This document shows, one piece after another, positions 1-64,000 of a stretch of DNA of 64,000 bases (position 1 is the first letter of the stretch; the number at the start of each line of letters is the position of its first letter). This DNA comes from Flavobacterium sp. GTDB taxonomy: Bacteria > Bacteroidota > Bacteroidia > Flavobacteriales > Flavobacteriaceae. The notes beneath the pieces are model-generated. The model was given only the letters and a program-made list of their open reading frames with translations. It was not told where the DNA came from and did not search any database. The DNA lies in NCBI RefSeq assembly GCF_035195345.1, contig NZ_CP136574.1, positions 2,653,598-2,717,597 on the forward strand, read 5' to 3'. The position numbers were made by a program, and so were the translations under genes.

Positions 1-82
1 TTGGTTAAAACAAGAAAATAGGTAAGTTTAGTTATAAAATATTTTGGCATAAGTTTTGTCTTGCTATTTTAAACTAACAACC

Positions 83-748
83 ATGAAAAATTACCTAATT
101 CTTTTAGCGGGAACGCTTTTATTTACATCTTGTAAAGAATCTGCTATAGAAAATAGTTTTATCTATTTTTCTGAAGCCCAGCCCACCAATGTTGATGCTA
201 TAATTGAATTTCCTAAAAAGTTTGTTCGAACGTATACAATGGATTATTCGCATCGTTTGGTAGTGGAGCCAAAATGCGCTTATATTAAAGAAATTGAAAC
301 CATTACCTCTTTAAAATCAGAATTGGATTCTATTCCCGAATTAGAATTTCGAAACAATCAAGTTTATGATAAATCTGAAAGTAAAGCTTATAAAACGTTT
401 ATAAAAGGCGATACAATTACGTTCGAAATAGAACGTTTAGATACTATTTTTTCCTTTGCAGAAAATGAAATAGCGAAACAATATAAATCTTCGTTAGTTT
501 TAAATAAGGAAGTAGATGGGAAATACCAAACCAGTATTCTGAAATTATCTACTATTGGAGTAAGTCATACTCAACTAGCAACCAAAAAAGATTTTACTAA
601 ATTAAAATCCGAACTTAAAATTCCATTTGTTACTGAAATGAGTAAAAACGATACACTTCACGTTGTTTTAACGCCATCTCGTGCCGATTTTAGAAAGTTA
701 TTACGAAAAGAAGGTTTTGAGTACGAAAGCAATTACTTGTTTAAATAA
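83..748 (+). CDS. Hypothetical lipoprotein
   Basis: ORF 56..748; likely start ATG 83 gives the signal peptide MKNYLILLAGTLLFTS-C (lipobox). No recognisable domain. Confidence 0.75.
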   Translation: MKNYLILLAGTLLFTSCKESAIENSFIYFSEAQPTNVDAIIEFPKKFVRTYTMDYSHRLVVEPKCAYIKEIETITSLKSELDSIPELEFRNNQVYDKSESKAYKTFIKGDTITFEIERLDTIFSFAENEIAKQYKSSLVLNKEVDGKYQTSILKLSTIGVSHTQLATKKDFTKLKSELKIPFVTEMSKNDTLHVVLTPSRADFRKLLRKEGFEYESNYLFK

Positions 749-754
749 AAAGCT

Positions 755-1426
755 ATGAAAATCATCAAAAAACTGCTGAAATATTTAGCGATTTTCATTC
801 TATCATTGTTGACGTATTTGTTAATCGTAACGTTGTTGTCTTTTGTTTCGGTAAATGAAGATTTTGCTGAAAACCATCAAGAAATTCCAATCTACATTCT
901 AACAAATGGCGTTCATACAGATGTTCTTCTACCTATTAAAAACGAACATTATGATTGGTCAAACCAACTGAAATTTGAACATACTAAATCAAAAGATACT
1001 ACATATCAATATGTTGCTTTGGGTTGGGGTGATAAAGGTTTTTACTAAGAAACGCCCACTTGGGCAGATTTGAAAGCAAGTACAGCTTTGAAAGCTGCTT
1101 CTGGATTGAGTACAACGGCAATGCATGTAACCTTTTACAAAGATTTGAAAGAAAGTAAGTCTTGTAAGAAACTTCAAATTTCTTCTGATAATTACAAAAA
1201 GTTGATTCTATTCATTAATGAATCTTTTAAAACCAAATCAGGTGAATTTTTAAAAATTGAAACGGATGCAGTTTACGGAAAACACGACGTTTTTTATGAA
1301 GCCAACGGAAGTTATTCGTTATTTTATACTTGCAATTCTTGGGCAAATCAAGCCCTAAAAGCAGCCAATCAAAAAGCTGCTCTTTGGACAATTTCAGATA
1401 GTGGGATTTTTAGACATTATGAGTAG
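755..1426 (+). pseudogene. TIGR02117/DUF2459-family protein interrupted by an in-frame TAA at 1046-1048
   Basis: ORFs 755..1048 and 1070..1426 share a frame; read-through gives ...NGVHTD...GWGDKGFY*ETPTWADLK...YSLFYTCNSWAN, typical of this family. Confidence 0.8.
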
Positions 1427-1552
1427 TTAGAAAATCTTTTTTTCCTTCTCTTTTTTCTATCTTCTTAACCATATTTTGTCAATAACTTATCGGTTTTTCG
1501 CTTCTAAAATTTGGAGATAAATGCTATATTGCACAAAATCCAAATTCTGTCT

Positions 1553-3409
1553 ATGTTAGAGCAAAATCAATATACCGAAGACAATATTCGTTCCCTCGAT
1601 TGGAAAGAACACATTCGTATGCGTCCTGGTATGTATATCGGAAAACTAGGTGATGGTTCTTCGCCCGATGATGGTATTTATATTTTATTAAAAGAAGTAT
1701 TGGATAACTGTATCGATGAATTTGTCATGGGTGCAGGAAAAACCATTGAAGTTACCATCAAAGACAAACTCGTTACGGTGCGCGATTATGGTCGAGGCAT
1801 TCCGTTAGGAAAAGTCGTTGATGTAGTTTCCAAAATGAATACAGGTGGAAAATATGATTCCAAAGCCTTTAAAAAATCAGTAGGTTTAAATGGTGTCGGA
1901 ACAAAAGCCGTAAATGCACTTTCCAATTATTTCCGTGTAGAATCGGTACGTGATAATCAACAAAAAGCAGCGGAATTCTCTGCCGGAAATCTAACCTTAG
2001 AAGAAGACGTTCAAGAAACAACCAAGCGTAAAGGAACCAAAGTTTCGTTTATTGCCGATGAGGCGATTTTCAAGAACTACAAATACCGAAATGAGTACAT
2101 CATCAAGATGCTCAAAAATTACTGTTATCTAAATACGGGATTAACCATTTATTACAATGGCGAAAAGTATTTTTCAGATAACGGTTTAAAAGATTTATTA
2201 GAAGAAGCGATTCATGAAGACGATATGGTGTATCCAACGATTCATTTGTTGGGCGACGATATCGAAGTGGCAATTACGCACAGTAAATCGCAATATTCAG
2301 AAGAATATCATTCATTTGTCAACGGACAAAATACCACGCAAGGAGGAACGCATTTAGGTGCTTTTCGTGAAGCAATTGTAAAAACCATCAAAGAGTTTTA
2401 CAACAAGCCTTTTGAAGCGTCTGATATACGTAAATCGATTGTTTCAGCGGTTTCGGTTAAAGTGGAAGAACCTGTTTTCGAATCACAAACTAAAACCAAA
2501 TTAGGTTCAACCGATATTGGTCCGAATGGTCCTTCAGTGCGTTCGTTTGTAAATGATTTCATCAAAACTAAGTTAGATAATTTTTTACATAAAAATCCAG
2601 AAGTTGCCGATGCGTTATTGCGTAAGATTTTACAAGCTGAACGCGAACGTAAAGAACTTTCGGGTATTCGAAAATTAGCCAAAGACCGCGCTAAAAAAGC
2701 CAGTCTTCACAATAAAAAATTACGCGATTGTCGTGTGCATTTAACCGATGCGAAAAATCCAAGAAGTTTAGAAAGTACGCTTTTTATAACCGAGGGAGAT
2801 TCGGCTTCGGGTTCGATTACGAAGAGTCGTGATGTTAATACACAAGCGGTGTTCAGTTTACGTGGTAAGCCTTTGAACTCGTATGGAATGACTAAGAAAA
2901 TCGTATACGAAAACGAAGAATTCAATTTATTGCAAGCCGCATTAAACATCGAGGAAGATATGGGCGATTTACGTTACAACAATATCGTAATTGCAACCGA
3001 TGCCGATGTCGATGGTATGCACATTCGTTTGTTGTTGATTACGTTTTTCTTGCAGTTTTTCCCTGAGTTGATTAAAGATGGACATTTGTATATTTTACAA
3101 ACGCCTTTGTTCCGTGTGCGAAATAAAAAAGAAACGATTTATTGCTACAGCGAAGAAGAACGAGTAAACGCCATAGAAAAGCTAAAACCAAAACCAGAAA
3201 TCACCCGATTCAAAGGATTAGGAGAAATTTCGCCAGATGAGTTTAAACATTTCATTGGGCAAGACATTCGATTAGATCCTGTGATGTTAGATAAAGCCAC
3301 TTCTATTGAAACTTTGTTAGAGTTCTACATGGGTAAAAATACCCCAGACCGACAAGAGTTTATCATCAACAATTTGAAAGTGGAGTTGGATGTTGTGGAG
3401 AAGAATTAA
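1553..3409 (+). CDS. parE: DNA topoisomerase IV subunit B (GyrB/ParE family)
   Basis: [51 protein letters not shown] and RFKGLGE motifs; likely start ATG 1553 (ORF called from 1511). Confidence 0.95.
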
Positions 3410-3440
3410 TTGTAAATTTTTTGTTATTAAAAATGTTAGG

Positions 3441-4706
3441 ATGATTAATTTTAAAGAAAAAATAAGTATTGATGAATTTGACGGCAAACGCTTTCAGGTA
3501 AGAATTGTTGAAGCTGAGAATGATAATAAAGCTGTTTTGACTCATTACTTACATAATATACATAATGGTGTTTCAAAGTATTATAAAGATTATGCTTTAA
3601 TAGCTCTTTCTGAATATATTTCTTATAAGCAAGAAGAAGAAAATATTCAAATTTTTGAAGAAGAAGCTTTACAACAATTATTATTTGAAGTTGAAAATGT
3701 TCCTTTTCCAACTCCCAAAAATTATAAATTTAAGTTTATTGATTTATTTGCAGGAATTGGCGGTTTTAGAATTGCTATGCAAAATTTAGGAGGTAAATGT
3801 GTTTTTACAAGTGAATGGGATAAAGAAGCAAAAAAAACATATAGGGCTAATTTTGGTGAAGTACCATTTGGCGATATTACTAAAAATAGAATTAAAAAGT
3901 TTATTCCTGATGATTTTGATGTTTTGTGTGCTGGTTTTCCATGTCAAGCATTTTCAATAGCTGGAAAAAGAGGCGGTTTTGATGACACAAGAGGAACTTT
4001 GTTTTTTGATGTTGCAGAAATAATTAAAAAATACAAACCAAAGGCGATTTTTCTTGAAAACGTAAAAGGTTTAAGAAATCATGATAAAGGAAAAACACTT
4101 GAAACAATTTTAAATGTATTAAGAAATGATTTAAATTATTATGTTCCAGAACCAAAAATTATAAATGCAAAAGATTTTGGTGTTCCTCAAAATCGTGAAA
4201 GAATATATATAGTTGGATTTCGTAAAGATTTGAAAATAAATGAATTTCAATATCCTGAACCTACTAATAATAAAGTAACTTTTAAAAAAGTAAAAGAAGA
4301 GAAAGTTCCTCCAACAAAGTATTATCTTTCAACTCAATATGTTCAAACTTTAATCAATCATAAGGCTAGACATGAAAATAAAGGAAATGGGTTTGGTTAT
4401 GCAATAATTCCTGACGATGGAATTGCTAATGCAATAGTAGTTGGAGGTATGGGAAGAGAGAGAAATTTAGTTATTGACCACAGGATTGTTGATTACACTC
4501 CTACGACTCATATAAAAGGGACTGTAAATAGGGACGGTATTCGTAAAATGACACCACGAGAATGGGCAAGATTACAAGGTTTTCCGGATAATTTTATTAT
4601 TCCTGTAGCTGACGCTTCGGCATATAAACAGTTTGGAAATTCGGTTGCAGTTCCAGCGATTGAAGCAACAGCATTAAAGATTTTAGAAACGGTTAAATTG
4701 ATTTAA
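3441..4706 (+). CDS. C5-cytosine DNA methyltransferase, M.HpaII-like (probable CCGG), with ~90-aa N-terminal extension
   Basis: Motifs FIDLFAGIGG, AGFPCQAFS, ENVKGL, QNRERIYIVG, RKMTPREWARLQGF, QFGNSV. The variable region (KYYLSTQY...RHENKGNGFGY...ANAIVVGGMGRERNLVIDHRI) closely matches M.HpaII as recalled. Likely start ATG 3441. Confidence 0.9.
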   Translation: MINFKEKISIDEFDGKRFQVRIVEAENDNKAVLTHYLHNIHNGVSKYYKDYALIALSEYISYKQEEENIQIFEEEALQQLLFEVENVPFPTPKNYKFKFIDLFAGIGGFRIAMQNLGGKCVFTSEWDKEAKKTYRANFGEVPFGDITKNRIKKFIPDDFDVLCAGFPCQAFSIAGKRGGFDDTRGTLFFDVAEIIKKYKPKAIFLENVKGLRNHDKGKTLETILNVLRNDLNYYVPEPKIINAKDFGVPQNRERIYIVGFRKDLKINEFQYPEPTNNKVTFKKVKEEKVPPTKYYLSTQYVQTLINHKARHENKGNGFGYAIIPDDGIANAIVVGGMGRERNLVIDHRIVDYTPTTHIKGTVNRDGIRKMTPREWARLQGFPDNFIIPVADASAYKQFGNSVAVPAIEATALKILETVKLI

Positions 4707-5351
4707 ATGGGATTGTTACAAAATTTAGGTATAGTAAGAGGAGATGATACTTTAGCAGGAAAAATTTTTGAAGATTTGTTTCCTAGTTTTTTTGAGGTTG
4801 AGTATGTTAAGCCTGTAGATTATGTGAAAATTTATTGGGATGCTTATCTTGTTTTTAGAGAAGGTTCCAATTTAAACGAGCAACAACAAAGAAGTGTCAA
4901 TGGAAAAATATTTGAATATATTCTTGCGACATTATTAATAAGAGAGAATATTTTACCGATTTTTTTAAGTTCTAAAGTTGCTTTCGTTCCTAATATTAGT
5001 TATGATTTAATGCTTTACTCAACCGATAGAGGGCCAATTTGTTTAAGCGCTAAAACCTCATTTAGAGAAAGATATAAGCAAGCAGATTTAGAGGCTATAG
5101 CCTTAAAATATGTTCATAGAAGGTCATTATGTTATTTACTAACATTAAGTGAAAAAGATGCTAATGATGTAAATAAAAAGCAAATTATTGGTGATGTTAT
5201 TGGTCTTGATAAAGCTATTTTCGTATTGAGTGAAGATTTTAATGATTTAGTAAATGAATTGAAATCATTTAATTTAACCGAATCACCAAATGTAAATATA
5301 ATTGAATCAACACAAATAATTACTCTTAACAAAGTTAATTCAGTTCTATAA
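4707..5351 (+). CDS. Putative type II restriction endonuclease, CCGG-family PD-(D/E)XK fold
   Basis: Starts immediately after the MTase stop; GKIFE, YD, and S-A-K-T-S-F-R-E-R-x6-E (K-x3-RER, K-x12-E) as in Ecl18kI/EcoRII-C-type enzymes. Confidence 0.75.
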   Translation: MGLLQNLGIVRGDDTLAGKIFEDLFPSFFEVEYVKPVDYVKIYWDAYLVFREGSNLNEQQQRSVNGKIFEYILATLLIRENILPIFLSSKVAFVPNISYDLMLYSTDRGPICLSAKTSFRERYKQADLEAIALKYVHRRSLCYLLTLSEKDANDVNKKQIIGDVIGLDKAIFVLSEDFNDLVNELKSFNLTESPNVNIIESTQIITLNKVNSVL

Positions 5352-8062
5352 TGAAAGACGAAGAAGAAGATAACATCATTCCAAACGAAGACGAAAATTT
5401 CGATAATCAAGACCAATCCACAAACGAGGAAGGTTTTGACGATATTCGTGTTTCTACAGGACATCATTTTTACGAAAACAACGAAAACCCAGAAGACACC
5501 ATTACCAAAGTTACAGGAATGTACAAAGATTGGTTTTTGGACTATGCTTCGTATGTAATTCTAGAACGTGCAGTTCCAGCGATTGAAGACGGTTTTAAAC
5601 CGGTGCAACGTCGTATTATGCACTCCATGAAAGAGTTAGATGATGGTCGTTACAATAAAGTAGCCAATATCGTTGGGCACACCATGCAGTATCACCCTCA
5701 CGGAGATGCAAGTATTGGTGACGCCATGGTGCAAATTGGTCAAAAAGACCTAATCATCGACATGCAAGGAAACTGGGGAAATATCTTAACAGGAGATAGT
5801 GCCGCTGCTTCCCGATACATCGAAGCCCGAATTTCAAAATTTGGTCACGATGTGTTGTATTCGCCAAAAATCACCGAATGGGGAATGTCATACGATGGTC
5901 GTCGTGCCGAACCGATTAATCTTCCGGTGAAGTTTCCTTTGTTGTTAGCACAAGGTGCAGAAGGTATTGCCGTAGGTTTATCGACCAAAGTGTTACCACA
6001 CAATTTTAACGAATTAATAGATTCTTCTATCAAAATATTAAAAGGGAAACCTTTTACCTTATTTCCCGATTTTCCAACCGCAGGTATTGCTGATGTTTCC
6101 AATTATAATGATGGATTGCGTGGCGGTCGTGTGCGTGTGCGTGCAAAAATTGGGCAGTTAGACAAACAAACGTTGGTGATTACCCAAATTCCGTTTTCAA
6201 CCAATACGTCAACATTGATTGATAGTATTTTGAAAGCCAACGAAAAAGGGAAAATCAAAATTAAGAAAATTGAAGACAACACGGCGGCTGAGGTTGAAAT
6301 TTTAATTCATTTGCCAGCTGGTGTTTCTCCAGATAAAACTATTGATGCATTGTATGCGTTCACGGCTTGCGAAACTTCGGTAGCGCCTTTAGGTTGTGTG
6401 ATTGCAAATCATAAGCCATTGTTTATTGGAGTTTCTGATATGTTGAAAATTTCGACCAATAGAACGGTTGATTTACTGAAACGCGAATTGGAAATTCAGT
6501 TAGACGAATTAGAAAATAAATGGCATTTCTCTACGTTAGAAAAGATTTTCATTCGTGAAGAAATGTATATTGACTTCAAATTGTATTCCGACAGAGAATC
6601 GTTGTACAAATATATGTATGATCGATTTGAGCCGTTTTTAAAATCATTTGTTCGGGATATTAGCGACGATGATTTGCAAAAATTGACGCAAATCCCAATG
6701 ATTCGTATAACACGTTTCGACTCGGATAAAGCCGATGAAGCGATTTCGAAATTGGAAGCCGAAATGGAACAAGTGAAATATCATTTGGATCATATTATTG
6801 ATTATACGATTGATTTCTTCCAAAAACTAAAAGACAAATACGGAAAAGGGCGCGAACGCCAAACCGAATTAAGAAGTTTTGATAATATTGAAGCAACGAA
6901 AGTAGTTTTGAGAAACACAAAACTATATGTGAACAAAGAAGAAGGTTTCTTTGGAACCGGTTTAAAGAAAGACGAATATGTTGCCGATTGTTCGGACATC
7001 GATGATGTAATTGTATTCCTTCGTGATGGAAAAATGATGGTAGCGAAAGTAGATGATAAAAAATTCGTTGGAAAAGACATTATTCACATCGCTGTTTTTG
7101 ATAAAAACGACAAACGAACGATTTACAACATGATGTATCGTGATGGTAAAAATGGTTCCACTTTTATCAAACGTTTCAATGTTTCGGGTGTAACTCGTGA
7201 TAAGTTTTATGATTTAACTCAAGAAAAACCAGGTTCAATGGTGTCTTATTTCTCTGCCAATCCAAATGGAGAAGCCGAAGTGGTTACGATTTTATTACGC
7301 CAAGTAGGAAGCGTGAAAAAACTGAAATGGGATGTTGATTTCTCGGACATTGCTATCAAAGGAAGAGCTTCTCGTGGTAACACGGTGACCAAATATCCAA
7401 TCAAAAAAATCGAGTTAAAAGAGAAAGGAATTTCAACTTTGCGTCCAAGAAAAGTTTGGTTTGATGATACCGTACAACGCTTAAATGTCGATGGAAGAGG
7501 TGAGTTGTTAGGAGAATTCCGTCCAAATGATCGTTTGTTGATTGTGAACCAATCCGGAAAGTTGAAGACCATTATTCCAGAATTGACTACGCATTTCGAA
7601 GAAGATATGATAGTGTTGGAAAAATGGAATTCAAATAAACCAGTTTCGTGTATTTATTATTGTGGCGAAAAAGACCGTTATTTTGTAAAACGTTTCTTAG
7701 TTGAAAACGAAAACAAAGAGGAAATTTTCATCACTGAACACGAGAAATCGCAATTAGAAATTGTTTCAACCGATTGGCGTCCGGTCGCTGAGGTTATTTT
7801 TGCTAAAGTAAAAGGAGTTCAAAAAGAAAATCAAGTGGTTGATTTAGAACAATTCATAGCTGTAAAAGGAATCAAAGCGTTAGGAAATCAATTAACTACG
7901 GATAAAATTAAGCAGGTTAATCTATTAGATCCACTTCCGTATGAAGAAGTTTTAGACGAACCAGAAATAGCAACCGATGAAATTTCTGAAGAAGGAAACG
8001 ATATTCAAGATTTCAATATAGAATTAGACGACGACGGACAAATTACGTTGTCTTTAGAGTAA
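5351..8062 (+). CDS. parC: DNA topoisomerase IV subunit A (GyrA/ParC family)
   Basis: RAVPAIEDGFKPVQRR, YHPHGDAS and AASRYIE (catalytic Tyr); downstream of parE. Confidence 0.95.
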   Translation: MKDEEEDNIIPNEDENFDNQDQSTNEEGFDDIRVSTGHHFYENNENPEDTITKVTGMYKDWFLDYASYVILERAVPAIEDGFKPVQRRIMHSMKELDDGRYNKVANIVGHTMQYHPHGDASIGDAMVQIGQKDLIIDMQGNWGNILTGDSAAASRYIEARISKFGHDVLYSPKITEWGMSYDGRRAEPINLPVKFPLLLAQGAEGIAVGLSTKVLPHNFNELIDSSIKILKGKPFTLFPDFPTAGIADVSNYNDGLRGGRVRVRAKIGQLDKQTLVITQIPFSTNTSTLIDSILKANEKGKIKIKKIEDNTAAEVEILIHLPAGVSPDKTIDALYAFTACETSVAPLGCVIANHKPLFIGVSDMLKISTNRTVDLLKRELEIQLDELENKWHFSTLEKIFIREEMYIDFKLYSDRESLYKYMYDRFEPFLKSFVRDISDDDLQKLTQIPMIRITRFDSDKADEAISKLEAEMEQVKYHLDHIIDYTIDFFQKLKDKYGKGRERQTELRSFDNIEATKVVLRNTKLYVNKEEGFFGTGLKKDEYVADCSDIDDVIVFLRDGKMMVAKVDDKKFVGKDIIHIAVFDKNDKRTIYNMMYRDGKNGSTFIKRFNVSGVTRDKFYDLTQEKPGSMVSYFSANPNGEAEVVTILLRQVGSVKKLKWDVDFSDIAIKGRASRGNTVTKYPIKKIELKEKGISTLRPRKVWFDDTVQRLNVDGRGELLGEFRPNDRLLIVNQSGKLKTIIPELTTHFEEDMIVLEKWNSNKPVSCIYYCGEKDRYFVKRFLVENENKEEIFITEHEKSQLEIVSTDWRPVAEVIFAKVKGVQKENQVVDLEQFIAVKGIKALGNQLTTDKIKQVNLLDPLPYEEVLDEPEIATDEISEEGNDIQDFNIELDDDGQITLSLE

Positions 8063-8069
8063 TAAGATG

Positions 8070-8104
8070 ACCTGCAAGGTTTTTATAACCTTGTAGGCTT
8101 TTTT
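8070..8104 (+). terminator. Intrinsic terminator after parC
   Basis: Stem CCTGCAAGGTT / AACCTTGTAGG followed by a T-run. Confidence 0.7.
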
Positions 8105-8171
8105 ATTGATTTTTATCATTTTTCTTCCCAAATAAAAATTTTAATTTCGCACCCAAACAAAACACAACAAT

Positions 8172-9845
8172 ATGTCAACATTTCCATCAGACATTGAAAT
8201 TGCTCAAAATGCAACGATGTCTCACATAAAAGAAATCGCTAAAAAAATCAATATTGAAGAAGACGATTTAGAATTCTACGGCAAGTATAAAGCCAAATTA
8301 CCTCTTCATTTGCAACAAGAAAACCCTAAAGGGAAACTGATTTTAGTTTCTGCCATGTCGCCAACCAAATATGGGGAAGGAAAAACTACAATGTCTATTG
8401 GATTAACAGATGGTTTGAATTACATTGGTAAAAAAGCAATTGCCGTTTTACGTGAACCTTCATTAGGACCTGTTTTCGGTTTAAAAGGAGGAGCAGCTGG
8501 TGGTGGTTATGTTCAAGTGTTACCGATGGAAGATATCAACTTACATTTTACTGGTGATTTTTCGGCAATTGAAAAAGCGAATAACTTGTTATCGGCTGTG
8601 ATTGATAACAACTTGCAAAACACGAAATATTCATTAAATCTAGATCCAAAATCAATCGCGTGGAAACGTGTGATGGACATGAACGATCGTTCACTTCGTC
8701 AGATTATTATTGGTGTTGGTGCGAAAGCTAATGGCACTATGCGTGAAGATGGTTTCAATATTACACCAGCTTCAGAAGTGATGGCGATTTTATGTTTGGC
8801 AAAAGATTTAGAAGATTTGAAATTTCGATTAGGAAATATATTCGTTGGAAAAACTTTAGAAGGAAAAGCTATTTTCGCTAGAGATTTGAATGTAGTAGGA
8901 GCAATGGCAACCTTATTGAAAGATGCGATCAAACCTAATTTAGTTCAAACAATTGATGGAAATCCTGCAATTTTACATGGCGGACCGTTTGCAAGTATTG
9001 CGCAAGGTACAAATACAGCAATTGCAACCAAAATGGGATTATCTCTTGGAGATTACGTTGTGACAGAAGCTGGTTTTGGTGCTGATTTAGGAGCAGAGAA
9101 GTTTCTACATATCAAATGCGAACAAAGTGGTTTAAAACCAGATGCGGTCGTTTTAGTAGCAACAATTAGAGCGATTAAACATCATGCTGGATTAGCGGCG
9201 GAAGATTTTAAAACAGAAAATGTAAGCGCGATTGAAAAAGGCTTTTGCAATTTAGAAAAGCACATCGAAAACATTCAAAAATTTGGAATTAATCCAGTGG
9301 TTTGTGTGAATGCTTTTCCAGATGATACACAAGCTGAATATGATAAATTAAAAGCATTATGTGCTACTAAAGGAGTTACAGCAATTGTAAGTACAGCTTT
9401 TGTTCATGGAGGAAAAGGTTCTGCGGAAGTAGCTGAAAAGGTGGTAGAAGAAATTAATAAAGGAAATGCCAATTATAAACCTTTATATCAACCATCGGAC
9501 AGTATTGAACATAAAATAAATTCAGTTGCTAAAGAAATTTATGGAGCGAATTCAGTAGAGTTTTCTCCAAAATCTAAATCACAATTAAAGATGATTAACG
9601 ATTTAGGTTTTAGTCATTTTTCGGTTTGTATGGCTAAAACACCAGCGAGTTTTTCAGACAATGAAAAGTTAATTGGTCGCCCAACGAATTTTGATATTAC
9701 GGTTCGTGAATTTGAAATTGCGAGTGGTGCTGGATTCATTGTGCCTTTGTTAGGTGAAGTAATGCGAATGCCAGGTTTACCAACAGTTCCAAACGCAGAA
9801 CGAATTGATATTGATAATAACGGAGTGATTACAGGATTGTCTTAA
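8172..9845 (+). CDS. fhs: Formate--tetrahydrofolate ligase
   Basis: SPTKYGEGKTT, REPSLGP, GGAAGGGY, LHFTGDF, HGGPFA, TEAGFGADLG and MPGLP motifs. Confidence 0.95.
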   Translation: MSTFPSDIEIAQNATMSHIKEIAKKINIEEDDLEFYGKYKAKLPLHLQQENPKGKLILVSAMSPTKYGEGKTTMSIGLTDGLNYIGKKAIAVLREPSLGPVFGLKGGAAGGGYVQVLPMEDINLHFTGDFSAIEKANNLLSAVIDNNLQNTKYSLNLDPKSIAWKRVMDMNDRSLRQIIIGVGAKANGTMREDGFNITPASEVMAILCLAKDLEDLKFRLGNIFVGKTLEGKAIFARDLNVVGAMATLLKDAIKPNLVQTIDGNPAILHGGPFASIAQGTNTAIATKMGLSLGDYVVTEAGFGADLGAEKFLHIKCEQSGLKPDAVVLVATIRAIKHHAGLAAEDFKTENVSAIEKGFCNLEKHIENIQKFGINPVVCVNAFPDDTQAEYDKLKALCATKGVTAIVSTAFVHGGKGSAEVAEKVVEEINKGNANYKPLYQPSDSIEHKINSVAKEIYGANSVEFSPKSKSQLKMINDLGFSHFSVCMAKTPASFSDNEKLIGRPTNFDITVREFEIASGAGFIVPLLGEVMRMPGLPTVPNAERIDIDNNGVITGLS

Positions 9846-9864
9846 ACAGTATCTTTTATAAAAT

Positions 9865-9897
9865 AAAAATGTCCCGATATTTATCGGGACATTTTTT
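9865..9897. terminator. Bidirectional intrinsic terminator (fhs / TerC)
   Basis: AAAATGTCCCGAT-attt-ATCGGGACATTTT between convergent genes. Confidence 0.8.
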
Positions 9898-9914
9898 ATA
9901 TAATCATTTTATAA

Positions 9915-10685
9915 TTAATTTTTCTTACGCATCTTCATATTGATAAACTCATTAGCCAATGAGAAGGTAATTGCAAAATACAAATAACCTTTTGGAACGG
10001 CTCCTACGTGTTGACCCGCTAATTCAGCATTGGATAAATGCATACTTTCGGTAATCAACATAAATCCGATTAAGATTAAAAATGATAATCCTAAAATTTG
10101 AATGGAAGGATTTGCATTTACAAAATTTCCAACAGGAACCGCGAATAACATCATAATTCCCACAGATATTACTACAGCTGTAATCATAATTAATAAAGCG
10201 CCTTCGATTCCGTTTGTCATACCAACTGCGGTTAAAATACTGTCGACAGAGAATATAATGTCAATTAATAAAATTTGACCAATAACGCTTGCAAATGATT
10301 TGGTAGCCGAAGTTTTCAATTCTTTTTCTTCTTCACCTTTGTGGTCTACTTTTTCATGAATTTCTTTAGTACTCTTGTAAATTAAAAACAGTCCTCCAAG
10401 TAACAATATCAAGGCTTGACCTGTAATGTCAGCAGAAAACCATCCAAAATCAAAGCTAAACCAAGGTGCTTTCATGGCAATTAAAATGGTGATTCCAAAA
10501 AGCAAGGCAATACGCATAAACATGGCTAAAAATAGCCCAACTCGTGTTGCTTTTTTTCGTTTTTCTGGCGGTAATTTTCCGGTAACAATCGAAATAAAAA
10601 TGATGTTATCGATTCCTAAAATAATTTCTAAAAAAGTTAAGGTTAACAGTGCTATCCATGCATCGGGATTTAAAAATACTTCCAT
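9915..10685 (-). CDS. TerC family integral membrane protein
   Basis: LEIILGIDN, DIIFSVDSILTAVG; multiple hydrophobic segments. Confidence 0.9.
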   Translation of the reverse strand: MEVFLNPDAWIALLTLTFLEIILGIDNIIFISIVTGKLPPEKRKKATRVGLFLAMFMRIALLFGITILIAMKAPWFSFDFGWFSADITGQALILLLGGLFLIYKSTKEIHEKVDHKGEEEKELKTSATKSFASVIGQILLIDIIFSVDSILTAVGMTNGIEGALLIMITAVVISVGIMMLFAVPVGNFVNANPSIQILGLSFLILIGFMLITESMHLSNAELAGQHVGAVPKGYLYFAITFSLANEFINMKMRKKN

Positions 10686-10720
10686 TTTTTGTTTTGGTTT
10701 TAGAACTAATTATACGTTGA

Positions 10721-11107
10721 CTAGTTTAGTTTTGTTACAGTACCACGTTGTTTTTTTGAATCACCAACAAATGAATATTCAAAAGTGTATGAATTAGTAG
10801 TAGTGGTCAAAATTTTCATTTGTACAGGTTTTTTTTCTTCTCTGTTTTTGGGATTATTGTTTTGTATAATGTATTCACAATCATTCGTCCATCGTACTTT
10901 AAAAGTATCTATTTTCCCTTTATAGCTTTCAATTTGAATAGAATCATTTCGTTCAAAAGTACTTGTGAATTTTTTACCTTCAATTTCCGTTTCCGAAATA
11001 AATTTTCCTGTTTTAAAATCTTTACAATTACGTTCCTGATTGTAACAAGAAATTAGTAACGTAAGTAGTAATAAACTACAAATAAAATATTGTATTTTGA
11101 ATTTCAT
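10721..11107 (-). CDS. Conserved hypothetical lipoprotein
   Basis: Lipobox LISC; CKDFKTGKF...KVRWTNDCEY pattern seen in Flavobacteriaceae small lipoproteins. Confidence 0.7.
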   Translation of the reverse strand: MKFKIQYFICSLLLLTLLISCYNQERNCKDFKTGKFISETEIEGKKFTSTFERNDSIQIESYKGKIDTFKVRWTNDCEYIIQNNNPKNREEKKPVQMKILTTTTNSYTFEYSFVGDSKKQRGTVTKLN

Positions 11108-11134
11108 ATTTGCTTTTTGAAATTGATATTTTTA

Positions 11135-11368
11135 TTACTTTTGTTTATCTCCATCAAACATGCTTTTTACCAAGGTCGTAATTCCTTTAAAAATTAAAAA
11201 CATAGCCGCTAATGCAATTATAATTCCTAATCCTAAAACATAAGGATATAAAGGGCTTTCTTGGTTTTTAAAAGAACTATTAATAATTATTGGACCAAGA
11301 AATAATAAAGGCAAAGCACTTGAAAGATATTTTACTCCTTTTGCTAATATGTTTTTATCTGTTGCCAT
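11135..11368 (-). CDS. DUF6095-like small membrane protein
   Basis: 77 aa with two hydrophobic helices; stop/start overlap with murQ. Confidence 0.6.
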   Translation of the reverse strand: MATDKNILAKGVKYLSSALPLLFLGPIIINSSFKNQESPLYPYVLGLGIIIALAAMFLIFKGITTLVKSMFDGDKQK

Positions 11369-12186
11369 TATATTTTATTCTTGAAAAAATTAACTGCGTT
11401 CCTCACACTTCTGTGGGTTTCTAGAAGTTTTCCTGCTTCTTCGTAATTAACTGGAATTTCATCCATAATCATTCGCGTACCTCTATCAATTAATTTGGTG
11501 TTGCTCAATTGCATATCCACCATTTTATTTCCTTTTACTTTACCCAACTGAATCATAGTTGCAGTAGAAATCATATTTAAAACCAACTTCTGAGCCGTTC
11601 CTGCTTTCATGCGACTGCTTCCAGTAACAAATTCAGGACCAACTACCACATCAATCGGAAATTTAGCTGTTTTTGATAACGGACTTTCTGCGTTACAACT
11701 AATACTTCCCGTACTGATGTTATTTTGATTACACATTTCTAAGCCGCCAATTACATAAGGAGTAGTTCCCGAAGCGGCAATTCCAACAACCACATCATTT
11801 TTATTGATATTCCATTGTTGTAAATCTTTCCAAGCTTGTTTTCTGTCGTCTTCGGCAAATTCTACTGCTTTTCTAATGGCAGTGTCGCCACCTGCAATAA
11901 TTCCAATTACCAAATCAAAAGGAACTCCAAAAGTAGGTGGACATTCTGAAGCATCTACAATTCCTAAACGTCCTGAAGTACCTGCGCCAATATAAAACAA
12001 ACGACCACCTTGTTTCATTTTCGAAACAATTTCAGTCACTAAAGTTTCAATTTGAGGTAATGCTTTTTCAACGGCTAACGGAACAGATTTGTCTTCGTTG
12101 TTGATATTCGTCAACAATTCAGTAACCGACATTTTTTCTAAATGTTCGTATTTGGAAGCTTGTTCAGTGGTTTTGGTAAAGTTCAT
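11368..12186 (-). CDS. murQ: N-acetylmuramic acid 6-phosphate etherase
   Basis: GAGTSGRLG, DASECPPTFG, GPEFVTGSSRMKAGTAQK and NKMVD motifs. Confidence 0.95.
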   Translation of the reverse strand: MNFTKTTEQASKYEHLEKMSVTELLTNINNEDKSVPLAVEKALPQIETLVTEIVSKMKQGGRLFYIGAGTSGRLGIVDASECPPTFGVPFDLVIGIIAGGDTAIRKAVEFAEDDRKQAWKDLQQWNINKNDVVVGIAASGTTPYVIGGLEMCNQNNISTGSISCNAESPLSKTAKFPIDVVVGPEFVTGSSRMKAGTAQKLVLNMISTATMIQLGKVKGNKMVDMQLSNTKLIDRGTRMIMDEIPVNYEEAGKLLETHRSVRNAVNFFKNKI

Positions 12187-12190
12187 GCGA

Positions 12191-12571
12191 TTATTTTAGA
12201 ACGTGATGTGCTAAAACATTTTGCACATCATACACATTAACAGATTTATTAAATTGTTTCACAACACTAGGATGTGCTTCACTGGAAACCCAAATTTTCA
12301 ATTCGGCCTCTAAGTCAAAAGTTCCAGCTGTCTCTATACTGAAACGTGAAATGCTTTTGTAAGTAATCGATTTGTATTCTATTTTACTGCCTGTAATTCC
12401 TTGTTTTTCAACTAAAATTAATCGTTTGTTGGTAAAAATAAAAGTATCGCGAATTAGTTTGAAACCTAACTCAATTTCTTCACCTGTAATTAAAAGTTTA
12501 CCATACTCTTTTACTAAAGTTTCCTGATTTACAGCACCTGCATTGCCAAGAAGCGCAGAAAATAATCCCAT
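12191..12571 (-). CDS. Bacterial PH-domain protein (YvbH-like)
   Basis: IRDTFIFTNKRLILVEKQGITG, FSIETAGTFDLEAELKIW. Confidence 0.85.
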   Translation of the reverse strand: MGLFSALLGNAGAVNQETLVKEYGKLLITGEEIELGFKLIRDTFIFTNKRLILVEKQGITGSKIEYKSITYKSISRFSIETAGTFDLEAELKIWVSSEAHPSVVKQFNKSVNVYDVQNVLAHHVLK

Positions 12572-12637
12572 ATCAATTGTTTTAAATATTGTTCAAATTT
12601 AACTAAAAACTACATACATTTTATGTAGCGATATCTT

Positions 12638-13372
12638 TTAATGCGAATGTCCCATTTCAATTATATATGCTAATACAAAACCAAATACAATCATGGTAAT
12701 TTTAGCCAAATTGAATTTATGTCCTTCGTTGCTTTCAAAAATGATAGTAGACGAAATATGAAATAAAATCCCAACTACCACTGCCGAAATTTCTTTTGAG
12801 TAATGTTGGGCAAAATGCATTTGTTCTGCTAATAAAGTTCCTAGTGGTGTCATTAATGCGAAGGAAAACATGAAAGCAAAAATCATCATTTTATTCATCT
12901 TCGCATTTACGAAAAACAAGGTTAAAATAATGGCAATAGGAAAGTGGTGAACCGCAATTCCGTAGGATAAATTGTTGTTTTCGTGAATTGGAAAACCTTC
13001 TAACAAGGCATGAATACACAAACTAATAAACAACAACCAAGGAATTTGATGCAATTCGTTATGTTCGTCGGTGTGTACGTGAACGTGACCGTGTTCTGCA
13101 CCTTTTGAGAAAAATTCCAATAAAATTTGGAACAATATTCCAATCATAATAAAAACGCCAACCGGTAAAGTAGCGTGTGCATCTTCTCCTTCGTGAACAT
13201 GATTGTTTCCTTCACTAAATAATTCAGGAAGTAAGTGTAAAACGGTTAGCGATAATAAAAAAGCACCACTGAACGCCAACAATAATTTGATGTTTTTTTT
13301 CTTTTGAGGTTTTAAAAATAATGCGATTAAAAAACCTAAAATAACAGCTGAAAAGGTGATGATATATTGCAT
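12638..13372 (-). CDS. ZIP family metal transporter
   Basis: LLHLLPE, His-rich loop HGHVHVHTDEH, HALLEG and HHFP metal-binding helices. Confidence 0.9.
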   Translation of the reverse strand: MQYIITFSAVILGFLIALFLKPQKKKNIKLLLAFSGAFLLSLTVLHLLPELFSEGNNHVHEGEDAHATLPVGVFIMIGILFQILLEFFSKGAEHGHVHVHTDEHNELHQIPWLLFISLCIHALLEGFPIHENNNLSYGIAVHHFPIAIILTLFFVNAKMNKMMIFAFMFSFALMTPLGTLLAEQMHFAQHYSKEISAVVVGILFHISSTIIFESNEGHKFNLAKITMIVFGFVLAYIIEMGHSH

Positions 13373-14136
13373 TATTTAAAAATCATAATTAAACGTTCCG
13401 ATTGAGTTTTAAAGAATTTTCGCAATTTATAATCGCCAAAAATATCCAAAAGATAAATGCCCGCTTCCTCCATCATTTTTTCGAAATCTTCTAAACGAAG
13501 TGCTTGCACTTTTTCGGTGAAATGAAACTTTTCACCTTTATCTTCAAAATCAATTTCTTTGTATATGTGTCCGTCTTTCAAATAACGTTTGATGTGAAAA
13601 TCAATTCCGTCTACCGATTTTATTTCATCGGCAACCAAATTTTCCAAAACATAATCCACATTCATAAAATCGATAACCGCAAATCCTGTTTCGGTTAAAC
13701 TGTTGTGAATGGCTTTAATGGTTTTGTAATTATCGGCATCGTCTTCAAAATAGCCAAAACTCGTAAACAAATTAAAAATAGCATCGTATTTTTCGTTACA
13801 CGTTTCACGCATATCGTGCACTTTAAAATGTAGTTTTTCATTCGTAAATTCAGACGCTTCTTTAATGCTGTTTTCAGATAAATCGGCACCCGTAACATCA
13901 AAACCTAACGAATTTAAATAAATCGCATGACGCCCTTTTCCACAAGCTAAGTCTAAGATTTTAGCGTCTTCTGGAAGGTTTAAATAGTGAGTTAAATTGT
14001 CCATTAACAATTGTGCTTCTTCGTCGTTGCGTTCCTTGTATAGAATGTGATAATATTCGGTATCAAACCAAGATTCGAACCAATTTAAAGGTTGTTCGTT
14101 GTTTATTATTGGTTGTTTATTATTGCTATCTGACAT
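13372..14136 (-). CDS. Class I SAM-dependent methyltransferase
   Basis: ILDLACGKGRH motif I; NLFTSFGYF. Confidence 0.9.
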   Translation of the reverse strand: MSDSNNKQPIINNEQPLNWFESWFDTEYYHILYKERNDEEAQLLMDNLTHYLNLPEDAKILDLACGKGRHAIYLNSLGFDVTGADLSENSIKEASEFTNEKLHFKVHDMRETCNEKYDAIFNLFTSFGYFEDDADNYKTIKAIHNSLTETGFAVIDFMNVDYVLENLVADEIKSVDGIDFHIKRYLKDGHIYKEIDFEDKGEKFHFTEKVQALRLEDFEKMMEEAGIYLLDIFGDYKLRKFFKTQSERLIMIFK

Positions 14137-14246
14137 TAATTCTGAATTCGTTTCTTTGAAGTAGCAAATTTAATGTATTTTTGCACAAGAATATCTTAAT
14201 TATTGCAATTGCAATTGATTTTTGCAATTGAACTTGAAATTGAAGA

Positions 14247-15410
14247 ATGGAAAATTATAAAATGACGGCCAAAACCTTCTTTGGTTTTGAAGAAATATTA
14301 GCTAAAGAACTACAAATTCTTGGTGCACAACAAGTGGAAATCGGTACACGTGTGGTGAGTTTTAAAGGTGATAAGGGATTTATGTATAAAGCCAATTTGG
14401 CACTTCGTACCGCTTTAAAAATCTTAAAACCTATTAAAACCTTTAAAGCACATAACGACAAAGCCTTGTATGAAGGAATCAGAGCTATTGATTGGTCGGA
14501 TTACTTGACTGAACATAATACGTTTTTAGTAGAAACTACATTGCATTCTGAAAACTTCAATCACAGTCAGTTTGTGGCTTTAAAAACAAAAGATGCGATT
14601 GTAGATCAATTTAGAGATTTGAACGGAAAGCGTCCAAGTATTGATAAAGATTTCCCAGATTTACAAATTCATGTGCATATAGATAGAGATAATGTGACGG
14701 TTTCTTTAGATTCTTCGGGAGCTTCGTTACACCATAGAGGTTATCGTACTGCTACAAATATTGCACCAATCAACGAAGTTTTAGCGGCTGGTATGTTGAT
14801 TTTAGCAGGTTGGGAAGGAAAAAGTCATTTCTTAGACCCAATGTGTGGTTCAGGAACTATTTTAGCCGAAGCAGCTATGATTGCTTGCAACGTTCCAGCG
14901 AATATTAATCGTAAGGAATTTGGTTTTGAGAAATGGAAAGATTGGGATGCCGAATTATTTGATAATATTTTAGAATCGTTATTAAAGAAAACACGCGAAT
15001 TTCATTATACGATTACAGGCTATGACAAAGCGCCAAGTGCGGTTGCTAAAGCAAAAGACAATGTTAGAAACGCCAATTTAGACGAATATATTACGATTAC
15101 CAACGAAAACTTCTTCGATTCTAAAAAAGAAACCGAAGGACCGTTGCACATGGTGTTCAATCCGCCTTATGGAGAGCGTTTGGATATTGATATGGAACGT
15201 TTTTACAGAGAAATTGGTGACACCTTAAAACAAAATTATCCCAATACTAATGCTTGGTTTATTACAGCCAATTTAGAAGCTTTGAAATTTGTAGGCTTGA
15301 AACCAAGTAGAAAAATTAAACTTTTCAATGGTAAATTAGAAGCCCGTTTGGTGAAATACGAAATGTACGAAGGCAGTAAGAAAGGAAAGTATATGAATAC
15401 TGACGAATAG
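14247..15410 (+). CDS. THUMP-domain RNA methyltransferase (RlmL-like)
   Basis: SLHHRGYR, APINEVLAAG, DPMCGSGT and NPPYGER motifs. Confidence 0.9.
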   Translation: MENYKMTAKTFFGFEEILAKELQILGAQQVEIGTRVVSFKGDKGFMYKANLALRTALKILKPIKTFKAHNDKALYEGIRAIDWSDYLTEHNTFLVETTLHSENFNHSQFVALKTKDAIVDQFRDLNGKRPSIDKDFPDLQIHVHIDRDNVTVSLDSSGASLHHRGYRTATNIAPINEVLAAGMLILAGWEGKSHFLDPMCGSGTILAEAAMIACNVPANINRKEFGFEKWKDWDAELFDNILESLLKKTREFHYTITGYDKAPSAVAKAKDNVRNANLDEYITITNENFFDSKKETEGPLHMVFNPPYGERLDIDMERFYREIGDTLKQNYPNTNAWFITANLEALKFVGLKPSRKIKLFNGKLEARLVKYEMYEGSKKGKYMNTDE

Positions 15411-15468
15411 ATTGTAGTAATTAGTAAAAAGGGATAGCCATCAATTTAACAATTAAACATTATAAACA

Positions 15469-15702
15469 ATGACAAAAAAAGTAAAATCATTCTTATATAA
15501 TTTCTTAGGATTCGTAGTGATTTATTTACCGACATTATATTTAGTTAGTGAATTCACGCACTTGAATGGAATATGGATACCAATGACTGCTTTTATGGTA
15601 GCTTTGCTTTTAGCACCAAAGTTTCAAGCGATAAAAACGCACAACGGAGAAAAAATCTTCATGAAGTGGCTTTTTATTAAAGGTGTAAAAGAAATTCAAT
15701 AA
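15469..15702 (+). CDS. Small hypothetical membrane protein
   Basis: 77 aa, two hydrophobic segments, followed by a hairpin at ~15705-15732. Confidence 0.65.
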   Translation: MTKKVKSFLYNFLGFVVIYLPTLYLVSEFTHLNGIWIPMTAFMVALLLAPKFQAIKTHNGEKIFMKWLFIKGVKEIQ

Positions 15703-15756
15703 CAAAATACCGAATGTGAGTTCGGGATTTTGTGTGTTATTAAGCTATAAAATGGG

Positions 15757-16176
15757 TTACTTTTGTTTTTTATGAAGTCTTGGATTGTTTAATATTAAAT
15801 AACCGATACAAATTGCTAGTATTAATATTGAAATCCCTAACTCTGTTTCAAAACCTATATGTTTTACATCCATAGTAATTACTTTTCTAGCTATGGCTGT
15901 TAATGCAATTAATAAAATTAGTTTGACTTTTCGTAAAATATTTTCATTGTTCCCTTTGAAAGTTTCCATAATTTCTAATGCAATGATGATATTAAAAAAT
16001 AATGGAACTCCAGTAAGTGCTATTGATTTATTTTCAATTGAAGCTTTGGTTACTTCTTCGTAAAATAACGTAACAAGATCAAAAACTTCATAGGCTACAA
16101 ATAAAAGTAATAAAAATGATAATATGTAGTAAATTGTCTTTTCAGTGGAATGAATTATTTTATCTAAAATGTTCAT
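15757..16176 (-). CDS. PsiE-family membrane protein
   Basis: IALEIMET and LIALTAIARKVI pattern, four TM segments. Confidence 0.75.
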   Translation of the reverse strand: MNILDKIIHSTEKTIYYILSFLLLLFVAYEVFDLVTLFYEEVTKASIENKSIALTGVPLFFNIIIALEIMETFKGNNENILRKVKLILLIALTAIARKVITMDVKHIGFETELGISILILAICIGYLILNNPRLHKKQK

Positions 16177-16182
16177 AGGCTT

Positions 16183-17322
16183 TTAGTTTTTAGTTGTTTT
16201 TTTCTTTTTTGATTGCAAGGGAGTTACATCTTTTATGACATTTTCTTTAAGTACATCATCATCAATGATTTGTTCTTTGATTGCTGAAAAATCTATTAAT
16301 TTAAGGTCAATTTTTCTAACTTGTCTATTCCACATGGTATGATAATAATAGACTTTTTCTTTTAAGTCACACGAAGATGTGATTTGAGTTGCGCTAACAA
16401 TATCTGATGGTGTTTTTTCTGAAGGCATTTGAGCACCAAGTGGAATATTGAAGTTGTCAAGTATTCTAAAAGATTCAAATACAGCATCAATTGAGGTACT
16501 TAATGGACGGCACGAAGCTGTAAAAGCAGCTGCTCTAACAAATCTTGATGGGGGAGTAAAATCACCAGGCAAACCTATTAATCCAGAACCTCCACCTAAC
16601 GGATTTAATTCGTAGTTACCAAATACTTTTTGTTGATTGGGTGAATTTGAAAGATTTAAATAATTTCGTTGATTAATAAGATGCCAATCATATGTTGGAG
16701 AATTAGTAATAACCCCTAAGTACGGATCGTATATTTTTACCTCACCTTTATTTACAATTTCAATTATTTTGCTACTTCCACTTGGATCAACTATTTTAAA
16801 ATGAAAAGGGAGTGCTGCGCCACCAAAATCTTTGTTTTCAACATTAACCACAATAACGTTGTTAAGTTGCGTAATTACTTCATCTACGGTTTTAAAAGAA
16901 GACAGCATCCATTGCATTAAATCTCCTACACTCATAGATTTAGAAGCTTTAGTTTTGTCATAAACTGCATATTCTGCGAAACCCGGTAAATAATAAACAC
17001 CTACGTATAAACCTTCTTCATTGACACCATCTGGGCCATAAGGTTGTCCATAAGCGGTAAGGGTTACAAAACCATATTTTCCCTTCCAACTTTTGCCATT
17101 TGTTCCTTCAGGAGTTTGTGCTTTGAATTCTTTATTTCTGGGAACTACTAATAGTTGATTGTGTTGTGCATCATTCAATGCCCATTCTACGGTTCTAGCT
17201 ACAACAACACCGCCATCTTTTGAGAGTAATGTAATACCAGTACAAGCATAAATAGGGGATGAAATTAACGAAACAACAATAATTGTTATTATACTATTTC
17301 TAATGAAGTAATTTATTTTCAT
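16183..17322 (-). CDS. Choloylglycine hydrolase / penicillin V acylase family Ntn-hydrolase, secreted
   Basis: Signal peptide ending IYA, then catalytic Cys (CTGITL); VVARTVEW, DGVNEEGL, ITNSPTY, LPGDFTPPSRFVRA. Confidence 0.9.
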   Translation of the reverse strand: MKINYFIRNSIITIIVVSLISSPIYACTGITLLSKDGGVVVARTVEWALNDAQHNQLLVVPRNKEFKAQTPEGTNGKSWKGKYGFVTLTAYGQPYGPDGVNEEGLYVGVYYLPGFAEYAVYDKTKASKSMSVGDLMQWMLSSFKTVDEVITQLNNVIVVNVENKDFGGAALPFHFKIVDPSGSSKIIEIVNKGEVKIYDPYLGVITNSPTYDWHLINQRNYLNLSNSPNQQKVFGNYELNPLGGGSGLIGLPGDFTPPSRFVRAAAFTASCRPLSTSIDAVFESFRILDNFNIPLGAQMPSEKTPSDIVSATQITSSCDLKEKVYYYHTMWNRQVRKIDLKLIDFSAIKEQIIDDDVLKENVIKDVTPLQSKKKKTTKN

Positions 17323-17496
17323 GTGATTTTTATTTTGTTGTTTGATTACAGGCTATTGTAATATTCAAATATAATATTTTTAATTTTCTATATTGCTATA
17401 TTTTTAACGATTTTATTGGGTTTTTATCGAGTTCTTGATTTGAAGTTGAAGTGGAGATTAGCTTATAAAGAATTGTTTAAACAACTTGATATAAAT

Positions 17497-17526
17497 AAAA
17501 ATTCCTCAAGTGATTGAGGAATTTTT
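17497..17526 (-). terminator. Intrinsic terminator after the DUF6048-like gene
   Basis: AAAAATTCCTCAA-gtga-TTGAGGAATTTTT perfect hairpin. Confidence 0.75.
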
Positions 17527-17528
17527 AT

Positions 17529-18248
17529 TTATTTTTTGGTTGGTTCTATTTCTTTTTTCTTTTTGTAAATAGGTATGAAATAACTTAGTGTGTAGTTAAA
17601 TCCAGCTCCAAATTTTCCATCGTATGTTCGATTATACCCTGGAATGAACAGATTGTCAAAATCTGCTGGTTTTTTGTTGGAAACTAAATAGTTCAATCGT
17701 ACAGAAAAACCTAAATATAAATTATTGAAAAGTTCGGCTTTAATACCACCAATTACTTCAACCCAACTGGCATTTAAATTATCAAATTTTGCTCCAGAAG
17801 TAATGATTGTTTCCCCATAATAATTCGTGGGATCATAAATTTTATACGTATTTAAAGTATGACTAAAGCTACTAACACCATAACGCATTCCAACGTATAT
17901 CATGTTTTCCATATCGAGCCAGTTTTCAAAAGAATTGTAGTCAAAACCTACTTTAAAATAGGTTCCTTTCGTGGTGAAATTCAGGCGGTCGTCGTCAATT
18001 GTTTTGTCTTCGTTTCCAATTTCACCGGCAACGTAAAACTTTTTAGTTAATCGGTAATCTCCAACCACTTCCAGCCCTCTGTAGTCTTTTTCATAAAAAG
18101 TTCTAGCAATTTTATGTAAATCAATACCTAAGCGTAAACCATAACGCTCTGGATATAAAACTTTTGTAGTGTCTTTGGTTTGAGCATTTCCTAATAACGA
18201 AACGCAGACCAAGCTCAGACTAAAAATAAATTTTAACATGTACTTCAT
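17529..18248 (-). CDS. DUF6048-like outer-membrane beta-barrel protein
   Basis: Signal peptide; alternating hydrophobic strands (YGLRLGIDL, GFNYTLSYFIP). Confidence 0.7.
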   Translation of the reverse strand: MKYMLKFIFSLSLVCVSLLGNAQTKDTTKVLYPERYGLRLGIDLHKIARTFYEKDYRGLEVVGDYRLTKKFYVAGEIGNEDKTIDDDRLNFTTKGTYFKVGFDYNSFENWLDMENMIYVGMRYGVSSFSHTLNTYKIYDPTNYYGETIITSGAKFDNLNASWVEVIGGIKAELFNNLYLGFSVRLNYLVSNKKPADFDNLFIPGYNRTYDGKFGAGFNYTLSYFIPIYKKKKEIEPTKK

Positions 18249-18750
18249 TTTCGGTTTCTATATTAGATTGTATGATGTCAATATCTTGAATCCAATATCC
18301 TGAGACAGGAAATGGAGTAGGAGTAATATCAATTAAATTAAAAATTGTTTTATATCCACAGGCACGAGAAATATAAACATCATCTTTTGTGTAATTAAAA
18401 GTAATGACATCTATATTAGCTGCAGCATCACCATAATTAAAGATGAATTCAAATGCTGAAGTTTCTGAAAATGTTTTTAATGGAATAGCAATTTTATTCC
18501 CGTTTGCTAAATACCTTGCAGGAACAGTTTCATCCATGTCTTCATTAAAAACTACTCCGTTATCTGTATTCAATTCCTCTACTCTAAGATTGGTAACATT
18601 CTTCAAAACAGTAGGATTAGCCGCATCATAAAACTCAATAATTAATCGAGGTGTTACAGGCGTTCCATCCACGCAGATATCATCTTTTTCACAATTCCAA
18701 AATGAAACGGCTAAAAGTAAGGATAGGGTTATAAAAGCTATTTTTTTCAT
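18220..18750 (-). CDS. DUF6452-like lipoprotein
   Basis: FWN-CEKDDIC lipobox with acidic export signal; YISRACGYKT. Confidence 0.75.
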   Translation of the reverse strand: MKKIAFITLSLLLAVSFWNCEKDDICVDGTPVTPRLIIEFYDAANPTVLKNVTNLRVEELNTDNGVVFNEDMDETVPARYLANGNKIAIPLKTFSETSAFEFIFNYGDAAANIDVITFNYTKDDVYISRACGYKTIFNLIDITPTPFPVSGYWIQDIDIIQSNIETENEVHVKIYF

Positions 18751-18751
18751 A

Positions 18752-20164
18752 TTATCTTTTTTCTAAAAGAACCACATTTTCCACATGATGTGTTTGCGGA
18801 AACATATCCACAGGACGTACACGAACTACTTTGTATTTTTCGTCCATCAAAGCCAAATCACGAGCTTGTGTTGCCGAATTACAACTTACATACACAATTT
18901 TTGGCACATCTGTTTTCAATAACATTTCTACCACATCTTTATGCATTCCATCTCTCGGTGGATCGGTTATGATAACATCTGGTTGTCCGTGTTGGTTAAT
19001 GAATTCATCGTTGAAAACGTTTTTCATATCACCAACATAAAACTCACAATTAGTAATGTTATTGCGTTCGGCATTCGCTTTTGCATCAATAATTGCTTCA
19101 GGAACGGCTTCAACACCAATAACTTTCTTCGCTTTTTTAGAAACGAATTGAGCAATTGTTCCGGTTCCTGTATATAAATCGTAAACCGTTTCATTTCCTG
19201 TTAAACCTGCAAATTCTCTAGTGATTTTATACAATTCATATGCTTGGTTAGAATTGGTTTGATAGAATGATTTCGCATTAATACTAAAATGTAAACCTTC
19301 CATTTCTTCCAAAATATAATCGCGCCCTTTGAATAAAATAATGTCTTGGTCATACAATGTATCATTCAATTTTTGATTGATAACATATTGTAAAGAAGTG
19401 ATTTGAGGAAAACGTTCCGCCAAGAAATTCATCATCAATTCGATTCCGTTTTTATCGTTTTCATAAAACTGAATCAGCACCATGATTTCACCAGTTGAAG
19501 CAGTACGAATCATCAAAGTTCTTAATAAACCTTCCACAGCTCTTGCATTGAAGAACGTAAGATTGTTTTCGTTTGCAAAACGTTTGATTTCGTTACGAAT
19601 TTCGTTCGATGGATCTTCTTGTAAATGACATTTTTCAATATCTAAAATCTTATCCCACATTCTTGGAATATGAAAACCTAAGGCATTTTTATTGTCAAAT
19701 TCAGTTCCCGATTGAATTTCCGCATCGGTCATCCATCGCGCATTCGAGAAACCAAATTCCATTTTATTTCTGTAGAATAATTGCTTTTCGGAACCTAAAA
19801 TTGGCTCAAGATCAGGTAATTCAATCTTACCTATACGTTTCAAGTTATTAAATACTTCCTGATTTTTATAGAACAATTGTTGGCTGTACTTCATATTTTG
19901 CCATTTGCAACCACCACAAGCACCGAAATGCTCACAAACTGGTTCAATTCTATGTTCTGAAAATTCGTGAATTTTTATAGCTTTGCCTTCGTAATACGCT
20001 TTTCTTTTCTTCATGGTTTGTACATCTACCACATCGCCTGGTACTACATTTGGAAGAAATATTACTTTGCCATCAGGCGCTTTTGCCACTGATACACCTT
20101 TTGCACCTGCATCAAGGATTTTTACGTTTTCGAATACGATTTTGTCTGTTTTCTTTTTTCCCAT
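18752..20164 (-). CDS. rlmD: 23S rRNA m5U1939 methyltransferase
   Basis: TRAM domain, CEHFGACGGC Fe-S motif, FYQTN, DLYTGTGTI, DPPRDG, YVSCN and DMFPQTHHVE. Confidence 0.95.
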   Translation of the reverse strand: MGKKKTDKIVFENVKILDAGAKGVSVAKAPDGKVIFLPNVVPGDVVDVQTMKKRKAYYEGKAIKIHEFSEHRIEPVCEHFGACGGCKWQNMKYSQQLFYKNQEVFNNLKRIGKIELPDLEPILGSEKQLFYRNKMEFGFSNARWMTDAEIQSGTEFDNKNALGFHIPRMWDKILDIEKCHLQEDPSNEIRNEIKRFANENNLTFFNARAVEGLLRTLMIRTASTGEIMVLIQFYENDKNGIELMMNFLAERFPQITSLQYVINQKLNDTLYDQDIILFKGRDYILEEMEGLHFSINAKSFYQTNSNQAYELYKITREFAGLTGNETVYDLYTGTGTIAQFVSKKAKKVIGVEAVPEAIIDAKANAERNNITNCEFYVGDMKNVFNDEFINQHGQPDVIITDPPRDGMHKDVVEMLLKTDVPKIVYVSCNSATQARDLALMDEKYKVVRVRPVDMFPQTHHVENVVLLEKR

Positions 20165-20231
20165 GACGCAAAAATAAGAATTGTTGGGTGGATTTGATAA
20201 TATATTTTACTTTTATGCCAAATTTTAAAAA

Positions 20232-20771
20232 ATGAAAACCCACTTAGCTTTATTACGCGGAATTAATGTTTCAGGACACAACATGATTAAAATGGATTCT
20301 TTGAAAACTGTTTTAGAAAACGCGGGATTTCAAAATGTACGAACTTACATTCAATCGGGAAATGTTTTTGTGGATTCAGAAGAAGAACATGGCGCTAGTG
20401 TAGGGTTTAAAATTAAACAAGAAATTTTTAAAGAATTAGGTTTAGAAGTTCCTATAGTGGTTGTCTCTAAAGAAGATTTAAGTGCGTGTTTAAAAAATAG
20501 TCCATATCTCCACGAAAAAGAATGCGATACCAAAAAATTGTATGTGGCTTTTTTGTCCAAAGAATTACAAGGAAGCGCCATTAATGATTTAAAAATAAGT
20601 CAATTCAAACCTGATGAAGCCGCTATCGATAAAAGTAGAATTTACATCAAATACGCGGTTGGAGCAGGAAAAACAAGATTAGACCAAAAATATATCGAAA
20701 AAAAACTCAATCTTGTGGCCACCATTAGAAATTGGAATACGGTTTCGACGTTGTTGGAAATGTTTGAATAG
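20232..20771 (+). CDS. DUF1697 family protein
   Basis: LALLRGINVSG, TYIQSGNV, ATIRNWNT. Confidence 0.9.
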   Translation: MKTHLALLRGINVSGHNMIKMDSLKTVLENAGFQNVRTYIQSGNVFVDSEEEHGASVGFKIKQEIFKELGLEVPIVVVSKEDLSACLKNSPYLHEKECDTKKLYVAFLSKELQGSAINDLKISQFKPDEAAIDKSRIYIKYAVGAGKTRLDQKYIEKKLNLVATIRNWNTVSTLLEMFE

Positions 20772-20894
20772 TTGATGGATGATTGGTGATGGGTGATTTT
20801 TTCCATCTTCTAACAAAATTTACTACTTTTGTAATCGGTTGATTTCTCACCATAAAGAAGGAATTGCGATGTAACAATCAATAAAAAACATTTT

Positions 20895-22175
20895 ATGTCA
20901 GTTTTAGAAAAAATGAGTCCAGCTGAAGCTATTGAATTAGAAGACAAGTATGGTGCACACAATTATCATCCACTACCAGTAGTTTTAAGTAGAGGAGAAG
21001 GAGTTTATGTTTGGGATGTGGAAGGAAAGAAATATTATGATTTTCTTTCAGCTTATTCTGCAGTAAACCAAGGACATTGTCATCCAAAAATTGTAGGAGC
21101 AATGGTAGAGCAGGCGCAAACATTAACCTTAACATCAAGAGCATTTTACAACGATAAATTAGGAGTGTACGAACAATTTGTTACTAATTACTTCGGATTT
21201 GATAAAGTATTGCCAATGAATACAGGTGCTGAAGCAGTAGAAACCGCTTTAAAATTGTGTAGAAAATGGGCTTACGAGAAAAAAGGAATCAACGAAAATG
21301 ATGCTCAAATTATTGTTTGTGATGGTAACTTCCACGGAAGAACTACTACAATCATTTCATTTTCAAACGATGAAAACGCAAGAAAAAACTTTGGACCTTA
21401 CACAGCAGGATTTATAAGCATTCCTTACGATGATATTGATGCTTTAGAAAAAGCAGTGAGTTCTTCAAAAAACATTGCAGGGTTTTTAGTTGAACCAATT
21501 CAAGGAGAAGCAGGAGTTTATACACCAGCTACCGATTTTCTTAAAAAAGCGCAAGCAATATGTAAAGCTAATAATGTATTGTTTATTGCCGATGAAGTAC
21601 AAACTGGAATTGCAAGAACAGGTTCGTTATTAGCGGTTTGTGGAAATTGTACATGTGAAGCAAAATGTGAAAAACAAGCTACTTACACTCAACCTGATAT
21701 TCTAATTTTAGGAAAAGCATTATCAGGTGGTGCTTATCCAGTTTCGGCTGTTTTGGCAAATGATAGTATTATGAATGTTATCAAGCCAGGACAACATGGT
21801 TCAACTTTTGGAGGAAATCCAGTGGCAGCTGCGGTTGCTATGGCGGCATTAGAAGTAGTTTCTGAAGAAAGTTTGTCTCAAAATGCTAGAAAATTAGGAA
21901 AAATCTTCCGTGATGAATTAGCAAAATTTATCGAAACTTCAAACATTGCTACTTTAGTAAGAGGAAAAGGGTTGTTGAATGCTGTTGTAATTAACGATAC
22001 CGAAGAAAGCGATACAGCTTGGAATATTTGTGTACGTTTAGCAGAAAACGGTTTATTAGCAAAACCAACACATGGAAACATCATTCGTTTTGCGCCACCT
22101 TTAGTAATGACTGAGGAACAATTAAGAGATTGTGTTTCGATAATAATTAATACGTTAAAAGAATTCGAAAAATAA
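20895..22175 (+). CDS. rocD: Ornithine--oxo-acid aminotransferase
   Basis: [46 protein letters not shown] and HGSTFGGNP. Confidence 0.95.
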
Positions 22176-22176
22176 T

Positions 22177-22617
22177 ATGGAACAAAATTTAGAATTAAAT
22201 CAATTGGCTAAAGACGCTTTAAAAGAAGGCGCAAAATGGACTTTTTTCTTGTCAATTATGGGGTTTATTGGTGTAGGTTTAATGGTGCTTGCTGCAATTG
22301 TTATGACTATAACATTATCAACTTTACCAGACGAAGTTAGTAGTTTTGGTTTTTTTGGCGCAATGAAAAATTTCTTGTCATTATTTTATTTGTTAATGGC
22401 TGTGCTTTATTTTTTTCCGATTTATTATTTGTATAAATATTCTTCAAATGTAAAAACTGCGCTTCAGTTTAATGATAGTAATTTATTAGCAGATGCTTTT
22501 GTGAATTTAAAATCACATCACAAATTTTTAGGAATTTCTATTATAGTTATATTTTCTTTGTATTTACTTATAATTATTGGTGCTGTTATCACGATGGTTG
22601 GTTCAGCTGCTTTTTAA
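22177..22617 (+). CDS. DUF5362-like membrane protein
   Basis: KWTFFLSIMGFIG...YFFPIYYLYKYS pattern; hydrophobic. Confidence 0.7.
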   Translation: MEQNLELNQLAKDALKEGAKWTFFLSIMGFIGVGLMVLAAIVMTITLSTLPDEVSSFGFFGAMKNFLSLFYLLMAVLYFFPIYYLYKYSSNVKTALQFNDSNLLADAFVNLKSHHKFLGISIIVIFSLYLLIIIGAVITMVGSAAF

Positions 22618-22634
22618 TAGAAAGTAAAAGAATC

Positions 22635-22676
22635 AAAAAAGCCATCTCATATTTTAATAATGAGATGGCTTTTTTA
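22635..22676. terminator. Bidirectional intrinsic terminator
   Basis: AAAAAAGCCATCTCAT...ATGAGATGGCTTTTTT between convergent genes. Confidence 0.8.
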
Positions 22677-22698
22677 TTTATAAATTATTTGGTTAGTA

Positions 22699-23370
22699 TT
22701 ACATACCGCCCATTTGTTTTTGAAATTCTGCCATAGTAGTTTTTGTAAAACCTTCTCCAACTTTAAATGCTTCCGCAGGAACATCTTTTGAAAATTTAAT
22801 AGCTTTCATAACCATGTCTCCTTGCGCAGTTTGAGTTGTGATTTCCAATGGATAACCAGCAAGTTTTATGTTTGATTCAGGGGCTACCATTTGTGGTGCA
22901 ATAGCTTCTGTTATATAAAAAGTACTTTTTGTCCCATCATTCATGTTTACGGTAGCTTTATAACATTTAAAACCTGCAATTTCTTTTGTGTCTTTTTTAT
23001 CGTAAACAATGTCTTTTGCATTTTCAAGATTACCAACGCTATTACTTGCTTTACTTGCATCTTCACCAGCATCTGTAATTTCGTATTTCATACCCATAAC
23101 TTCAACAGTCATTTTTGAGTCTTTTTTGTTTTCATTAGGAACGATAGTTTTCATCAACATCATGCCGCCCATCATACTCATGTCGGTAGCTTGCATTTTT
23201 TCGTCAAAATGAACTGTAATTGTGCTTTCACCCATTGCTGCCATTTCTTCTGTTGCGTTTGGCATTGTCATACTATAAGTTACTGAGCCTTTTTTTAATT
23301 GTGTTTGTGCATTAACAGTAACTCCTACAAATAACAAGGTTGTTAGTGCAATTTGTGCGATTTTTTTCAT
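22699..23370 (-). CDS. Exported protein, GLPGLI/DUF4412-like
   Basis: Signal peptide; DTKEIAGFKCYKAT and LAGYPLE motifs. Confidence 0.7.
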   Translation of the reverse strand: MKKIAQIALTTLLFVGVTVNAQTQLKKGSVTYSMTMPNATEEMAAMGESTITVHFDEKMQATDMSMMGGMMLMKTIVPNENKKDSKMTVEVMGMKYEITDAGEDASKASNSVGNLENAKDIVYDKKDTKEIAGFKCYKATVNMNDGTKSTFYITEAIAPQMVAPESNIKLAGYPLEITTQTAQGDMVMKAIKFSKDVPAEAFKVGEGFTKTTMAEFQKQMGGM

Positions 23371-23502
23371 TTGGATTTGTTTTTTGTTTCGTAAAAGTAA
23401 TAAATTATTTTATTGTAGTATAAATATAGATGAATATTAATTTTAATTAAAATTTTAAAAATTCAATAAAAAAAACCGAGCTTTGCTCGGTTCATTCTAT
23501 AT

Positions 23503-25956
23503 TTAATTTTTCTTTATAAAGCTTTCGGAGTATTTCTTGCCTTCTAAAGTTTCAATGAGTAAGATGTATAGACCTTCTGATAAATCTGAAACTGAGAAAC
23601 TTGAGTTAGAAAGTTTTACTTTTTTAATTTCTTTTCCTAATGTAGAAATGATCGAAATATTTTTAATATTGAGCATTTCGATATTTGCAAGTGTAATTAT
23701 CTCACTACTTGGATTTGGATGTAAAATAATTTGTGAGTTTCCATTGTCTACTAAACTTAATGGACTTGAACCTTCAATAATATGTAGTGATTGATTGATT
23801 GAAGGATTATTTATAACATCAACTAATCCAGAGGGCCATCTAATTATTACTTGTGAGATACTATTTGCTGTTCCAATTCCAAAATGAGCATTTAACGAAC
23901 TCATGTATCTAAAACCTTCACCACTTCTGATATCTCTAATTTGTTTGCCCCATGTACCATAAATTTCAACTCTAGCTCCAATTCCATTGCTATTACTTTG
24001 AATCCCTTGTAAAGAAAATTTAATCCAATTATTTCCGTTTGGTACCGCATATCGTATTGTTGTACCGTTTTGAATATCTAAAAATCCATCATTATTCAAA
24101 TCTCCAACAGCTCCAACACTAATTCCAGTATAATTAATAGGTGAAAATGTACTATTACCTTGATTAAACATAATTTTACTTCCTCCTCCTAAAACGTCAA
24201 CAAAACCATCGTTATCAAAATCATATGCTATGTTATCAATATTAGTAGATGTATTAGTATCCCAACCCGAGCCTAAGGTAATATTAGAAAAAGCCTCTTC
24301 TGTAGTATTGGTAGTGTCAAGATTATTTCTAAAATATTTGTGTAAACTTGCACTAGCAGTTATTATAATATCCATGTCCCCATCATTATCAAAATCTGCA
24401 ATAGCTGACGACCAAGTTTGAATAGGAGTTACATTAATACCTGCAATGGCAGAAATGTTGGTATAAATATTATTTCCGTCATAACGATACAATTCACATG
24501 GAGGTCCAGAACATTTAGACACAAATACATCACTATCCCCATCATTATCAAAATCAGTAAAAAGCGTTGCATAATTCCCTGTTGAAGTTGCAATACTCAT
24601 GGAACCAGCGGTAACAGTTGATTGATAAAATGACAAATTACCATTTCCATTATTTAAATAATAACAACTAGGAGCAATATCATGGCAAACAAAAATATCT
24701 AAATTACCATCATTATTTAAATCAGAAAAGTTAGTTCTTTGAGAAAATATATATTGTCCAGGTGTATATGTTGTAAAGGCTGTTCCATTACTATTTGAGG
24801 TTAAGATTGTAGCCCCACTTCCATTTCCTAAAACAATATCATTATAGCCATCTTTGTTGTAATCTCCTGCAGCCATACTCCAATATGGTAATAAAACAGA
24901 ACCTGTTAAAGGATGATCGGTTATTGTATATGTTCCAGGGGTGTTTGCTTGATAATGAATTCTCATATTAGCAGCACTAATACCTACGATATCATCTTTA
25001 AAGTCACCATTCATATCTACAACACAAATATTATACGAACTATTAATAGTAGAAATACTCTCTGTAGTATAGGTAATTGGAATAATAATAGGAACTTCTG
25101 TTATAGTAAAATCAAATCCTGTAGCACTCCATTTGTTATCCCATACAATATAATAGGTAACTCCAGCAGCTACTTCAAATGTTTTTACTGAAAGGTTAGA
25201 ATTAGTATTCCCTGAATTACAAGCAATTATTCCTGAATTATCATCATTAGTGATACATGTTAATCCCGTTGTACAATTACCTGTATACACACTAAAATTA
25301 GTGTCTTTGCATATATTAGTTATTAGGTCTGATGAAACGGTAACCATCGCATTAGTAGATGGTGTATATGAATACCATTTAGATAAAGTAGTTGAGGAAC
25401 AAGCGGTATTAATATTGGTTTGGTCAATTGCATTAACTGTTGTAGTACCAGCAGTTATAGCCGTTGCAGCAGCACATGGGTTATATCCAGCGGGAATTTC
25501 ACTAATTTGAAAATTAAAACCTGTAGAAGCCCATCGATTATCCCAAACAATGTAATAAGTAGTGCCAGCGACAGCATTAAACGACGCGCGAGATAAGTAT
25601 GTGTTAGAATTTGTAGTACAAGAAATGGTTCCTGAATCATCGTCAGCAACTACACACGTTAAGGCAGCACAAGTGCCACTATAAATACGTAAACGAGTAT
25701 CTAAGCAAATATTTTCTACTAAATCAGAAGTTACTGTTACTATAAAATCTTCGGAAGGAGTATAAGCATACCATTCAGCAGCAGTAGTTGATGTATTTGT
25801 ATAAGTACAAGTAACTTGTGGCAGTTCTGTTCCATTAACTGCACTAATATTGTAAACTCCAGCGGATGTAATTGGTGATGCAGTTGCACAATTATCTTGT
25901 GCTAAAATAGTTCCAAAACACAATCCGAATACTATTAAAAAGTAATTTTTTTTCAT
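23503..25956 (-). CDS. T9SS-secreted FG-GAP/VCBS-repeat protein with ASPIC/UnbV domain and two tandem N-terminal Cys-containing repeats
   Basis: Repeated DxNxDGxxD motifs, SNSNGIGARV...GFRYMSSLNAHFGIG, type A CTD (LHPNPS...GLYILLIET...FIKK). Confidence 0.88.
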   Translation of the reverse strand: MKKNYFLIVFGLCFGTILAQDNCATASPITSAGVYNISAVNGTELPQVTCTYTNTSTTAAEWYAYTPSEDFIVTVTSDLVENICLDTRLRIYSGTCAALTCVVADDDSGTISCTTNSNTYLSRASFNAVAGTTYYIVWDNRWASTGFNFQISEIPAGYNPCAAATAITAGTTTVNAIDQTNINTACSSTTLSKWYSYTPSTNAMVTVSSDLITNICKDTNFSVYTGNCTTGLTCITNDDNSGIIACNSGNTNSNLSVKTFEVAAGVTYYIVWDNKWSATGFDFTITEVPIIIPITYTTESISTINSSYNICVVDMNGDFKDDIVGISAANMRIHYQANTPGTYTITDHPLTGSVLLPYWSMAAGDYNKDGYNDIVLGNGSGATILTSNSNGTAFTTYTPGQYIFSQRTNFSDLNNDGNLDIFVCHDIAPSCYYLNNGNGNLSFYQSTVTAGSMSIATSTGNYATLFTDFDNDGDSDVFVSKCSGPPCELYRYDGNNIYTNISAIAGINVTPIQTWSSAIADFDNDGDMDIIITASASLHKYFRNNLDTTNTTEEAFSNITLGSGWDTNTSTNIDNIAYDFDNDGFVDVLGGGSKIMFNQGNSTFSPINYTGISVGAVGDLNNDGFLDIQNGTTIRYAVPNGNNWIKFSLQGIQSNSNGIGARVEIYGTWGKQIRDIRSGEGFRYMSSLNAHFGIGTANSISQVIIRWPSGLVDVINNPSINQSLHIIEGSSPLSLVDNGNSQIILHPNPSSEIITLANIEMLNIKNISIISTLGKEIKKVKLSNSSFSVSDLSEGLYILLIETLEGKKYSESFIKKN

Positions 25957-25969
25957 ATTTTAAATATTA

Positions 25970-27091
25970 TTATCGACAATCTTCTAATGAATTAATCCAT
26001 TCTTCTATAAGTGACACCCCTTCAGTATGAATAATAGTTCTTCCATGAAGTGGCATTCTGTATGTTTCATCAATCGAATTTACTCTATGATATAACATTG
26101 ATTGATTTGTTCTTCTTGGAGTAATAATCTTACTTAGTTCTGGGGAAAAATCTTGCATATCTTGTGTATCTACACAAACACCCATATTGGATAAATTGTT
26201 GTTTGTTTCAGAAAATGCAAATCGCATTGGTCTGTAATCACAATGACCATTTTCTTTATGACAATGTGCACAATTTATATCAAAATACGATCTCACTCTT
26301 TTTTCTAAAGAATTATTTATGTCGTTGTAATTTACAGTAGTATTTTCTTCGGAAGGAAGATTAAAATTATTTTCTAAAATACCTAGATTAATCCATTTTG
26401 TAAGTTGATTTACAGTTTCTGAACCATATGTGTATGTTTTATTTAAATTTTGTGGTTTAATGCCTATTGGAATGTTGATTTGATTATATACTCCATTGAT
26501 ATAACTTTTGGTTTTATGGCAAACAATGCATTGTGCTTCGTTTGGAATTCGGTATTCAACATTTCTAGTAACATTGTTTTCATCTCGCCAAGAAACATTT
26601 TTCACACTGCTATTTAAATCTAAATAGGCTTCTGTTTGTTCTTCATTCCATACATAATCTGCAAATATCCAACCATCAGATTTTCTTATCATTATGCGTG
26701 TTTCAATTATTTTAGTTGTGTTTGAAGGGAGTACATTATCATAATAAAATGTTTTAATAATTGCCGCTCCTACAGGTAGTTCTAAAATTTTATCATCACC
26801 ATTATAAGTTGCTTTGGTTCCGTTTGGTAACCAAATAAATCTTTTTTTATGGGCATAATCAGTAAATAGTGAAGAAATTGGTTCGTAAGGAATAACATCT
26901 AGTGAAGGAATTTGATTTTTCATTTCACCTTCAAAAAAATGATAGTCTGATAGATTTGGATAAGGAACTTGGGTTAAATCTACAGTAACAGGAGAAACTG
27001 CGATATATTCTTCATCATCATGATCTGTACATGAAAAAATTAAAATAATTGAAATGGCAAAAAATAATAAAAAAGCGTATTTTTTTGTCAT
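25970..27091 (-). CDS. Diheme c-type cytochrome lipoprotein (SO2930-like)
   Basis: Lipobox IFSC; two CxxCH motifs (CIVCH, CAHCH); LFTDYAHKKRF and YRMP motifs. Confidence 0.8.
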   Translation of the reverse strand: MTKKYAFLLFFAISIILIFSCTDHDDEEYIAVSPVTVDLTQVPYPNLSDYHFFEGEMKNQIPSLDVIPYEPISSLFTDYAHKKRFIWLPNGTKATYNGDDKILELPVGAAIIKTFYYDNVLPSNTTKIIETRIMIRKSDGWIFADYVWNEEQTEAYLDLNSSVKNVSWRDENNVTRNVEYRIPNEAQCIVCHKTKSYINGVYNQINIPIGIKPQNLNKTYTYGSETVNQLTKWINLGILENNFNLPSEENTTVNYNDINNSLEKRVRSYFDINCAHCHKENGHCDYRPMRFAFSETNNNLSNMGVCVDTQDMQDFSPELSKIITPRRTNQSMLYHRVNSIDETYRMPLHGRTIIHTEGVSLIEEWINSLEDCR

Positions 27092-27167
27092 ATTATTAGG
27101 GGTTTATTTGTTTATAGTATGACAAATATAACTTTTTTTTTAAAATGACAATATATTTTTCAGAACG

Positions 27168-27728
27168 TTATATATTGTTAATCAGGTTTTCAGAAATTTC
27201 AACATTATAATTTTTAAGGTTTTCTAATGATTGAGCCGATTTATAATCAAAGTTAATTTCTAATTCTTTATGCTTTTTTTTATTATTTATTCGATTGACT
27301 CCATCGTAAAATCGTCTAACTTCATTCATGTTGGATAAAATTAAACGAGGAACTTTTACATTATTTCCGTTTTCATCTTTGGCAACCATAGTAAAATAAC
27401 TCGAATTACAATGTTTTTTTATTCCAGTTTGAATGTGTTCTGATGTAACTCGAATACCAACAATCATTGAAGTTTTTCCAACGTAATTAACTGATGCTTT
27501 CAGAATGACTAATTCGCCAATTTCAACAGGATTTAAAAAATCAACTGTGTCCACAGATGCAGTTACACAATAGCAACCCGAGTATTTTGAAGCACATGCA
27601 AAAGCAATTTGGTCCATTAATTTTAGTAAATAGCCACCATGAATTTTACCACTAAAATTAGAATGCGAGGGTAACATTAATTCCGACAAGGTAATTTTTG
27701 ATGCTTCAACTGTATTTACGGTTTCCAT
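27168..27728 (-). CDS. Acyl-CoA thioesterase (hotdog fold)
   Basis: PSHSNFSGKIHGGYLLKLMD, VTASVDTVDF. Confidence 0.9.
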   Translation of the reverse strand: METVNTVEASKITLSELMLPSHSNFSGKIHGGYLLKLMDQIAFACASKYSGCYCVTASVDTVDFLNPVEIGELVILKASVNYVGKTSMIVGIRVTSEHIQTGIKKHCNSSYFTMVAKDENGNNVKVPRLILSNMNEVRRFYDGVNRINNKKKHKELEINFDYKSAQSLENLKNYNVEISENLINNI

Positions 27729-27734
27729 ATATGT

Positions 27735-28085
27735 TTAATTTTCTAGAGTAACTTTGGTAATAAAATAGCGAGTGTCGCCCCACCAAAAGAAAGTTTTATA
27801 GCGTTCTTCAAATTCTAAAGTAACTTTTTTGCCCTGCCATTTTTTCATTTCTGCTATTACTACATCTTCATTTTCCATTACTGAAAATGCAAAGATTTGA
27901 GCTCCTGATATTCCTTGACTCAATTCGCCTTCCCAAGTTTTCACAATAAATCCTTTGTGACTAATTTTGATTAATTCCCCAGAACGTACCCCTTCGCTGT
28001 AAGGAATGTAGTAAATAAAGGAAAAATAGGTCACTGAGATTAAAGTAAGTGATAAGGCGATGTAAAGCAATATTTTTCGAAACAT
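27735..28085 (-). CDS. Conserved hypothetical membrane-anchored protein
   Basis: YSEGVRSGELIKISHKG...KTWEGEL; N-terminal TM helix. Confidence 0.75.
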   Translation of the reverse strand: MFRKILLYIALSLTLISVTYFSFIYYIPYSEGVRSGELIKISHKGFIVKTWEGELSQGISGAQIFAFSVMENEDVVIAEMKKWQGKKVTLEFEERYKTFFWWGDTRYFITKVTLEN

Positions 28086-28093
28086 AGTTTTTT

Positions 28094-29482
28094 TTATTCG
28101 TTTTCGTTTTTAGAAAGTAACGCAATTTCGCCAGATTCTTCAGCTCTTTTTAAAACAGCTTCTGGAAGTGATTTTTTAGCTTTGGCTCCCATTTTTTTCA
28201 ATTTTTCAACACTGTTTACCAAATTTCCTTTACCATCAACCAATTTGTTCATAGCGTTTCCGTATTCTATCTTGGCTTCATCCATTTTCTTGCCAATTTT
28301 AATTAAATCGGCAACAAAACCTTCAAATTTATCATACAATGCACCAGCCTGACGCGCAATTTCAATGGCATTTTCTTGTTGTTTTTGATTCGTCCACATG
28401 CTATCAATCGTGCGTAATGTTGCCAAAAGGGTAGAAGGCGTCACAATCACAATATTCTTCTCAAAGGCTTTGTTGTACAAGGTTGTATCTTCATTCAACG
28501 CTACAGCAAAAGCGGATTCAATAGGGATAAACAACAATACAAAATCGGGACTTTCCATTTGGTATAAATCCTGATAATTTTTGTTACCCAATTGTTCCAC
28601 ATGACGATTAATAGAAACTACATGTTCTTTTAAATGCTGATTTTTCAAGCTGTCATCTTCTTCATTGATGAAACGTTCATAAGCCGTAAGCGTTACTTTT
28701 GAATCGATAATCATTTTCTTGCCATCAGGAAGATTGATGATAACATCTGGAAAAACTCTATTTCCGTCTTCAGTAGTGTGACTTTGTTGAACGAAATATT
28801 CTCTATCTTTTTCTAATCCCGATTTTTCTAAAACACGTTCCAAGACCAATTCACCCCAATTTCCTTGCATTTTGCTATCGCCTTTTAGCGCTTTGGTTAA
28901 ATTGATGGTTTCTTTACTCATTTGTTCGTTCATTTCACGAAGTCCCAATATTTGCTGACGTAAAGCAGCATGATAATCAATGCTTTCTTTGTGCGTGTCT
29001 TCGACTTTCTTTTCAAAAAGTTGAATTCTGTCTTGTAGAGGCGACAAAATATTTTTAAGATTCTCTTTATTTTGCTCGGTGAATTTCACCGTTTTCTCTT
29101 CTAGAATTTTATTAGCCAAATTTTCAAATTCTTTGGTAAATTTTTCTTGAAGTTGCTCTACTTCTTGCTTTTGTTCTTTATTACGTTCTAAAAGATTATC
29201 GAAATCATTTTCTTTTTTGGCTAAATGAATGGCTAACGATTCTTTTTCTTTTTGAAGGTTTTCTTTTTCAGAACTAAGTTGTAAAAGCGATTTTTCAAAC
29301 TGATTTCTTTCGGTTTGAAACTGGATTTTTAATTGTTCTATTTGACCTAAAAAACCATTAATTCGTTCTTCTAAACCTGATTTTTCGGATTGTGACTGGG
29401 CAGTAAAAAGCATCTTTCCAAGGAAAATTCCTATGGCAAGTGCAACAATAAATGTAATTAAAATAAGCATTGATTCTGGCAT
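28094..29482 (-). CDS. rmuC: DNA recombination protein RmuC
   Basis: TM anchor plus coiled coil; QGNWGELVL, PDVIINLP, IDSK, PDFVLLFIPIE. Confidence 0.93.
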   Translation of the reverse strand: MPESMLILITFIVALAIGIFLGKMLFTAQSQSEKSGLEERINGFLGQIEQLKIQFQTERNQFEKSLLQLSSEKENLQKEKESLAIHLAKKENDFDNLLERNKEQKQEVEQLQEKFTKEFENLANKILEEKTVKFTEQNKENLKNILSPLQDRIQLFEKKVEDTHKESIDYHAALRQQILGLREMNEQMSKETINLTKALKGDSKMQGNWGELVLERVLEKSGLEKDREYFVQQSHTTEDGNRVFPDVIINLPDGKKMIIDSKVTLTAYERFINEEDDSLKNQHLKEHVVSINRHVEQLGNKNYQDLYQMESPDFVLLFIPIESAFAVALNEDTTLYNKAFEKNIVIVTPSTLLATLRTIDSMWTNQKQQENAIEIARQAGALYDKFEGFVADLIKIGKKMDEAKIEYGNAMNKLVDGKGNLVNSVEKLKKMGAKAKKSLPEAVLKRAEESGEIALLSKNENE

Positions 29483-29563
29483 AAATGAATTGTAAAATGT
29501 AAAAATACGGAATTAAATCAAACTTCAAATTTGAAAAATGTATTTTTGCAACAAATATTTAGC

Positions 29564-30130
29564 ATGCATCATCATTTCCTTATTCATAAGCCTTATGGCT
29601 ATTTGTCGCAGTTTATATATGAACTAAAAAGACCTAAAAAATTACTTGGAGAATTGTATGATTTTCCCGAAAATACCATGGCAATTGGTCGTTTAGATGA
29701 AGATTCTGAAGGTTTACTTCTGTTAACAACAGACGGCATGATGAGCGAAATCGTCCGAAGTAAAAAAGTAGAAAAAGAATATTATGCTCAAGTGGATGGA
29801 ATTGTAACCGAAGAAGCCGTTGAACTACTTAGAAATGGTGTAGAAATTGGTTTTCACGGAAAAAAATACATTACCAAAAAATGTAAAGCATCTATTTTGG
29901 AAACGATTCCAGATTTAGGCGAACGCGGTAAAAAGATTCGAGATGAACGTCACGGGCCAACTTCTTGGGTTTCGATAACTTTAACAGAAGGAAAATTTCG
30001 TCAAGTGCGTAAAATGACATCAGCTGTTGGTTTTCCTACCTTACGATTGGTTCGAGTGCGTGTGGGAAACATTCATTTAAATGATTTAAAAGCAGGTGAA
30101 GTTCTCGAAGTTAGTGGTTTTGATTTGTAA
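29564..30130 (+). CDS. Pseudouridine synthase (RsuA/RluE family)
   Basis: HKPYG, GRLDEDSEGLL, EGKFRQVRKM, LRLVRVRVG; likely start ATG 29564, downstream of a TATTTTTG box at 29541-29548. Confidence 0.9.
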   Translation: MHHHFLIHKPYGYLSQFIYELKRPKKLLGELYDFPENTMAIGRLDEDSEGLLLLTTDGMMSEIVRSKKVEKEYYAQVDGIVTEEAVELLRNGVEIGFHGKKYITKKCKASILETIPDLGERGKKIRDERHGPTSWVSITLTEGKFRQVRKMTSAVGFPTLRLVRVRVGNIHLNDLKAGEVLEVSGFDL

Positions 30131-30131
30131 T

Positions 30132-30917
30132 TTATTTGATTTTAAACTTACCTATAGTTGCATCAAAAGTCAAATGTTCGTTATCAAATAACGTATTGAA
30201 AATCTCAGTTTGAATCAAATTACAAGGTTGGTTTTGAACTATTTGAGTTGGTGTAAATATAATCATTTCATCACTCATTTGAATCGCTAAATCGATGTCA
30301 TGTGTAGAATAAAGGATGGTTTTACCCGTTTCGTGTGTGAGTTTTTGCAACAATTTCAATAAAGTTGCTTTGTGCACTAAATCTAAATGGGTTGTAGGTT
30401 CGTCTAAAATAATTACGGAAGTGTCTTGTGCCAAAGCGCGTGCGATCAAAGCAATTTGCAACTGACCATCACTAATTTCGTCTTGTTTTTTATGAATTAA
30501 ATGTTGGATTTCTGTTAATGTAATCGCTTCTTCAATTTTAGTTTTGTCTTCTTCAGATAAAGTGCCTAACCAATTGGTGTAAGGTTGTCTACCTAAAGCG
30601 ATGATTTCGTATACGGTTAAATTACTTGGTGGCAATTTTTCAGTTAATACGATGCTTAATTCTTGTGCTAAATCAAGTGGTTTGTAACTTTGAAGCGATT
30701 TATGGAGTAAAGAAACTTCGCCTTGTAAAGGAGGAATAATTCCTGTTAATGTTTTTAATAAAGTAGATTTCCCAATTCCGTTTTCACCTATTAAAGCAAT
30801 TAATTTGCCTTTTTCTAAACCAAGATTGATGTTTTGAGCAATAGTAATTGTTTCCGATTTGGTTTTGTAGCCAATCGAAAGGTTTTTGGTTTGTATGGTG
30901 AAATTTTGTTGGGTCAT
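30132..30917 (-). CDS. Cobalamin/Fe-siderophore ABC transporter ATPase (BtuD/FecE-like)
   Basis: Walker A GENGIGKST, ISDGQ signature, LDEPT; ATG at 30917 follows a TAnnTTTG box at 30927-30934. Confidence 0.88.
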   Translation of the reverse strand: MTQQNFTIQTKNLSIGYKTKSETITIAQNINLGLEKGKLIALIGENGIGKSTLLKTLTGIIPPLQGEVSLLHKSLQSYKPLDLAQELSIVLTEKLPPSNLTVYEIIALGRQPYTNWLGTLSEEDKTKIEEAITLTEIQHLIHKKQDEISDGQLQIALIARALAQDTSVIILDEPTTHLDLVHKATLLKLLQKLTHETGKTILYSTHDIDLAIQMSDEMIIFTPTQIVQNQPCNLIQTEIFNTLFDNEHLTFDATIGKFKIK

Positions 30918-30929
30918 TATGAAATACAA

Positions 30930-31118
30930 AAATAGGTTTTACCACATAGAAACATAGTTTTTTTTAGAGAGTTTTATTTAGAAACTAAAGTTTTGTATAG
31001 TTTTATTCTTTTTCAAACTTTTGAAATAGGTTTTACCACATAGAAACATTGATTTTTTTAAGAGTTTTATCTAGAAACTAAAGTTTTGTATAGTTTTATT
31101 CTTTTTCTAATTTTTTAA
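30930..31118. repeat. Two diverged tandem copies (94-bp period) carrying an ACCACATAGAAACAT arm and the 3' end of the GxxExxY gene
   Basis: AAATAGGTTTTACCACATAGAAACAT...AGAAACTAAAGTTTTGTATAGTTTTATTCTTTTTC starts at both 30930 and 31024. Confidence 0.9.
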
Positions 31119-31506
31119 AATATTCGTTTACAAAAGTTTTTTGACCTTCTCGGAATATATTGAAACAATTAAAGTTAATTATAATTCCTTTTGGGACTTT
31201 TAATAAGTTCATATAATTTAAAACTTGAGCATCATGAATTGGTTTTATTTCAGAAACAGACTTTAACTCGACTATTAAGCAATTTTCAACGAATAAATCA
31301 CAACGGAATTCAATATCAAGTTCTTTTCCTTTATAAACTACAGGAACTTTAAATTCGGAAACAAAATTTATATTTCTATTGGTTAATTCCTCTATAATAC
31401 ATTGTTGATAAACACTTTCTAATAATCCACTTCCCATGTTTTTATGTACTTCAATAGCCGCTCCAATAACTTTAAATGTGAGTTCGTCTAAATATTTCTG
31501 TGTCAT
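31096..31506 (-). CDS. GxxExxY protein (PD-(D/E)XK nuclease-like fold)
   Basis: GLLESVY motif; RCDLFVENCLIVELKS; AQVLNYM; GIIINF; 136 aa. Confidence 0.93.
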   Translation of the reverse strand: MTQKYLDELTFKVIGAAIEVHKNMGSGLLESVYQQCIIEELTNRNINFVSEFKVPVVYKGKELDIEFRCDLFVENCLIVELKSVSEIKPIHDAQVLNYMNLLKVPKGIIINFNCFNIFREGQKTFVNEYFKKLEKE

Positions 31507-31520
31507 ATTTTTTTTAATTT

Positions 31521-31624
31521 ACCACATTGAAACATAGATTAAAATTATTTCATTTACTCTATCTGTAAAAACAAGTTTTCTATAATAATCTCAACATAAA
31601 ATATACCTATGTATCTATGTGGTT
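31521..31624. repeat. Inverted-repeat element upstream of GxxExxY
   Basis: ACCACATTGAAACATAG (31521-31537) and CTATGTATCTATGTGGTT (31607-31624) are near-perfect inverted arms. Confidence 0.85.
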
Positions 31625-31643
31625 TTATTTTTTTTGTTTTAAT

Positions 31644-32669
31644 TTAAAAACGTTTCTTTCTAACTAATAACCAAATCACCACAGGTGCTCCAATTACTGA
31701 TGTTATTGCGTTTATTGGTAATGTAATATCATTTCCTGGAACTTGAGCAATCGTATCGCAACACAACATAACAATCGCACCAAGCAGAAGCGTACTCCAA
31801 AACAACACAAAATGATTACTCGTTTGAAACAACAATTTCGCCATATGTGGAACCGCCAACCCAATAAAAGCAATCGGACCTGCAAATGCGGTGATGCTTC
31901 CTGCTAAAATACTGGTTGCTATAATAATTAAAAAACGGGTTTTTTTATAGTTGATTCCTATACTTTGAGCGTATTTTTCTCCTAAAAGTAATGCGTTTAA
32001 AGGTTTTATAACCATAAAGCTAATAACTATTCCAATGAAAACAAAAACAGATAAAAGTGAAATTTCATTCCAAGATAAATTTGAAATACTTCCCATCGAC
32101 CAAAAAGTGAATTTCTGTAATTTTTCAGCCGAAGTAAAATACGACAAAACTGAAACAATCGCGCTGGTAAAACTTCCAAACATTAATCCTACAATTAAAA
32201 TGGCCATGGTGTCTTTCAGCTTTTGTGAAATTATTAAAACGGCCATAAAAACTAAAAAGCTACCTAAACTTGATGCTAAAATCAATCCGTAATTCGATAA
32301 AAAGAAAGTAGAAAGAAAAGTAGGTAAAAAGCCTGTTCCTAAAATGATAAAAGCCACTCCTAAACTTGCTCCAGAACTCAATCCTAAAACATAAGGTCCA
32401 GCTAATGGATTTCTAAACAACGTTTGCATTAATAAACCACTCATTGAAAGTCCAATTCCAACTAAAATAGCTGTTATGGCTTTTGGAAAGCGGAAATTCC
32501 ACAGAATAATTTCCCAACTTTTCTTACTCATTTCTTGCGATAAAAGTCCGTTAACCACTTCTTTCAAAGGAATAGAAACGGAACCTAAGCTAATATTAAC
32601 CAAAAACAAAAACACCATTGCTACAAGCAAGAGTATAAAAAGAAGGTTTTGTTTTTTGGTTAATGGCAT
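31644..32669 (-). CDS. FecCD/BtuC-family ABC permease
   Basis: LMQTLFRNPLAGPYVLGLSSGA, LLLGEKYAQSIG, IAFIGLAVPH. Confidence 0.92.
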   Translation of the reverse strand: MPLTKKQNLLFILLLVAMVFLFLVNISLGSVSIPLKEVVNGLLSQEMSKKSWEIILWNFRFPKAITAILVGIGLSMSGLLMQTLFRNPLAGPYVLGLSSGASLGVAFIILGTGFLPTFLSTFFLSNYGLILASSLGSFLVFMAVLIISQKLKDTMAILIVGLMFGSFTSAIVSVLSYFTSAEKLQKFTFWSMGSISNLSWNEISLLSVFVFIGIVISFMVIKPLNALLLGEKYAQSIGINYKKTRFLIIIATSILAGSITAFAGPIAFIGLAVPHMAKLLFQTSNHFVLFWSTLLLGAIVMLCCDTIAQVPGNDITLPINAITSVIGAPVVIWLLVRKKRF

Positions 32670-32708
32670 GCGCTGAATTTTTGGCTAAATTACGTTTTTT
32701 GGGATTTT

Positions 32709-32840
32709 AAACACATAGGCACATAGAAAAAATTAAAGTAAATTACTGTTAAAGCTATTTCATTACCACATAGCTATGTTGACTATGTAAAGTGAAACGC
32801 CTAAAATCGACATAAAGTTGAGCTATGTGACTATGTGTTT
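32709..32840. repeat. ~132-bp REP/MITE-like element, copy 1
   Basis: Arms AAACACATAGGCACATAG and CTATGTGACTATGTGTTT (17/18 inverted match); internal CACATAGCTATGTTGACTATGT. Confidence 0.85.
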
Positions 32841-32863
32841 CAATTTGAAGCTAGGTTTCAATT

Positions 32864-33994
32864 TTACTTTAACTTTTCAAAAAAGAACAATTCATGATTT
32901 GGCAACACTTCAGGGTGTAAAATCTTTACAATATCTTTTAAAACTAAATCAGGTCTATTTTGCGCTAATTCGTAATAAATTACGCCACCTGTTTTGCCTT
33001 TTTTAGTACTAAACGAATACACTTTTTTGTTCTTAACTGCTTTGAAATGAATGTAATTTGGGTTGTTATCTAAAATTTCTTGTATCGAAGTAAATTGTCC
33101 TGGACCAATCCAAAAATCAGCGTCTTTTGCTTTGTCTAAAACACTTTCGAAGGACAAAGCTAAACTTCCGGTTCCTTTAGAATCTTTCCACAAATAATTT
33201 CCGTTGCCTTCTTTTAAGAAATAGGCTGCCCAACTATCGCCTTGCGGTAAAAACCATTGGTCTTCGTAAATAGCTCCTGCAAAAATCTTAGGTTGGGTTT
33301 TAGTGTTTTTAGCTAATGCTATTACCGAATTGTATTCTTTCTCAATCGAATTAAAGATTTCTGTCGCCTTTTTGTCTAAATCATATAAAGCACCAAAAAA
33401 CTTAATCCATTCGGCTTTTCCCAAAGGTGTTTTTTCGGTCCAATCGCCGTTAAAGATTATTTTCTGACTGTTTTTTTCTAAGTTTTTGTAGGTTTTTAAA
33501 TCGCCATCCACACTAAATCCTACGATTACATCAGGTTGAATGTCTAAAATAACTTCTGTATTTAATCCTTGATTGGAACCTAAATCCCTCACTTTTCCAG
33601 CATCGATTATTGCTCTTGTTTTTTCAGAAGAAATATATTGTGTGGTTGGAAAACCAATTAAAGTATTTTCTACTCCTAATGATTCTAAAGCTGGAATATG
33701 AGTTGTTGAAGTAACGATTACTTTTTTAATTGGAACTTCAATCGAAGTAAATTGTTGTAAGCTATCTGGAATTTGAACACCTTTTTTATGAAGTATATAT
33801 GTATAATCATCTTTAGCTTCAGGATAAGCGTTAGAAACTTTTACAACCGAAAAGCCATCGTATTTTTCAATAGAAAATCCTTCCGCATGTTGAATATAGT
33901 TTTGGACTGAATTAGAAAGACTTGTTGAGTTTTCCGATTCTTTACATTGGATAAATCCTAAAAATAAAACAACTAAAAAGATATAATGGCGCAT
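32864..33994 (-). CDS. Cobalamin/iron ABC substrate-binding lipoprotein (BtuF-like)
   Basis: Lipobox FIQC; TSTTH, EKTPLGKAEWIK, PDLVLKD; TACTTTTG box at 34009-34016 on the minus strand. Confidence 0.88.
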   Translation of the reverse strand: MRHYIFLVVLFLGFIQCKESENSTSLSNSVQNYIQHAEGFSIEKYDGFSVVKVSNAYPEAKDDYTYILHKKGVQIPDSLQQFTSIEVPIKKVIVTSTTHIPALESLGVENTLIGFPTTQYISSEKTRAIIDAGKVRDLGSNQGLNTEVILDIQPDVIVGFSVDGDLKTYKNLEKNSQKIIFNGDWTEKTPLGKAEWIKFFGALYDLDKKATEIFNSIEKEYNSVIALAKNTKTQPKIFAGAIYEDQWFLPQGDSWAAYFLKEGNGNYLWKDSKGTGSLALSFESVLDKAKDADFWIGPGQFTSIQEILDNNPNYIHFKAVKNKKVYSFSTKKGKTGGVIYYELAQNRPDLVLKDIVKILHPEVLPNHELFFFEKLK

Positions 33995-34124
33995 GAAAAT
34001 GTTTTTTGCAAAAGTAGTTTTTTATTTTCTGCTCGCAAAGATGCAAAGGTTTTTTCATGTAACTTTGTGTAACAAATAAGACAGAAAGAAACTAATAAAA
34101 CCACTAAATTTGTCATAAAAAAAC

Positions 34125-34232
34125 ATGAGAACAGATTCAAATGCTTTCCTTTATGCAGTAGCAACAATTATTTTAGCACATTTTGTAATTGGCTTTATTT
34201 GGTTGTGGCGTAAGATGAATAAGAAGAAGTAA
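34125..34232 (+). CDS. Uncalled 35-aa single-pass membrane protein
   Basis: MRTDSNAFLYAVATIILAHFVIGFIWLWRKMNKKK*; hydrophobic core, basic tail, A-rich leader and upstream TAnnTTTG boxes (34060, 34105). Confidence 0.6.
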   Translation: MRTDSNAFLYAVATIILAHFVIGFIWLWRKMNKKK

Positions 34233-34233
34233 G

Positions 34234-34776
34234 TTACAATTTAAAATTTATTGGAATAGCGTAAATAACTTTAACAATTTTACCTCTTTGTGTTGCAGGA
34301 ATAAAATTGGGTAATAAATTAATTATTCTTTTTGCTTCTGCTTCAAAAAGTATTCCATATTCATTTCTTAAGTTCGATTTTACTCTTTCAACTGATATTT
34401 TTCCGTCTTTTTCAATTTCAAATGTAACGAAAACTCGAGCTTCAATTTTATTTTCTTTCGCTTCTTCAGGATATTTTAAATGTTTTTCAATATGTTTTTT
34501 AATTTCTTCTTGAAAACATTCTCTTTGCAAGTTTTTTTCAATTTTTTCGCATGAACCAAAAAGCGGAACTTGTTCAACTACTGCAAAAGGGATTGCCGTA
34601 TTTTCAAACTCTAAATCTCTAACTGTATCTGCTTCTTGGACTAAAACATTTTGAGGATCTGAAACTTTAACTTCACGCACTTCAATTTTTTGAGCTTGTG
34701 TAAATGTAAAACTAAAGATGAACAAACTTAAAACTAAAATTCTCATTTTGAATTTATTTAAAAATATGAAATTCAA
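34234..34776 (-). CDS. TonB C-terminal-domain protein
   Basis: VVEQVPLF, LKYPEEAKENKIEARVFVTFEIEKDG, IPATQRGK, YAIPINFKL. Confidence 0.85.
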   Translation of the reverse strand: MNFIFLNKFKMRILVLSLFIFSFTFTQAQKIEVREVKVSDPQNVLVQEADTVRDLEFENTAIPFAVVEQVPLFGSCEKIEKNLQRECFQEEIKKHIEKHLKYPEEAKENKIEARVFVTFEIEKDGKISVERVKSNLRNEYGILFEAEAKRIINLLPNFIPATQRGKIVKVIYAIPINFKL

Positions 34777-34813
34777 AGATATAAATTAAGATTGTAAACT
34801 TTTAAAAAATACT

Positions 34814-34821
34814 TACCTTTG
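34814..34821 (+). promoter_or_regulatory. Bacteroidota -7 promoter box for the riboswitch-btuB transcript
   Basis: TACCTTTG immediately 5' of the riboswitch. Confidence 0.65.
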
Positions 34822-34829
34822 CCCTCGAA

Positions 34830-35003
34830 TTTTGGTTGTTGTTTCTGAATTTTTCAAAACAACATTAAAAGGGAATTAGGTGTAATACCTAAGCTGTACC
34901 CGCAACTGTAAGCTATTAAGCTTGTTATTATCTACAATACCATTGTTCGCCTTGGCGAATGAGAAGGTTGATAACAAGACGCAAGCCAGGAGACCTGCCA
35001 CAT
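34830..35003 (+). promoter_or_regulatory. Cobalamin riboswitch
   Basis: AAAAGGGAA-TTAGGTGTAATACCTAA-GCTGTACCCGCAACTGTAA...ACCATTG...GAGAAGG...B12 box AAGCCAGGAGACCTGCC, upstream of a TonB-dependent receptor. Confidence 0.95.
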
Positions 35004-35100
35004 TCATTGAGTAACAAACTTTCGGGAAAAAAAGTTTGAGTATGGGTAAATTCTGTGCTTTTCTCCCAAATTATTAATTATTGATTGAAGTGATTGGTTT

Positions 35101-35233
35101 AAACACATAGTCACATAGTGTTTAGTTTATTTTAAAGGCTGTTTTAGAAAATGATTTTTACACATAGCACTATGTTGTCTATGTTAAATGAAATGCCTTT
35201 TTATGTTCTATTTCATCTACGATTCTATGTGTT
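35101..35233. repeat. ~133-bp REP/MITE-like element, copy 2
   Basis: Left arm AAACACATAGTCACATAG; internal CACATAGCACTATGTTGTCTATGTTAAATGAAATGCCT; degenerate right arm CTACGATTCTATGTGTT. Confidence 0.8.
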
Positions 35234-35270
35234 GAAAAAATTATTTCAGCATGTTTTTATTAACCCTAAA

Positions 35271-37208
35271 ATGAACAAAAAGTTTATTGGCTTAAGTGTA
35301 TTTACACTAGCTACTGCTTTTGCGTATGCACAAGAAACAGATACGCTAAAGGTGACCAATCTTAAAGAAGTGGTCGTTTCGGACACTAAATTTGCGCAAA
35401 GCAAAGAAAAATCAGGTAAAATTATTGAAGTCATTACATCGCAAGACTTAGAAGCAAAAAAAGGTCAAAATTTGGCTAACGTTTTGAGTCAAGTGGCTGG
35501 AGTGGAAATCAACGGGAATCAATCGTTTGGTGGAAAAAATTTAGGCTATTACATTCGTGGTGGTCGTAATCGTCAAGTTGCGATTTACATTGATGGTGTT
35601 CCAGTAACAGATGCTTCAGGAATTAATTTGGAGTATGATTTACGTTTGATTCCAGTGGAACAAATCGAGAAAATTGAAGTAATGAAAGGCGCTTCAAGTA
35701 CGTTATACGGAACTGGAGCAGCAACTGGAGTTATCAATATTACGTTAAAAAAATCAGCAAAAAAAGAAATTTCAGGGAATGCGTACATGAATATGGGAAC
35801 GCAAAATACTTCGGAAACTTCAAAAACAAGTGCACAAGATTTCAATCAGGGTGTATCGCTTAACGGAACCATTAATAAAGTTTCGTACATGACCACTTTA
35901 AATAGTACGGAGACCAAAGGAATGTCGGAAGCAGCAGGAGAAAATTTTGAAGAAGATTCATTTTCAAGAGTAAATGTGTTACAGAAAATGGGTTTCAAGG
36001 CGAATGATCAATTAAGTTTTGAGTTTTTTGGAAATTACGACCGAATTAAAAATACGTTTGACAATTCGTTTGATGGTTTTATTGCAAATTCTGATGATTT
36101 GAACAACAATAGTTTTTCGGAACAATTTAGAATTGGTTTTTTGCCAAAATACAAATACAATAAAGGAGAATTTGCAATTAATGCAGGAGTATCTACTATA
36201 GATAGAACAATAAATATCTCAAATTCTTGGTCTGGAACAGTTGATACATACAACTATACTGGTAGAACGGCATCTATCGACGCTTTTAATAAATACAATT
36301 TCAGTAAACAAGTATATTTAGTGGTTGGCGCTCAATATCAATATTTCGATATGACGCAAAAAGACGCTTATACCGATGTAGCAAGAGAAGGAGCAAAGTT
36401 CAATTTATTAGATCCTTATGCAACTGTTGTGTTTAATTCTGAATTTGGTTTGAACATTAACGCTGGAGCTCGTTTCAATACACATAGTGAATACGGAAAT
36501 CAAGTAGTGTATAATTTCAATCCGAGTTATTCATTTGAGAACTTACCTTTGAAAGTTTTAGCTTCTTATAGCACAGCTTTCATCACGCCAAGTTTATATC
36601 AATTATATGGTCCTTATGGAAATTTAGATTTAACTCCAGAAGAAAATGCTACGGCAGAATTAGGTTTTGAATCGCAATTATTAGACAAGAAATTAACCAT
36701 TAATGCAGTTGGTTTTTATAGAGAAGAGGGAAATACGTTTGGATTTTACACCAATCCAGTAACTTTTGTATCAAACTATATTAATATTGACGCCACTTTC
36801 AATGCAAAAGGAGTAGAAGCAAGTATTCGATACAATTTATCTGAAAGATTTAATATCGGAGGAAACTATACTTTCACAGAAGTTGAAAAACAATTAAACC
36901 GTTTAATTCCCAAACACAAAGGAAATGTAGATTTGAATTACAAATTTAAAAGAGGAACATTTGGAATCAATTATCAATTTGTTGATAAAAGAAGTGATGC
37001 TTATTATGATTCGAATATTTGGGCAACACAAGCTGTTAATTTAGCAACTTATCAATTGGTTAATTCTAATATTTCATACGAGTTGCTACCAAATCGTTTG
37101 CAAATATTTGGAGCAGTAACTAATATTTTAAACGACGATTTTCAAGAAGTAATTGGTTATAATACCAGAGGAAGAAATTACAAATTAGGTTTGAATTTTC
37201 TGTTTTAG
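35271..37208 (+). CDS. btuB: TonB-dependent cobalamin receptor
   Basis: Plug motifs (LKEVVVS, IRGG, IYIDGVP, IEVMKGASSTLYG, GVINI), C-terminal F, under a cobalamin riboswitch; signal peptide starts at ATG 35271. Confidence 0.88.
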   Translation: MNKKFIGLSVFTLATAFAYAQETDTLKVTNLKEVVVSDTKFAQSKEKSGKIIEVITSQDLEAKKGQNLANVLSQVAGVEINGNQSFGGKNLGYYIRGGRNRQVAIYIDGVPVTDASGINLEYDLRLIPVEQIEKIEVMKGASSTLYGTGAATGVINITLKKSAKKEISGNAYMNMGTQNTSETSKTSAQDFNQGVSLNGTINKVSYMTTLNSTETKGMSEAAGENFEEDSFSRVNVLQKMGFKANDQLSFEFFGNYDRIKNTFDNSFDGFIANSDDLNNNSFSEQFRIGFLPKYKYNKGEFAINAGVSTIDRTINISNSWSGTVDTYNYTGRTASIDAFNKYNFSKQVYLVVGAQYQYFDMTQKDAYTDVAREGAKFNLLDPYATVVFNSEFGLNINAGARFNTHSEYGNQVVYNFNPSYSFENLPLKVLASYSTAFITPSLYQLYGPYGNLDLTPEENATAELGFESQLLDKKLTINAVGFYREEGNTFGFYTNPVTFVSNYINIDATFNAKGVEASIRYNLSERFNIGGNYTFTEVEKQLNRLIPKHKGNVDLNYKFKRGTFGINYQFVDKRSDAYYDSNIWATQAVNLATYQLVNSNISYELLPNRLQIFGAVTNILNDDFQEVIGYNTRGRNYKLGLNFLF

Positions 37209-37230
37209 ATAAAGTTTAATTATTTGATTT

Positions 37231-37266
37231 TAAAAGGTTTTGGTATTTATTTATCAAAACCTTTTT
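37231..37266 (+). terminator. Intrinsic terminator after btuB
   Basis: AAAAGGTTTTG...CAAAACCTTTTTT. Confidence 0.7.
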
Positions 37267-37322
37267 TCTTTTTGTAACAAAAATAAATTACATTCGTCTT
37301 CATTATAAACCAACTAACTAAA

Positions 37323-37838
37323 ATGAATCAAAACGAGTTTGTACAAATAATTACTCCTTTTAAGGATAAGTTATTTCGTTTAGCGAAACGAATGCTCGTG
37401 AGTACGGAGGAAGCAGAAGATGCTACTCAAGAAGTTTTGGTAAGGTTGTGGAATAAAAACAGTTCTTTGGAACAATATAATAGTGTGGAAGCCTTGGCAA
37501 TGACGATGACCAAAAATTATTGTTTGGATCAACTAAAAAGCAAGAGAGCTACTAATTTGCAAATTGTACATAACAATTATCAAGACAAGCAAGCTAGTGT
37601 TGAAACACAAATTGAACATCAAAATACGTTGCAGTGGGCCGAAAAGTTAATAAACAATTTACCCGAACAACAACGATTGATATTACAACTAAGAGAAATT
37701 GAAGAATACGAATTTTCAGAAATTGCTCAAGTATTAGAAATGAATGAAACAGCGGTTCGAGTAGCTTTATCAAGAGCACGAAAAACCTTAAGAGAACAAA
37801 TAGAAAAAACACATAATTATGGAACTCAAGTTAGTTGA
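37323..37838 (+). CDS. ECF RNA polymerase sigma factor
   Basis: AEDATQEVLVRLW (region 2); LPEQQRLILQLRE...SEIAQVL...RVALSRAR (region 4). Confidence 0.92.
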   Translation: MNQNEFVQIITPFKDKLFRLAKRMLVSTEEAEDATQEVLVRLWNKNSSLEQYNSVEALAMTMTKNYCLDQLKSKRATNLQIVHNNYQDKQASVETQIEHQNTLQWAEKLINNLPEQQRLILQLREIEEYEFSEIAQVLEMNETAVRVALSRARKTLREQIEKTHNYGTQVS

Positions 37839-38262
37839 ACAATTATTGGAAAAATACTTTCAAGGAGAAACTACAATAGCAGAAGAAAAACAATTAAAGG
37901 CCTATTTTTCTTCCAATGATGTGGCGCCACATTTGGCAAAATATCAATCGCTGTTTGGTTACTTTGAAATGCAAAAAGGAACGCAATTCGAGCAAAAACT
38001 TCCATTAGAACCCAGAAAACAAAGAACTGTAAAATGGATGGGTATCGCAGCAAGTTTTGTTGTACTTTTTGGATTGGCAACCTTCTATTTTTATCCGTCT
38101 GAACCTAAGAATGAAGATTTAGGAACGTACGATAATCCAGAAGAAGCCTTTGCCGCGACACAGAAAGCATTGTTAATGGTTTCAGAACAAGTAAATATTG
38201 GCATGGAAAGTGTAGTCTATTTAGAAGAATACGAAAAAACAAAAAAAACAATTTTTAAATAA
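37819..38262 (+). CDS. Putative anti-sigma factor
   Basis: LLEKYFQGETTIAEE N-terminus and a central TM helix; overlaps the sigma gene. Confidence 0.7.
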   Translation: MELKLVEQLLEKYFQGETTIAEEKQLKAYFSSNDVAPHLAKYQSLFGYFEMQKGTQFEQKLPLEPRKQRTVKWMGIAASFVVLFGLATFYFYPSEPKNEDLGTYDNPEEAFAATQKALLMVSEQVNIGMESVVYLEEYEKTKKTIFK

Positions 38263-38270
38263 GAGAAAGA

Positions 38271-38801
38271 ATGAAAAATTTAGTAGTAGTTATAGCGTTT
38301 TTATTGGCATCAACGGTTTCTTTTGCTCAAAATACAGCGTTTGATAAATATGAAGACAATCCAATGATTCAATCGGTTATTGTAAATAAAACGATGTTTC
38401 AAATGATGAGTAAAGTTAAAGCTGATCCAAAAGATAAAGAATTACAGCAATATTTTAATTTACTAAAAAAATTAGACAACTTAAAAGTGTTTACAACTAG
38501 TAATGCAAAAATTAGTGCAGATATGAAAGCAACTGTAAATAGTTATTTAAAATCGAACCCTTTAGAAGAATTAATGCGTGTTAATGGCGATGGAAAAAAC
38601 GTAAAGATTTATGTAAAATCAGGTGCTAACGAAAATATTGTTAGAGAACTTTTAATGTTTATTGAAGGTGCGAATATGAAAGATGCTAGTACAGTTGTTT
38701 TATCTTTAACAGGTAATTTTAGTTTGGATGAAATTTCTATGTTAACAGAAAAAATGAGCTTGCCAGGTGGTGATGATTTGAAAAAAGCTTCTAAAAAATA
38801 A
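38271..38801 (+). CDS. DUF4252 family protein
   Basis: Signal peptide; LKVFTT, EELMRVN, ELLMF, VLSLTG. Confidence 0.85.
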   Translation: MKNLVVVIAFLLASTVSFAQNTAFDKYEDNPMIQSVIVNKTMFQMMSKVKADPKDKELQQYFNLLKKLDNLKVFTTSNAKISADMKATVNSYLKSNPLEELMRVNGDGKNVKIYVKSGANENIVRELLMFIEGANMKDASTVVLSLTGNFSLDEISMLTEKMSLPGGDDLKKASKK

Positions 38802-38804
38802 GCC

Positions 38805-39338
38805 ATGAAAAAGTTATTATTGCTAGTTTCTGTTGTGATGTTACTTTGCAGTTGCGAAGACAAGCCTTCACTTCAAAAGTATTTCGTAGAGAATACAGAA
38901 TCTTCTAAGTTTATTGCTGTTGATTTAGCTCCTAGTATTATTAAAACCGATAAAATGGCATTGTCTGAAACAGAAATAGCGGCTTTAAAATCGTTTGAAA
39001 AAATGAATATTTTAGCTTTTAGAACTGATTCTACAAATAGTGTTGGTTATGAAGAAGAAATAAAAGAAGTAAAAACCATTTTAAAAGATGAAAGCTATCA
39101 GCAATTAATGAAAGCAGGTTCTGGTAATGATGGTGCTGCTATTTATTTTGTGGGCGAAGATGATGAACATATTGAAGAATTTGTAGTCTTAGTAGGTAAA
39201 AAAGAAAATGGATTTGCAGTAGTACGTGTTCTTGGAAAAGATATTAATCCGACACATATTATGAACATGCTTAGTTTGCTCCAAAAATCACAAGTTAATT
39301 TAGATCAATTGAAACCACTTCAACAATTAATGAACTAA
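38805..39338 (+). CDS. DUF4252 family lipoprotein
   Basis: Lipobox LCSC; SLQKYFVE, FAVVRVLG. Confidence 0.8.
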   Translation: MKKLLLLVSVVMLLCSCEDKPSLQKYFVENTESSKFIAVDLAPSIIKTDKMALSETEIAALKSFEKMNILAFRTDSTNSVGYEEEIKEVKTILKDESYQQLMKAGSGNDGAAIYFVGEDDEHIEEFVVLVGKKENGFAVVRVLGKDINPTHIMNMLSLLQKSQVNLDQLKPLQQLMN

Positions 39339-39392
39339 AAAATCCCGTAGAATAGTGTCTAACTTTGTAAGGTAGTCGAGAAGTAGAATTTT

Positions 39393-40259
39393 TTAGTTCA
39401 TTGAAATAAACTCTTTTATTTTTTGAATTACAGCTTCATCACCTAAAATTTTACGATGGCCTAATCCTTGCGTAATCATAATTTCAGGATTTTTCAAGTG
39501 TTTTTGAATATTGTAAGCTGCTTTAACTGAAACATCATCATCATCTATATCATGAATAACTAAAACAGGAATGTTTGTTTTTTCTGCAGCTTTATATGCT
39601 GAATAATCATCCATTTTCCCACCATATTTTGCTTCAAAATGATCTCTTAGTTTAATTCCAAAGACAGGCTTAAGTTTTAATTTACTTATAAAATCATCAA
39701 TAATGTCTTGAATAATATCGCCAGAACCTATAGTGATAGCTTTTTTTACGTTAAGATTTTGTTTTATCGCATTTAAAACCGACATACCGCCTAGTGAATG
39801 CCCAATAGCAAATTCAAACGGTCCAAACTGTTTTTCAATTTCTAAAATCGAAGCAATAAATTCAATCATAATTGATGAATTTCCTTTCGATTTTCCATGA
39901 GCCGGAGCATCAAAACTAATAGTCATATAGCCCATTTTTACTAATTCATCTGCAATTTTAACTAATTGCGTTCCTCTTCCAGACCAACCGTGCACTAATA
40001 AGATTTTCTTATCACTTTTTCCATATTCATACACTACAATTTCTTTTTGAATTTCGGGAACTAGTATGCTTTTTTGGACACTTTCGTGTTCCATATGAAG
40101 TTCACGCTTCGGTAATTTATGTTTTATGGGGGTTGTAAAAAGTTTAGCTGCAAATTTAATGGTAAGAGGAGTAGAAATAGCTTGTAAAAATTTAGCTGTA
40201 AACAAAATAGCTTTTGGAATTTCTATGACTTGAGATTGCTGTTGTTTCTTTTTGGGCAT
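39393..40259 (-). CDS. Alpha/beta hydrolase
   Basis: LVHGWSG, DAPAHG, GHSLGG nucleophile elbow, HDIDD, GLGHRK; likely start ATG 40259. Confidence 0.9.
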   Translation of the reverse strand: MPKKKQQQSQVIEIPKAILFTAKFLQAISTPLTIKFAAKLFTTPIKHKLPKRELHMEHESVQKSILVPEIQKEIVVYEYGKSDKKILLVHGWSGRGTQLVKIADELVKMGYMTISFDAPAHGKSKGNSSIMIEFIASILEIEKQFGPFEFAIGHSLGGMSVLNAIKQNLNVKKAITIGSGDIIQDIIDDFISKLKLKPVFGIKLRDHFEAKYGGKMDDYSAYKAAEKTNIPVLVIHDIDDDDVSVKAAYNIQKHLKNPEIMITQGLGHRKILGDEAVIQKIKEFISMN

Positions 40260-40403
40260 TTTGTAAAATTTTACGCAAGGTACAACATATATAAAATAGG
40301 TGTAAAAAAAGAGATTATAAAAAATAGTTAAAAAAGACATGAAAATTGGATTTAAGCAACAAGTGAAAATTAAAAAGACGTAAATTTGTGAAAAATAATT
40401 ACG

Positions 40404-41222
40404 ATGAATTTAAAAATTAAAATTGTTGGACTGATAGCTTTTGCATTTGTAGTTTCTTGTGCAAAAAATCCATTTACAGGGAAAAGTACCTTGGCATTAG
40501 TTTCAAATAGCGAAATTTTACCTTCTGCGTTTCAACAATACAATCAGTTTCTCTCTGAAAATAAAGTAATTACTGGTACATCAGATGCGAAAAGAGTAGA
40601 AAATATAGGCTCTAAAATTAAAGTTGCTGCTGAACGCTGGTTAAATGCAAATGGGAATGCAGGTTATTTAGATGGTTATGCTTGGGAATATAAATTAGTT
40701 GAAAGTAAAGAAGTCAATGCATGGTGTATGCCAGGAGGAAAAATTGTTTTTTATACTGGAATTATGCCTATTTGTAAAGATGATGCGGGTATGGCAGCAG
40801 TTATGGGGCATGAAGTAGCTCACGCCTTAGCTAATCATGGGCAACAACGTATGAGCGCAGGAGTTTTACAACAAGCAGGAGCGCTTGGTGTTGGTCTAGC
40901 AACAGGAAATAAATCAGAAGAAACGCAACAATTAGCCATGACAGCTTATGGCGCAACCACTCAATTTGGAGGGATGTTACCATTTAGTAGAGCTCATGAA
41001 AGCGAAGCAGATATGATCGGATTAACATTGATGGCAATTGCTGGTTACAATCCTGATATGGCTGTAGCATTTTGGGAAAGAATGGCTTCTCAATCTGGAG
41101 GTCAAGCACCGCCAGAATTCATGAGTACGCACCCAAGTAATGCTACACGAATTGCAAAAATTAAGGAGTTAATTCCACAAGCAAAAGCAGAAGCAGCTAA
41201 GTTTGGAGTTACTTTTAAATAA
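40404..41222 (+). CDS. M48 family zinc metallopeptidase lipoprotein
   Basis: NAWCMPGG, HEVAH, ESEAD, STHP. Confidence 0.92.
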   Translation: MNLKIKIVGLIAFAFVVSCAKNPFTGKSTLALVSNSEILPSAFQQYNQFLSENKVITGTSDAKRVENIGSKIKVAAERWLNANGNAGYLDGYAWEYKLVESKEVNAWCMPGGKIVFYTGIMPICKDDAGMAAVMGHEVAHALANHGQQRMSAGVLQQAGALGVGLATGNKSEETQQLAMTAYGATTQFGGMLPFSRAHESEADMIGLTLMAIAGYNPDMAVAFWERMASQSGGQAPPEFMSTHPSNATRIAKIKELIPQAKAEAAKFGVTFK

Positions 41223-41286
41223 TTAAAAAAATACTATTATATTTGAATCCCGACACTGTCGGGATTTTTATTTTAAAATAATCGCT

Positions 41287-42579
41287 ATGCAAAAACTTCT
41301 TAAAGGAGATTCTAAACTTCTAAACGCTTGGGCTTTTTATGATTGGGCAAATTCGGTTTATGCTTTGGTAATTTCGTCTACTATTTTCCCGTTGTATTAT
41401 GGCGCTTTGTTTCGTCAAAAAAACATTGAAGAAATTGTATTACTTGGTTTTTCGGTTAGAAGCGAAGCTTTAATAAGTTATGTAACAGCAATAGGATTTC
41501 TAATCATTGCATTTATATCACCATTATTATCTGGTATTGCTGATTACATGGGAAATAAGAAGTTTTTCTTGAAACTTTTCTGTTACATTGGAGCTATTTC
41601 ATGTATTTCATTGTATTTCTTTTCACTTAATACAGTTGTTTTAAGTTTGGTTTCTTATTTGTTAGCTTTAATAGGTTTTTGGGGAAGTTTAGTTTTTTAT
41701 AATTCGTATTTACCCGATATTGCTCACAAAGAACAACAAGATAAAATCAGTGCAAAAGGATTTAGTTTGGGTTATGTTGGAAGTGTTATTTTATTATTGA
41801 TTTGTTTAGCGATGGTGATGTCAGTAGAGAATGATGCTGAAAGACTGCAAATGATGAAATATTCATTTTTATTAGTTGGAATTTGGTGGATAGGTTTTAG
41901 TCAGTATACTTACCATTATTTGCCAAATAATAAGAATGAAAACAAACTGCATAAAAATGTAGTTTTTAATGGTTTTAAAGAATTGCAAAAAGTTTGGCAA
42001 CAAATTAAACAATTGAAATCCTTAAGACGTTATTTAGGAGCTTTTTTTGTGTACAGTATGGCAGTGCAAACCATTATGATTATTGCCGCTTATTTTGGGG
42101 AAAAAGAAGTGCAATGGGGAAGTGATAGTAAACGAACAATAGGATTAATAGTTAGTATTTTATTGATTCAATTAGTGGCTGTTTTAGGTGCTTGGTTAAC
42201 ATCAAAACTAGTTACACATTATGGAAACATATTTGTTTTAATTGTATTAAATTTTTCATGGATTTTAATCTGTACCTATGCGTATTTTGTAGTTACGCCA
42301 AATGATTTTTATATAGCTGCAGTATTCGTAGGATTGGTTATGGGAGGAATTCAATCTTTATCGCGATCAACGTATTCAAAATTTATTCCTGAAGATTCTA
42401 AAGACACAACCTCATTTTTTAGTTTTTATGACGTAGCAGAGAAAATAGGAATTGTAATAGGTATGTTCACTTATGGTTATATCGCCGATGTTACAGGCAA
42501 AATTCAAAATGCCATTTTATTTCTAATTTTATTTTTTATAATAGGTTTACTTTTATTACTCAGAGTACCAAAAAAATAA
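41287..42579 (+). CDS. MFS transporter (UMF1/ATG22-like)
   Basis: WAFYDWANS, YNSYLP, ISAKGFSLGY, QSLSRS; about 12 TM segments. Confidence 0.88.
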   Translation: MQKLLKGDSKLLNAWAFYDWANSVYALVISSTIFPLYYGALFRQKNIEEIVLLGFSVRSEALISYVTAIGFLIIAFISPLLSGIADYMGNKKFFLKLFCYIGAISCISLYFFSLNTVVLSLVSYLLALIGFWGSLVFYNSYLPDIAHKEQQDKISAKGFSLGYVGSVILLLICLAMVMSVENDAERLQMMKYSFLLVGIWWIGFSQYTYHYLPNNKNENKLHKNVVFNGFKELQKVWQQIKQLKSLRRYLGAFFVYSMAVQTIMIIAAYFGEKEVQWGSDSKRTIGLIVSILLIQLVAVLGAWLTSKLVTHYGNIFVLIVLNFSWILICTYAYFVVTPNDFYIAAVFVGLVMGGIQSLSRSTYSKFIPEDSKDTTSFFSFYDVAEKIGIVIGMFTYGYIADVTGKIQNAILFLILFFIIGLLLLLRVPKK

Positions 42580-42617
42580 AATATCTTTTTATATTTGAAA
42601 ACTTTTAAAATATAATT

Positions 42618-43148
42618 ATGAAATCTATAAAATCAAGCGTAAAATTTTTAATTTTATCAATAGCATTAGTAACTGTTTCTTGTGATATCGAACCAATTGA
42701 TCCAGCAATTGATATTTCTGCAAGTTCATCGGTTACAGGCACCTATTATATGACCGCTTTTAATTCTTCAATTCCTACCGATTTGAATGGAGATGGTACT
42801 GCTTCAACTAATCAAATGGATGAAACAAATTGTTTTAATGGGGGTTTTATTACTTTAAACGGTGATAATACTTTTGTTGCAAATAGTAAGGGTATTGATA
42901 TTAATATGGATGGAGCAACTTCAACAATTGAATGTTTTGATGAAGGAAATTTTACAGGAACTTGGGCTTTATCGGGTAATCAATTATCTATAACTTATTT
43001 AGATGAAGGCGTTGAATATACAGATGTTGCTACTTTATCTGGAAACACAATAGTTTCAACAGTTCAAAATGGAGAAGTTGTAGGAACTACTTCAGGTGGA
43101 GAACCAATTTATTTAACATCTAATCTCCAAATAGTTTTCACGAAATAA
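42618..43148 (+). CDS. Lipocalin-like lipoprotein
   Basis: Lipobox TVSC; GTYYMT...DLNGDG...GTWALSG. Confidence 0.65.
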   Translation: MKSIKSSVKFLILSIALVTVSCDIEPIDPAIDISASSSVTGTYYMTAFNSSIPTDLNGDGTASTNQMDETNCFNGGFITLNGDNTFVANSKGIDINMDGATSTIECFDEGNFTGTWALSGNQLSITYLDEGVEYTDVATLSGNTIVSTVQNGEVVGTTSGGEPIYLTSNLQIVFTK

Positions 43149-43342
43149 ACAATTGATGTAATAAATTTTAGATCCCGATTGTTTCGGGATTTTTTTATGG
43201 CATACATCTTGAACTATAACTTTTGAATTTGCTGTTTAAGGTTAATTTATGATTTGATTATCAATAAAATAAGCTTGTTATTTGTAATTTTAAATAGTTG
43301 ATAATAATTTAATATACTGACAAAAAGACCATATTTATACAT

Positions 43343-45805
43343 ATGCCACATCACAAAATATTAGCGATTGACAATTTGTCACTTCAGGAAATGGATCCCG
43401 ATTCAGAATTGATTCCTTTAATGACGCCGGAAGATGAAGAAGAAATGAATAATGAGGCTTTACCTGAAGATATAGCCATTTTACCTTTACGAAACACTGT
43501 TTTATTTCCTGGAGTTGTAATTCCTATTACCGCAGGAAGAGATAAATCAATTAAATTGATTAATGATGCCAATGCCAAAGGAAAAATTATTGGTGTAGTG
43601 GCGCAAATTGATGAAAACGAAGAAGATCCATCACCAAGCGATGTGCATCATATTGGAACAGTGGCCCGAATCATGCGTGTTTTAAAAATGCCTGATGGAA
43701 ATACAACCGTAATTCTTCAAGGGAAAAAACGCTTTGAAATTGAGAATTTTACGCAAGAAGAGCCATATCTTAAAGCTAAAATTAAAGAGGTTACGGAAGA
43801 ACGTCCAAATAAAAAAGATTTAGAGTTTAAAGCGATTGTAGAATCAATCAAAGAATTAGCTATTCAAATTATTAAGGAAAGTCCAAATATCCCTACTGAG
43901 GCTACTTTTGCTATTAAAAACATTGAAAGTAATCCGTTTTTAATCAATTTCGTTTCTTCGAATATGAATCTTTCAGTAGAAGAAAAGCAAAAATTATTAT
44001 CGATTCCTAATTTAAAAGATAGAGCGCTTGAAACCTTACGTTTTATGAACTTAGAGCTTCAAAAGTTAGAAGTTCGTAACGATATTCAATCCAAAGTTCG
44101 ATTTGATTTAGACCAACAGCAACGCGAATATTTCTTACAGCAACAAATGAAAACCATCCAAGAGGAATTGGGAGGTGTTTCGTATGAAGCTGAAATTGAA
44201 GAAATGCGCGCCAAAGGATTAAAGAAAAAATGGGACGATAAAACAGCAAAACATTTCGAAAAAGAACTATCTAAATTGCAACGAACCAATCCAAATTCAC
44301 CCGATTTTGGTATTCAACGCAATTATATCGAGTTGTTTTTAGAATTGCCTTGGAACGAGTTTACAAAAGATAATTTCGACTTAAAACGCGCTCAGAAAAT
44401 TCTTGATAGAGATCATTACGGTTTAGAAGAAGTAAAGAAACGGATCATCGAACATTTAGCAGTTTTGAAATTGCGTAACGATATGAAATCGCCAATTCTT
44501 TGTTTGTACGGACCTCCAGGAGTGGGAAAAACTTCCATTGGAAAGTCGGTTGCCGAAGCTTTAGGAAGAGAATACATCAGAATGTCGTTAGGTGGTTTAC
44601 GGGACGAAGCAGAAATTCGTGGTCACCGTAAAACTTATATTGGTGCTATGCCAGGACGAATTCTTCAAAATATTAAGAAAGCAAAAACATCAAATCCAGT
44701 GTTTGTTTTAGATGAGATTGATAAATTATCGACCAGTCATAATGGCGATCCATCATCGGCGTTGTTAGAAGTTTTAGATCCAGAGCAAAACAAAGAATTC
44801 CATGATAATTTCTTGGAACTAGGATACGATTTATCAAAAGTGATGTTTATTGCAACATCCAATAGTTTGTCAACCATTCAACCTGCACTTCGTGATCGTA
44901 TGGAAATTATCGAAATGACGGGTTATACAATTGAAGAAAAAATCGAGATTGCAAAAACACACTTATTACCAAAACAATTAAAAGAGCACGGATTAACCGC
45001 AAAAGATTTACAAATTGGAAAAAAACAATTAGAAAAAATCGTAGTTGGTTATACGCGTGAATCAGGTGTTCGTGGTTTAGAGAAAAAAATTGCTCAAGTG
45101 GTGCGTCATGCCGCAAAATCAATTGCAATGGACGAAACCTACAACGTAAAAGTTTCGGATGCCGATATTTTAGAAGTATTAAAATCGCCTCGAATGGAAC
45201 GCGATAAATACGAAAATAATGATGTAGCGGGTGTAGTTACTGGATTAGCTTGGACTTCTGTAGGAGGCGATATATTATTTATTGAATCCTTAATTTCGAA
45301 AGGAAAAGGAGCCATGACCATGACTGGGAATTTAGGAACGGTTATGAAAGAATCGGTGACAATTGCTTTGGAATACATTCGTGCAAATGCTGAATTTTTA
45401 GGCATAAATCCTGAAGTTTTAAACAATTACAACATTCATATTCACGTGCCAGAAGGTGCCACTCCAAAAGACGGACCAAGTGCTGGTATTGCTATGTTAA
45501 CCTCAATGGTTTCTTCATTTACTCAAAAAAGAATCAAGAAAAATATTGCGATGACAGGTGAAATTACCTTGAGAGGAAAAGTATTACCTGTTGGTGGTAT
45601 CAAAGAAAAAATCTTAGCTGCCAAAAGAGCCAATATCAAAGAAATCATTTTATGTAGAGAAAACAAACGTGATATTGAGGAAATTAAACCAAACTACATT
45701 GAAGGTTTAACGTTTCATTATGTGGATAAAATGAGCGAAGTATTAGATATTGCCATTACCCAACAAAAGGTAAAAAATGCAAAATCATTGGATTTTAAAA
45801 AATAA
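43343..45805 (+). CDS. lon: Lon protease (endopeptidase La)
   Basis: LPLRNTVLFP, GPPGVGKTS, LDEIDK, PKDGPSAG, GGIKEK. Confidence 0.97.
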   Translation: MPHHKILAIDNLSLQEMDPDSELIPLMTPEDEEEMNNEALPEDIAILPLRNTVLFPGVVIPITAGRDKSIKLINDANAKGKIIGVVAQIDENEEDPSPSDVHHIGTVARIMRVLKMPDGNTTVILQGKKRFEIENFTQEEPYLKAKIKEVTEERPNKKDLEFKAIVESIKELAIQIIKESPNIPTEATFAIKNIESNPFLINFVSSNMNLSVEEKQKLLSIPNLKDRALETLRFMNLELQKLEVRNDIQSKVRFDLDQQQREYFLQQQMKTIQEELGGVSYEAEIEEMRAKGLKKKWDDKTAKHFEKELSKLQRTNPNSPDFGIQRNYIELFLELPWNEFTKDNFDLKRAQKILDRDHYGLEEVKKRIIEHLAVLKLRNDMKSPILCLYGPPGVGKTSIGKSVAEALGREYIRMSLGGLRDEAEIRGHRKTYIGAMPGRILQNIKKAKTSNPVFVLDEIDKLSTSHNGDPSSALLEVLDPEQNKEFHDNFLELGYDLSKVMFIATSNSLSTIQPALRDRMEIIEMTGYTIEEKIEIAKTHLLPKQLKEHGLTAKDLQIGKKQLEKIVVGYTRESGVRGLEKKIAQVVRHAAKSIAMDETYNVKVSDADILEVLKSPRMERDKYENNDVAGVVTGLAWTSVGGDILFIESLISKGKGAMTMTGNLGTVMKESVTIALEYIRANAEFLGINPEVLNNYNIHIHVPEGATPKDGPSAGIAMLTSMVSSFTQKRIKKNIAMTGEITLRGKVLPVGGIKEKILAAKRANIKEIILCRENKRDIEEIKPNYIEGLTFHYVDKMSEVLDIAITQQKVKNAKSLDFKK

Positions 45806-45831
45806 ATACTAGGAATTTAATAGTATACCAA

Positions 45832-45871
45832 TAAGAACTCTCATTAATTCATTTATTGAGAGTTCTTTTTT
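45832..45871 (+). terminator. Intrinsic terminator after lon
   Basis: AAGAACTCTCA...TGAGAGTTCTTTTTT. Confidence 0.75.
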
Positions 45872-45934
45872 TGTTTACTATCTGATATAATTTTATCTTC
45901 GCAGTTGCGTTATAAGTAAGATTAAAACCATACA

Positions 45935-46954
45935 ATGCGAAGAAAAATTGTAATTCTTTTATTATTTCTACTATCGACTACTACTTTTAGTCAAATAGGA
46001 GGTAAAAGTGTATATCAGTTTTTAAACTTAGCACAATCACCAAGACAAGCTGCATTAGGAGGAAAAACGGTTACAGTCGTTGATTACGATGTAAATCAAG
46101 CGTTTTATAATCCGGCTACAATTAATGCAAAAATGCACAATCGATTATCTGCAAATTACGGAAGTTATTATGGCGAAGTGTCCTACGGAACGGCTGCTTA
46201 CGCGTATACTTATGACCGACATTTACAAACCTTTCACGCAGGAATTAGTTACATCAATTACGGAACTTTTGAAGGAAGAGACGAATTAGGCAACCAAACA
46301 TCCGATTTTACTGGAAGCGAAGCCGCTTTGTCGTTTGGATATGCTTATAATTTGCCATGGACAGATATGTATGTGGGTGCCAATGCAAAATTAATTTCAT
46401 CTACCTTAGAAAGTTATAATTCATGGGGAGCTGCTGTAGATTTAGGATTTTTATATGTTGATTATGATAACGACATTAATTATGGTTTAACGGTTAGAAA
46501 TTTAGGATTTCAAATCAAACCTTATGAAGATACCAATGAAAAACTTCCTTTAGCTATAGATGCTGGAATTTCACAATTGATGGAAAATGTTCCCATTCGT
46601 TGGCACATGACCTTTGAAAATTTACAACAATGGAATATAGCTTTTTCAAATCCAAACAGGGCAGAGAGTAACTTAGATGGAGGTACTACAGAAGAAAAAG
46701 TGTCTTTTTTTAACAATGCTTTACGCCATTTAATTTTAGGAGCAGAATTGTTTCCAGAGAAAGGCTTTAATATTAGATTAGGGTATAATTTTAGAAGAAG
46801 TGAAGAGTTACGAATTTTAGAGCAACGAAATTTCTCTGGAATTTCCGTTGGTTTTGGAATTCGATTTGGAAAGGTTAAATTTGATTATTCGTATTCAAGA
46901 TATACCGTAGCAGCCAATACCAGTTTGTTTGGATTGATGATTGATTTGGAGTAG
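45935..46954 (+). CDS. porQ: Type IX secretion system protein PorQ
   Basis: YQFLNL..SPRQAALGG, NPA, INYGTFEG, LRLGYNFRR; lies in the lon-porQ-cmk arrangement. Confidence 0.85.
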   Translation: MRRKIVILLLFLLSTTTFSQIGGKSVYQFLNLAQSPRQAALGGKTVTVVDYDVNQAFYNPATINAKMHNRLSANYGSYYGEVSYGTAAYAYTYDRHLQTFHAGISYINYGTFEGRDELGNQTSDFTGSEAALSFGYAYNLPWTDMYVGANAKLISSTLESYNSWGAAVDLGFLYVDYDNDINYGLTVRNLGFQIKPYEDTNEKLPLAIDAGISQLMENVPIRWHMTFENLQQWNIAFSNPNRAESNLDGGTTEEKVSFFNNALRHLILGAELFPEKGFNIRLGYNFRRSEELRILEQRNFSGISVGFGIRFGKVKFDYSYSRYTVAANTSLFGLMIDLE

Positions 46955-47114
46955 AAAAGAGTGATTAGTGAAAAGTAATTAGTGATTAGCTTAAATGAAC
47001 TTCATTATTCATAAAGTAATACTTAAAAAACTTTTATGACTTATATGTTTTAAAATTATTAGTTTAGAAAAATATTAAATAGAAACTAGCGCCATAGCGT
47101 TTTCGTGACAAAAT

Positions 47115-47798
47115 ATGAAAAAAATTACCATAGCAATAGACGGTTTTTCGTCGACAGGAAAAAGTACATTGGCTAAGCAATTGGCTGCAGCATTAGGTTA
47201 TGTTTATGTAGATACCGGTGCAATGTATCGTGCTGTAGCATATTTTGCGATGCAACACAACTTGGTTTCTGAAACACATTTAGACAAACCCAGTTTGATT
47301 GCTCAATTGCCAACGATTAATTTGCGTTTTCAATTCAATCCTACTTTAGGATTTGCTGAAATGTATTTGAATAACGAAAATATTGAAATGCAAATCAGAA
47401 CCATTGAAGTTTCACGCATGGTGAGTAAAGTGGCCGAAATTTCTGAAGTGCGTGCTAAATTAGTAGAACAACAGCAAGAAATGGGCAAAGACAAAGGTAT
47501 TGTGATGGATGGAAGAGATATTTGTACCGTTGTTTTTCCAGATGCCGAATTAAAATTATTCATGACAGCAAGTTCGAAAACTAGAGCACAACGCCGTTTT
47601 GATGAATTAGTAGAAAAAGGACAACACGTTACTTTTGAAGAAGTACTTCAAAACGTGGAAGAGCGTGATTACATTGATACTCATAGAGATGATTCGCCAC
47701 TTGTAAAAGCGGTTGATGCTATTGAAATTGATAATTCATCACTTAGTAAAAAAGAGCAATTTGAATTGGTTTTGAAGTTGGTGAAGGAGAAGTTGTAG
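47115..47798 (+). CDS. cmk: Cytidylate kinase
   Basis: IAIDGFSSTGKST, DTGAMYR, MDGRDI, RDYID. Confidence 0.95.
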   Translation: MKKITIAIDGFSSTGKSTLAKQLAAALGYVYVDTGAMYRAVAYFAMQHNLVSETHLDKPSLIAQLPTINLRFQFNPTLGFAEMYLNNENIEMQIRTIEVSRMVSKVAEISEVRAKLVEQQQEMGKDKGIVMDGRDICTVVFPDAELKLFMTASSKTRAQRRFDELVEKGQHVTFEEVLQNVEERDYIDTHRDDSPLVKAVDAIEIDNSSLSKKEQFELVLKLVKEKL

Positions 47799-47871
47799 GC
47801 TTAATTTTTTCCTTTCGACGAAGGAGACTTGAACGTAGCGAATAGATTAAATAAATTATATAACCAACTAA

Positions 47872-48309
47872 ATGAAAAAGTTTACTTTTTTAATTTCAAT
47901 TATCTTTTTAACGACATTTAATTCATGTGGTCAAAATAAAATTAACACTCCAAATACCGCTATGAGTAAGTTTGAAGAATTTATTTCAAAAGAAAAGTTT
48001 TTACCTGATTCGAAAATATTTTATCCGGGAATTGGAGACGAAAAATTGAAACCAATATTAACCGAATTGATAAATGAATCGGCTAAAGATTTTCAAAATG
48101 TTGCGAGTAAAGGAATTGCTTCTGATAATGAATACCAAAATGCAATTGAAAAAGGCTTAAAAAGATTCTCAAAAATATATTTAGAATTAGATACAGAAAA
48201 TCGCGAAAGAATATGCACTTATTACGAAGAGCTAATGGATATCGTTGGATTAGAAAGCTCTGAAGGTCTACTTAATGAATTTATGTATGATTTTGATTTT
48301 TCTGAATAA
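47872..48309 (+). CDS. DUF4844-like lipoprotein
   Basis: Lipobox FNSC; LDTENRERICTYYEELMDIVGLESSEGLLNEFMY. Confidence 0.75.
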   Translation: MKKFTFLISIIFLTTFNSCGQNKINTPNTAMSKFEEFISKEKFLPDSKIFYPGIGDEKLKPILTELINESAKDFQNVASKGIASDNEYQNAIEKGLKRFSKIYLELDTENRERICTYYEELMDIVGLESSEGLLNEFMYDFDFSE

Positions 48310-48342
48310 AAAATTTGTTTCAGCAGCTATTTACATCAATAG

Positions 48343-49317
48343 CTATTTCCCTTGCTTCGCTTTCTCCTTAGCTTGTTTTTTGAAATAGCCTCTAAACAAA
48401 AAATTGTGTTTTAAAGCTTCTAAATCTTCATTTAATTTTATACTAGCTTTGTTTACATTTGTAATAGTTGAGTCAATTTGTTGTACAAGTTTAGGATTGT
48501 TTGATAAATAATTTATAGCTCCTTTACCTTCTTTGATGTTGGTAATAGTAGCATTCAAATTGGTTACCACTTTATCAATTTCAGTACTCGATTTTTCCAA
48601 ATTGGTAATTATAGTTTTCATTTGTGATGCCACTTCTTTATCTTTTAAAACGCCAATTACATTGTCTTTTTGATTCAAATCAGCAATCATTTTATTTAAA
48701 TTAGCTACAGATGCAGTGGTTCCTTTTGTGGTTTCCTTTAAATAATTCATTGTAGCTTTTAAATCTTGCGCCATTAATGAATCTCGAAGAAGTACACCAA
48801 CGGTTCCGTTTCCTTTGTTGATTTCATGCGTTATTTTTAATAAGTCGGCAGTTAAAAGTGCTGCGTTTTTGTTGGTTACATCTAATGTTTTTAGCATTTC
48901 ATCAGTGCTAGATTTACTATAAGATTGAATAATATCGCCAGGAATAACAGCATTTTCATTTCCTTTTCCTGGAATAATATTAATAATCATATTACCTACT
49001 AATCCGTCAGAACCTATGGTGGCTATGGCATCTTTTTTAATGTGTATTAGCATTTTATCTTCAATGGCCATTGATACATTTATAGTTGTATCATTCACCA
49101 TTTCAATGCTCTTAACGGTTCCAATATCCATTCCGGCATATCTAACGTTATTTCCTACTTGTAAGCCGCTTACATTGCCAAAAACCGCTTTTAGGTTACT
49201 TGTATTACCAAATAAATTTTGCTTATTTCCCACAAAATAGATTGCTGCTAAAAAAAATAGCGAACCTATAATGATAAATAAACCCAATCGTATTTTTTGT
49301 CGATCTGTTTTTTCCAT
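48343..49317 (-). CDS. mlaD: MlaD/MCE family protein
   Basis: TM anchor; VSGLQVGNNVRYAG, IGSDGLVG; coiled-coil tail. Confidence 0.88.
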   Translation of the reverse strand: MEKTDRQKIRLGLFIIIGSLFFLAAIYFVGNKQNLFGNTSNLKAVFGNVSGLQVGNNVRYAGMDIGTVKSIEMVNDTTINVSMAIEDKMLIHIKKDAIATIGSDGLVGNMIINIIPGKGNENAVIPGDIIQSYSKSSTDEMLKTLDVTNKNAALLTADLLKITHEINKGNGTVGVLLRDSLMAQDLKATMNYLKETTKGTTASVANLNKMIADLNQKDNVIGVLKDKEVASQMKTIITNLEKSSTEIDKVVTNLNATITNIKEGKGAINYLSNNPKLVQQIDSTITNVNKASIKLNEDLEALKHNFLFRGYFKKQAKEKAKQGK

Positions 49318-49323
49318 ACTATT

Positions 49324-50079
49324 TTATTTAAAAAAGGCTTGCACTTTCGGATCGTTTGAAGCGTTTAATTCATCAAAAGTCCCTTCAATATAGTTAATTC
49401 CATCTATTAATAAAACCATTCGATTTGCGATTGCTTTGGCACAATCTACATCATGCGTAATGATAATAGAGGAAGTATTGTATTTTTCTTGAATGGATTG
49501 CATCAAAAGTATAATTTCTTTTGAAGTTATTGGGTCTAAACCTGTTGTAGGCTCGTCGTATAAAATTATTTTTGGTTTTAGTATTAAGGTTCTAGCTAAG
49601 GCAATTCTACGTTTCATACCGCCAGAAAGTTCATTTGGCATTAAGTCAATTGCGCTTGCTAAACCTACACTTTCTAATGCTTCCATAACTAACGGAGTGG
49701 TGTCATCAATTTTGCCAAATTTTTTGGTGTGTCTTCGTAATGGGAATTCTAAATTTTCTCGAACTGACATTGAATCATATAAGGCACTTCCTTGAAAAAG
49801 AAAGCCAATTTCGGTGCGAAGTTCGTCAATTTCCTCGCGTTCAAGCATATTAATCTCTTTGTTCATTACAAAAATAGAGCCACTATCGGGTGTTTCTAAT
49901 CCAATAACACATTTAATCATCACCGATTTTCCAGAACCTGATTTCCCCATTACTACCAAGTTTTCTCCTTCGTTTAAAACCATATGAAAGCCATTTAAAA
50001 CGGTGTTGGTTCCAAAAGTTTTATGCAAATCTTTTATTACTATTATGGGCTCTTTTTTTGTTTCCATATTACATGTCAT
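49324..50079 (-). CDS. mlaF: MlaF-type ABC ATPase
   Basis: GKSGSGKS, LSGGMKRR, YDEPTTGLDP. Confidence 0.88.
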   Translation of the reverse strand: MTCNMETKKEPIIVIKDLHKTFGTNTVLNGFHMVLNEGENLVVMGKSGSGKSVMIKCVIGLETPDSGSIFVMNKEINMLEREEIDELRTEIGFLFQGSALYDSMSVRENLEFPLRRHTKKFGKIDDTTPLVMEALESVGLASAIDLMPNELSGGMKRRIALARTLILKPKIILYDEPTTGLDPITSKEIILLMQSIQEKYNTSSIIITHDVDCAKAIANRMVLLIDGINYIEGTFDELNASNDPKVQAFFK

Positions 50080-50854
50080 AAAAAATGTTGGTTACAAAAA
50101 CGGCAATAAAATCAATTACAAATAGGAGCATAGAGGTATAAACAACTGCTTCATTGGCTGCTTTTCCAACGCCAGCCGTGCCTTTTTTACAATAATACCC
50201 TTTGTAGCAACCTATTAATCCAATGGCAAAACCAAAGAAAAATGTTTTTAAGGTTGCCGGAATAAGATCGCTAAATTCTAATATATTAAAAACTTGATTA
50301 AAGTAAAGTTGAAACGATACATTGTCTTTTACATTTTCCACTAAATAGGAACCATAGATAGCCAACACATCGCCAAAAATAACTAACAGCGGCAACATTA
50401 GACTAGTAGCTAGAATTCGGGTTATGACTAAATATTTAAACGGATTGGTGCCTGAAACTTCCATAGCATCTATTTGTTCGGTAACTTTCATAGAACCTAA
50501 TTCGGCTCCAATACCCGATCCAATTCTTCCCGCGCAAATTAAAGCGGTGATGATTGGACCAATTTCTCTAATTATAGAAACACTCACCATGGAAGCCATC
50601 CAAGAAACAGCTCCAAACTCTTGCAAGGTAGGTCGCGACTGTAACGTGAAAACCAATCCAATAATAAATCCCGTTACCCCAACTAAAAATAGTGAACGGT
50701 TACCAATATAATAGCATTGGCGTAAGAATTCTTTAAATTCGTAGGGTGGAAATAGAAATTCTCTAAAAAATCGACCTGCAAAATAAGATATTTCGCCAAT
50801 TTCTTTTAAGAAAGATTTTATCATTTCAATTATGTTTGCGAAATACTGTTTCAT
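50069..50854 (-). CDS. mlaE: MlaE-type ABC permease
   Basis: REIGPIITAL, GRIGSGIGAELGSMKVTEQIDAM, GTAGVGKAAN. Confidence 0.9.
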   Translation of the reverse strand: MKQYFANIIEMIKSFLKEIGEISYFAGRFFREFLFPPYEFKEFLRQCYYIGNRSLFLVGVTGFIIGLVFTLQSRPTLQEFGAVSWMASMVSVSIIREIGPIITALICAGRIGSGIGAELGSMKVTEQIDAMEVSGTNPFKYLVITRILATSLMLPLLVIFGDVLAIYGSYLVENVKDNVSFQLYFNQVFNILEFSDLIPATLKTFFFGFAIGLIGCYKGYYCKKGTAGVGKAANEAVVYTSMLLFVIDFIAVFVTNIFYDM

Positions 50855-50943
50855 AATTTTTTGATGATAATTTTTGTAAAGTACTTACCAAAGGTAGTGA
50901 TTTTTTATAACAAAATAAGGCTCTTTAACGCCTAACTTGTTAA

Positions 50944-50977
50944 AAAAAATCCGATTTGAATTCAAATCGGATTTTTT
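50944..50977. terminator. Intrinsic terminator downstream of the OmpA remnant
   Basis: AAAAAATCCGATTTG-aatt-CAAATCGGATTTTTT. Confidence 0.8.
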
Positions 50978-50982
50978 AATAT

Positions 50983-51090
50983 TTATTTTATGATATCTAT
51001 AATTATAGTTCTATTATAAAATCGTTCTTCAGGATATTTATTTTCAAAAGGTGCTACTTTTTCGTTTTCACCTTCACCATAGATTTTAAA
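50983..51090 (-). pseudogene. 3' remnant of an OmpA-family gene
   Basis: Minus strand reads FKIYGEGENEKVAPFENKYPEERFYNRTIIIDIIK*, an OmpA C-terminal G.GE...NR motif with no start codon. Confidence 0.7.
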
Positions 51091-51286
51091 TTGAAGGGTT
51101 CATTTCCTCATTAAAAGTAACCGTGATTACTTGATTAAGAGGTATGTTTGTAGCCGCTTTATCTGGATTTTTATCAATGATCATTGGGCACATCCCAGCA
51201 GTCTCTTGAAAATCATCTTCTGCGCAACAAATAATTAAAGTAGCTAAAACTATCGCAATAGTTACTAGAACGTTTTTTTGTTTCAT
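51086..51286 (-). pseudogene. 5' remnant of an Ig-like (Big_5/SbsA) lipoprotein gene, resembling Flavobacterium ice-binding protein N-termini
   Basis: Lipoprotein signal with C-AEDD, then CPMIIDKNPDKAATNIPLNQVITVTFNEEMNPS, truncated mid-domain. Confidence 0.7.
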
Positions 51287-51723
51287 TGTTTAAATATTTA
51301 TGAAACAAAGGTTAGTCAATTTTAGCCTTTAAATGTTATACTATTTAGGTTATTAATTACATAAATCAAGGATCTAATTGAAATTTAATGAGTTAATTTT
51401 TTAGAAATTTATACCGTTGAAACCATTATTTTTGTGCCATTTACTGCTTAATTATTTGAATGTACTGTTTTAAAAAATAAATTCTCTAGGGAAATTAATC
51501 AATTTCCCTAGAGAAATAAATAAATTTTTGTACAGAAAACATATAAATTCTCTAGAGAAATTGAAATAAAGATGCAGTTTTATAGTATATTTTTTACTAT
51601 AAAACTGAATCATTTTTGTAACCACACTAAAGGATTATTTTGAATTGTCTTGACCATAAAAAAATACATTTTTGTGTAAAACTATTTCATTACATGATAC
51701 TATTTTGTTTATGTAATTATAGC

Positions 51724-52959
51724 TTATTCAACAATAATTTTTTTATTTTCATTAAATGAATTCGACTTGAGGTTGATAATATAAACACCTTTTTTAAAAT
51801 GATTTACATCAATTTTTTGTCCATTTTGAATCGTGCCTTTTTGAACCGATTTTCCTATTAGATCAAAAATTTCGTATTCAGAATCTGAGTTATTGAAATG
51901 TACAGTCAACATGTCTTTAGTTGGATTAGGATGAATAGTAATTGAGTTTAAAAAATTTTCAGTATTTCCTAATATTCCAAAACGGGTTAATGCATAATCA
52001 TAATTGTCGGCTTCAATTTCTATAATTGTGTTTTGTGGTAAAGCTTGATTTACGAGTTGATTGGTAATTGTATTGTATCTATATAATCTTTGTTGGTTAT
52101 CTAAATCAATAGCAATAAAAACCAATGTTTCAGTTGCTTGATCATATGTTCTGTTGAAAACCTGAAGTCCTGTAACTTCTACTATATTTACTAAGTTAGA
52201 AACCTCTCCAGTTTCAGAATTTAATATACCTACATTTAAAGTAGAAGTACTGGTGTTTGAATTAAATTGTGGGTATATGATATAAATATTATTTTGTTCA
52301 TTACTGTATTCTAAGCCAATATTTCCAATGATATTTGGTCCAGACAAAGGGGTAACGTTATAAGAGAAGCCATTAGTTGTAATTGTCGATTTGACTAATT
52401 TTTTTACATTTTCATCTTGTGTAATAAAATAGAATATTTTGTTGTCTGAATCATAGCAACTTCCATCTGGAAATAGAATTCCTATATCATTACTATTATA
52501 ATAACCCAAATTTGTAGATAACTGTGTTGTTGGATTGTAACGATTTAAATAAACATTATTTTCTTGATCAGAATCATAAGAATAGAGAAAACCATTTTGC
52601 ATATCAACTTCTCCCGATCCATTATTAACACTAGTTACTTCGTTTAATGTAATAGTATTATTTTGAGTGTTATATTTTAGCAACTTACTAACGTAGTTAT
52701 TATTTTCATTTAGTAGAATCCTTGAATAGTACTCTCCATTATTAGAATTATATATTGAAGAGCCTCCCAAAACACCGACATAATCAACGGGAATTACATT
52801 TGTAAAATTTGTTTGACCAGCATTCCATTTGACAAGGTTATCAATAGTTTGACCATTAGAAGTAAAGCCAATTAATTTAATTACTTCTTGAGAATGCGAA
52901 CAATGTATTGAAATGATATGCAATAATCCAATAACTAATATATATATATACTTTTTCAT
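51724..52959 (-). CDS. T9SS type A sorting-domain protein, probable beta-propeller
   Basis: Signal peptide; repeated ~45-aa units; CTD IHPNPTKD...KGVYIINL...KKIIVE. Confidence 0.82.
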   Translation of the reverse strand: MKKYIYILVIGLLHIISIHCSHSQEVIKLIGFTSNGQTIDNLVKWNAGQTNFTNVIPVDYVGVLGGSSIYNSNNGEYYSRILLNENNNYVSKLLKYNTQNNTITLNEVTSVNNGSGEVDMQNGFLYSYDSDQENNVYLNRYNPTTQLSTNLGYYNSNDIGILFPDGSCYDSDNKIFYFITQDENVKKLVKSTITTNGFSYNVTPLSGPNIIGNIGLEYSNEQNNIYIIYPQFNSNTSTSTLNVGILNSETGEVSNLVNIVEVTGLQVFNRTYDQATETLVFIAIDLDNQQRLYRYNTITNQLVNQALPQNTIIEIEADNYDYALTRFGILGNTENFLNSITIHPNPTKDMLTVHFNNSDSEYEIFDLIGKSVQKGTIQNGQKIDVNHFKKGVYIINLKSNSFNENKKIIVE

Positions 52960-53159
52960 ACGTTAATTATTTATAATAGTTACAAATTTATTAATTTGTT
53001 TTATGTTATTTAATAAAAATTAAACAAATTTAACATAAATTAATTTTCATATCATTATTTACTTTATGCTTTGAGGAATATGATTAAATAAAAATCCGAC
53101 CTGCTTTCACAAATCGGATTTAATCTATATTTTAAAATCTATTTTCTTTGTTCTAAAGA

Positions 53160-54548
53160 CTACAAGTGAATCACTTCACCGTAAGCATCAGCTACAGCTT
53201 CCATCACCGCTTCACTCATGGTAGGGTGTGGGTGCACTGCTTTTAAGATTTCGTGTCCTGTAGTTTCTAATTTACGAGCTACAACAGCTTCTGCAATCAT
53301 ATCGGTAACGCCGGCACCAATCATGTGGCAACCTAACCATTCGCCGTATTTAGCATCAAAAATTACTTTTACAAATCCGTCAGGCGTTCCTGCTGCTTTT
53401 GCTTTTCCTGAAGCTGAGAATGGGAATTTACCTACTTTGATTTCGTATCCTTTTTCTTTCGCTTGTTTTTCAGTCATACCCACAGAAGCAATTTCTGGAG
53501 TTGCATACGTACAACCTGGAATGTTTCCGTAATCTAACGCTTCCACGTGTAAACCTGCAATTTTTTCCACACATAAAATACCTTCTGCAGAAGCAACGTG
53601 CGCTAAAGCTTGTCCTGGCGTTACATCACCAATAGCGTAGTAACCAGGAACGTTAGTTTGGTAATATGCGTTTACTAAGATTTTATCTCTATCGGTAGCA
53701 ATACCTGTTTCTTCTAATCCGATGTTTTCGATGTTGGTTTTAATTCCAACTGCTGATAATAAGATATCCGCTTCTAAAACTTCTTCTCCTTTAGCGGTTT
53801 TAACGAATGCTTTTACTCCGTTTCCAGAAGTATCAATTCGTTCCACAGAAGCGTTGGTCATGATAGAAACGCCTGCTTTTTTCATAGAGCGTTCCATTTG
53901 TTTTGAAATATCTTCGTCTTCTACAGGAACAATGTTTGGCATAAATTCTACAATCGTCACTTCTGTTCCCATTGCGTTATAAAAATGTGCAAACTCAACT
54001 CCAATCGCACCAGAACCTACAACAATCATTTTCTTTGGTTGCTCAGGTAACGTCATTGCTTGGCGGTATCCAATTACTTTTTTACCATCTTGTGGTAAGT
54101 TTGGCAATTCGCGAGAACGCGCTCCTGTTGCAATAATGATATGATCTGCAGTATATTCAGTTACTTTTCCGTCAGCAGCTGTTACATCTACTTTTTTACC
54201 TGGTTTTACTTTTCCAAAACCATCAATCACATCAATTTTATTTTTCTTCATTAAGAATTGAACACCTTTGCTCATTCCTTCTGCAACGTCTCTAGAACGT
54301 TTTACAACAGCGTTGAAGTCTTTATCAAATGCGGTAACAGTTAATCCATAATCGGAAGCATGTTTTAGGTAATCAAAAACTTGAGCCGATTTTAATAATG
54401 CTTTCGTTGGAATACAACCCCAATTTAAACAAATTCCACCCAAATTTTCTTTTTCAATAACGGCTACTTTAAAGCCTAATTGTGATGCTCTAATAGCAGT
54501 TACATAACCACCAGGACCACTTCCTAAAACTATGATATCGTATTTCAT
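53160..54548 (-). CDS. lpdA: Dihydrolipoyl dehydrogenase
   Basis: GSGPGGY, GGICLNWGCIPTK, GSGAIGVE, HPHPTMSE. Confidence 0.97.
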   Translation of the reverse strand: MKYDIIVLGSGPGGYVTAIRASQLGFKVAVIEKENLGGICLNWGCIPTKALLKSAQVFDYLKHASDYGLTVTAFDKDFNAVVKRSRDVAEGMSKGVQFLMKKNKIDVIDGFGKVKPGKKVDVTAADGKVTEYTADHIIIATGARSRELPNLPQDGKKVIGYRQAMTLPEQPKKMIVVGSGAIGVEFAHFYNAMGTEVTIVEFMPNIVPVEDEDISKQMERSMKKAGVSIMTNASVERIDTSGNGVKAFVKTAKGEEVLEADILLSAVGIKTNIENIGLEETGIATDRDKILVNAYYQTNVPGYYAIGDVTPGQALAHVASAEGILCVEKIAGLHVEALDYGNIPGCTYATPEIASVGMTEKQAKEKGYEIKVGKFPFSASGKAKAAGTPDGFVKVIFDAKYGEWLGCHMIGAGVTDMIAEAVVARKLETTGHEILKAVHPHPTMSEAVMEAVADAYGEVIHL

Positions 54549-54650
54549 TTTTATAAAGTATTTCAGTTTTATTTATAAGTTGCGAATTTAAGGAAATAAA
54601 ATTAAATAAACTTCAAAATTCAAATTCCAAAATTCAAATAAATTATAATT

Positions 54651-54712
54651 TTAGGAACACAGATTTAATAAATTTTAAAAATTACTAAAATTTATTAAAT
54701 CTGTGTTCCTAA
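54651..54712. repeat. Perfect 27-bp inverted repeat (ACACAGATT-type)
   Basis: TTAGGAACACAGATTTAATAAATTTTA-aaaattac-TAAAATTTATTAAATCTGTGTTCCTAA. Confidence 0.92.
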
Positions 54713-54787
54713 GAAAAAATGTTAGTTCAAGTTATGTTTGACAGCATGATAAACTGTGACTGCGACTGAAGACTGCGACTAAGATAA

Positions 54788-56539
54788 CTATTCAACTTCA
54801 ACAGCAAACTGTGAATCATACAACTTCTTGTAATATCCATTTGCTTTCGTTAATAATTCTTGATGCGTGCCTTGTTCCACGATTTGACCTTTGTCCATTA
54901 CGATTATTTTGCTAGCATTTACAATGGTTGCCAAGCGGTGAGCAATAACAATAGAAGTTCTGTCTTTGGTAATGGTTTCTGTAGCTTTTTGAATTAATTC
55001 CTCAGAATGCGTGTCTATCGATGAGGTTGCTTCATCTAAAATTAAAATACTTGGATTACTTACATACGCTCTCAAAAAAGCAATCAATTGGCGCTGTCCT
55101 GAAGATAGCATCACGCCACGTTCTTTTACGTTGTAATCGTAACCTTCCGGTAAGGTCATAATGAAATCGTGCACACCAATTTTTTTAGCTGCAGCAATTA
55201 CATCTTCTCTCGAAATGGCTTCGTTATGCAAGGTGATGTTGTGATAAATGGTATCCGCAAACAAGAAAACATCTTGTAAAACAATGGCAATTTGTTTGCG
55301 AAGACTTTCTAAAGTATATTCGTTGATGTTTCGGTTATCAATAGTAATTTCACCCGAATTAATTTCGTAAAAACGATTCAATAAATTAATGATGGTCGAT
55401 TTTCCAGCACCTGTACTTCCAACTATGGCTATGGTTTCACCGGGTTGTACTTGAAGATTAATTCCTTTTAAAACTTCTTCATTTGCAATGTAGCTAAAAC
55501 GTACTTCTTTTAATTCAATTAATCCTTTAAAATGACTAACTGTTACAGTCCCGTTTTCTTGAACATTTTCATCTTTTTCCAAGATTTCAAATACTCTATC
55601 GGCTGCAATAATTCCCATTTGCATGACATTAAATTTATCCGCAATTTGGCGTAAAGGGTTAAATAACATGTTGATTAACATGGTGTATGCAAATAAATCA
55701 CCAACAGTTGTTACAGTATCTCCATTCATTATTGAAATACCTGCATAAAATACAATGCCCCCAAGGGTTAAAGAGGAAACAATATCGGCAATAGGGAAGA
55801 AGATGGAGTTATATAAAATATTTTTTAACCATGCCACATTGTGTTTTTGATTGATTTCTTTGAATTTTTCTAATTCAATAGCTTCTCTATTAAACAATTG
55901 CACAATTTTCATTCCGGTTAATCGTTCCTGAACGAAAGTATTTAGATTGGCAATTTCGTTTCGAACATCATTAAAAGCCACCTTCATCTTCTTTTGAAAA
56001 ATATCCGTTGCGTAGATTAAAACAGGCATGGCTAATAGTACAATAATGGATAGTTTCCAGTTCATGAAAAACATGATACCTAAAATAACAATCATTTTCA
56101 GTACATCACTCACAATCATAAACAATCCTTGACTAAAAATACTAGCAATCGATTCAATGTCTGAAACCGAACGAGTTACTAGTTTTCCAACGGGCTCATT
56201 ATCAAAATATTTCATTTTAAATGAGGCAATATGATGGAATAATTTTTCACGAATATCTTTTATAATATCTTGTCCTAACCAGTTGGCCCAATATGTAAAA
56301 TAAAATTGAGCTACTACTTCTAGTAAAAGAACTGTTGCCATGATAATTACATACAATAATAAACCATGTTTATCTTCGGGTTTGATGTATTGGTCAACGG
56401 TCTGTTTTAGTAAATACGGGCGTGCAGCGGCAAAAATTGAAAGTAAAATAGCCCAAACAATCACCCAATTGAACCTTTTTTGGTAAGGCTTCGCATAGTG
56501 CAATACTTTTTTTAGTGAATTGGATTTGATGAACTTCAT
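54788..56539 (-). CDS. ABC transporter, fused permease/ATPase (MsbA-like)
   Basis: TM domain; GSTGAGKST, LSSGQRQ, LDEATS, IAHRL. Confidence 0.92.
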   Translation of the reverse strand: MKFIKSNSLKKVLHYAKPYQKRFNWVIVWAILLSIFAAARPYLLKQTVDQYIKPEDKHGLLLYVIIMATVLLLEVVAQFYFTYWANWLGQDIIKDIREKLFHHIASFKMKYFDNEPVGKLVTRSVSDIESIASIFSQGLFMIVSDVLKMIVILGIMFFMNWKLSIIVLLAMPVLIYATDIFQKKMKVAFNDVRNEIANLNTFVQERLTGMKIVQLFNREAIELEKFKEINQKHNVAWLKNILYNSIFFPIADIVSSLTLGGIVFYAGISIMNGDTVTTVGDLFAYTMLINMLFNPLRQIADKFNVMQMGIIAADRVFEILEKDENVQENGTVTVSHFKGLIELKEVRFSYIANEEVLKGINLQVQPGETIAIVGSTGAGKSTIINLLNRFYEINSGEITIDNRNINEYTLESLRKQIAIVLQDVFLFADTIYHNITLHNEAISREDVIAAAKKIGVHDFIMTLPEGYDYNVKERGVMLSSGQRQLIAFLRAYVSNPSILILDEATSSIDTHSEELIQKATETITKDRTSIVIAHRLATIVNASKIIVMDKGQIVEQGTHQELLTKANGYYKKLYDSQFAVEVE

Positions 56540-56579
56540 TTATCTATTTTCTATATACTTTGTTCTATTTTTCTAAAAT

Positions 56580-57326
56580 CTATTTTCTGTCTTCAATATA
56601 CGGATACCTAACATTAACTAAATATAAGCCGTGTGCTGGCACTGAAAACCCTGCTTTTCCTCGGTTTTTACTTTCTATGATACTGCGTAAATCGGATACA
56701 TCAATTTTTCCTAACCCTATGTTTACCATAGTTCCTACAATTGCTCTTACCATATTGCGCAAAAATCGATCGGCAGTGATGGTAAAGATAAGCTGATTTC
56801 CCGATTGTTTCCAATGTGCTTCCGAAATTTTACAATTAAACGTATTAACATCGGTATGTACTTTAGAGAAACACTCAAAATCAATGTATTCAAATAAAAT
56901 TTTACACGCTTCATTCATTTTTTCTAAATCCAATGAATGGGAGTGATACCAACTTCCATCACTAATAAAAGCATCTTTAAAAGTATGCATGTAATATTCG
57001 TAGGTTCTTGATGTGGCATCAAAACGCGCATGAGCCTCTTCGGACACTTTAAAAATACGAAATACTACAATCGATGGCGGTAAAAATGAATTCAATTTAT
57101 GTGACCAATAATCAGAATCTAATGCTAATTCGGTTTCAAAATGAGCGTACATTTGCTTAGCATGTACACCTGAATCAGTTCTACCGGCACCTACAATCGC
57201 TATAGTTTCTCTGAATAAAGTAGAAAGTGCTTTTTCCAAAGTTTCCTGTACCGAAGCGGCGTTAGGTTGACTCTGAAATCCGTGGAAGTTTTTTCCGTTG
57301 TAAGCAAATTCTATGAAATATCTCAA
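56580..57326 (-). CDS. truA: tRNA pseudouridine(38-40) synthase
   Basis: YNGKNFHGFQ, GAGRTDSGVHA, HARFDA, FLRNMVRAIVG; TTG start. Confidence 0.95.
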   Translation of the reverse strand: MRYFIEFAYNGKNFHGFQSQPNAASVQETLEKALSTLFRETIAIVGAGRTDSGVHAKQMYAHFETELALDSDYWSHKLNSFLPPSIVVFRIFKVSEEAHARFDATSRTYEYYMHTFKDAFISDGSWYHSHSLDLEKMNEACKILFEYIDFECFSKVHTDVNTFNCKISEAHWKQSGNQLIFTITADRFLRNMVRAIVGTMVNIGLGKIDVSDLRSIIESKNRGKAGFSVPAHGLYLVNVRYPYIEDRK

Positions 57327-57443
57327 AATATAGTGGTCAGTGTTCTGTATTTAGTGTTCAGCTTTTTTAATAAGATGCAAATTTACAAAATTCAAAAGTA
57401 AAGTTCCTTCCAAATTGTGATAATAAAAACTTAATTTTGTCAT

Positions 57444-57938
57444 ATGAAGAAAATTCTATTGTTGTCTGACACCCATAGCTACATTGATGATGCTATTTTG
57501 AAATACGTCAACCAAGCTGATGAAGTTTGGCATGCAGGCGATATTGGCGATTTAGCAGTTACAGATGCCATTAAAAAGTTAAAACCACTTCGAGGGGTTT
57601 ATGGCAATATAGATGATGACAAAGCGCGAATGGAATTTCCATTAAACAATCGTTTTTTCTGTGAAGGAGTAGAGGTTTGGATTACGCATATTGGTGGTTA
57701 TCCTGATAAATACAACCCTGCAATTCGTGCTGAAATTACTAAAAATCCTCCGAAGTTATTTATTTGTGGACATTCTCATATTCTAAAAGTGCTATTTGAT
57801 AAAAAATTGAATTTATTACACATGAACCCAGGAGCTTGCGGAAAATATGGTTTTCATCAAGTAAGAACCTTGTTACGTTTTGAAATCGATGGCGATAAAA
57901 TACAGAGTTTGGAGGTTATTGAACTAGGGAAGAAGTAG
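57444..57938 (+). CDS. Metallophosphoesterase (YfcE-like)
   Basis: SDTH, HAGD, GNID, CGHSH, NPG. Confidence 0.9.
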   Translation: MKKILLLSDTHSYIDDAILKYVNQADEVWHAGDIGDLAVTDAIKKLKPLRGVYGNIDDDKARMEFPLNNRFFCEGVEVWITHIGGYPDKYNPAIRAEITKNPPKLFICGHSHILKVLFDKKLNLLHMNPGACGKYGFHQVRTLLRFEIDGDKIQSLEVIELGKK

Positions 57939-58038
57939 TGTTTAGTATTCAGTCGCAGTTTTCAGTTTAAATAAACAAAAAAATCCGAAACTTTCGCTTC
58001 GGATTTTTTCTTCGCACTAATAAACTAAGATGATAGGT

Positions 58039-58449
58039 TTATCGTAATCGATCAACAGATTTTACGAGATCTTCGTCCTTTTTTATTGCCTTGTTTGCCA
58101 AGACTAATAAAACGATAGAAATTGCAGGAAGAAACATCCCAATACCCTTCTCTGAAACAAACGTTTCTCCGGATAAGTTTAGCGAGCGATACACAAAAAA
58201 TCCTAGTAAAATAAAGTTAAATATCATGTTCAATCTGTTTAAAACAAATTGATGTTGTCTCTTTTTAAAATTAAAAATACTATAAATAGCTAAAACGGTT
58301 GACAATACAAACAGACTAATATAAATAAGTGAAGAAGTAAAAAAAACGTCGACTTTATTTTTATCTGTCCATAATTCAAAAACAAAAGGTAGTCCACCAG
58401 TAACAATTGCGCTGGCTAACATATAAAGTGATTGAATGCGTTGTAACAT
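58039..58449 (-). CDS. DUF4293 family membrane protein
   Basis: MLQRIQS...KAIKKDEDLVKSVDRLR. Confidence 0.88.
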   Translation of the reverse strand: MLQRIQSLYMLASAIVTGGLPFVFELWTDKNKVDVFFTSSLIYISLFVLSTVLAIYSIFNFKKRQHQFVLNRLNMIFNFILLGFFVYRSLNLSGETFVSEKGIGMFLPAISIVLLVLANKAIKKDEDLVKSVDRLR

Positions 58450-58636
58450 TATTTTCTTTTTTGATAAAGCAAAAATAGTATTTCTTTTTAATTTAAACTA
58501 TTGTTATTTCCAAATTTATTCGTACTATTGCATAGTATTAGTCGTAAGTACTTCATTCTGCGACACCTTACACTACAAAAAAAATCTTATCATTTTTTGT
58601 TTTTAATCAACCAACAATTTTATTCAAAATATATCC

Positions 58637-60412
58637 ATGTTTGATATTGAAGTATTAAAAGAGATGAAACTCTCTGATTTGCAAGAAATTGCAAAAGTAG
58701 CTAAGATTAATAAATACCGTTCGCTTAAAAAAGACGATTTAGTATATCAAATCTTAGACTTACAAGCAGCCAAACCCGAAGTTATAAAATCGGAAATTCC
58801 TATTGAGAAATTGGCTGAACAACCCAAAGAAAAAAGAGCAAGAATTCTTCCGAAAAAAGAAGTTAATCAAGCGCCAAAAATTAAAAAAGACTTGTTTTCG
58901 CAGCCCTTGAAAGAATTACCAGAGGAAGTAATTCCAGTAAAAGAAGAAGCTATCGAAGAAATTAAAGTAGTAGAAACGAAAGAATTTGCTTCGAAACCAA
59001 ACAATAAATTACCTCGCAAAGATTTTAAAGACAAAAAACCTTTGCCACAAAAAGCAGTACGAGAAGAGGTATCTAAAGTAGAACCAATTGCTAAAGAAAC
59101 TCCAGAAGCAGCTGAAACGGTTCAAAACGATAAAAATTTGCCCAAAAATCCAAATTATAAGGCAAACCAAAATAATCCCAATCATCCTGACTACAAAAAG
59201 AACGTTAGTAATGAAGGAACGAATGGGAACAACGGAAATTCCAACAAAAATCCCCATCAAAATAAAAAACCTAATTTTAGAGAACCAGATTATGAGTTCG
59301 ATGGAATTATTGAAAGTGAAGGTGTTTTAGAAATGATGCCGGATGGCTACGGATTTTTACGTTCGTCTGATTATAACTATTTGGCGTCACCAGATGATAT
59401 TTATTTGTCTACCTCTCAAATTCGTTTGTTTGGATTAAAAACGGGTGATACTGTAAAAGGAGTGGTGCGTCCTCCAAAAGAAGGTGAAAAATATTTTCCT
59501 TTGGTGAAAGTATTAAAAATCAACGGCCATGACCCACAAGTAGTTCGTGATAGAATTTCGTTTGAGCATTTAACACCAGTTTTCCCAACAGAAAAATTCA
59601 ATTTAGCGGATAGAAATAGTACTATTTCAACTCGTATTATTGATTTGTTTTCTCCAATTGGAAAAGGACAACGTGGAATGATTGTTGCCCAACCAAAAAC
59701 AGGTAAAACCATGTTGTTGAAAGATGTTGCAAATGCTATTGCAGCCAATCATCCAGAGGTTTACTTGATTGTTTTATTAATTGACGAACGTCCTGAAGAG
59801 GTAACCGATATGCAACGTAGTGTGCGTGGTGAGGTAATTGCTTCAACTTTTGATAGAGAGCCACAAGAACACGTTAAAATTGCAAATATTGTGTTAGAAA
59901 AAGCAAAACGTTTAGTAGAATGTGGTCACGATGTCGTGATTTTATTAGATTCAATCACTCGTTTAGCTAGAGCATACAATACTGTACAACCAGCTTCTGG
60001 AAAAATATTAAGTGGTGGAGTAGATGCGAATGCGTTACAAAAACCAAAACGTTTCTTTGGAGCAGCTCGTAATGTAGAAAACGGTGGTTCGTTAAGTATC
60101 ATTGCAACTGCATTAACTGAAACTGGTTCTAAAATGGACGAAGTTATCTTTGAGGAATTCAAAGGAACAGGTAACATGGAATTACAGTTGGATAGAAGAA
60201 TTTCTAACAAGCGTATTTTCCCTGCTATCGACTTGGTTTCTTCAAGTACACGTCGTGATGATTTATTATTAGACGAAAATACGATTCACAGAATGTGGAT
60301 CATGCGTAAATATTTAGCCGATATGAACCCAGTAGAAGCTATGGACTTTATTCACGATAGATTTAAGAAAACACGAAACAACGAAGAATTTCTAATTTCG
60401 ATGAATCAATAA
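58637..60412 (+). CDS. rho: Transcription termination factor Rho with a long N-terminal insertion
   Basis: [54 protein letters not shown]. Confidence 0.97.
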
Positions 60413-60576
60413 AAACAAAAACTCCGATGAAAATCGGAGTTTTTTTATGATCTTTATTTTTGATACTATCAAAATGTATTTGAAATTAAAATAACTTCTT
60501 TTGCTAACGCTCGCATCACGCTCCTTTATATATATGGATGAGTTTAACGCTCGCATTAACATTGTTTAATATTAGT

Positions 60577-60969
60577 CTACTTCAACCTTTCTAAAACTCC
60601 TTTTCGTTTTACAATATTCTTGTAATCCCACTGAATTGCTTTAGCTTTTTGGAGCCAATTTTTTAAATCTGTAGAATTGATTTCATCTGCTGAATTATAA
60701 AAAATAGAAGCATCTTCAAATTTACCACCTAACACATTCAGTTTATCTTCTTCAAATGATTTTCCACTCCAAAACATCAATCGGATTCCTGGTTTTTGTT
60801 TGCTATACCCCACAATTGGATTATCTTCTAAAAACCAAACCGGATGGGCGTGCCAAATTTTACTTTCAGCTTCAGGTAAATGAAAGCTAATTTGTTCAGC
60901 TAGTAAATTACAAATCAATTGTACTTCTGCTGATTGTGAGTTATTATAAGCTTGCACATCTAAATTCAT
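60577..60969 (-). CDS. DUF1801 family protein
   Basis: KIWHAHPVWF, GIRLMFWSG. Confidence 0.85.
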   Translation of the reverse strand: MNLDVQAYNNSQSAEVQLICNLLAEQISFHLPEAESKIWHAHPVWFLEDNPIVGYSKQKPGIRLMFWSGKSFEEDKLNVLGGKFEDASIFYNSADEINSTDLKNWLQKAKAIQWDYKNIVKRKGVLERLK

Positions 60970-61100
60970 AAGAATTTTGTTTAAATCAAAAATAATAAAA
61001 ACTCCGAGAAGTATCGGAGTCTTTAACTACTATATTAGAAATACTTATTTAAGAAATTTTAAAATCTGTGTAAATCAGTTAAATCTGTGTTCCAACAAAA

Positions 61101-61850
61101 TTAAAACCCATTCACAATAGCTAAAAAATCATCAGCTTTTAAAGCGGCTCCACCAATTAAGCCACCATCAACATCAGGTTTTGAGAAGATTTCTTTGGCA
61201 TTGTCTGGTTTTACACTTCCTCCATATAAAATAGTTAGGTCGTCAGCAATGGCAAATCCGTATACTTTTTCTACTAAAGTTCTGATGAATTTATGCATTT
61301 CTTGTGCTTGCTCTGGAGAAGCTGTTTCTCCGGTTCCTATCGCCCAAACAGGCTCATAAGCTAAAACAATATTTGCCCAATCTTTCTTTTCTAAATGGAA
61401 CAATCCATCGCGAAGTTGATTTTCAACAATAGTAAAATGATTGTTAATTTGACGATCTTTTAATTCTTCACCAAAACAGAAAATAACACGCATTTCGTGT
61501 TTTAATGCGGTGTCTACTTTATTTGCTAACAAAGCATCGGTTTCATGAAAATACGCACGTCTTTCGCTGTGACCTAAAATTACGGTGTTCACGCCAATAT
61601 CAGTTAACATTCCTGCGGCAATTTCACCAGTAAAAGCACCACCTTCTGCTTGGTGCATGTTTTGTGCGGCTACGGTAATTTCGTTTCCATTTGTAATTTC
61701 AACAGCTTTAGATAGGTTTACAAAGGTTGGTGAAACAATTATTTCAGCACTTGTAGTTGTTTTTTTTGCAATAATTTCTTCTAATAATGCAACAGTTTCT
61801 TTTTGATTTTTGTGCATTTTCCAGTTTCCAGCAACAATATTTTTTCTCAT
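61101..61850 (-). CDS. tpiA: Triosephosphate isomerase
   Basis: VAGNWKM, GHSERR, AYEPVWAIGTG, LYGGSV, GGLIGGA. Confidence 0.97.
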   Translation of the reverse strand: MRKNIVAGNWKMHKNQKETVALLEEIIAKKTTTSAEIIVSPTFVNLSKAVEITNGNEITVAAQNMHQAEGGAFTGEIAAGMLTDIGVNTVILGHSERRAYFHETDALLANKVDTALKHEMRVIFCFGEELKDRQINNHFTIVENQLRDGLFHLEKKDWANIVLAYEPVWAIGTGETASPEQAQEMHKFIRTLVEKVYGFAIADDLTILYGGSVKPDNAKEIFSKPDVDGGLIGGAALKADDFLAIVNGF

Positions 61851-62347
61851 TATTTTAACGATTCTAAAGTTTTAATTAATTTTTCATCATCGGCTTCAAT
61901 TACTTTATAAAGGGCAATTTTTCCAGTTTTATCTACAATCATGTATCTTGGAATCCAATCCAAACTAATCGATTTACCAAAAACACCTTTCATTCCATCT
62001 GAAGTTAAGTAATGTTCTCCTTTTACGTCATATTTGGCAATACCTTTTAACCAAGCTTCATACGTTTTATCCATAGAAATGAATAAGTAAGTAGCATCTG
62101 GATATTTTTCTTGCAAGGCTTTTACTTTTGGCATTCCTTTGATACAATCAGAGCACCATGAAGCCCAAACATCGATTAAAATCGTTTTTCCTTCGTATTT
62201 TTTAAGAATTTCTGCAAACATAATCGGTTGGTTTTCGGTAGTAACCATTACGTTTTCTAGTCCCTCTTTTTTAAAAGTAGTTTCTTTTTTTTGAGCACAT
62301 CCTAAAGTGCTGATTAGCATTGTAGCTAAAACGAATATTTTTTTCAT
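61850..62347 (-). CDS. TlpA-like thioredoxin-fold lipoprotein
   Basis: Lipobox LGC; DVWASWCSDC; WIPRY. Confidence 0.88.
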   Translation of the reverse strand: MKKIFVLATMLISTLGCAQKKETTFKKEGLENVMVTTENQPIMFAEILKKYEGKTILIDVWASWCSDCIKGMPKVKALQEKYPDATYLFISMDKTYEAWLKGIAKYDVKGEHYLTSDGMKGVFGKSISLDWIPRYMIVDKTGKIALYKVIEADDEKLIKTLESLK

Positions 62348-62350
62348 AGT

Positions 62351-63430
62351 TTATTTTTTTAATTCCGAATACGGTTTTTTTATTAGTTTTTTGAATTCGG
62401 TACCATTGAATTTATTATCACTAATTCCGTCGTAATATTTGAATTCGTTGCCATTCCATAGATATTTCACACCCGGTGTATCTCTTCCAGTTCCTAATTC
62501 AGTCCAAAACGGAATTACATCAATCATTTTATAAGGAAATTTAGTGCCTGCAAATTCGAAGAATGTCGGAATTTTCTCTGGTTCTTCGTTCATGAAAATT
62601 ACGAAAACAGGAGGGAAGTTCTTGTCTTTTTTACGCATTTCGTTCAATTCTTTGGCAGTATCCATGCAGTGATCGCAACCTGGAACAAAGTAGCACAGAA
62701 TCTTTTTATCAGTATCAATCCCTGGGAAGTATTTTTCGTAACCCGATTTTACTTTCTTTGGAGCGTCTTCGGTTTTCTTTTCTTCTATTTTTTTAATGGT
62801 GTCTTTAGTTGTGGTTGTAATAGGTTCTTCAATAGTTAATAAGGAAGTAGAATCTACAACAACGCCTAAATTTTCTTGAACTTCAGAAGTTGGTTCTTCA
62901 ATAACTTCTGCAACTGGACGAATTGGCGCTAACATGAAAAGGGCTAAAATACAACCCAATCCAACCGATTTCAACAGCCAAAAGTTCGATTTTCCATCAG
63001 CAGGAGCCAATTTGAATAACCAAATTAATAATCCAATTGCAATGATGTTTTTAATGATTGCTTCCACGGGTGTCATGGGAAGTAATTCTCCAAAACAACC
63101 ACAATTACCAGCATTTCCACTTACAAAAGTGGTGTAACTTAAATGTATTACAAAAACGGCTAACAATAAAATGGTTGCTGGAATCGTAATTTTTTTCAAG
63201 TAATCTTTTAGCAGAATAGAAATTCCTAAAGCAAATTCAATCCCAATTAAAATTCTTGAAAAATAGGGTGCAATGCCTTCCGAAAACCCTAATGGATACA
63301 ATTGTTTCACTTCAAAAGTGGAGATTGCAAAATAGGGAGAAGGATATAATTTAGCTACTGCAGAAACAATAAATAAGGCTGAAATGATGAGGCGTAAAAT
63401 CCAAATTATGTTTTCTTTCTTCATGTTCAA
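62351..63430 (-). CDS. DoxX/MauE-family membrane protein with C-terminal thioredoxin-like domain (BT_3928-like)
   Basis: LFIVSAVAK, NCGCFGE, KNII, CYFVPGCDHC. Confidence 0.78.
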   Translation of the reverse strand: MNMKKENIIWILRLIISALFIVSAVAKLYPSPYFAISTFEVKQLYPLGFSEGIAPYFSRILIGIEFALGISILLKDYLKKITIPATILLLAVFVIHLSYTTFVSGNAGNCGCFGELLPMTPVEAIIKNIIAIGLLIWLFKLAPADGKSNFWLLKSVGLGCILALFMLAPIRPVAEVIEEPTSEVQENLGVVVDSTSLLTIEEPITTTTKDTIKKIEEKKTEDAPKKVKSGYEKYFPGIDTDKKILCYFVPGCDHCMDTAKELNEMRKKDKNFPPVFVIFMNEEPEKIPTFFEFAGTKFPYKMIDVIPFWTELGTGRDTPGVKYLWNGNEFKYYDGISDNKFNGTEFKKLIKKPYSELKK

Positions 63431-63485
63431 TTTTTAATTTTTATAAAAATACAACTTACTAAAAAGCTATTGTGTTAACAACTTG

Positions 63486-64000
63486 TTATTTGTTTTCCAT
63501 TAAAATTAAGGCAAAAACCGAATAGTTAATCATGTCTTGATAATTCGCATCAATACCTTCAGAAACTAATGTTTTTCCTTTATTGTCTTCGATTTGCTTT
63601 ATGCGCAGTAACTTTTGAATAATTAAATCGGTTAAAGAACTGATTCGCATATCGCGCCAAGCTTCACCATAATCATGGTTTTTGTTCTCCATTAAGCTTT
63701 TAGTTGTAGCGATTTTTTCATCATACAATCTAATTGCTTCATCGGCCGATAAATCAGGTTGTTTGGCAATTCCTTTATCCATTTGAATTAAAGCCATAGC
63801 AGAATAATTGATAATTCCAATGAACTCTGAAGTTTCATCTTCGTCTACTTTGCGTACTTCATTTTCTTGCAAACCACGAATTCTTTGTGCTTTAATAAAA
63901 ATTTGATCAGTTAAAGAAGGTAAACGTAAAACACGCCAAGCAGTGCCATAATCATGTGCTTTTTTTGAAAATAAATCGCGACAAACCGCTATAACTTTAT
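63486..64000 (-). CDS. DUF1599 domain protein (5' end outside window)
   Basis: Frame stays open to the window edge: KKAHDYGTAWRVLRLPSLTDQIFIKAQRIR, plus a second repeat KNHDYGEAWR...KLLRIKQIE. Confidence 0.88.
   Translation of the reverse strand, partial: KVIAVCRDLFSKKAHDYGTAWRVLRLPSLTDQIFIKAQRIRGLQENEVRKVDEDETSEFIGIINYSAMALIQMDKGIAKQPDLSADEAIRLYDEKIATTKSLMENKNHDYGEAWRDMRISSLTDLIIQKLLRIKQIEDNKGKTLVSEGIDANYQDMINYSVFALILMENK

Follow-up and report, generated by a model that had tools for sequence, protein, structure and literature searches.

In the REPIN-RAYT systems, an enzyme gene is framed by repeats that also populate intergenic DNA (PMC3116915, bioRxiv 10.1101/2021.07.10.451892). A comparable arrangement is found in Ssn, a group of GIY-YIG nucleases that are site-specific for single-stranded DNA and come with NTS/SRM repeats, an architecture that in the words of its authors resembles an insertion sequence (PMC11893778, 2025). 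For SsnA, both cleavage and a role in transformation have been demonstrated (PMC11893778). Our search of the literature found no paper that ties the GxxExxY families PF13366 and TIGR04256 to repeats, and none that describes such a repeat-nuclease partnership. To our knowledge, PF13366/TIGR04256 is a very large protein family to which no function has been assigned. By analogy with the two described systems, we consider the cassette at positions 30917-31643 to belong, with a probability of roughly 0.55, to a persistent partnership of repeats and a nuclease that is comparable to REPIN/RAYT or NTS/Ssn but built on a different enzyme fold.

The window, i.e. the whole 64,000-nt stretch of DNA that was analysed, is part of a complete 2.75 Mb genome with 32% G+C (hereafter G000), whose close relatives belong to the genus Flavobacterium, in the F. 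aquaticum / F. cucumis group. The cassette lies on the minus strand between a FecCD-family permease gene (31644..32669, minus strand; Pfam FecCD, E = 8.6e-82) and an ABC transporter ATPase gene (30132..30916, minus strand; Pfam ABC_tran, E = 8e-30). A periplasmic binding protein gene is found upstream of the permease gene (Pfam), and a cobalamin riboswitch at 34816-35016 precedes a divergent TonB-dependent receptor gene (Rfam). The names btuC and btuD for the permease and ATPase genes are reasonable on context alone, given these transporter neighbours and the nearby riboswitch. Alignment with G022 (the closest genome in the relatives' search) and with other relatives places the start of the ATPase gene most likely at ATG 30916-30914 rather than at an upstream TTG, so that the insert between the permease stop codon (TAA, 31646-31644) and this ATG comprises 727 nt (30917..31643, minus strand); in relatives, it is this stretch as a whole that is missing, has been lost or has been exchanged.

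Read in gene orientation, the insert begins with a 19-nt leader, followed by the left arm AACCACATAGATACATAG (31624-31607), in which two phased (C)ACATAG units can be recognized and which takes part in inverted pairs, a 69-nt spacer (31538..31606) and the gene-proximal right arm CTATGTTTCAATGTGGT (31521..31537), which ends ~15 nt upstream of the ATG at 31506. The intact GxxExxY / PDDEXK_3 gene (31096..31506, minus strand; 136 aa) is followed by the middle right arm CAATGTTTCTATGTGGT (31051-31035), the distal right arm CTATGTTTCTATGTGGT (30957-30941) and a 24-nt trailer that leads to the ATPase ATG. Since both arms of a pair are present upstream of the gene, the gene lies between direct copies of the right arm. 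The earlier note had read the arms, the ~70-nt spacer, the ATG ~15 nt further on, the gene and the two distal right arms correctly, each in its place, and its description of a gene that lies between direct right-arm copies and interrupts the permease-ATPase order applies to a discrete 727-nt insert.

The two distal right arms are the product of a 94-nt tandem duplication that comprises the last codons of the gene, its tail and the right arm; the two copies, at 31024..31119 (with the middle right arm) and 30930..31026 (with the distal one), are 91-95% identical. This duplication is polymorphic in close relatives, being present in G000, L092, L093 and L097 and absent from L091, L094, L095, L096, L098 and L104; G019 carries an independent duplication of ~130 nt that takes in the first 30 nt of the ATPase gene. 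With up to three mismatches allowed, the 17-mer arm has eight matches in the window as compared with 0.19 expected (none of 100 shuffles reached eight), and the four matches outside the cassette are arranged as two inverted pairs without a gene (32710/32823 and 35102/35217). A terminator scan of the cassette recognized none, and the cassette is co-oriented with the operon; it is therefore probably expressed by read-through. Sigma-70 promoter-like sites were fewer in the cassette than in shuffles, in a scan that misses the promoter types of Bacteroidota and is hence uninformative.

Comparison of the permease-ATPase junction among congeners revealed several different states. In seven of them, the two genes share the stop/start overlap TAATG that is usual for translationally coupled genes. 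The junctions of G015 and G008 hold gene-less elements with CACAGATT-type and CTTAG-type arms, and that of G016 holds a different repeat. In G022, whose flanking genes are 88-92% identical to those of G000, the junction is empty and reads TAA-TT-ATG; an empty btuC-btuD junction, for which the earlier note had proposed to look in other strains, thus exists in the closest species. In the tree of the flanking genes, G022 is nested (support 96/97) in a group of 10 species, and the cassette is present in each of the other nine; the empty site of G022 is therefore derived and represents an almost scarless loss of the whole insert.

A gain is seen in F. tibetense (L095), whose flanking proteins are 76% and 69% identical to those of G000, as compared with 96% for the cassette protein. 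At the DNA level, identity rises from ~70% to 85-92% at the permease stop codon, to within a few nucleotides, and is down to ~65% right after the ATPase ATG; the cassette has dN of 0.009-0.015 and dS of 0.4-0.8, and the flanks have dN of 0.17-0.24 and dS of 1.4-2.1. This contrast indicates that the whole stop-to-start unit entered (or left) the junction long after the hosts had diverged. The transferred unit includes the leader and the trailer outside the arms, brought no host flanking DNA along and has the same borders as the G022 loss. Having been gained horizontally in one case and cleanly lost in another, the unit as a whole can move, and its borders agree in three independent comparisons (the TAATG congeners, the G022 loss and the identity step in F. 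tibetense). By these genome comparisons, a discrete insert separates two transporter genes that had overlapped before.

The arms are not the exact ends of that unit; this possibility was rejected because the ~20-25-nt leader and trailer outside them were lost in G022, and gained in F. tibetense, along with the rest of the insert. Six occupied/empty pairs with G022, together with the btu junction, yielded no consistent target-site duplication, with ambiguous AT-rich matches of 2-3 nt. That no consistent duplication was found, and that the borders are often ~20-25 nt outside the arms, counts against a partnership. A second horizontal transfer was considered for L111 but is not claimed: its dN is three to four times below that of the flanks, but its dS is saturated, and in a control pair, too, the flanks evolve faster than the cassette gene (gx). 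An apparent discordance in L104, which combines near-identical flanks with a 78%-identical protein, was withdrawn: the DNA of the gene is 92-100% identical except for one window of 77%, and the low protein identity results from a 1-nt insertion that makes the gene a frameshifted pseudogene.

The 80 closest relatives of the cassette protein in the genome collection were examined for gene order, and the order permease-gx-ATPase was found in 53, from many Flavobacterium species. Pairwise identity of gx tracks that of the flanks (r = 0.77), and within the G000 group the dS of gx (0.14-0.8) is like that of the flanks and its dN/dS (0.01-0.05, about 0.02) is equal to or below that of the transporter genes. 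Divergence that follows the flanks, together with a dN/dS of ~0.02, marks gx as an old, selected resident and not as a recently jumping element. On these substitution patterns, the gene has been inherited mostly vertically at this junction, where at least 53 genomes carry it, and is under strong purifying selection. Decaying copies have also been found in place, with an internal stop codon in G012, a lost start codon in G019 and a frameshift in L104. Fixity of the gene at this locus across the genus, which in the earlier note would have spoken against a mobile system, holds in part: gx is an old resident, as seen in 53 of the 80 relatives, but it is not fixed in the genus, where it occupies the junction at four of the 20 loci of an even sample.

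The cassette protein matches PF13366 (PDDEXK_3; E = 2e-39, 135 bits versus a cut-off of 22) and TIGR04256 (GxxExxY; E = 2e-40, 137.7 bits versus a cut-off of 35); Pfam and NCBIfam gave no other significant match, as one further Pfam hit, M157_N_1, is under its curated cut-off. Its sequence motifs are G25xG27xxE30xxY33, in which the GxxExxY part reads G27-L-L-E30-S-V-Y33, D70, E80xK82 (E80-L-K82) and Q94xxxY98. Among 55 sequences from the genus, the invariant or nearly invariant residues are G25, G27, E30, Y33, D70, E80, K82, Q94, Y98, N111 and F112, with Q94 and Y98 of the QxxxY motif (motif IV, which follows the ExK strand) at least 90% conserved. The conserved residues correspond to motifs I-IV of the RecB family, QxxxY included. 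There is no cysteine among the invariant or nearly invariant columns of these 55 sequences, and the four-cysteine Fe-S motif of the Cas4 type is missing.

An AlphaFold2 model built on the 55 genus sequences (pLDDT 97) had as its top Foldseek matches the Cas4 protein SSO0001 (PDB 4ic1; E = 1.5e-3, TM 0.52) and lambda exonuclease (1avq), followed by lower-ranked, weak matches to tRNA-splicing endonucleases and to the catalytic domain of the homing endonuclease I-Bth0305I; a sequence search of the PDB with the cassette protein returned no match at E values up to 1. This fold similarity is weak; it suggests a place for the protein in the RecB/Cas4-like nuclease clade and does not imply orthology. 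The intact gene is predicted to encode a RecB/Cas4-like PD-(D/E)XK nuclease, which we take from its fold to be a metal-dependent DNA hydrolase. We know of no lone PD-(D/E)XK hydrolase that joins DNA strands or carries out strand transfer; TnsA, for one, requires TnsB.

The genome of G000 encodes five PF13366 genes, one of which is a pseudogene. All five are framed by inverted arms, each with an arm sequence of its own: ACCACATAGAAACATAG at the cassette locus and AACACATAGTCACATAG, ACATATAAGCCATATAAG, ACCGCAAAGAGCGCAAAG and CGCAAAGACGCAGAG at the others. These paralogs are found at unrelated loci and are 30-70% identical; their proteins form two subfamilies, one corresponding to arms of the ACATAG/ATATAAG group and the other to arms of the GCAAAG group, and their DNA is ~70% identical inside a subfamily and less so between the two. 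No near-identical copies of a gene-bearing cassette were found within a genome, and four of the five G000 cassettes point in the same direction as the gene upstream of them. Four of the arm types are not restricted to the surroundings of their gene and are present in 7-20 copies (at most two mismatches), as compared with none in random sequence of the same composition; the fifth type, that of the pseudogene, is confined in G000 to the flanks of its own gene. The arm matches are almost exclusively intergenic (56 of 58), whereas intergenic DNA makes up 11% of the genome.

Gene-less copies are 105-170 nt long; they have the arms at their termini, a GGCGTTTCAC box inside and an ACATAG/CTATGT palindrome at the centre. 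They occur throughout the genome, and two of them are located in the window, in agreement with the earlier note, which had placed gene-less members of the same arm family near the cassette. One is a 169-nt insert relative to G022 (32695..32863), located between the binding-protein and permease genes, with arms AACACATAGnCACATAG at 32710-32726 and 32823-32839, the internal box and a central ACATAGCTATGT. The other (35102..35233), which is absent in G022, separates the cobalamin riboswitch from the beginning of the TonB-dependent receptor gene. The upstream arm pair of the cassette, with its 69-nt spacer, resembles such a gene-less element but does not have the box of the other copies. In G012, 12 gene-less copies form a tight family of ~120 nt that is colinear with both ends of the G012 cassette: on the left with its arm, box, central palindrome and inner GAAAC/GTTTC hairpin, on the right with its arm. 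In G001 and G012, the gene adjoins the central ACATAG/CTATGT palindrome of an otherwise complete element.

Each arm consists of two to four direct units (e.g. CACATAG-nn-ACATAG) and is not self-complementary. In single-strand folding of the elements, pairing was confined to short arm-to-arm stems at the termini, with z-scores of -0.6 to -2.1 relative to shuffled sequences, and on these grounds long-hairpin (REPIN-like) elements were rejected. The shortness of the terminal stems and a folding that is not clearly better than in shuffled sequences count against a partnership. A search of Rfam gave no match on the elements, the cobalamin riboswitch being the sole Rfam match.

A search of G022 with the joined flanks of 12 G000 elements showed that six of the sites are continuous in G022, i.e. 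the element is absent, and that two to three sites are common to both genomes; among the six are all those of the B12 locus, as well as a second cassette and the element next to it. The binding-protein/permease junction, empty in G022, is occupied by a CACATAG-type element in G000, L091 and L098, by a CGCAAAG/CGCTAAG-type element in L092, L093, L094 and L096, by a CACGAATT-type element in L097 and L104, and by a CATATAAG-type element in F. tibetense. The arm types found at this junction each match a GxxExxY subfamily of the genus. As judged from such site-by-site comparisons, the gene-less elements of intergenic DNA show a rapid turnover from one sister species to the next.

Analysis of 25 Flavobacterium genomes produced 71 PF13366 hits in 19 genomes, and a total of 65 loci were scored for flanking inverted repeats (60 retrieved from the genus and the five of G000). 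A score of at least 15 was reached by 53 of these loci (82%) and by 2.4% of 250 control small genes; two of the six controls in question are themselves GxxExxY genes. Across the genus, the arms are inverted arrays, each with two to four direct units that are 7-9 nt long, such as CGCAGAT, CACAAAG, CACGGAT, CATTAAG, CACAAATT, CATATAAG and CACATAG. The unit sequence follows the protein tree clade by clade (Mantel r = 0.55, with none of 2000 permutations as high), and the share of arm 6-mers in common increases from 5% for proteins less than 30% identical to 65% for those more than 80% identical. Both the enrichment of arms near GxxExxY genes and the co-variation of arm variants with the protein phylogeny, which the earlier note had put forward as checks, were thus borne out. 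Each GxxExxY subfamily has its own unit sequence. Co-inheritance of the gene and its arms as one unit would also yield such a correlation, and co-divergence is therefore required for recognition without being proof of it.

The numbers of CACATAG-type arms vary widely, from 96 in G001, 93 in G012 and 21 in G000 to none in 14 genomes, with a reversed-pattern control giving at most one match per genome and none in nearly all. A strict dependence of the arms on a cognate gene was rejected, since G015, G022, G020 and G021 all carry arms without one: there are 50 CACATAG-type arms in G015 and 15 in G022, and G021 has 14 CATATAAG-type arms yet no PF13366 gene. That arms persist without the cognate gene, sometimes in abundance (G015, G022, G021), counts against a partnership.

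Under the repeat-nuclease partnership, a single-copy, host-retained enzyme gene would be framed by the repeats on which the enzyme acts. The nuclease would recognize its cognate unit arrays, probably as a multimer that reads units 8-9 nt apart, and would cut at or near the cognate arms; it would then stand to the gene-less elements as RAYT does to REPINs or SsnA to NTS repeats. Recombination or slippage between the direct right-arm copies could delete the gene and leave a gene-less element behind, and could equally yield tandem duplications like the 94-nt one. Cleavage may drive the spread of the elements, or process single-stranded DNA, or control recombination or transformation.

The remaining readings account for some of the same observations. 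An autonomous selfish transposon, which would move itself and its gene-less derivatives with its own nuclease serving as the transposase, could explain the terminal inverted arms with multiple phased units, which are like the multi-site ends of some transposons, the five paralogous cassettes at unrelated loci of one genome, the horizontal gain with breakpoints at the insert borders, the clean loss, and gene-less copies that look like deletion derivatives, as MITEs are of insertion sequences. It is nevertheless unlikely, since inheritance at this one locus is mostly vertical in 53 genomes, dN/dS is ~0.02 and equal to or under that of the transporter genes, the paralogs are 30-70% identical with no near-identical copies within a genome, no consistent target-site duplication is seen at occupied/empty pairs, and PD-(D/E)XK enzymes hydrolyse DNA, with strand transfer by such an enzyme alone not known to us and TnsA in need of TnsB. 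The earlier note had taken the gene-bearing unit for the autonomous form of a mobile element family; the vertical residency and the low dN/dS do not support that view, and no consistent target-site duplication was found. It is still less likely that the gene-less palindromic elements were pre-existing targets, cut by the product of a homing-endonuclease-like gene that was then copied in by repair and would thus reside within its own recognition site. Strong purifying selection and long vertical residency would be unusual for homing genes, which typically cycle through decay. PD-(D/E)XK homing endonucleases do exist (the I-Bth0305I domain is among the weak fold matches), protein and site co-diverge, arms are present in genomes without the gene, as targets would be, and in G001 and G012 the gene adjoins the central palindrome of an otherwise complete element. 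However, there are one to two gene-bearing copies per arm type versus tens of gene-less ones and no ongoing invasion is seen, the segment acquired by F. tibetense extends beyond the arms over leader and trailer, with no co-converted flank, and homing would leave the spread of the gene-less elements unexplained.

We consider it quite improbable that the arms act primarily at the RNA level or in regulation, as intercistronic stem-loops that stabilize, uncouple or process mRNA, with the nuclease as a passenger or an RNA-acting enzyme. The junction between the same two genes holds different element types, or none, in sister species, so that the host operon needs no particular one; in addition, the elements have no Rfam match, their folding is not clearly better than that of shuffled sequences, and motifs of the RecB family, QxxxY among them, indicate a nuclease that acts on DNA. 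These observations have to be set against the arrangement of one B12-transport locus, where three successive non-coding gaps each contain an element (in one case between riboswitch and start codon), the intergenic position of 56 of the 58 arms, the co-orientation of four of the five cassettes with the upstream gene and the tRNA-splicing endonucleases among the weak fold matches; REPs do act as such intercistronic stem-loops in the mal and his operons.

The repeat-nuclease partnership could be extended into a broader and rather doubtful proposal, in which GxxExxY genes with phased-unit arms would constitute an undescribed class of persistent intragenomic replicator, a PD-(D/E)XK counterpart of REPIN-RAYT. 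Here, a nuclease kept by selection would cut its cognate arms and, together with host repair, drive the gain, loss and replacement of gene-less elements, occasionally moving a whole cassette between species into the same junction. The cassette is a convenient subject, as it offers one 136-aa protein, one 17-nt cognate arm and the arms of the paralogs as built-in controls of specificity, and a single operon displays long vertical residency, one near-scarless loss, one horizontal gain and the replacement of elements between sisters. Should the unit arrays turn out to program the sequence specificity of the enzymes, the family would provide a large natural collection of small nucleases with site specificity, as has been argued for Ssn. 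The elements, which are found between coupled genes and between a riboswitch and a start codon, may also matter for the evolution of operon expression.

Among the known systems, insertion sequences with their MITEs and transposons with multi-site ends (Tn7, Mu, IS21) share with the cassette terminal inverted repeats that have several phased units resembling binding sites, and gene-less derivatives that are colinear with the gene-bearing ends. Unlike these elements, the cassette carries no DDE, HUH or serine/tyrosine recombinase, is inherited mainly vertically and has neither near-identical copies nor, as far as was found, a target-site duplication. The encoded protein has the catalytic motifs E, D, ExK and QxxxY of Cas4/RecB nucleases (SSO0001, 4ic1; lambda exonuclease, 1avq), to which its match is weak (TM ~0.5, 15-20% identity, E = 1.5e-3), and it differs from Cas4 in having 125-138 aa, no conserved four-cysteine Fe-S motif and no CRISPR context. 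In common with Ssn, a small single-domain nuclease gene has its own dispersed repeats on both sides, and each homologue has its own repeat variant. The fold and motifs here are those of PD-(D/E)XK rather than GIY-YIG enzymes, and phased direct units in inverted arrays 70-600 nt apart take the place of SRMs, which are hairpin-forming inverted repeats of 20-50 nt.

The analogy with RAYT/REP pairs that use another enzyme class, drawn in the earlier note, fits well, including the single-copy, vertically inherited behaviour. As in REPIN-RAYT, the gene is framed by its own repeats, with one or few gene copies per repeat type, and shows long-term vertical inheritance under purifying selection, while the repeat populations turn over and the repeat sequence co-diverges with the enzyme. 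The differences are that RAYT is an HUH Y1 transposase like the TnpA of IS200/IS605, whereas the enzyme here is a predicted RecB/Cas4-like PD-(D/E)XK hydrolase, for which, unlike RAYT, we know of no mobilizing activity; that REPs are individually palindromic hairpins in inverted doublets, whereas the arms here are arrays of direct 7-9-nt units; and that REP repeats number in the hundreds per genome, as compared with tens here. What is new in the GxxExxY cassette is the enzyme fold, the arm architecture of phased direct units in inverted arrays, and a discrete cassette that extends from stop to start codon.

Each of the five GxxExxY (PF13366) paralogs in G000, the genome that holds the window, has its own arm type. 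One of them (C1:1172559-1172945) is a pseudogene, the only one of the five, with an in-frame TGA; it alone has an arm type that does not recur in dispersed gene-less copies elsewhere in the genome. The CACATAG arm type of the window cassette is represented in the window by a gene-less element at 35102-35233, located between a cobalamin riboswitch, which ends at 35016, and the gene for a TonB-dependent receptor, whose likely start is an ATG near 35274. The sister species G022 lacks this element, which could change how the riboswitch controls the receptor gene.

At the permease/ATPase locus of the congener G019 (L003, 1900-2140), about 130 nt have been duplicated in tandem, independently of the duplication in the window. 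The duplicated stretch takes in the tail and right arm of the cassette and reaches 30 nt into the ATPase gene, so that a decoy ATPase start now precedes the true one. Alongside the 94-nt duplication of G000, which consists of the last gene codons, the tail and the right arm of the window cassette (30930-31119), this second case suggests that the right end of GxxExxY cassettes is duplication-prone. Unrelated GC-rich perfect palindromes occupy the binding-protein/permease junction (alignment columns 730-960) in the congeners G006 and G016, such as GACCTGACAGGTTTTAAAAACCTGTCAGGTC in the latter. This operon junction thus gathers palindromic inserts of several kinds.

Some elements of G000 have mismatched types of end units or are nested (C1:544498-544640, 2060454-2060542 and 1841776-1841985). 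These include an element with a left arm of CATATAAG and a right arm of CTATGTG, CTTTGCG arrays that adjoin a CACATAG arm, and a 210-nt CACATAG-armed element that encloses an arm of the CATATAAG type. Long repeats of about 250 nt (C1:2738280-2740560, outside the window), in which CACATAG, CACAGAG and CGGATTT-type units follow one another in series along with GC-rich blocks, differ from the simple two-armed elements.

The cassette architecture is not confined to the nuclease genes. Outside the window, a 23S_rRNA_IVP / bAvd-like gene of G000 (C1:1639748-1640116, minus strand; PF05635, E = 1.6e-31), which codes for a four-helix bundle, is framed by inverted arrays of GTC(G/A)CAG units in the same way as the GxxExxY genes, and the architecture is therefore common to a second family of small genes.

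Follow-up and report, generated by a model that had tools for sequence, protein, structure and literature searches.

Gene-less copies of a Flavobacterium hairpin repeat at a B12 uptake locus and their probable tie to GxxExxY nuclease-fold cassettes

The B12 uptake locus considered here lies in a stretch of 64,000 nucleotides of a Flavobacterium sp. chromosome (the window; contig NZ_CP136574.1, positions 2,653,598 to 2,717,597), in which btuF and btuC are read from the minus strand and btuB from the plus strand. Two short elements, el1 and el2, interrupt this locus at 32709-32840 and 35101-35233, where a preliminary description made from the sequence had placed them. The former lies between btuF and btuC, while el2 occupies the btuB leader, with a riboswitch aptamer on one side and the btuB start codon on the other. 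The same locus holds a gene for a GxxExxY/PDDEXK_3 protein, framed by arms of the same kind as those of el1 and el2. The features are as follows.

30930-31119: a tandem pair of one-armed units of 94 bp (ACCACATAGAAACATAG...), on the downstream side of the GxxExxY gene; repeat families D1 and D2
30930-31626: GxxExxY cassette of the window (a second cassette of this genome lies at C1:2252161-2252774)
31096-31506, minus strand: GxxExxY / PDDEXK_3 nuclease-fold gene (TIGR04256, 2e-40; PF13366, 2e-39)
31518-31626: third gene-less element, of the same superfamily (ACCACATTGAAACATAG ... CTATGTATCTATGTGGT), separating the btuC stop from the GxxExxY start
32695-32863: full insert between the btuF stop and the btuC leader, el1 with short outer modules, ~169 bp
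32709-32840, plus strand (antisense to the btuFC mRNA): core of el1 including both arms, 132 bp
32709-32726, plus strand: el1 left arm AAACACATAGGCACATAG, two heptads with an 8-bp period
32767-32780, plus strand: el1 central palindrome CACATAG/CTATGTTG
32767-32788, plus strand: el1 centre with an extra ACTATGT heptad, equivalent to the conserved CACATAG/CTATGTG centre of the family alignments
32790-32802, plus strand: el1 asymmetric box AAGTGAAACGCCT
32823-32840, minus strand: el1 right arm, reading CTATGTGACTATGTGTTT on the plus strand
34816-35016, plus strand: cobalamin riboswitch aptamer (RF00174, 101.8 bits)
35084-35250: el2 with extended outer pairing (TGAAGTGATTGG... / ...AAAAAATTATTTCA), ~167 bp, left edge approximate
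35101-35233, plus strand (sense in the btuB leader): el2 core, 133 bp
35101-35118: el2 left arm AAACACATAGTCACATAG
35161-35177, plus strand: el2 centre CACATAG-ca-CTATGTTG
35161-35198, plus strand: el2 centre, TCTATGT heptad and box together; repeat family D10
35186-35198, plus strand: el2 box AAATGAAATGCCT
35217-35233: el2 right arm CTACGATTCTATGTGTT, degraded

The tripartite layout of left arm, internal block and right end that had been proposed for both elements can be located part by part in each of them. They share 18-bp inverted ends, each consisting of two CACATAG heptads, a central CACATAG/CTATGT palindrome and a single asymmetric box, AA(G/A)TGAAA(C/T)GCCT; in el1 the arms are complementary at 17 of 18 positions. 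The box stands on the plus strand in both elements, which bears out the earlier observation that they have the same orientation although their host genes face opposite ways. The lengths of 132 and 133 bp given previously hold for the cores from arm to arm, but not for the inserted segments, whose limits, judged by where relatives have empty sites and by how far flank pairing extends, yield about 169 and 167 bp. Among open reading frames of at least 60 codons the only one overlapping an element (35151-37208) is a btuB call extended at its 5' end, the btuB start codon being set at 35274 by alignment with relatives. The repeated words are far in excess of expectation, CACATAGNCACATAG with up to two mismatches being matched seven times in the window (0.18 expected), and ACATAGnnACATAG occurring exactly 22 times in the genome and once in the reversed-genome control.

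Both elements are insertions into the intergenic DNA of the btu locus, as emerges from the comparison of filled and empty sites that the preliminary description had suggested. The el1 site is empty in four relatives (G022, G009, G013 and G014), in which the btuF stop abuts the btuC start; in G022, for example, TAA is followed by CGTAATTTAGCC..ATG with nothing between. Five relatives lack el2 at its site (G018, G014, G006, G013 and G009), and in the first three of these about 30 nt lead from ...GCTTTTCTCCC to the btuB start codon, compared with about 200 nt here. By contrast, G226 retains the el1 insert minus 18 bp, GTTTCAATTTGAAGCTAG, and has el2 in place. The elements arrived once the lineage had parted from G022-like relatives but before it parted from G226, and the inserted copies drift at a roughly neutral pace, no slower than their flanks: relative to G226, el1 is 80.5% identical with flanks at 82-92%, el2 is 93.2% identical with flanks at 97.5-100%, and arm heptads are mutated in both. 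Most other copies are likewise polymorphic. At 12 informative sites nine are empty in G022 and three are filled, and since G018, which is more distant, lacks a copy at each of the three filled sites, these represent gains. The possibility, raised at the outset, that only these copies exist and are conserved in place, as a locus-specific regulatory site would be, is thus contradicted by dispersed copies and by sites that are empty in relatives.

A genome-wide search with an nhmmer profile, answering the earlier call for a count of copies and orientations, returns 39 unit matches, all 39 of them intergenic and in mixed orientation (between co-directional genes, 12 units run with transcription and eight against it). 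The exact arm occurs in 63 of 201 species sampled within the genus, while 150 further genera of the family lack it, and counts climb to 171 arms in one genome, against about zero for the reversed-pattern control. In the sampled genus genomes plus and minus arms are spaced by some 117-120 bp, and the hairpin repeat attains up to about 85 copies per genome. Arm variants, such as ACCACATAG, also occur. Phage and plasmid collections contain no blastn match to the family consensus, and the literature searched offers no published description of the repeat, the only related item being a generic automated catalogue of Bacteroidota MITEs (bioRxiv 10.1101/2024.01.18.576219). The miniature family is genus-wide and apparently undescribed. 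The clustering of several CACATAG-arm loci within one B12 uptake locus could invite the view that they are operators recognised by a regulator of the B12 uptake regulon, a view to which we give virtually no credence: the ~39 units lie across the genome beside functionally unrelated genes, the sites are missing from the btu locus of most relatives and the arm is absent from 138 of the 201 species, a distribution that refutes it.

Across divergent copies and species the arms, centre and box are nearly invariant and the spacers vary, several columns of the box being invariant across copies from five genomes. Most copies in other species have, adjoining the centre, a small NNNN-CTAG-NNNN palindrome, of which there are 16 distinct versions, 18 of 19 other-species copies being palindromic. 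Outside the conserved blocks the copies of a single genome are only about 60% identical, yet most still possess perfect arms, which argues that they are not purely neutral fossils and suggests that selection, gene conversion or templated renewal may maintain the arms.

The nested hairpins envisaged in the preliminary description find support in predicted folds, in which the outer arms pair around a palindromic centre. For el1 a closed hairpin is predicted on the plus strand (-35.4 kcal/mol, z -4.5) and on the minus strand (-35.8 kcal/mol, z -4.1), and the arms pair in both the MFE and the centroid fold within the mRNA context; for el2 in its context the predicted pairing of the flanks reaches beyond the arms. 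In the family alignment nine of 16 predicted arm pairs are held in all 22 copies and the remaining seven in 16-22 copies, but because the arms are nearly invariant, covariation of the outer stem says nothing for or against pairing. The element can also be read as two ~70-bp units head to head, an inverted-dimer symmetry encountered mainly in copies of this genome; el1 and C1:1032714-1032857 are such doublets. RNAalifold applied to 20 single ~70-bp units on both strands predicts no pairs, so that the unit is a sequence module rather than a hairpin. Searched against Rfam at the gathering threshold, the cobalamin riboswitch is the only match and none falls on the elements, nor does any at E values up to 10 over 30800-35400. 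The promoter/terminator scan finds no terminator at the elements and promoter-like matches not above those in shuffled sequence, and, judged by eye against the Bacteroidetes -33 TTTG / -7 TAnnTTTG pattern, the arms match at seven of eight positions at most, with no -33 partner.

Such structures could, in principle, be domesticated host cis-acting RNA or DNA elements, acting as RNase III sites, mRNA-stabilising hairpins or cistron decouplers in the manner of the roles proposed for REP/BIME. The predicted stable and self-contained hairpin, transcribed within an operon and a 5' leader, would suit such a role, as would the near-invariance of arms, centre and box beside varying spacers, the compensatory changes in the small palindrome, and seven monomer units whose end lies 11-18 nt before a start codon, their arm turned towards the gene. 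We nevertheless regard domestication as quite improbable, given the mixed orientation relative to transcription, the functionally unrelated neighbours and the lack of a predicted terminator, together with the facts that most relatives lack el1 and el2 in btu loci that are otherwise intact, and that both elements evolve in place at least as fast as their flanks, with mutating arm heptads. At their two sites, el1 and el2 would appear to serve no host function.

What sets this repeat apart is the gene found between the same ends. The likeness noted earlier between the 8-bp period of the arms and that of the GxxExxY arms proves to extend to other cassettes, the same ends flanking GxxExxY genes elsewhere. 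In this genome the only arm-bounded open reading frames are two of the five GxxExxY genes, at 31096-31506 of the window and at C1:2252185-2252589, and in the translation of the window gene the D...ExK motif is legible (RCDLFVEN..IVELK). Phased-heptad arms that also frame a GxxExxY/PDDEXK_3 gene are found in this genome, G012, G001 and G336, the last having a compact cassette of 560 bp. In G012 and G001, whose cassettes are the fullest seen and probably occupy one orthologous btu-operon locus, a left arm is followed by a variable stretch, the small palindrome, CACATAG/CT(A/T)TTGA and the open reading frame, and then by CAC(A/T)A(A/C)G/TCTATGT, the AAGTGAAACGCC box and the right arm, such that a degenerate copy of the central palindrome stands on each side of the gene module. 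The orientation of the open reading frame and its position relative to the box differ among the cassettes of the window, G012, G001 and G336, and to describe the gene-less copies as deletion derivatives of one master element is accordingly too simple. Other GxxExxY genes have analogous arms made of different heptads, and inverted arrays of short phased repeats likewise surround the five four-helix-bundle genes of this genome.

The association between arm and gene is only moderate. Of the 30 arm-rich genomes 19 have a close GxxExxY homologue, as do 40 of the 171 others (odds ratio 5.7, p = 4e-5, ignoring phylogeny); the remaining 11 arm-rich genomes, among them G249, G302, G015 and G305, carry up to 93 arms but lack such a gene, an exact arm is missing from ten genomes that do have one, and in G012, with 93 arms, as in G191, with 64, the best cognate match contains a stop codon. 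The literature searched contains no report of nuclease activity for any GxxExxY protein and no paper on GxxExxY mobility, and a PD-(D/E)XK survey of 2012 lists the function of GxxExxY/PDDEXK_3 as 'Unknown' (PMC3424549).

Of the two halves of the 'REP/MITE' label attached to the elements in the preliminary description, the second is apt. The elements are non-coding, shorter than about 300 bp and bounded by terminal inverted repeats, with dispersed copies that are polymorphic for presence and absence, and they have gene-bearing relatives. They resemble the bacterial MITEs (Correia/NEMIS of Neisseria, RUP of Streptococcus pneumoniae and ERIC/IRU of enterobacteria) in being small and non-coding with terminal inverted repeats and a long hairpin, and also in their intergenic position, frequent co-transcription, copy numbers from tens to over 100 per genome and insertion polymorphism between related species. 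They differ in that the ends are phased 7-nt words recurring at the element centre, that the only gene between the same ends encodes a ~135-aa PD-(D/E)XK nuclease-fold protein and that there is no known transposase-bearing parent. Nor is a target-site duplication resolvable, in agreement with its absence from the first reading: none emerges from six filled-versus-empty alignments against G022, in which the flanks are A/T-rich and of low complexity and the 'empty' sites consist of unrelated, replaced intergenic DNA with other short repeats, e.g. ACTAATTACTTTTTACTAAT, and no clean junction. That the elements are small and numerous, end in inverted repeats and are polymorphic for insertion is also what would be expected of a classical MITE moved by a conventional (DDE or other) transposase of a same-ended IS, absent here and present elsewhere in the genus, with GxxExxY as unrelated cargo, and the arm-rich genomes lacking a close GxxExxY gene would be compatible with this. 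It is a highly improbable account, since in this genome only GxxExxY frames are arm-bounded, a 2.75-kb arm-to-arm interval in G191 holds ordinary genes, and neither a target-site duplication nor a match in phage and plasmid collections is found. Moreover, phased-heptad ends of other composition frame unrelated GxxExxY and four-helix-bundle genes, which links this layout to small genes of these two kinds.

The other half of that label, REP, is not apt. REP/REPIN-RAYT systems comprise doublet-like palindromic repeats in many gene-less copies with one or a few copies of a small repeat-flanked gene, and are vertical and lineage-specific in their distribution. The el1/el2 family is alike in its associated small gene and its lineage-specific, vertical distribution, and may be so in its doublet-like repeats. 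Here, however, the associated gene has the PDDEXK_3 fold, the complete genome has no match to the Y1/RAYT transposase (PF01797) in a search whose controls were positive in 6 of 14 known genomes, and the repeats are AT-rich phased heptads in place of GC-rich REP palindromic hairpins; for lack of a Y1/RAYT gene and on account of these heptads the name REP is unsuitable. A likeness to integron attC sites was dropped; the R and L boxes of attC are oppositely oriented and the arms are, unlike them, direct heptad pairs.

A further parallel is offered by the intervening sequences of Coxiella and Leptospira 23S rRNA, which carry an S23p/four-helix-bundle open reading frame (PMC4990558). They too are small selfish inserts with inverted ends, forming a long stem around a ~120-aa open reading frame and tolerated in a structured RNA. 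Their place is helix 25 or 45 of the rRNA, from which RNase III removes them, whereas el1 and el2, devoid of an open reading frame, lie between protein genes and in an mRNA leader, and the associated protein family is a different one.

A comparison can also be drawn with the free-standing or intron-borne PD-(D/E)XK homing endonuclease genes, of which I-Ssp6803I is an example. In both cases a small nuclease gene is placed beside or within a palindrome, possibly its own site, and gene-less alleles coexist; the differences are that the putative target here is a dispersed repeat and not a conserved host gene, and that many intact 'sites' coexist with intact genes. The hairpin element could then be primary, propagated by itself or by the host, and GxxExxY genes would be secondary homing-type passengers entering at or beside the central CACATAG/CTATGTG (CACATAGCTATGTG), with the gene-less copies as 'empty homing sites'. 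The G012/G001 module between two copies of the 14-bp palindrome looks as if the target had been duplicated or split on entry, the varied orientation and position of the frame relative to the AAGTGAAACGCC box suggest independent entries, and gene-less copies outnumber gene-bearing ones by ~50:1 and persist without a close gene. Homodimeric PD-(D/E)XK enzymes, such as type II restriction enzymes and the I-Ssp6803I class, cut palindromes of this sort, and by analogy the 14-bp palindrome might suit such cutting. Even so we think the passenger interpretation rather unlikely. Dozens of intact central palindromes lie beside an intact cognate gene (G001 with 95 arms, G263 with 171), which is hard to square with an active nuclease cutting them, and the spread of the gene-less element to new intergenic sites is left unexplained.

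The evidence taken together favours, as the probable interpretation, a selfish, hairpin-forming repeat restricted to this genus and tied to GxxExxY cassettes, with a core of ~135 bp and an inserted segment of ~150-170 bp, of which el1 and el2 are copies that lack the gene. The gene-less form would correspond to a cassette of the G012/G001 type collapsed at the repeat or, equivalently, the cassette to an element with a gene module beside its centre. One copy, el1, entered a formerly abutting btuF/btuC pair and the other, el2, a riboswitch leader. Tolerance in transcribed DNA may be explained by the arms closing the insert into a self-contained stem, such that the flanks stay adjacent in the RNA. 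That el1 and el2 were mobilised in trans by a heptad-reading GxxExxY nuclease is a tentative proposal, and we would not be surprised to see it fail. A wider conjecture, which we put forward as rather more doubtful still, is that GxxExxY/PDDEXK_3 proteins are sequence-specific nucleases that, together with heptad-armed hairpins, constitute an unrecognised minimal class of mobile element, ~0.5 kb in size and with one ~135-aa protein; in this lineage the protein would read CACATAG words, the 14-bp CACATAG/CTATGTG of gene-less copies such as el1 and el2 would be the site of cleavage or entry, the module would pass from one gene-less copy to another, and repair or replication of the breaks made by the nuclease would carry the hairpins to new intergenic sites.

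GxxExxY/PDDEXK_3 is a very large protein family, and the present locus makes its function testable at the bench, the question being whether these proteins bind or cut CACATAG arrays. The locus offers for this purpose a genus-specific hairpin repeat, cassettes whose only gene is that of the nuclease and, in two related cassettes, a 14-bp palindrome at which module meets repeat. The self-closing hairpin illustrates how an insert may be tolerated in a structured RNA. With regard to annotation, such inserts within operons and riboswitch leaders could pass for regulatory elements, and even if the copies are only passive fossils they would still provide a useful repeat family for the annotation of Flavobacterium genomes.

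The two gene-less hairpin inserts of the B12 uptake (btu) locus, el1 and el2, probably belong to a family of selfish hairpin elements related to the GxxExxY cassettes (small PD-(D/E)XK nuclease-fold genes of about 135 aa framed by heptad arms), having been inserted into btu intergenic DNA and drifting since. Their tripartite make-up, lengths and positions were borne out on re-reading the sequence, as was the common orientation claimed in the preliminary description, the asymmetric AA(G/A)TGAAA(C/T)GCCT-type box lying on the + strand in both.

30930-31626: CACATAG-armed GxxExxY cassette
31644-32669, - strand: btuC permease
32709-32840, box on + strand: el1, 132 bp; AAACACATAGGCACATAG, spacer, CACATAG abutting CTATGTTG-ACTATGT, AAGTGAAACGCCT, spacer, CTATGTGACTATGTGTTT
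32864-33994, - strand: btuF-like binding protein
34816-35016: cobalamin riboswitch aptamer
35101-35233, box on + strand: el2, 133 bp; AAACACATAGTCACATAG, spacer, CACATAG-ca-CTATGTTG-TCTATGT, AAATGAAATGCCT, spacer, CTACGATTCTATGTGTT
start near 35274, + strand: TonB-dependent B12 receptor (btuB)

Given the position of the aptamer, el2 falls between it and the btuB start codon. The arms, 18-bp ends of two CACATAG-type heptads with an 8-bp period, are far from chance, the double heptad being matched 7 times in the window, where 0.18 would be expected, and 22 times exactly over the whole genome, where the reversed sequence used as control has 1 (41 and 7 with one mismatch allowed). Beside the right arm of el1 lies an 18-bp direct duplication, GTTTCAATTTGAAGCTAG (32841-32858), which is missing in the closer species G226, where 5-9 nt separate the arm from the stop codon of btuF.

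When the genome was searched with el1 and el2, the recurrent module was a unit of ~70 bp, TTTAAACACATAG-nn-ACATAG, about 20 nt, AGGCGTTTCACTT-n-CATAG-nnnn-CATAG. An iterated nhmmer profile recovered 39 such units, confirming a dispersed multi-copy family; all 39 are intergenic, in both orientations relative to adjacent genes. Two units placed head to head produce the outer arms and central palindrome, as in el1, el2 and C1:1032714-1032857 (C1, the source contig), and this ~135-bp form is the standard copy in the larger genomes of the genus. For the single unit, zero conserved pairs were predicted on either strand. The opposing case, a locus-specific site conserved in place, did not hold, copies lying genome-wide beside unrelated genes and the btu loci of most relatives being without them; on the same grounds a B12 operator, whatever the setting might suggest, is barely credible.

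Seven single units outside the window (C1:372129, 378821, 407733, 437577, 733429, 1052090, 1223611) lie directly upstream of a called gene start with the arm end (..CTATGTGTTTAAAA) toward the gene; six stop 11-18 nt before the start codon and the seventh (733429) overlaps a crude ORF call by 9 nt. Either a preference for the A-rich tracts that precede Bacteroidetes start codons or an effect on expression could account for this. Sigma-70-type promoter signals did not exceed shuffled expectation, Bacteroidetes-type promoters being examined only by eye; the scan found no terminator at the elements, and el1 and el2 matched no Rfam family.

Alignments of 22 and 16 copies revealed near-invariant ends (TTTAAACACATAGAAACATAG and CTATGTTTCTATGTGTTAAAA), an invariant centre (CACATAG abutting CTATGTG), a common AAGTGAAACGCCTTTT box and variable spacers. 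A 12-18-nt palindrome with CTAG at its middle adjoins the centre in 18 of 19 copies from other species, and its 16 versions vary in step in both halves (GAAAC/GTTTC, AAAGC/GCTTT and AATGAC/GTCATT are examples); el2 has a weak form and el1 none. As proposed, el1 and el2 are each predicted to close into a self-contained hairpin, folded alone or in mRNA context, the pairing of el2 running about 12 nt past its arms. The inserts between btuF and btuC and in the riboswitch leader would be tolerated because their arms close them into a stem and keep the flanks adjacent in the RNA, as with rRNA intervening sequences; with el2 folded into a closed stem, the flanks in the btuB leader may stay next to each other.

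Several further repeats touch on this architecture. In many copies a conserved outer module lies about 15-25 nt beyond the arm nearest the box, ...CGTTGGGTGTAATTAATTTT followed by AACACATAG (flanks in G263, G300 and G012: L096-L102, L109-L111, L043-L053), which in el1 (32695-32708) reads TTTTTTGGGATTTT followed by AAAC, so that the mobile unit may be about 160-170 bp rather than 135 bp. Units of about 107-110 bp stand in tandem outside the window (C1:44223-45108, 101899-102158, 2738441-2740571); they share the CTATG-AAAGTG(A/T)AACGCC module, the short spacer being swapped for CTCTGTGTAGCTCTCTCAACACAATCCACTTC...CCGTGTAGCTCTGTGTAAAAA, and seem to form a longer, head-to-tail repeat family akin to this one. 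Likewise, chimeric elements at C1:544424-544677 and 730462-730600 join a left arm of CATATAAG type (AAACATATAAGTCATATAAG) to a right unit of CACATAG type with a AAGTGAAACG box, and arm families therefore recombine or interconvert via few substitutions.

That these are insertions was examined at the corresponding sites of relatives, several of which are empty for el1 and el2. At the el1 site G022 reads ...AAAATAA followed by CGTAATTTAGCC...ATG, the source genome having 169 bases more (32695-32863); the btuF stop also abuts the btuC start in G009, G013 and G014, and G023 has a different insert of roughly 90 bp at this junction. From the riboswitch 3' end (...GCTTTTCTCCC) to the btuB start codon there are about 30 nt in G014, G006 and G018, against about 200 nt in the source genome and G226, el2 splitting the leader (35017-35273). 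When 14 other copies were scored in G022 with a query of their joined flanks, 9 sites were empty, 3 filled and 2 uninformative; all 3 filled sites are empty in the more distant G018, so the filled state is derived. Since both elements are in place in G226, they were inserted after the split from G022-like relatives and before that from G226. Junction alignments were not clean and, as noted before, no target-site duplication is readable. 'Empty' sites are often occupied by a different short repeat, and the same intergenic positions hold different families across species, for example a GCTGAATTTATTTCAGC hairpin in G023 (L006, btuF-btuC junction) and ACTAATTACTTTTTACTAAT-type repeats in G022 (L080, L084, at the sites of source copies 332215 and 1032714), which suggests that species share hot spots for insertion or that one element has replaced another.

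The source genome has five GxxExxY genes (TIGR04256, PF13366 PDDEXK_3), of which two are bounded by CACATAG arms: that in the window and C1:2252161-2252774 (left arm, ORF, CTATG..AGTGAAACGAC.., right arm). The remaining three are built alike from other heptads (CGCAAAG, CATATAAG). The protein keeps its D...ExK motif; sequence comparison detected no relative of solved structure. Short phased repeats in inverted arrays also frame all five four-helix-bundle genes (TIGR02436, '23S IVS protein') outside the window, and the cassette architecture is thus not confined to GxxExxY; each gene has its own word, e.g. GGGATTAGGG / CCCTAATCCC and GATGGATG / CATCCATC.

C1:426615-426935: four-helix-bundle gene
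C1:641045-641365: four-helix-bundle gene
C1:1391394-1391711: four-helix-bundle gene
C1:1639781-1640092: four-helix-bundle gene
C1:1694958-1695266: four-helix-bundle gene

In G012 and G001 the btu-operon cassette reads L-arm, variable stretch, small palindrome, CACATAG abutting CT(A/T)TTGA, ORF, CAC(A/T)A(A/C)G abutting TCTATGT, AAGTGAAACGCC box, R-arm; the ORF module is flanked by two halves of the gene-less element, with a degenerate central palindrome on each side. On paper, collapse at the palindrome repeat would yield the gene-less element and, conversely, a gene module put in beside the palindrome would yield this cassette. The second direction accords with a primary hairpin entered at its central palindrome by the nuclease gene as a homing-type passenger, which we think unlikely. 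G336 has a compact 560-bp cassette; where the ORF lies and which way it points, relative to the box, varies among cassettes, implying more than one event. On the preferred reading of a selfish family related to the cassettes, a GxxExxY nuclease recognising the heptads may mobilise the elements in trans, a component rated somewhat less likely than not.

The closest functional analogies would be bacterial MITEs, REPIN-RAYT pairs and ORF-bearing 23S rRNA intervening sequences. The earlier label 'REP/MITE family' stands in its second half: form and population behaviour are those of MITEs, save for target duplication and a known transposase. An ordinary MITE whose transposase has gone unseen is very improbable. 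Many gene-less doublets with one small associated gene recall REPIN-RAYT pairs; the defining test of REP/RAYT fails, no Y1 transposase being found in the genome by a search that detected its positive controls. With the intervening sequences (PMC4990558), the family shares a long stem around a small ORF inside transcribed RNA. Our literature search found no paper on this repeat family or on GxxExxY gene mobility.

Of 201 species sampled from the genus, 63 have the exact arm (17 specified bases), at 1 to 171 per genome (typically 50-116 in large 5-6 Mb genomes) and with +/- arm spacing of about 117-120 bp, a reversed-pattern control being essentially zero; it is absent from 150 other genera of the family (one genome each), and the family consensus matched nothing in phage and plasmid collections. 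Close homologues of the window GxxExxY protein (E <= 1e-43) are present in 19/30 arm-rich genomes (10 or more arms) and 40/171 others (odds ratio 5.7, Fisher's p 4e-5, uncorrected for phylogeny or genome size). Eleven arm-rich genomes are without a close homologue (among them 93, 52, 50 and 48 arms), 10 genomes have one and no exact arm, and the cognate gene has a stop codon in G012 and G191. Copies can therefore persist without the gene; it may have been needed for their spread.

Between the source genome and G226, identity is 80.5% in el1 (flanks 82-92%) and 93.2% in el2 (flanks 97.5-100%), and arm heptads are mutated in both lineages; at their two loci both elements behave as unconstrained DNA. 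Identity to G226 (L095) also shifts sharply within 2.5 kb, from 80-92% around el1 (32560-33000) to 97.5-100% around el2 and the riboswitch (34980-35330), suggesting that a recombination boundary lies within this locus. Family-wide, arms, centre and box are near-perfect and spacers fall to about 60% identity, so pure decay is not sufficient. A domesticated RNA or DNA structure, to be weighed against both patterns, we regard as decidedly unlikely; the upkeep of the blocks suggests that intact sources go on being copied, that gene conversion acts, or that the blocks are under selection.

Follow-up and report, generated by a model that had tools for sequence, protein, structure and literature searches.

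PMC9957290, citing Vance et al. (2018, FEBS J 285:1511), describes SfIBP_1 of Shewanella frigidimarina as an 'ice adhesin' in which a DUF3494 domain is tethered to the cell, and PL002-1792 of the Antarctic Flavobacterium sp. PL002 is a cold-induced, lipoprotein-type antifreeze-like protein which inhibits ice recrystallisation (PMC13413566). The locus described here lies in a window of 64,000 nucleotides, the whole stretch of Flavobacterium sp. DNA that was analysed; it is a remnant of a DUF3494 gene and not a member of the DUF3494 family (PF11999). The intact orthologues of related genomes share with SfIBP_1 a membrane anchor, tandem Ig-like spacers and a C-terminal DUF3494 beta-solenoid, but their spacers are Big_5 domains, their anchor is a Bacteroidota-type lipobox with acidic residues, and a dedicated beta-barrel/OmpA partner gene always follows the orthologue gene. 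Only the intact orthologues show this tethered-adhesin architecture, of which the window keeps the anchor and a third of spacer 1. The DUF3494 part of the orthologue matches SfIBP_1 (6bg8) with E 2.2e-13, and IBPv (5uyt), ColAFP (3wp9), EfcIBP (6eio) and FfIBP of Flavobacterium frigoris (4nuh) with E values from 1e-11 to 3e-19. The last four are single-domain proteins homologous to the C-terminal domain of the orthologue; in contrast to these assayed proteins, the carriers of the pair include mesophilic or psychrotolerant lake bacteria. Since the orthologue reaches 59.7 bits against the NCBIfam IBP_CFB equivalog, far below the cut-off of 400, it is not of the FfIBP type. PL002-1792 is by its description also a Flavobacterium surface lipoprotein with an ice-binding-type beta-solenoid, but it has 402 aa, and Big_5 and peptidoglycan are absent from the text of the paper (PMC13413566). 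From the sequence, we infer that the intact module may serve to bind ice or to adapt the cell to cold. A function unrelated to ice is also possible, since F. lacisediminis has retained both genes and its growth range is 10-35 C, with 20 C as the optimum (PMC11092233).

The scar itself is an ordinary but very clean pseudogene remnant, and a case of routine genome decay. It has in common with ordinary deletion pseudogenes the little or no microhomology, the premature stop, the secondary nonsense or frameshift mutations and the lack of a second copy, and differs from them in the tidy survival of both gene ends and of a working terminator beside an essential-looking operon.

Structure of the scar and its parent genes

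Table 1. Features of the scar and of its surroundings (positions are those of the window; the slash marks the junction).
Feature	Position	Strand	Description
lpdA (dihydrolipoyl dehydrogenase)	53160..54548	minus	conserved left-hand anchor in all strains and relatives
411-aa protein with type IX secretion C-terminal sorting domain	51724..52959	minus	Por_Secre_tail, E 2.8e-14
Leader of the 5' stub	51287..51312	minus	~26 nt 5' of the ATG homologous to relatives; variable slot beyond
5' stub ORF	51086..51286	minus	66 aa: MKQKNVLVTIAIVLATLIICCAEDDFQETAGMCPMIIDKNPDKAATNIPLNQVITVTFNEEMNPSI, then stop
Codons 1-65 of the 5' stub	51092..51286	minus	from the lipoprotein gene with three Big_5 and DUF3494
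Junction and new stop codon	51086..51091	minus	...CCCTTCA/ATTTAA
3' stub	50983..51090	minus	FKIYGEGENEKVAPFENKYPEERFYNRTIIIDIIK, then stop; reading frame shifted by one base
Intrinsic terminator hairpin	50944..50977	minus	15-bp stem AATCCGATTTGAA, U tract
mlaE upstream region	50855..50943	minus	homologous to the mlaE leader of relatives (alignment)
TAnnTTTG-type motif TACCTTTG	50889-50896	minus	within the mlaE upstream region
mlaE 50069-50854, mlaF 49324-50079, mlaD 48343-49317	48343..50854	minus	intact; Pfam and alignments

The 5' stub shows a signal peptide, a lipobox, an acidic CAEDD stretch and the beginning of Big_5 domain 1. The lipobox is LIICC in the window, LIIGC in other strains and LISGC in the relatives, the window showing a G>C change at position -1; the cysteine and the acidic residues (CAEDD) resemble what we take to be the surface-export signal of Bacteroidota lipoproteins. 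Big_5 (PF13205) matches stub residues 34-65 over profile positions 5-36 of 105 (Pfam, E 8.8e-5; 23.6 bits, exactly the gathering score), only the first third of the domain and not the half that had been proposed from the sequence; with this incomplete domain the stub does not belong to the family, while the intact orthologues contain three full copies. The 3' stub is what remains of the gene encoding the OMP beta-barrel/OmpA-domain partner, namely its final 35 codons and stop codon, with neither a start codon nor an upstream frame. Since its 35 residues alone show no Pfam match, and no membership of PF00691, DNA comparison with relatives was needed to identify it. Downstream, the TAnnTTTG-type motif is presumably a Bacteroidota -7 promoter element of the mlaE upstream region, and mlaEFD is the conserved right-hand anchor of the locus.

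The scar DNA was searched against 40 related genomes, and G022, which belongs to the same genus, matched in two collinear blocks (159087-159320 and 155474-155626) located 3.47 kb apart: the start of a gene encoding 586 aa and the end of the next gene (666 aa). The 5' stub shows 88% nucleotide identity with G022 (E 2e-77) and 83% amino-acid identity with residues 1-69 of the Flavobacterium lacisediminis protein, and the 3' stub with the hairpin shows 80% identity with G022 (E 7e-32); the 3' stub by itself shows 81% nucleotide identity with the terminal 108 nt of the partner gene in G022, F. lacisediminis and G156. The intact 586-aa lipoprotein contains three Big_5 domains and then a C-terminal Ice_binding/DUF3494 domain (PF11999, E 5.8e-48), and further intact orthologues match PF11999 with E 1e-47 to 1e-57 (Pfam). 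The intact partner protein has 666-680 aa in the relatives and an OmpA domain (Pfam) at approximately residues 583-643 or 590-656, the 3' stub being its last 35 residues, and distant partner orthologues also show an N-terminal outer-membrane beta-barrel domain (OMP_b-brl_2). In three relatives, G022, F. lacisediminis TH16-21 (L020) and G156, the two genes are adjacent, and the intact pair is between lpdA and mlaEFD.

The sequence-only reading had described this region as a lipoprotein 5' stub fused to an OmpA 3' stub, with an ice-binding-type (DUF3494) lipoprotein as the 5' parent. Both points hold: the two halves are collinear with the intact pair of G022, and PF11999 is present in the intact orthologues. 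The limits that it gave for the scar (50983-51286) are exactly the stop codon of the 3' stub and the start codon of the 5' stub. It had also proposed that a whole intervening operon was removed with both ends left behind; the ends are indeed left, at the same locus as in the relatives, but this operon consists of two genes only.

Compared with G022 and F. lacisediminis (L020 4522-7993), the window lacks ~3,472 bp: the gap opens at codon 66 of the lipoprotein gene and closes 108 nt short of the partner gene's end. Both flanks are thus present and collinear with the intact orthologous locus while the middle is missing, the frame is destroyed, and there is no intact paralogue in the genome. In the junction context, GAAATGAACCCTTCA/ATTTAAAATCTATGGTGAAGG, the sequence on the left follows the lipoprotein gene to codon 65 plus one base, and that on the right corresponds to the final 108 nt of the partner gene. 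Since the fusion is out of frame, ATT TAA stops the ORF one codon past the junction. Alignments to both parents from three relatives show that base 51091 (A) could be supplied by either parent gene. The microhomology is at most this 1 nt, a figure that stays an upper limit since identity at the junction is no more than ~88% even with the nearest intact relative; with no more than one base shared at the break, illegitimate recombination is indicated and not a repeat-mediated event. No IS element, MITE or longer repeat was found at the junction. The 5-mer GAACC, considered as a driver, is upstream of both breakpoints but at unequal distances (6 and 8-9 nt), and was rejected.

The profile search with PF11999 gave no match in the 5' stub or in the whole genome, which is 99.98% complete; the same search is positive in 43 of the 151 genomes of the genus. 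The window's genome also lacks the partner gene, and when the full lipoprotein is compared with this genome the stub is the only match. With no other DUF3494 gene in the genome, the whole surface module appears to have been lost.

We give a probability of about 0.93 to the reading in which the locus is a non-functional deletion scar of the lipoprotein/OmpA pair, older than the diversification of the sampled strains and drifting neutrally, with a history such as the following. The ancestor would have had the order lpdA, variable slot, lipoprotein gene with three Big_5 domains and DUF3494, beta-barrel/OmpA gene, AraC gene and mlaEFD. One illegitimate recombination (at most 1 nt of microhomology) would have removed the ~3,472 bp and joined the ends out of frame, and a second loss of ~0.8 kb would have taken the AraC gene, perhaps by recombination between two similar terminator hairpins. 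What remains would be a promoter-proximal leader, a 66-codon ORF unable to fold and a 3' fragment with no frame, together with a terminator which probably still insulates mlaEFD, and the whole surface module would be gone from the genome with any ice- or surface-binding trait. The scar would then be a clean and dated example of trait loss, in which the only DUF3494 gene of the genome has been removed in one river/lake Flavobacterium lineage. The sister species in similar waters keep the pair, which would offer a natural comparison for ice-binding-like lipoproteins in non-polar bacteria.

The region between the pair and mlaE

A gene encoding a 187-aa AraC-family protein separates the partner gene from mlaE in G022, F. 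lacisediminis and G156, and G022 has in addition an HMA/MauE membrane protein gene in this place. The window has neither the AraC gene nor the HMA/MauE gene at this site, and its genome contains AraC paralogues only elsewhere, with 53-59% identity. When MlaE, MlaF and MlaD are compared together, the window falls with G022 and F. lacisediminis (81% identity), and G156 with F. psychrotolerans. Since the AraC gene is found in relatives on both sides of the window by MlaEFD similarity, it was most likely present in the ancestor of the window and lost later, as judged by parsimony over a similarity pattern of six taxa and by a hairpin type which is common in these genomes.

The hairpin of the window is strong (-17 kcal/mol, z = -5.9; none of 200 shuffles folded as well). 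Its stem, AATCCGATTTGAA, matches the mlaE-proximal terminator of F. lacisediminis and G022, which lies between their AraC gene and mlaE, and is unlike the terminator of the OmpA-type gene of these two relatives (AATCCGTTTTG...). The terminator had been described as intact: a strong hairpin is present, but it looks like the one preceding mlaE in the relatives and not like that of the OmpA gene itself. This match to the mlaE-proximal terminator suggests that the ~0.8-kb loss of the AraC gene ran from just past the partner-gene stop codon to the second hairpin. The terminator-like hairpin type AAAAATCCGATTTGAA..TTCAAATCGGATTTTT, of which the hairpin at 50944-50977 is an example, recurs at many sites of the genome, including G000:C1:1200639-1200695, and genus-wide.

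The 3.47-kb deletion and the absence of the AraC gene could alternatively be one complex event, or the AraC gene could never have been here and have been inserted in the relatives. Parsimony is the single argument for a separate loss, and with such a common hairpin type the likeness to the mlaE-proximal terminator may be a coincidence. Against these possibilities, the AraC gene is at the same position in three genomes which flank the window in MlaEFD similarity, and the two missing segments are separated by the 108-nt 3' stub and its stop codon, so that two separate breaks are required in any case. A single event or an AraC gene that was never present is therefore unlikely, although it is the alternative that keeps the most weight among those considered here, and a separate loss of the AraC gene is preferred.

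Age and decay of the scar

The window sequence is that of GCA_030545275.1, contig JAULAM010000017.1, which is MAG5 from a freshwater sample of the Han River taken on 21 December 2020 (PMC10720407); the sample was enriched at 25 C and sequenced with PacBio HiFi (PMC10720407). Contigs of the same species were found through their identical MlaE protein in NCBI, JGI, ENA and Logan assemblies. All six conspecific assemblies that reach the site show the stub at the same offset with an identical junction, and in a protein collection the 66-aa product forms a cluster of 12 variants on ~44 contigs, all 12 ending in ...NPSI followed by the stop codon. The halves being collinear in G022 and the junction being the same in six independent assemblies, the scar is neither a chance arrangement nor an assembly error. 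The strains which share it differ at up to 6% of mlaE third positions, so the deletion predates their divergence. The loss had been called recent; this is right relative to the split from the F. lacisediminis lineage, but the scar is common to all sampled conspecific strains and is further decayed in some of them.

Strain L012 shows an additional GAA>TAA nonsense mutation at codon 23 of the stub, and strain L017 a 1-nt deletion that causes a frameshift in the stub, with the upstream region replaced to ~28 nt from the ATG. The 12 variants of the 65-codon stub vary at 13 amino-acid positions; for comparison, one exact MlaE sequence of 261 aa is indexed in 167 blocks of the collection. Over 303 nt of stub sequence polarised with G156, the window lineage shows 20 substitutions (11 at codon positions 1+2) and the G022 lineage 10 (three at these positions), small counts which are suggestive only and too few for significance.

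The loss could be polymorphic or very recent, with intact alleles in the species or in its immediate sister and the scar as only one haplotype. In favour of this, L107 (OCVT010020052.1, 2,079 bp) has the species-typical 5' sequence (GMCPMIID...) and runs on through a DUF3494 gene that is intact into the first part of the partner gene. However, after the first ~100 nt L107 turns sharply to ~99% identity with G022, and the switch is inside a stretch of ~50 nt that is identical in both lineages, as in a short-read chimera or a recombinant of the G022 species; moreover, none of the six long conspecific contigs or of the 12 stub variants lacks the scar. L107 is most likely such a chimeric assembly or recombinant, and a polymorphic or very recent loss is improbable. 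If L107 were real, the intact state would survive very near the species of the window. A metagenome scan with a species-specific 29-mer found two short contigs only, L107 and L108. In L108 (ERZ1034363 contig, 1,224 bp, coverage 0.75) the scar has diverged further but its junction is the same, and past the terminator there is a convergent ORF of 151 aa followed by a short membrane ORF in place of mlaE; by eye, these two resemble a tetrapyrrole-methylase/RsmI-type methyltransferase and NADH dehydrogenase subunit A. This contig could come from a sister lineage whose neighbourhood has been rearranged, or else be a misassembly at low coverage.

Another possibility is that the 66-codon ORF still functions and encodes a small surface lipoprotein or lipopeptide, as it retains a start codon, a signal peptide, the cysteine and ~26 nt of leader, and 11 of the 12 stub variants have the full length of 66 codons. 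Opposed to this are the stop at codon 23 in L012, the frameshift in L017 and the replacement of its upstream region to within ~28 nt of the ATG, the G>C change at -1 of the window lipobox, the many amino-acid polymorphisms among the variants, and the Big_5 remnant, whose 32 of 105 positions are too few for a beta-sandwich; retention as a working gene is accordingly very improbable. An assembly artefact or a binning chimera in the MAG, whose contigs were re-assembled by hand (PMC10720407), has next to no likelihood as the source of the scar, given the HiFi reads, the single contig of 2.75 Mb and the identical junction in independent NCBI, JGI, ENA and Logan assemblies.

The DUF3494/OmpA pair in Flavobacteriales and the variable slot

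The partner gene is present in 24 of the 151 genomes of the genus, and in all 24 it is on the same strand, 30-150 bp downstream of a PF11999 gene. In a sample of 301 genomes of the order, 10 further genomes contain the partner with the same adjacency in every case; among them are members of four more genera of this family and of one genus in a different family. In total, 34 genomes from six genera contain the partner, and in every one of the 34 it comes immediately after a DUF3494 gene, in agreement with the clustering of the two stub parents that the sequence-only reading had described. The pair also shows a relation to mla genes: in G056 (L100 2205-8494) and G132 (L101 440-6787) it is directly after co-directional mlaE-mlaF-mlaD, and in six or more other genomes a second type of mlaE (~60% identical to that of the window) lies within ~10 kb of it. 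A full-text literature search for DUF3494 together with OmpA (and with Flavobacterium) found no paper.

Since the partner is always after the DUF3494 gene, and the pair is often by mlaEFD, the arrangement points to a two-protein anchoring system. The partner, whose OmpA domain is of the peptidoglycan-binding kind, would be a good candidate for linking the outer membrane with the cell wall at the anchor of the stalk. The lost module may then be one copy of a surface apparatus of Flavobacteriales that seems to be undescribed. Two strictly coupled proteins would make it up, a Big_5-stalked, lipid-anchored DUF3494 protein and a dedicated beta-barrel/OmpA protein which ties it through the outer membrane to the cell wall, and its genes are repeatedly in or beside an MlaEFD-type operon; for this proposal the odds seem even. 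If it is true, the species with the scar would be a natural knock-out for ice adhesion, other surface adhesion or envelope protection. The pairing rule is a more useful by-product of the analysis than the scar.

On the other side of the scar, the slot between lpdA and the stub (window 51287-53160) is a hotspot of gene turnover, as seen in a comparison of loci L012-L017, L011, L019 and L020. The slot genes differ in every conspecific strain and include type IX secretion cargo, a lipase/thioredoxin protein and small hypothetical proteins, and the contents also differ among three related species. In the window, the 411-aa protein is strain-specific cargo of this slot and is outside the lost module. 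In L017 and G022, homology ends ~26-28 nt upstream of the ATG of the stub. Downstream of the type IX cargo gene, at ~51480-51570 of the minus strand, there are three 12-nt palindromes, TTCTCTAGAGAA, TTCTCTAGGGAA and TTCCCTAGAGAA; two of the three form a terminator-like hairpin of 15 bp (51515-51482), and they could be operators or terminators. Between the window and G022, third-codon divergence is 18% in lpdA versus 47% in mlaE, at 3 kb from each other, a difference that could be due to a strong codon bias of lpdA or to a recombination tract ending near the variable slot.
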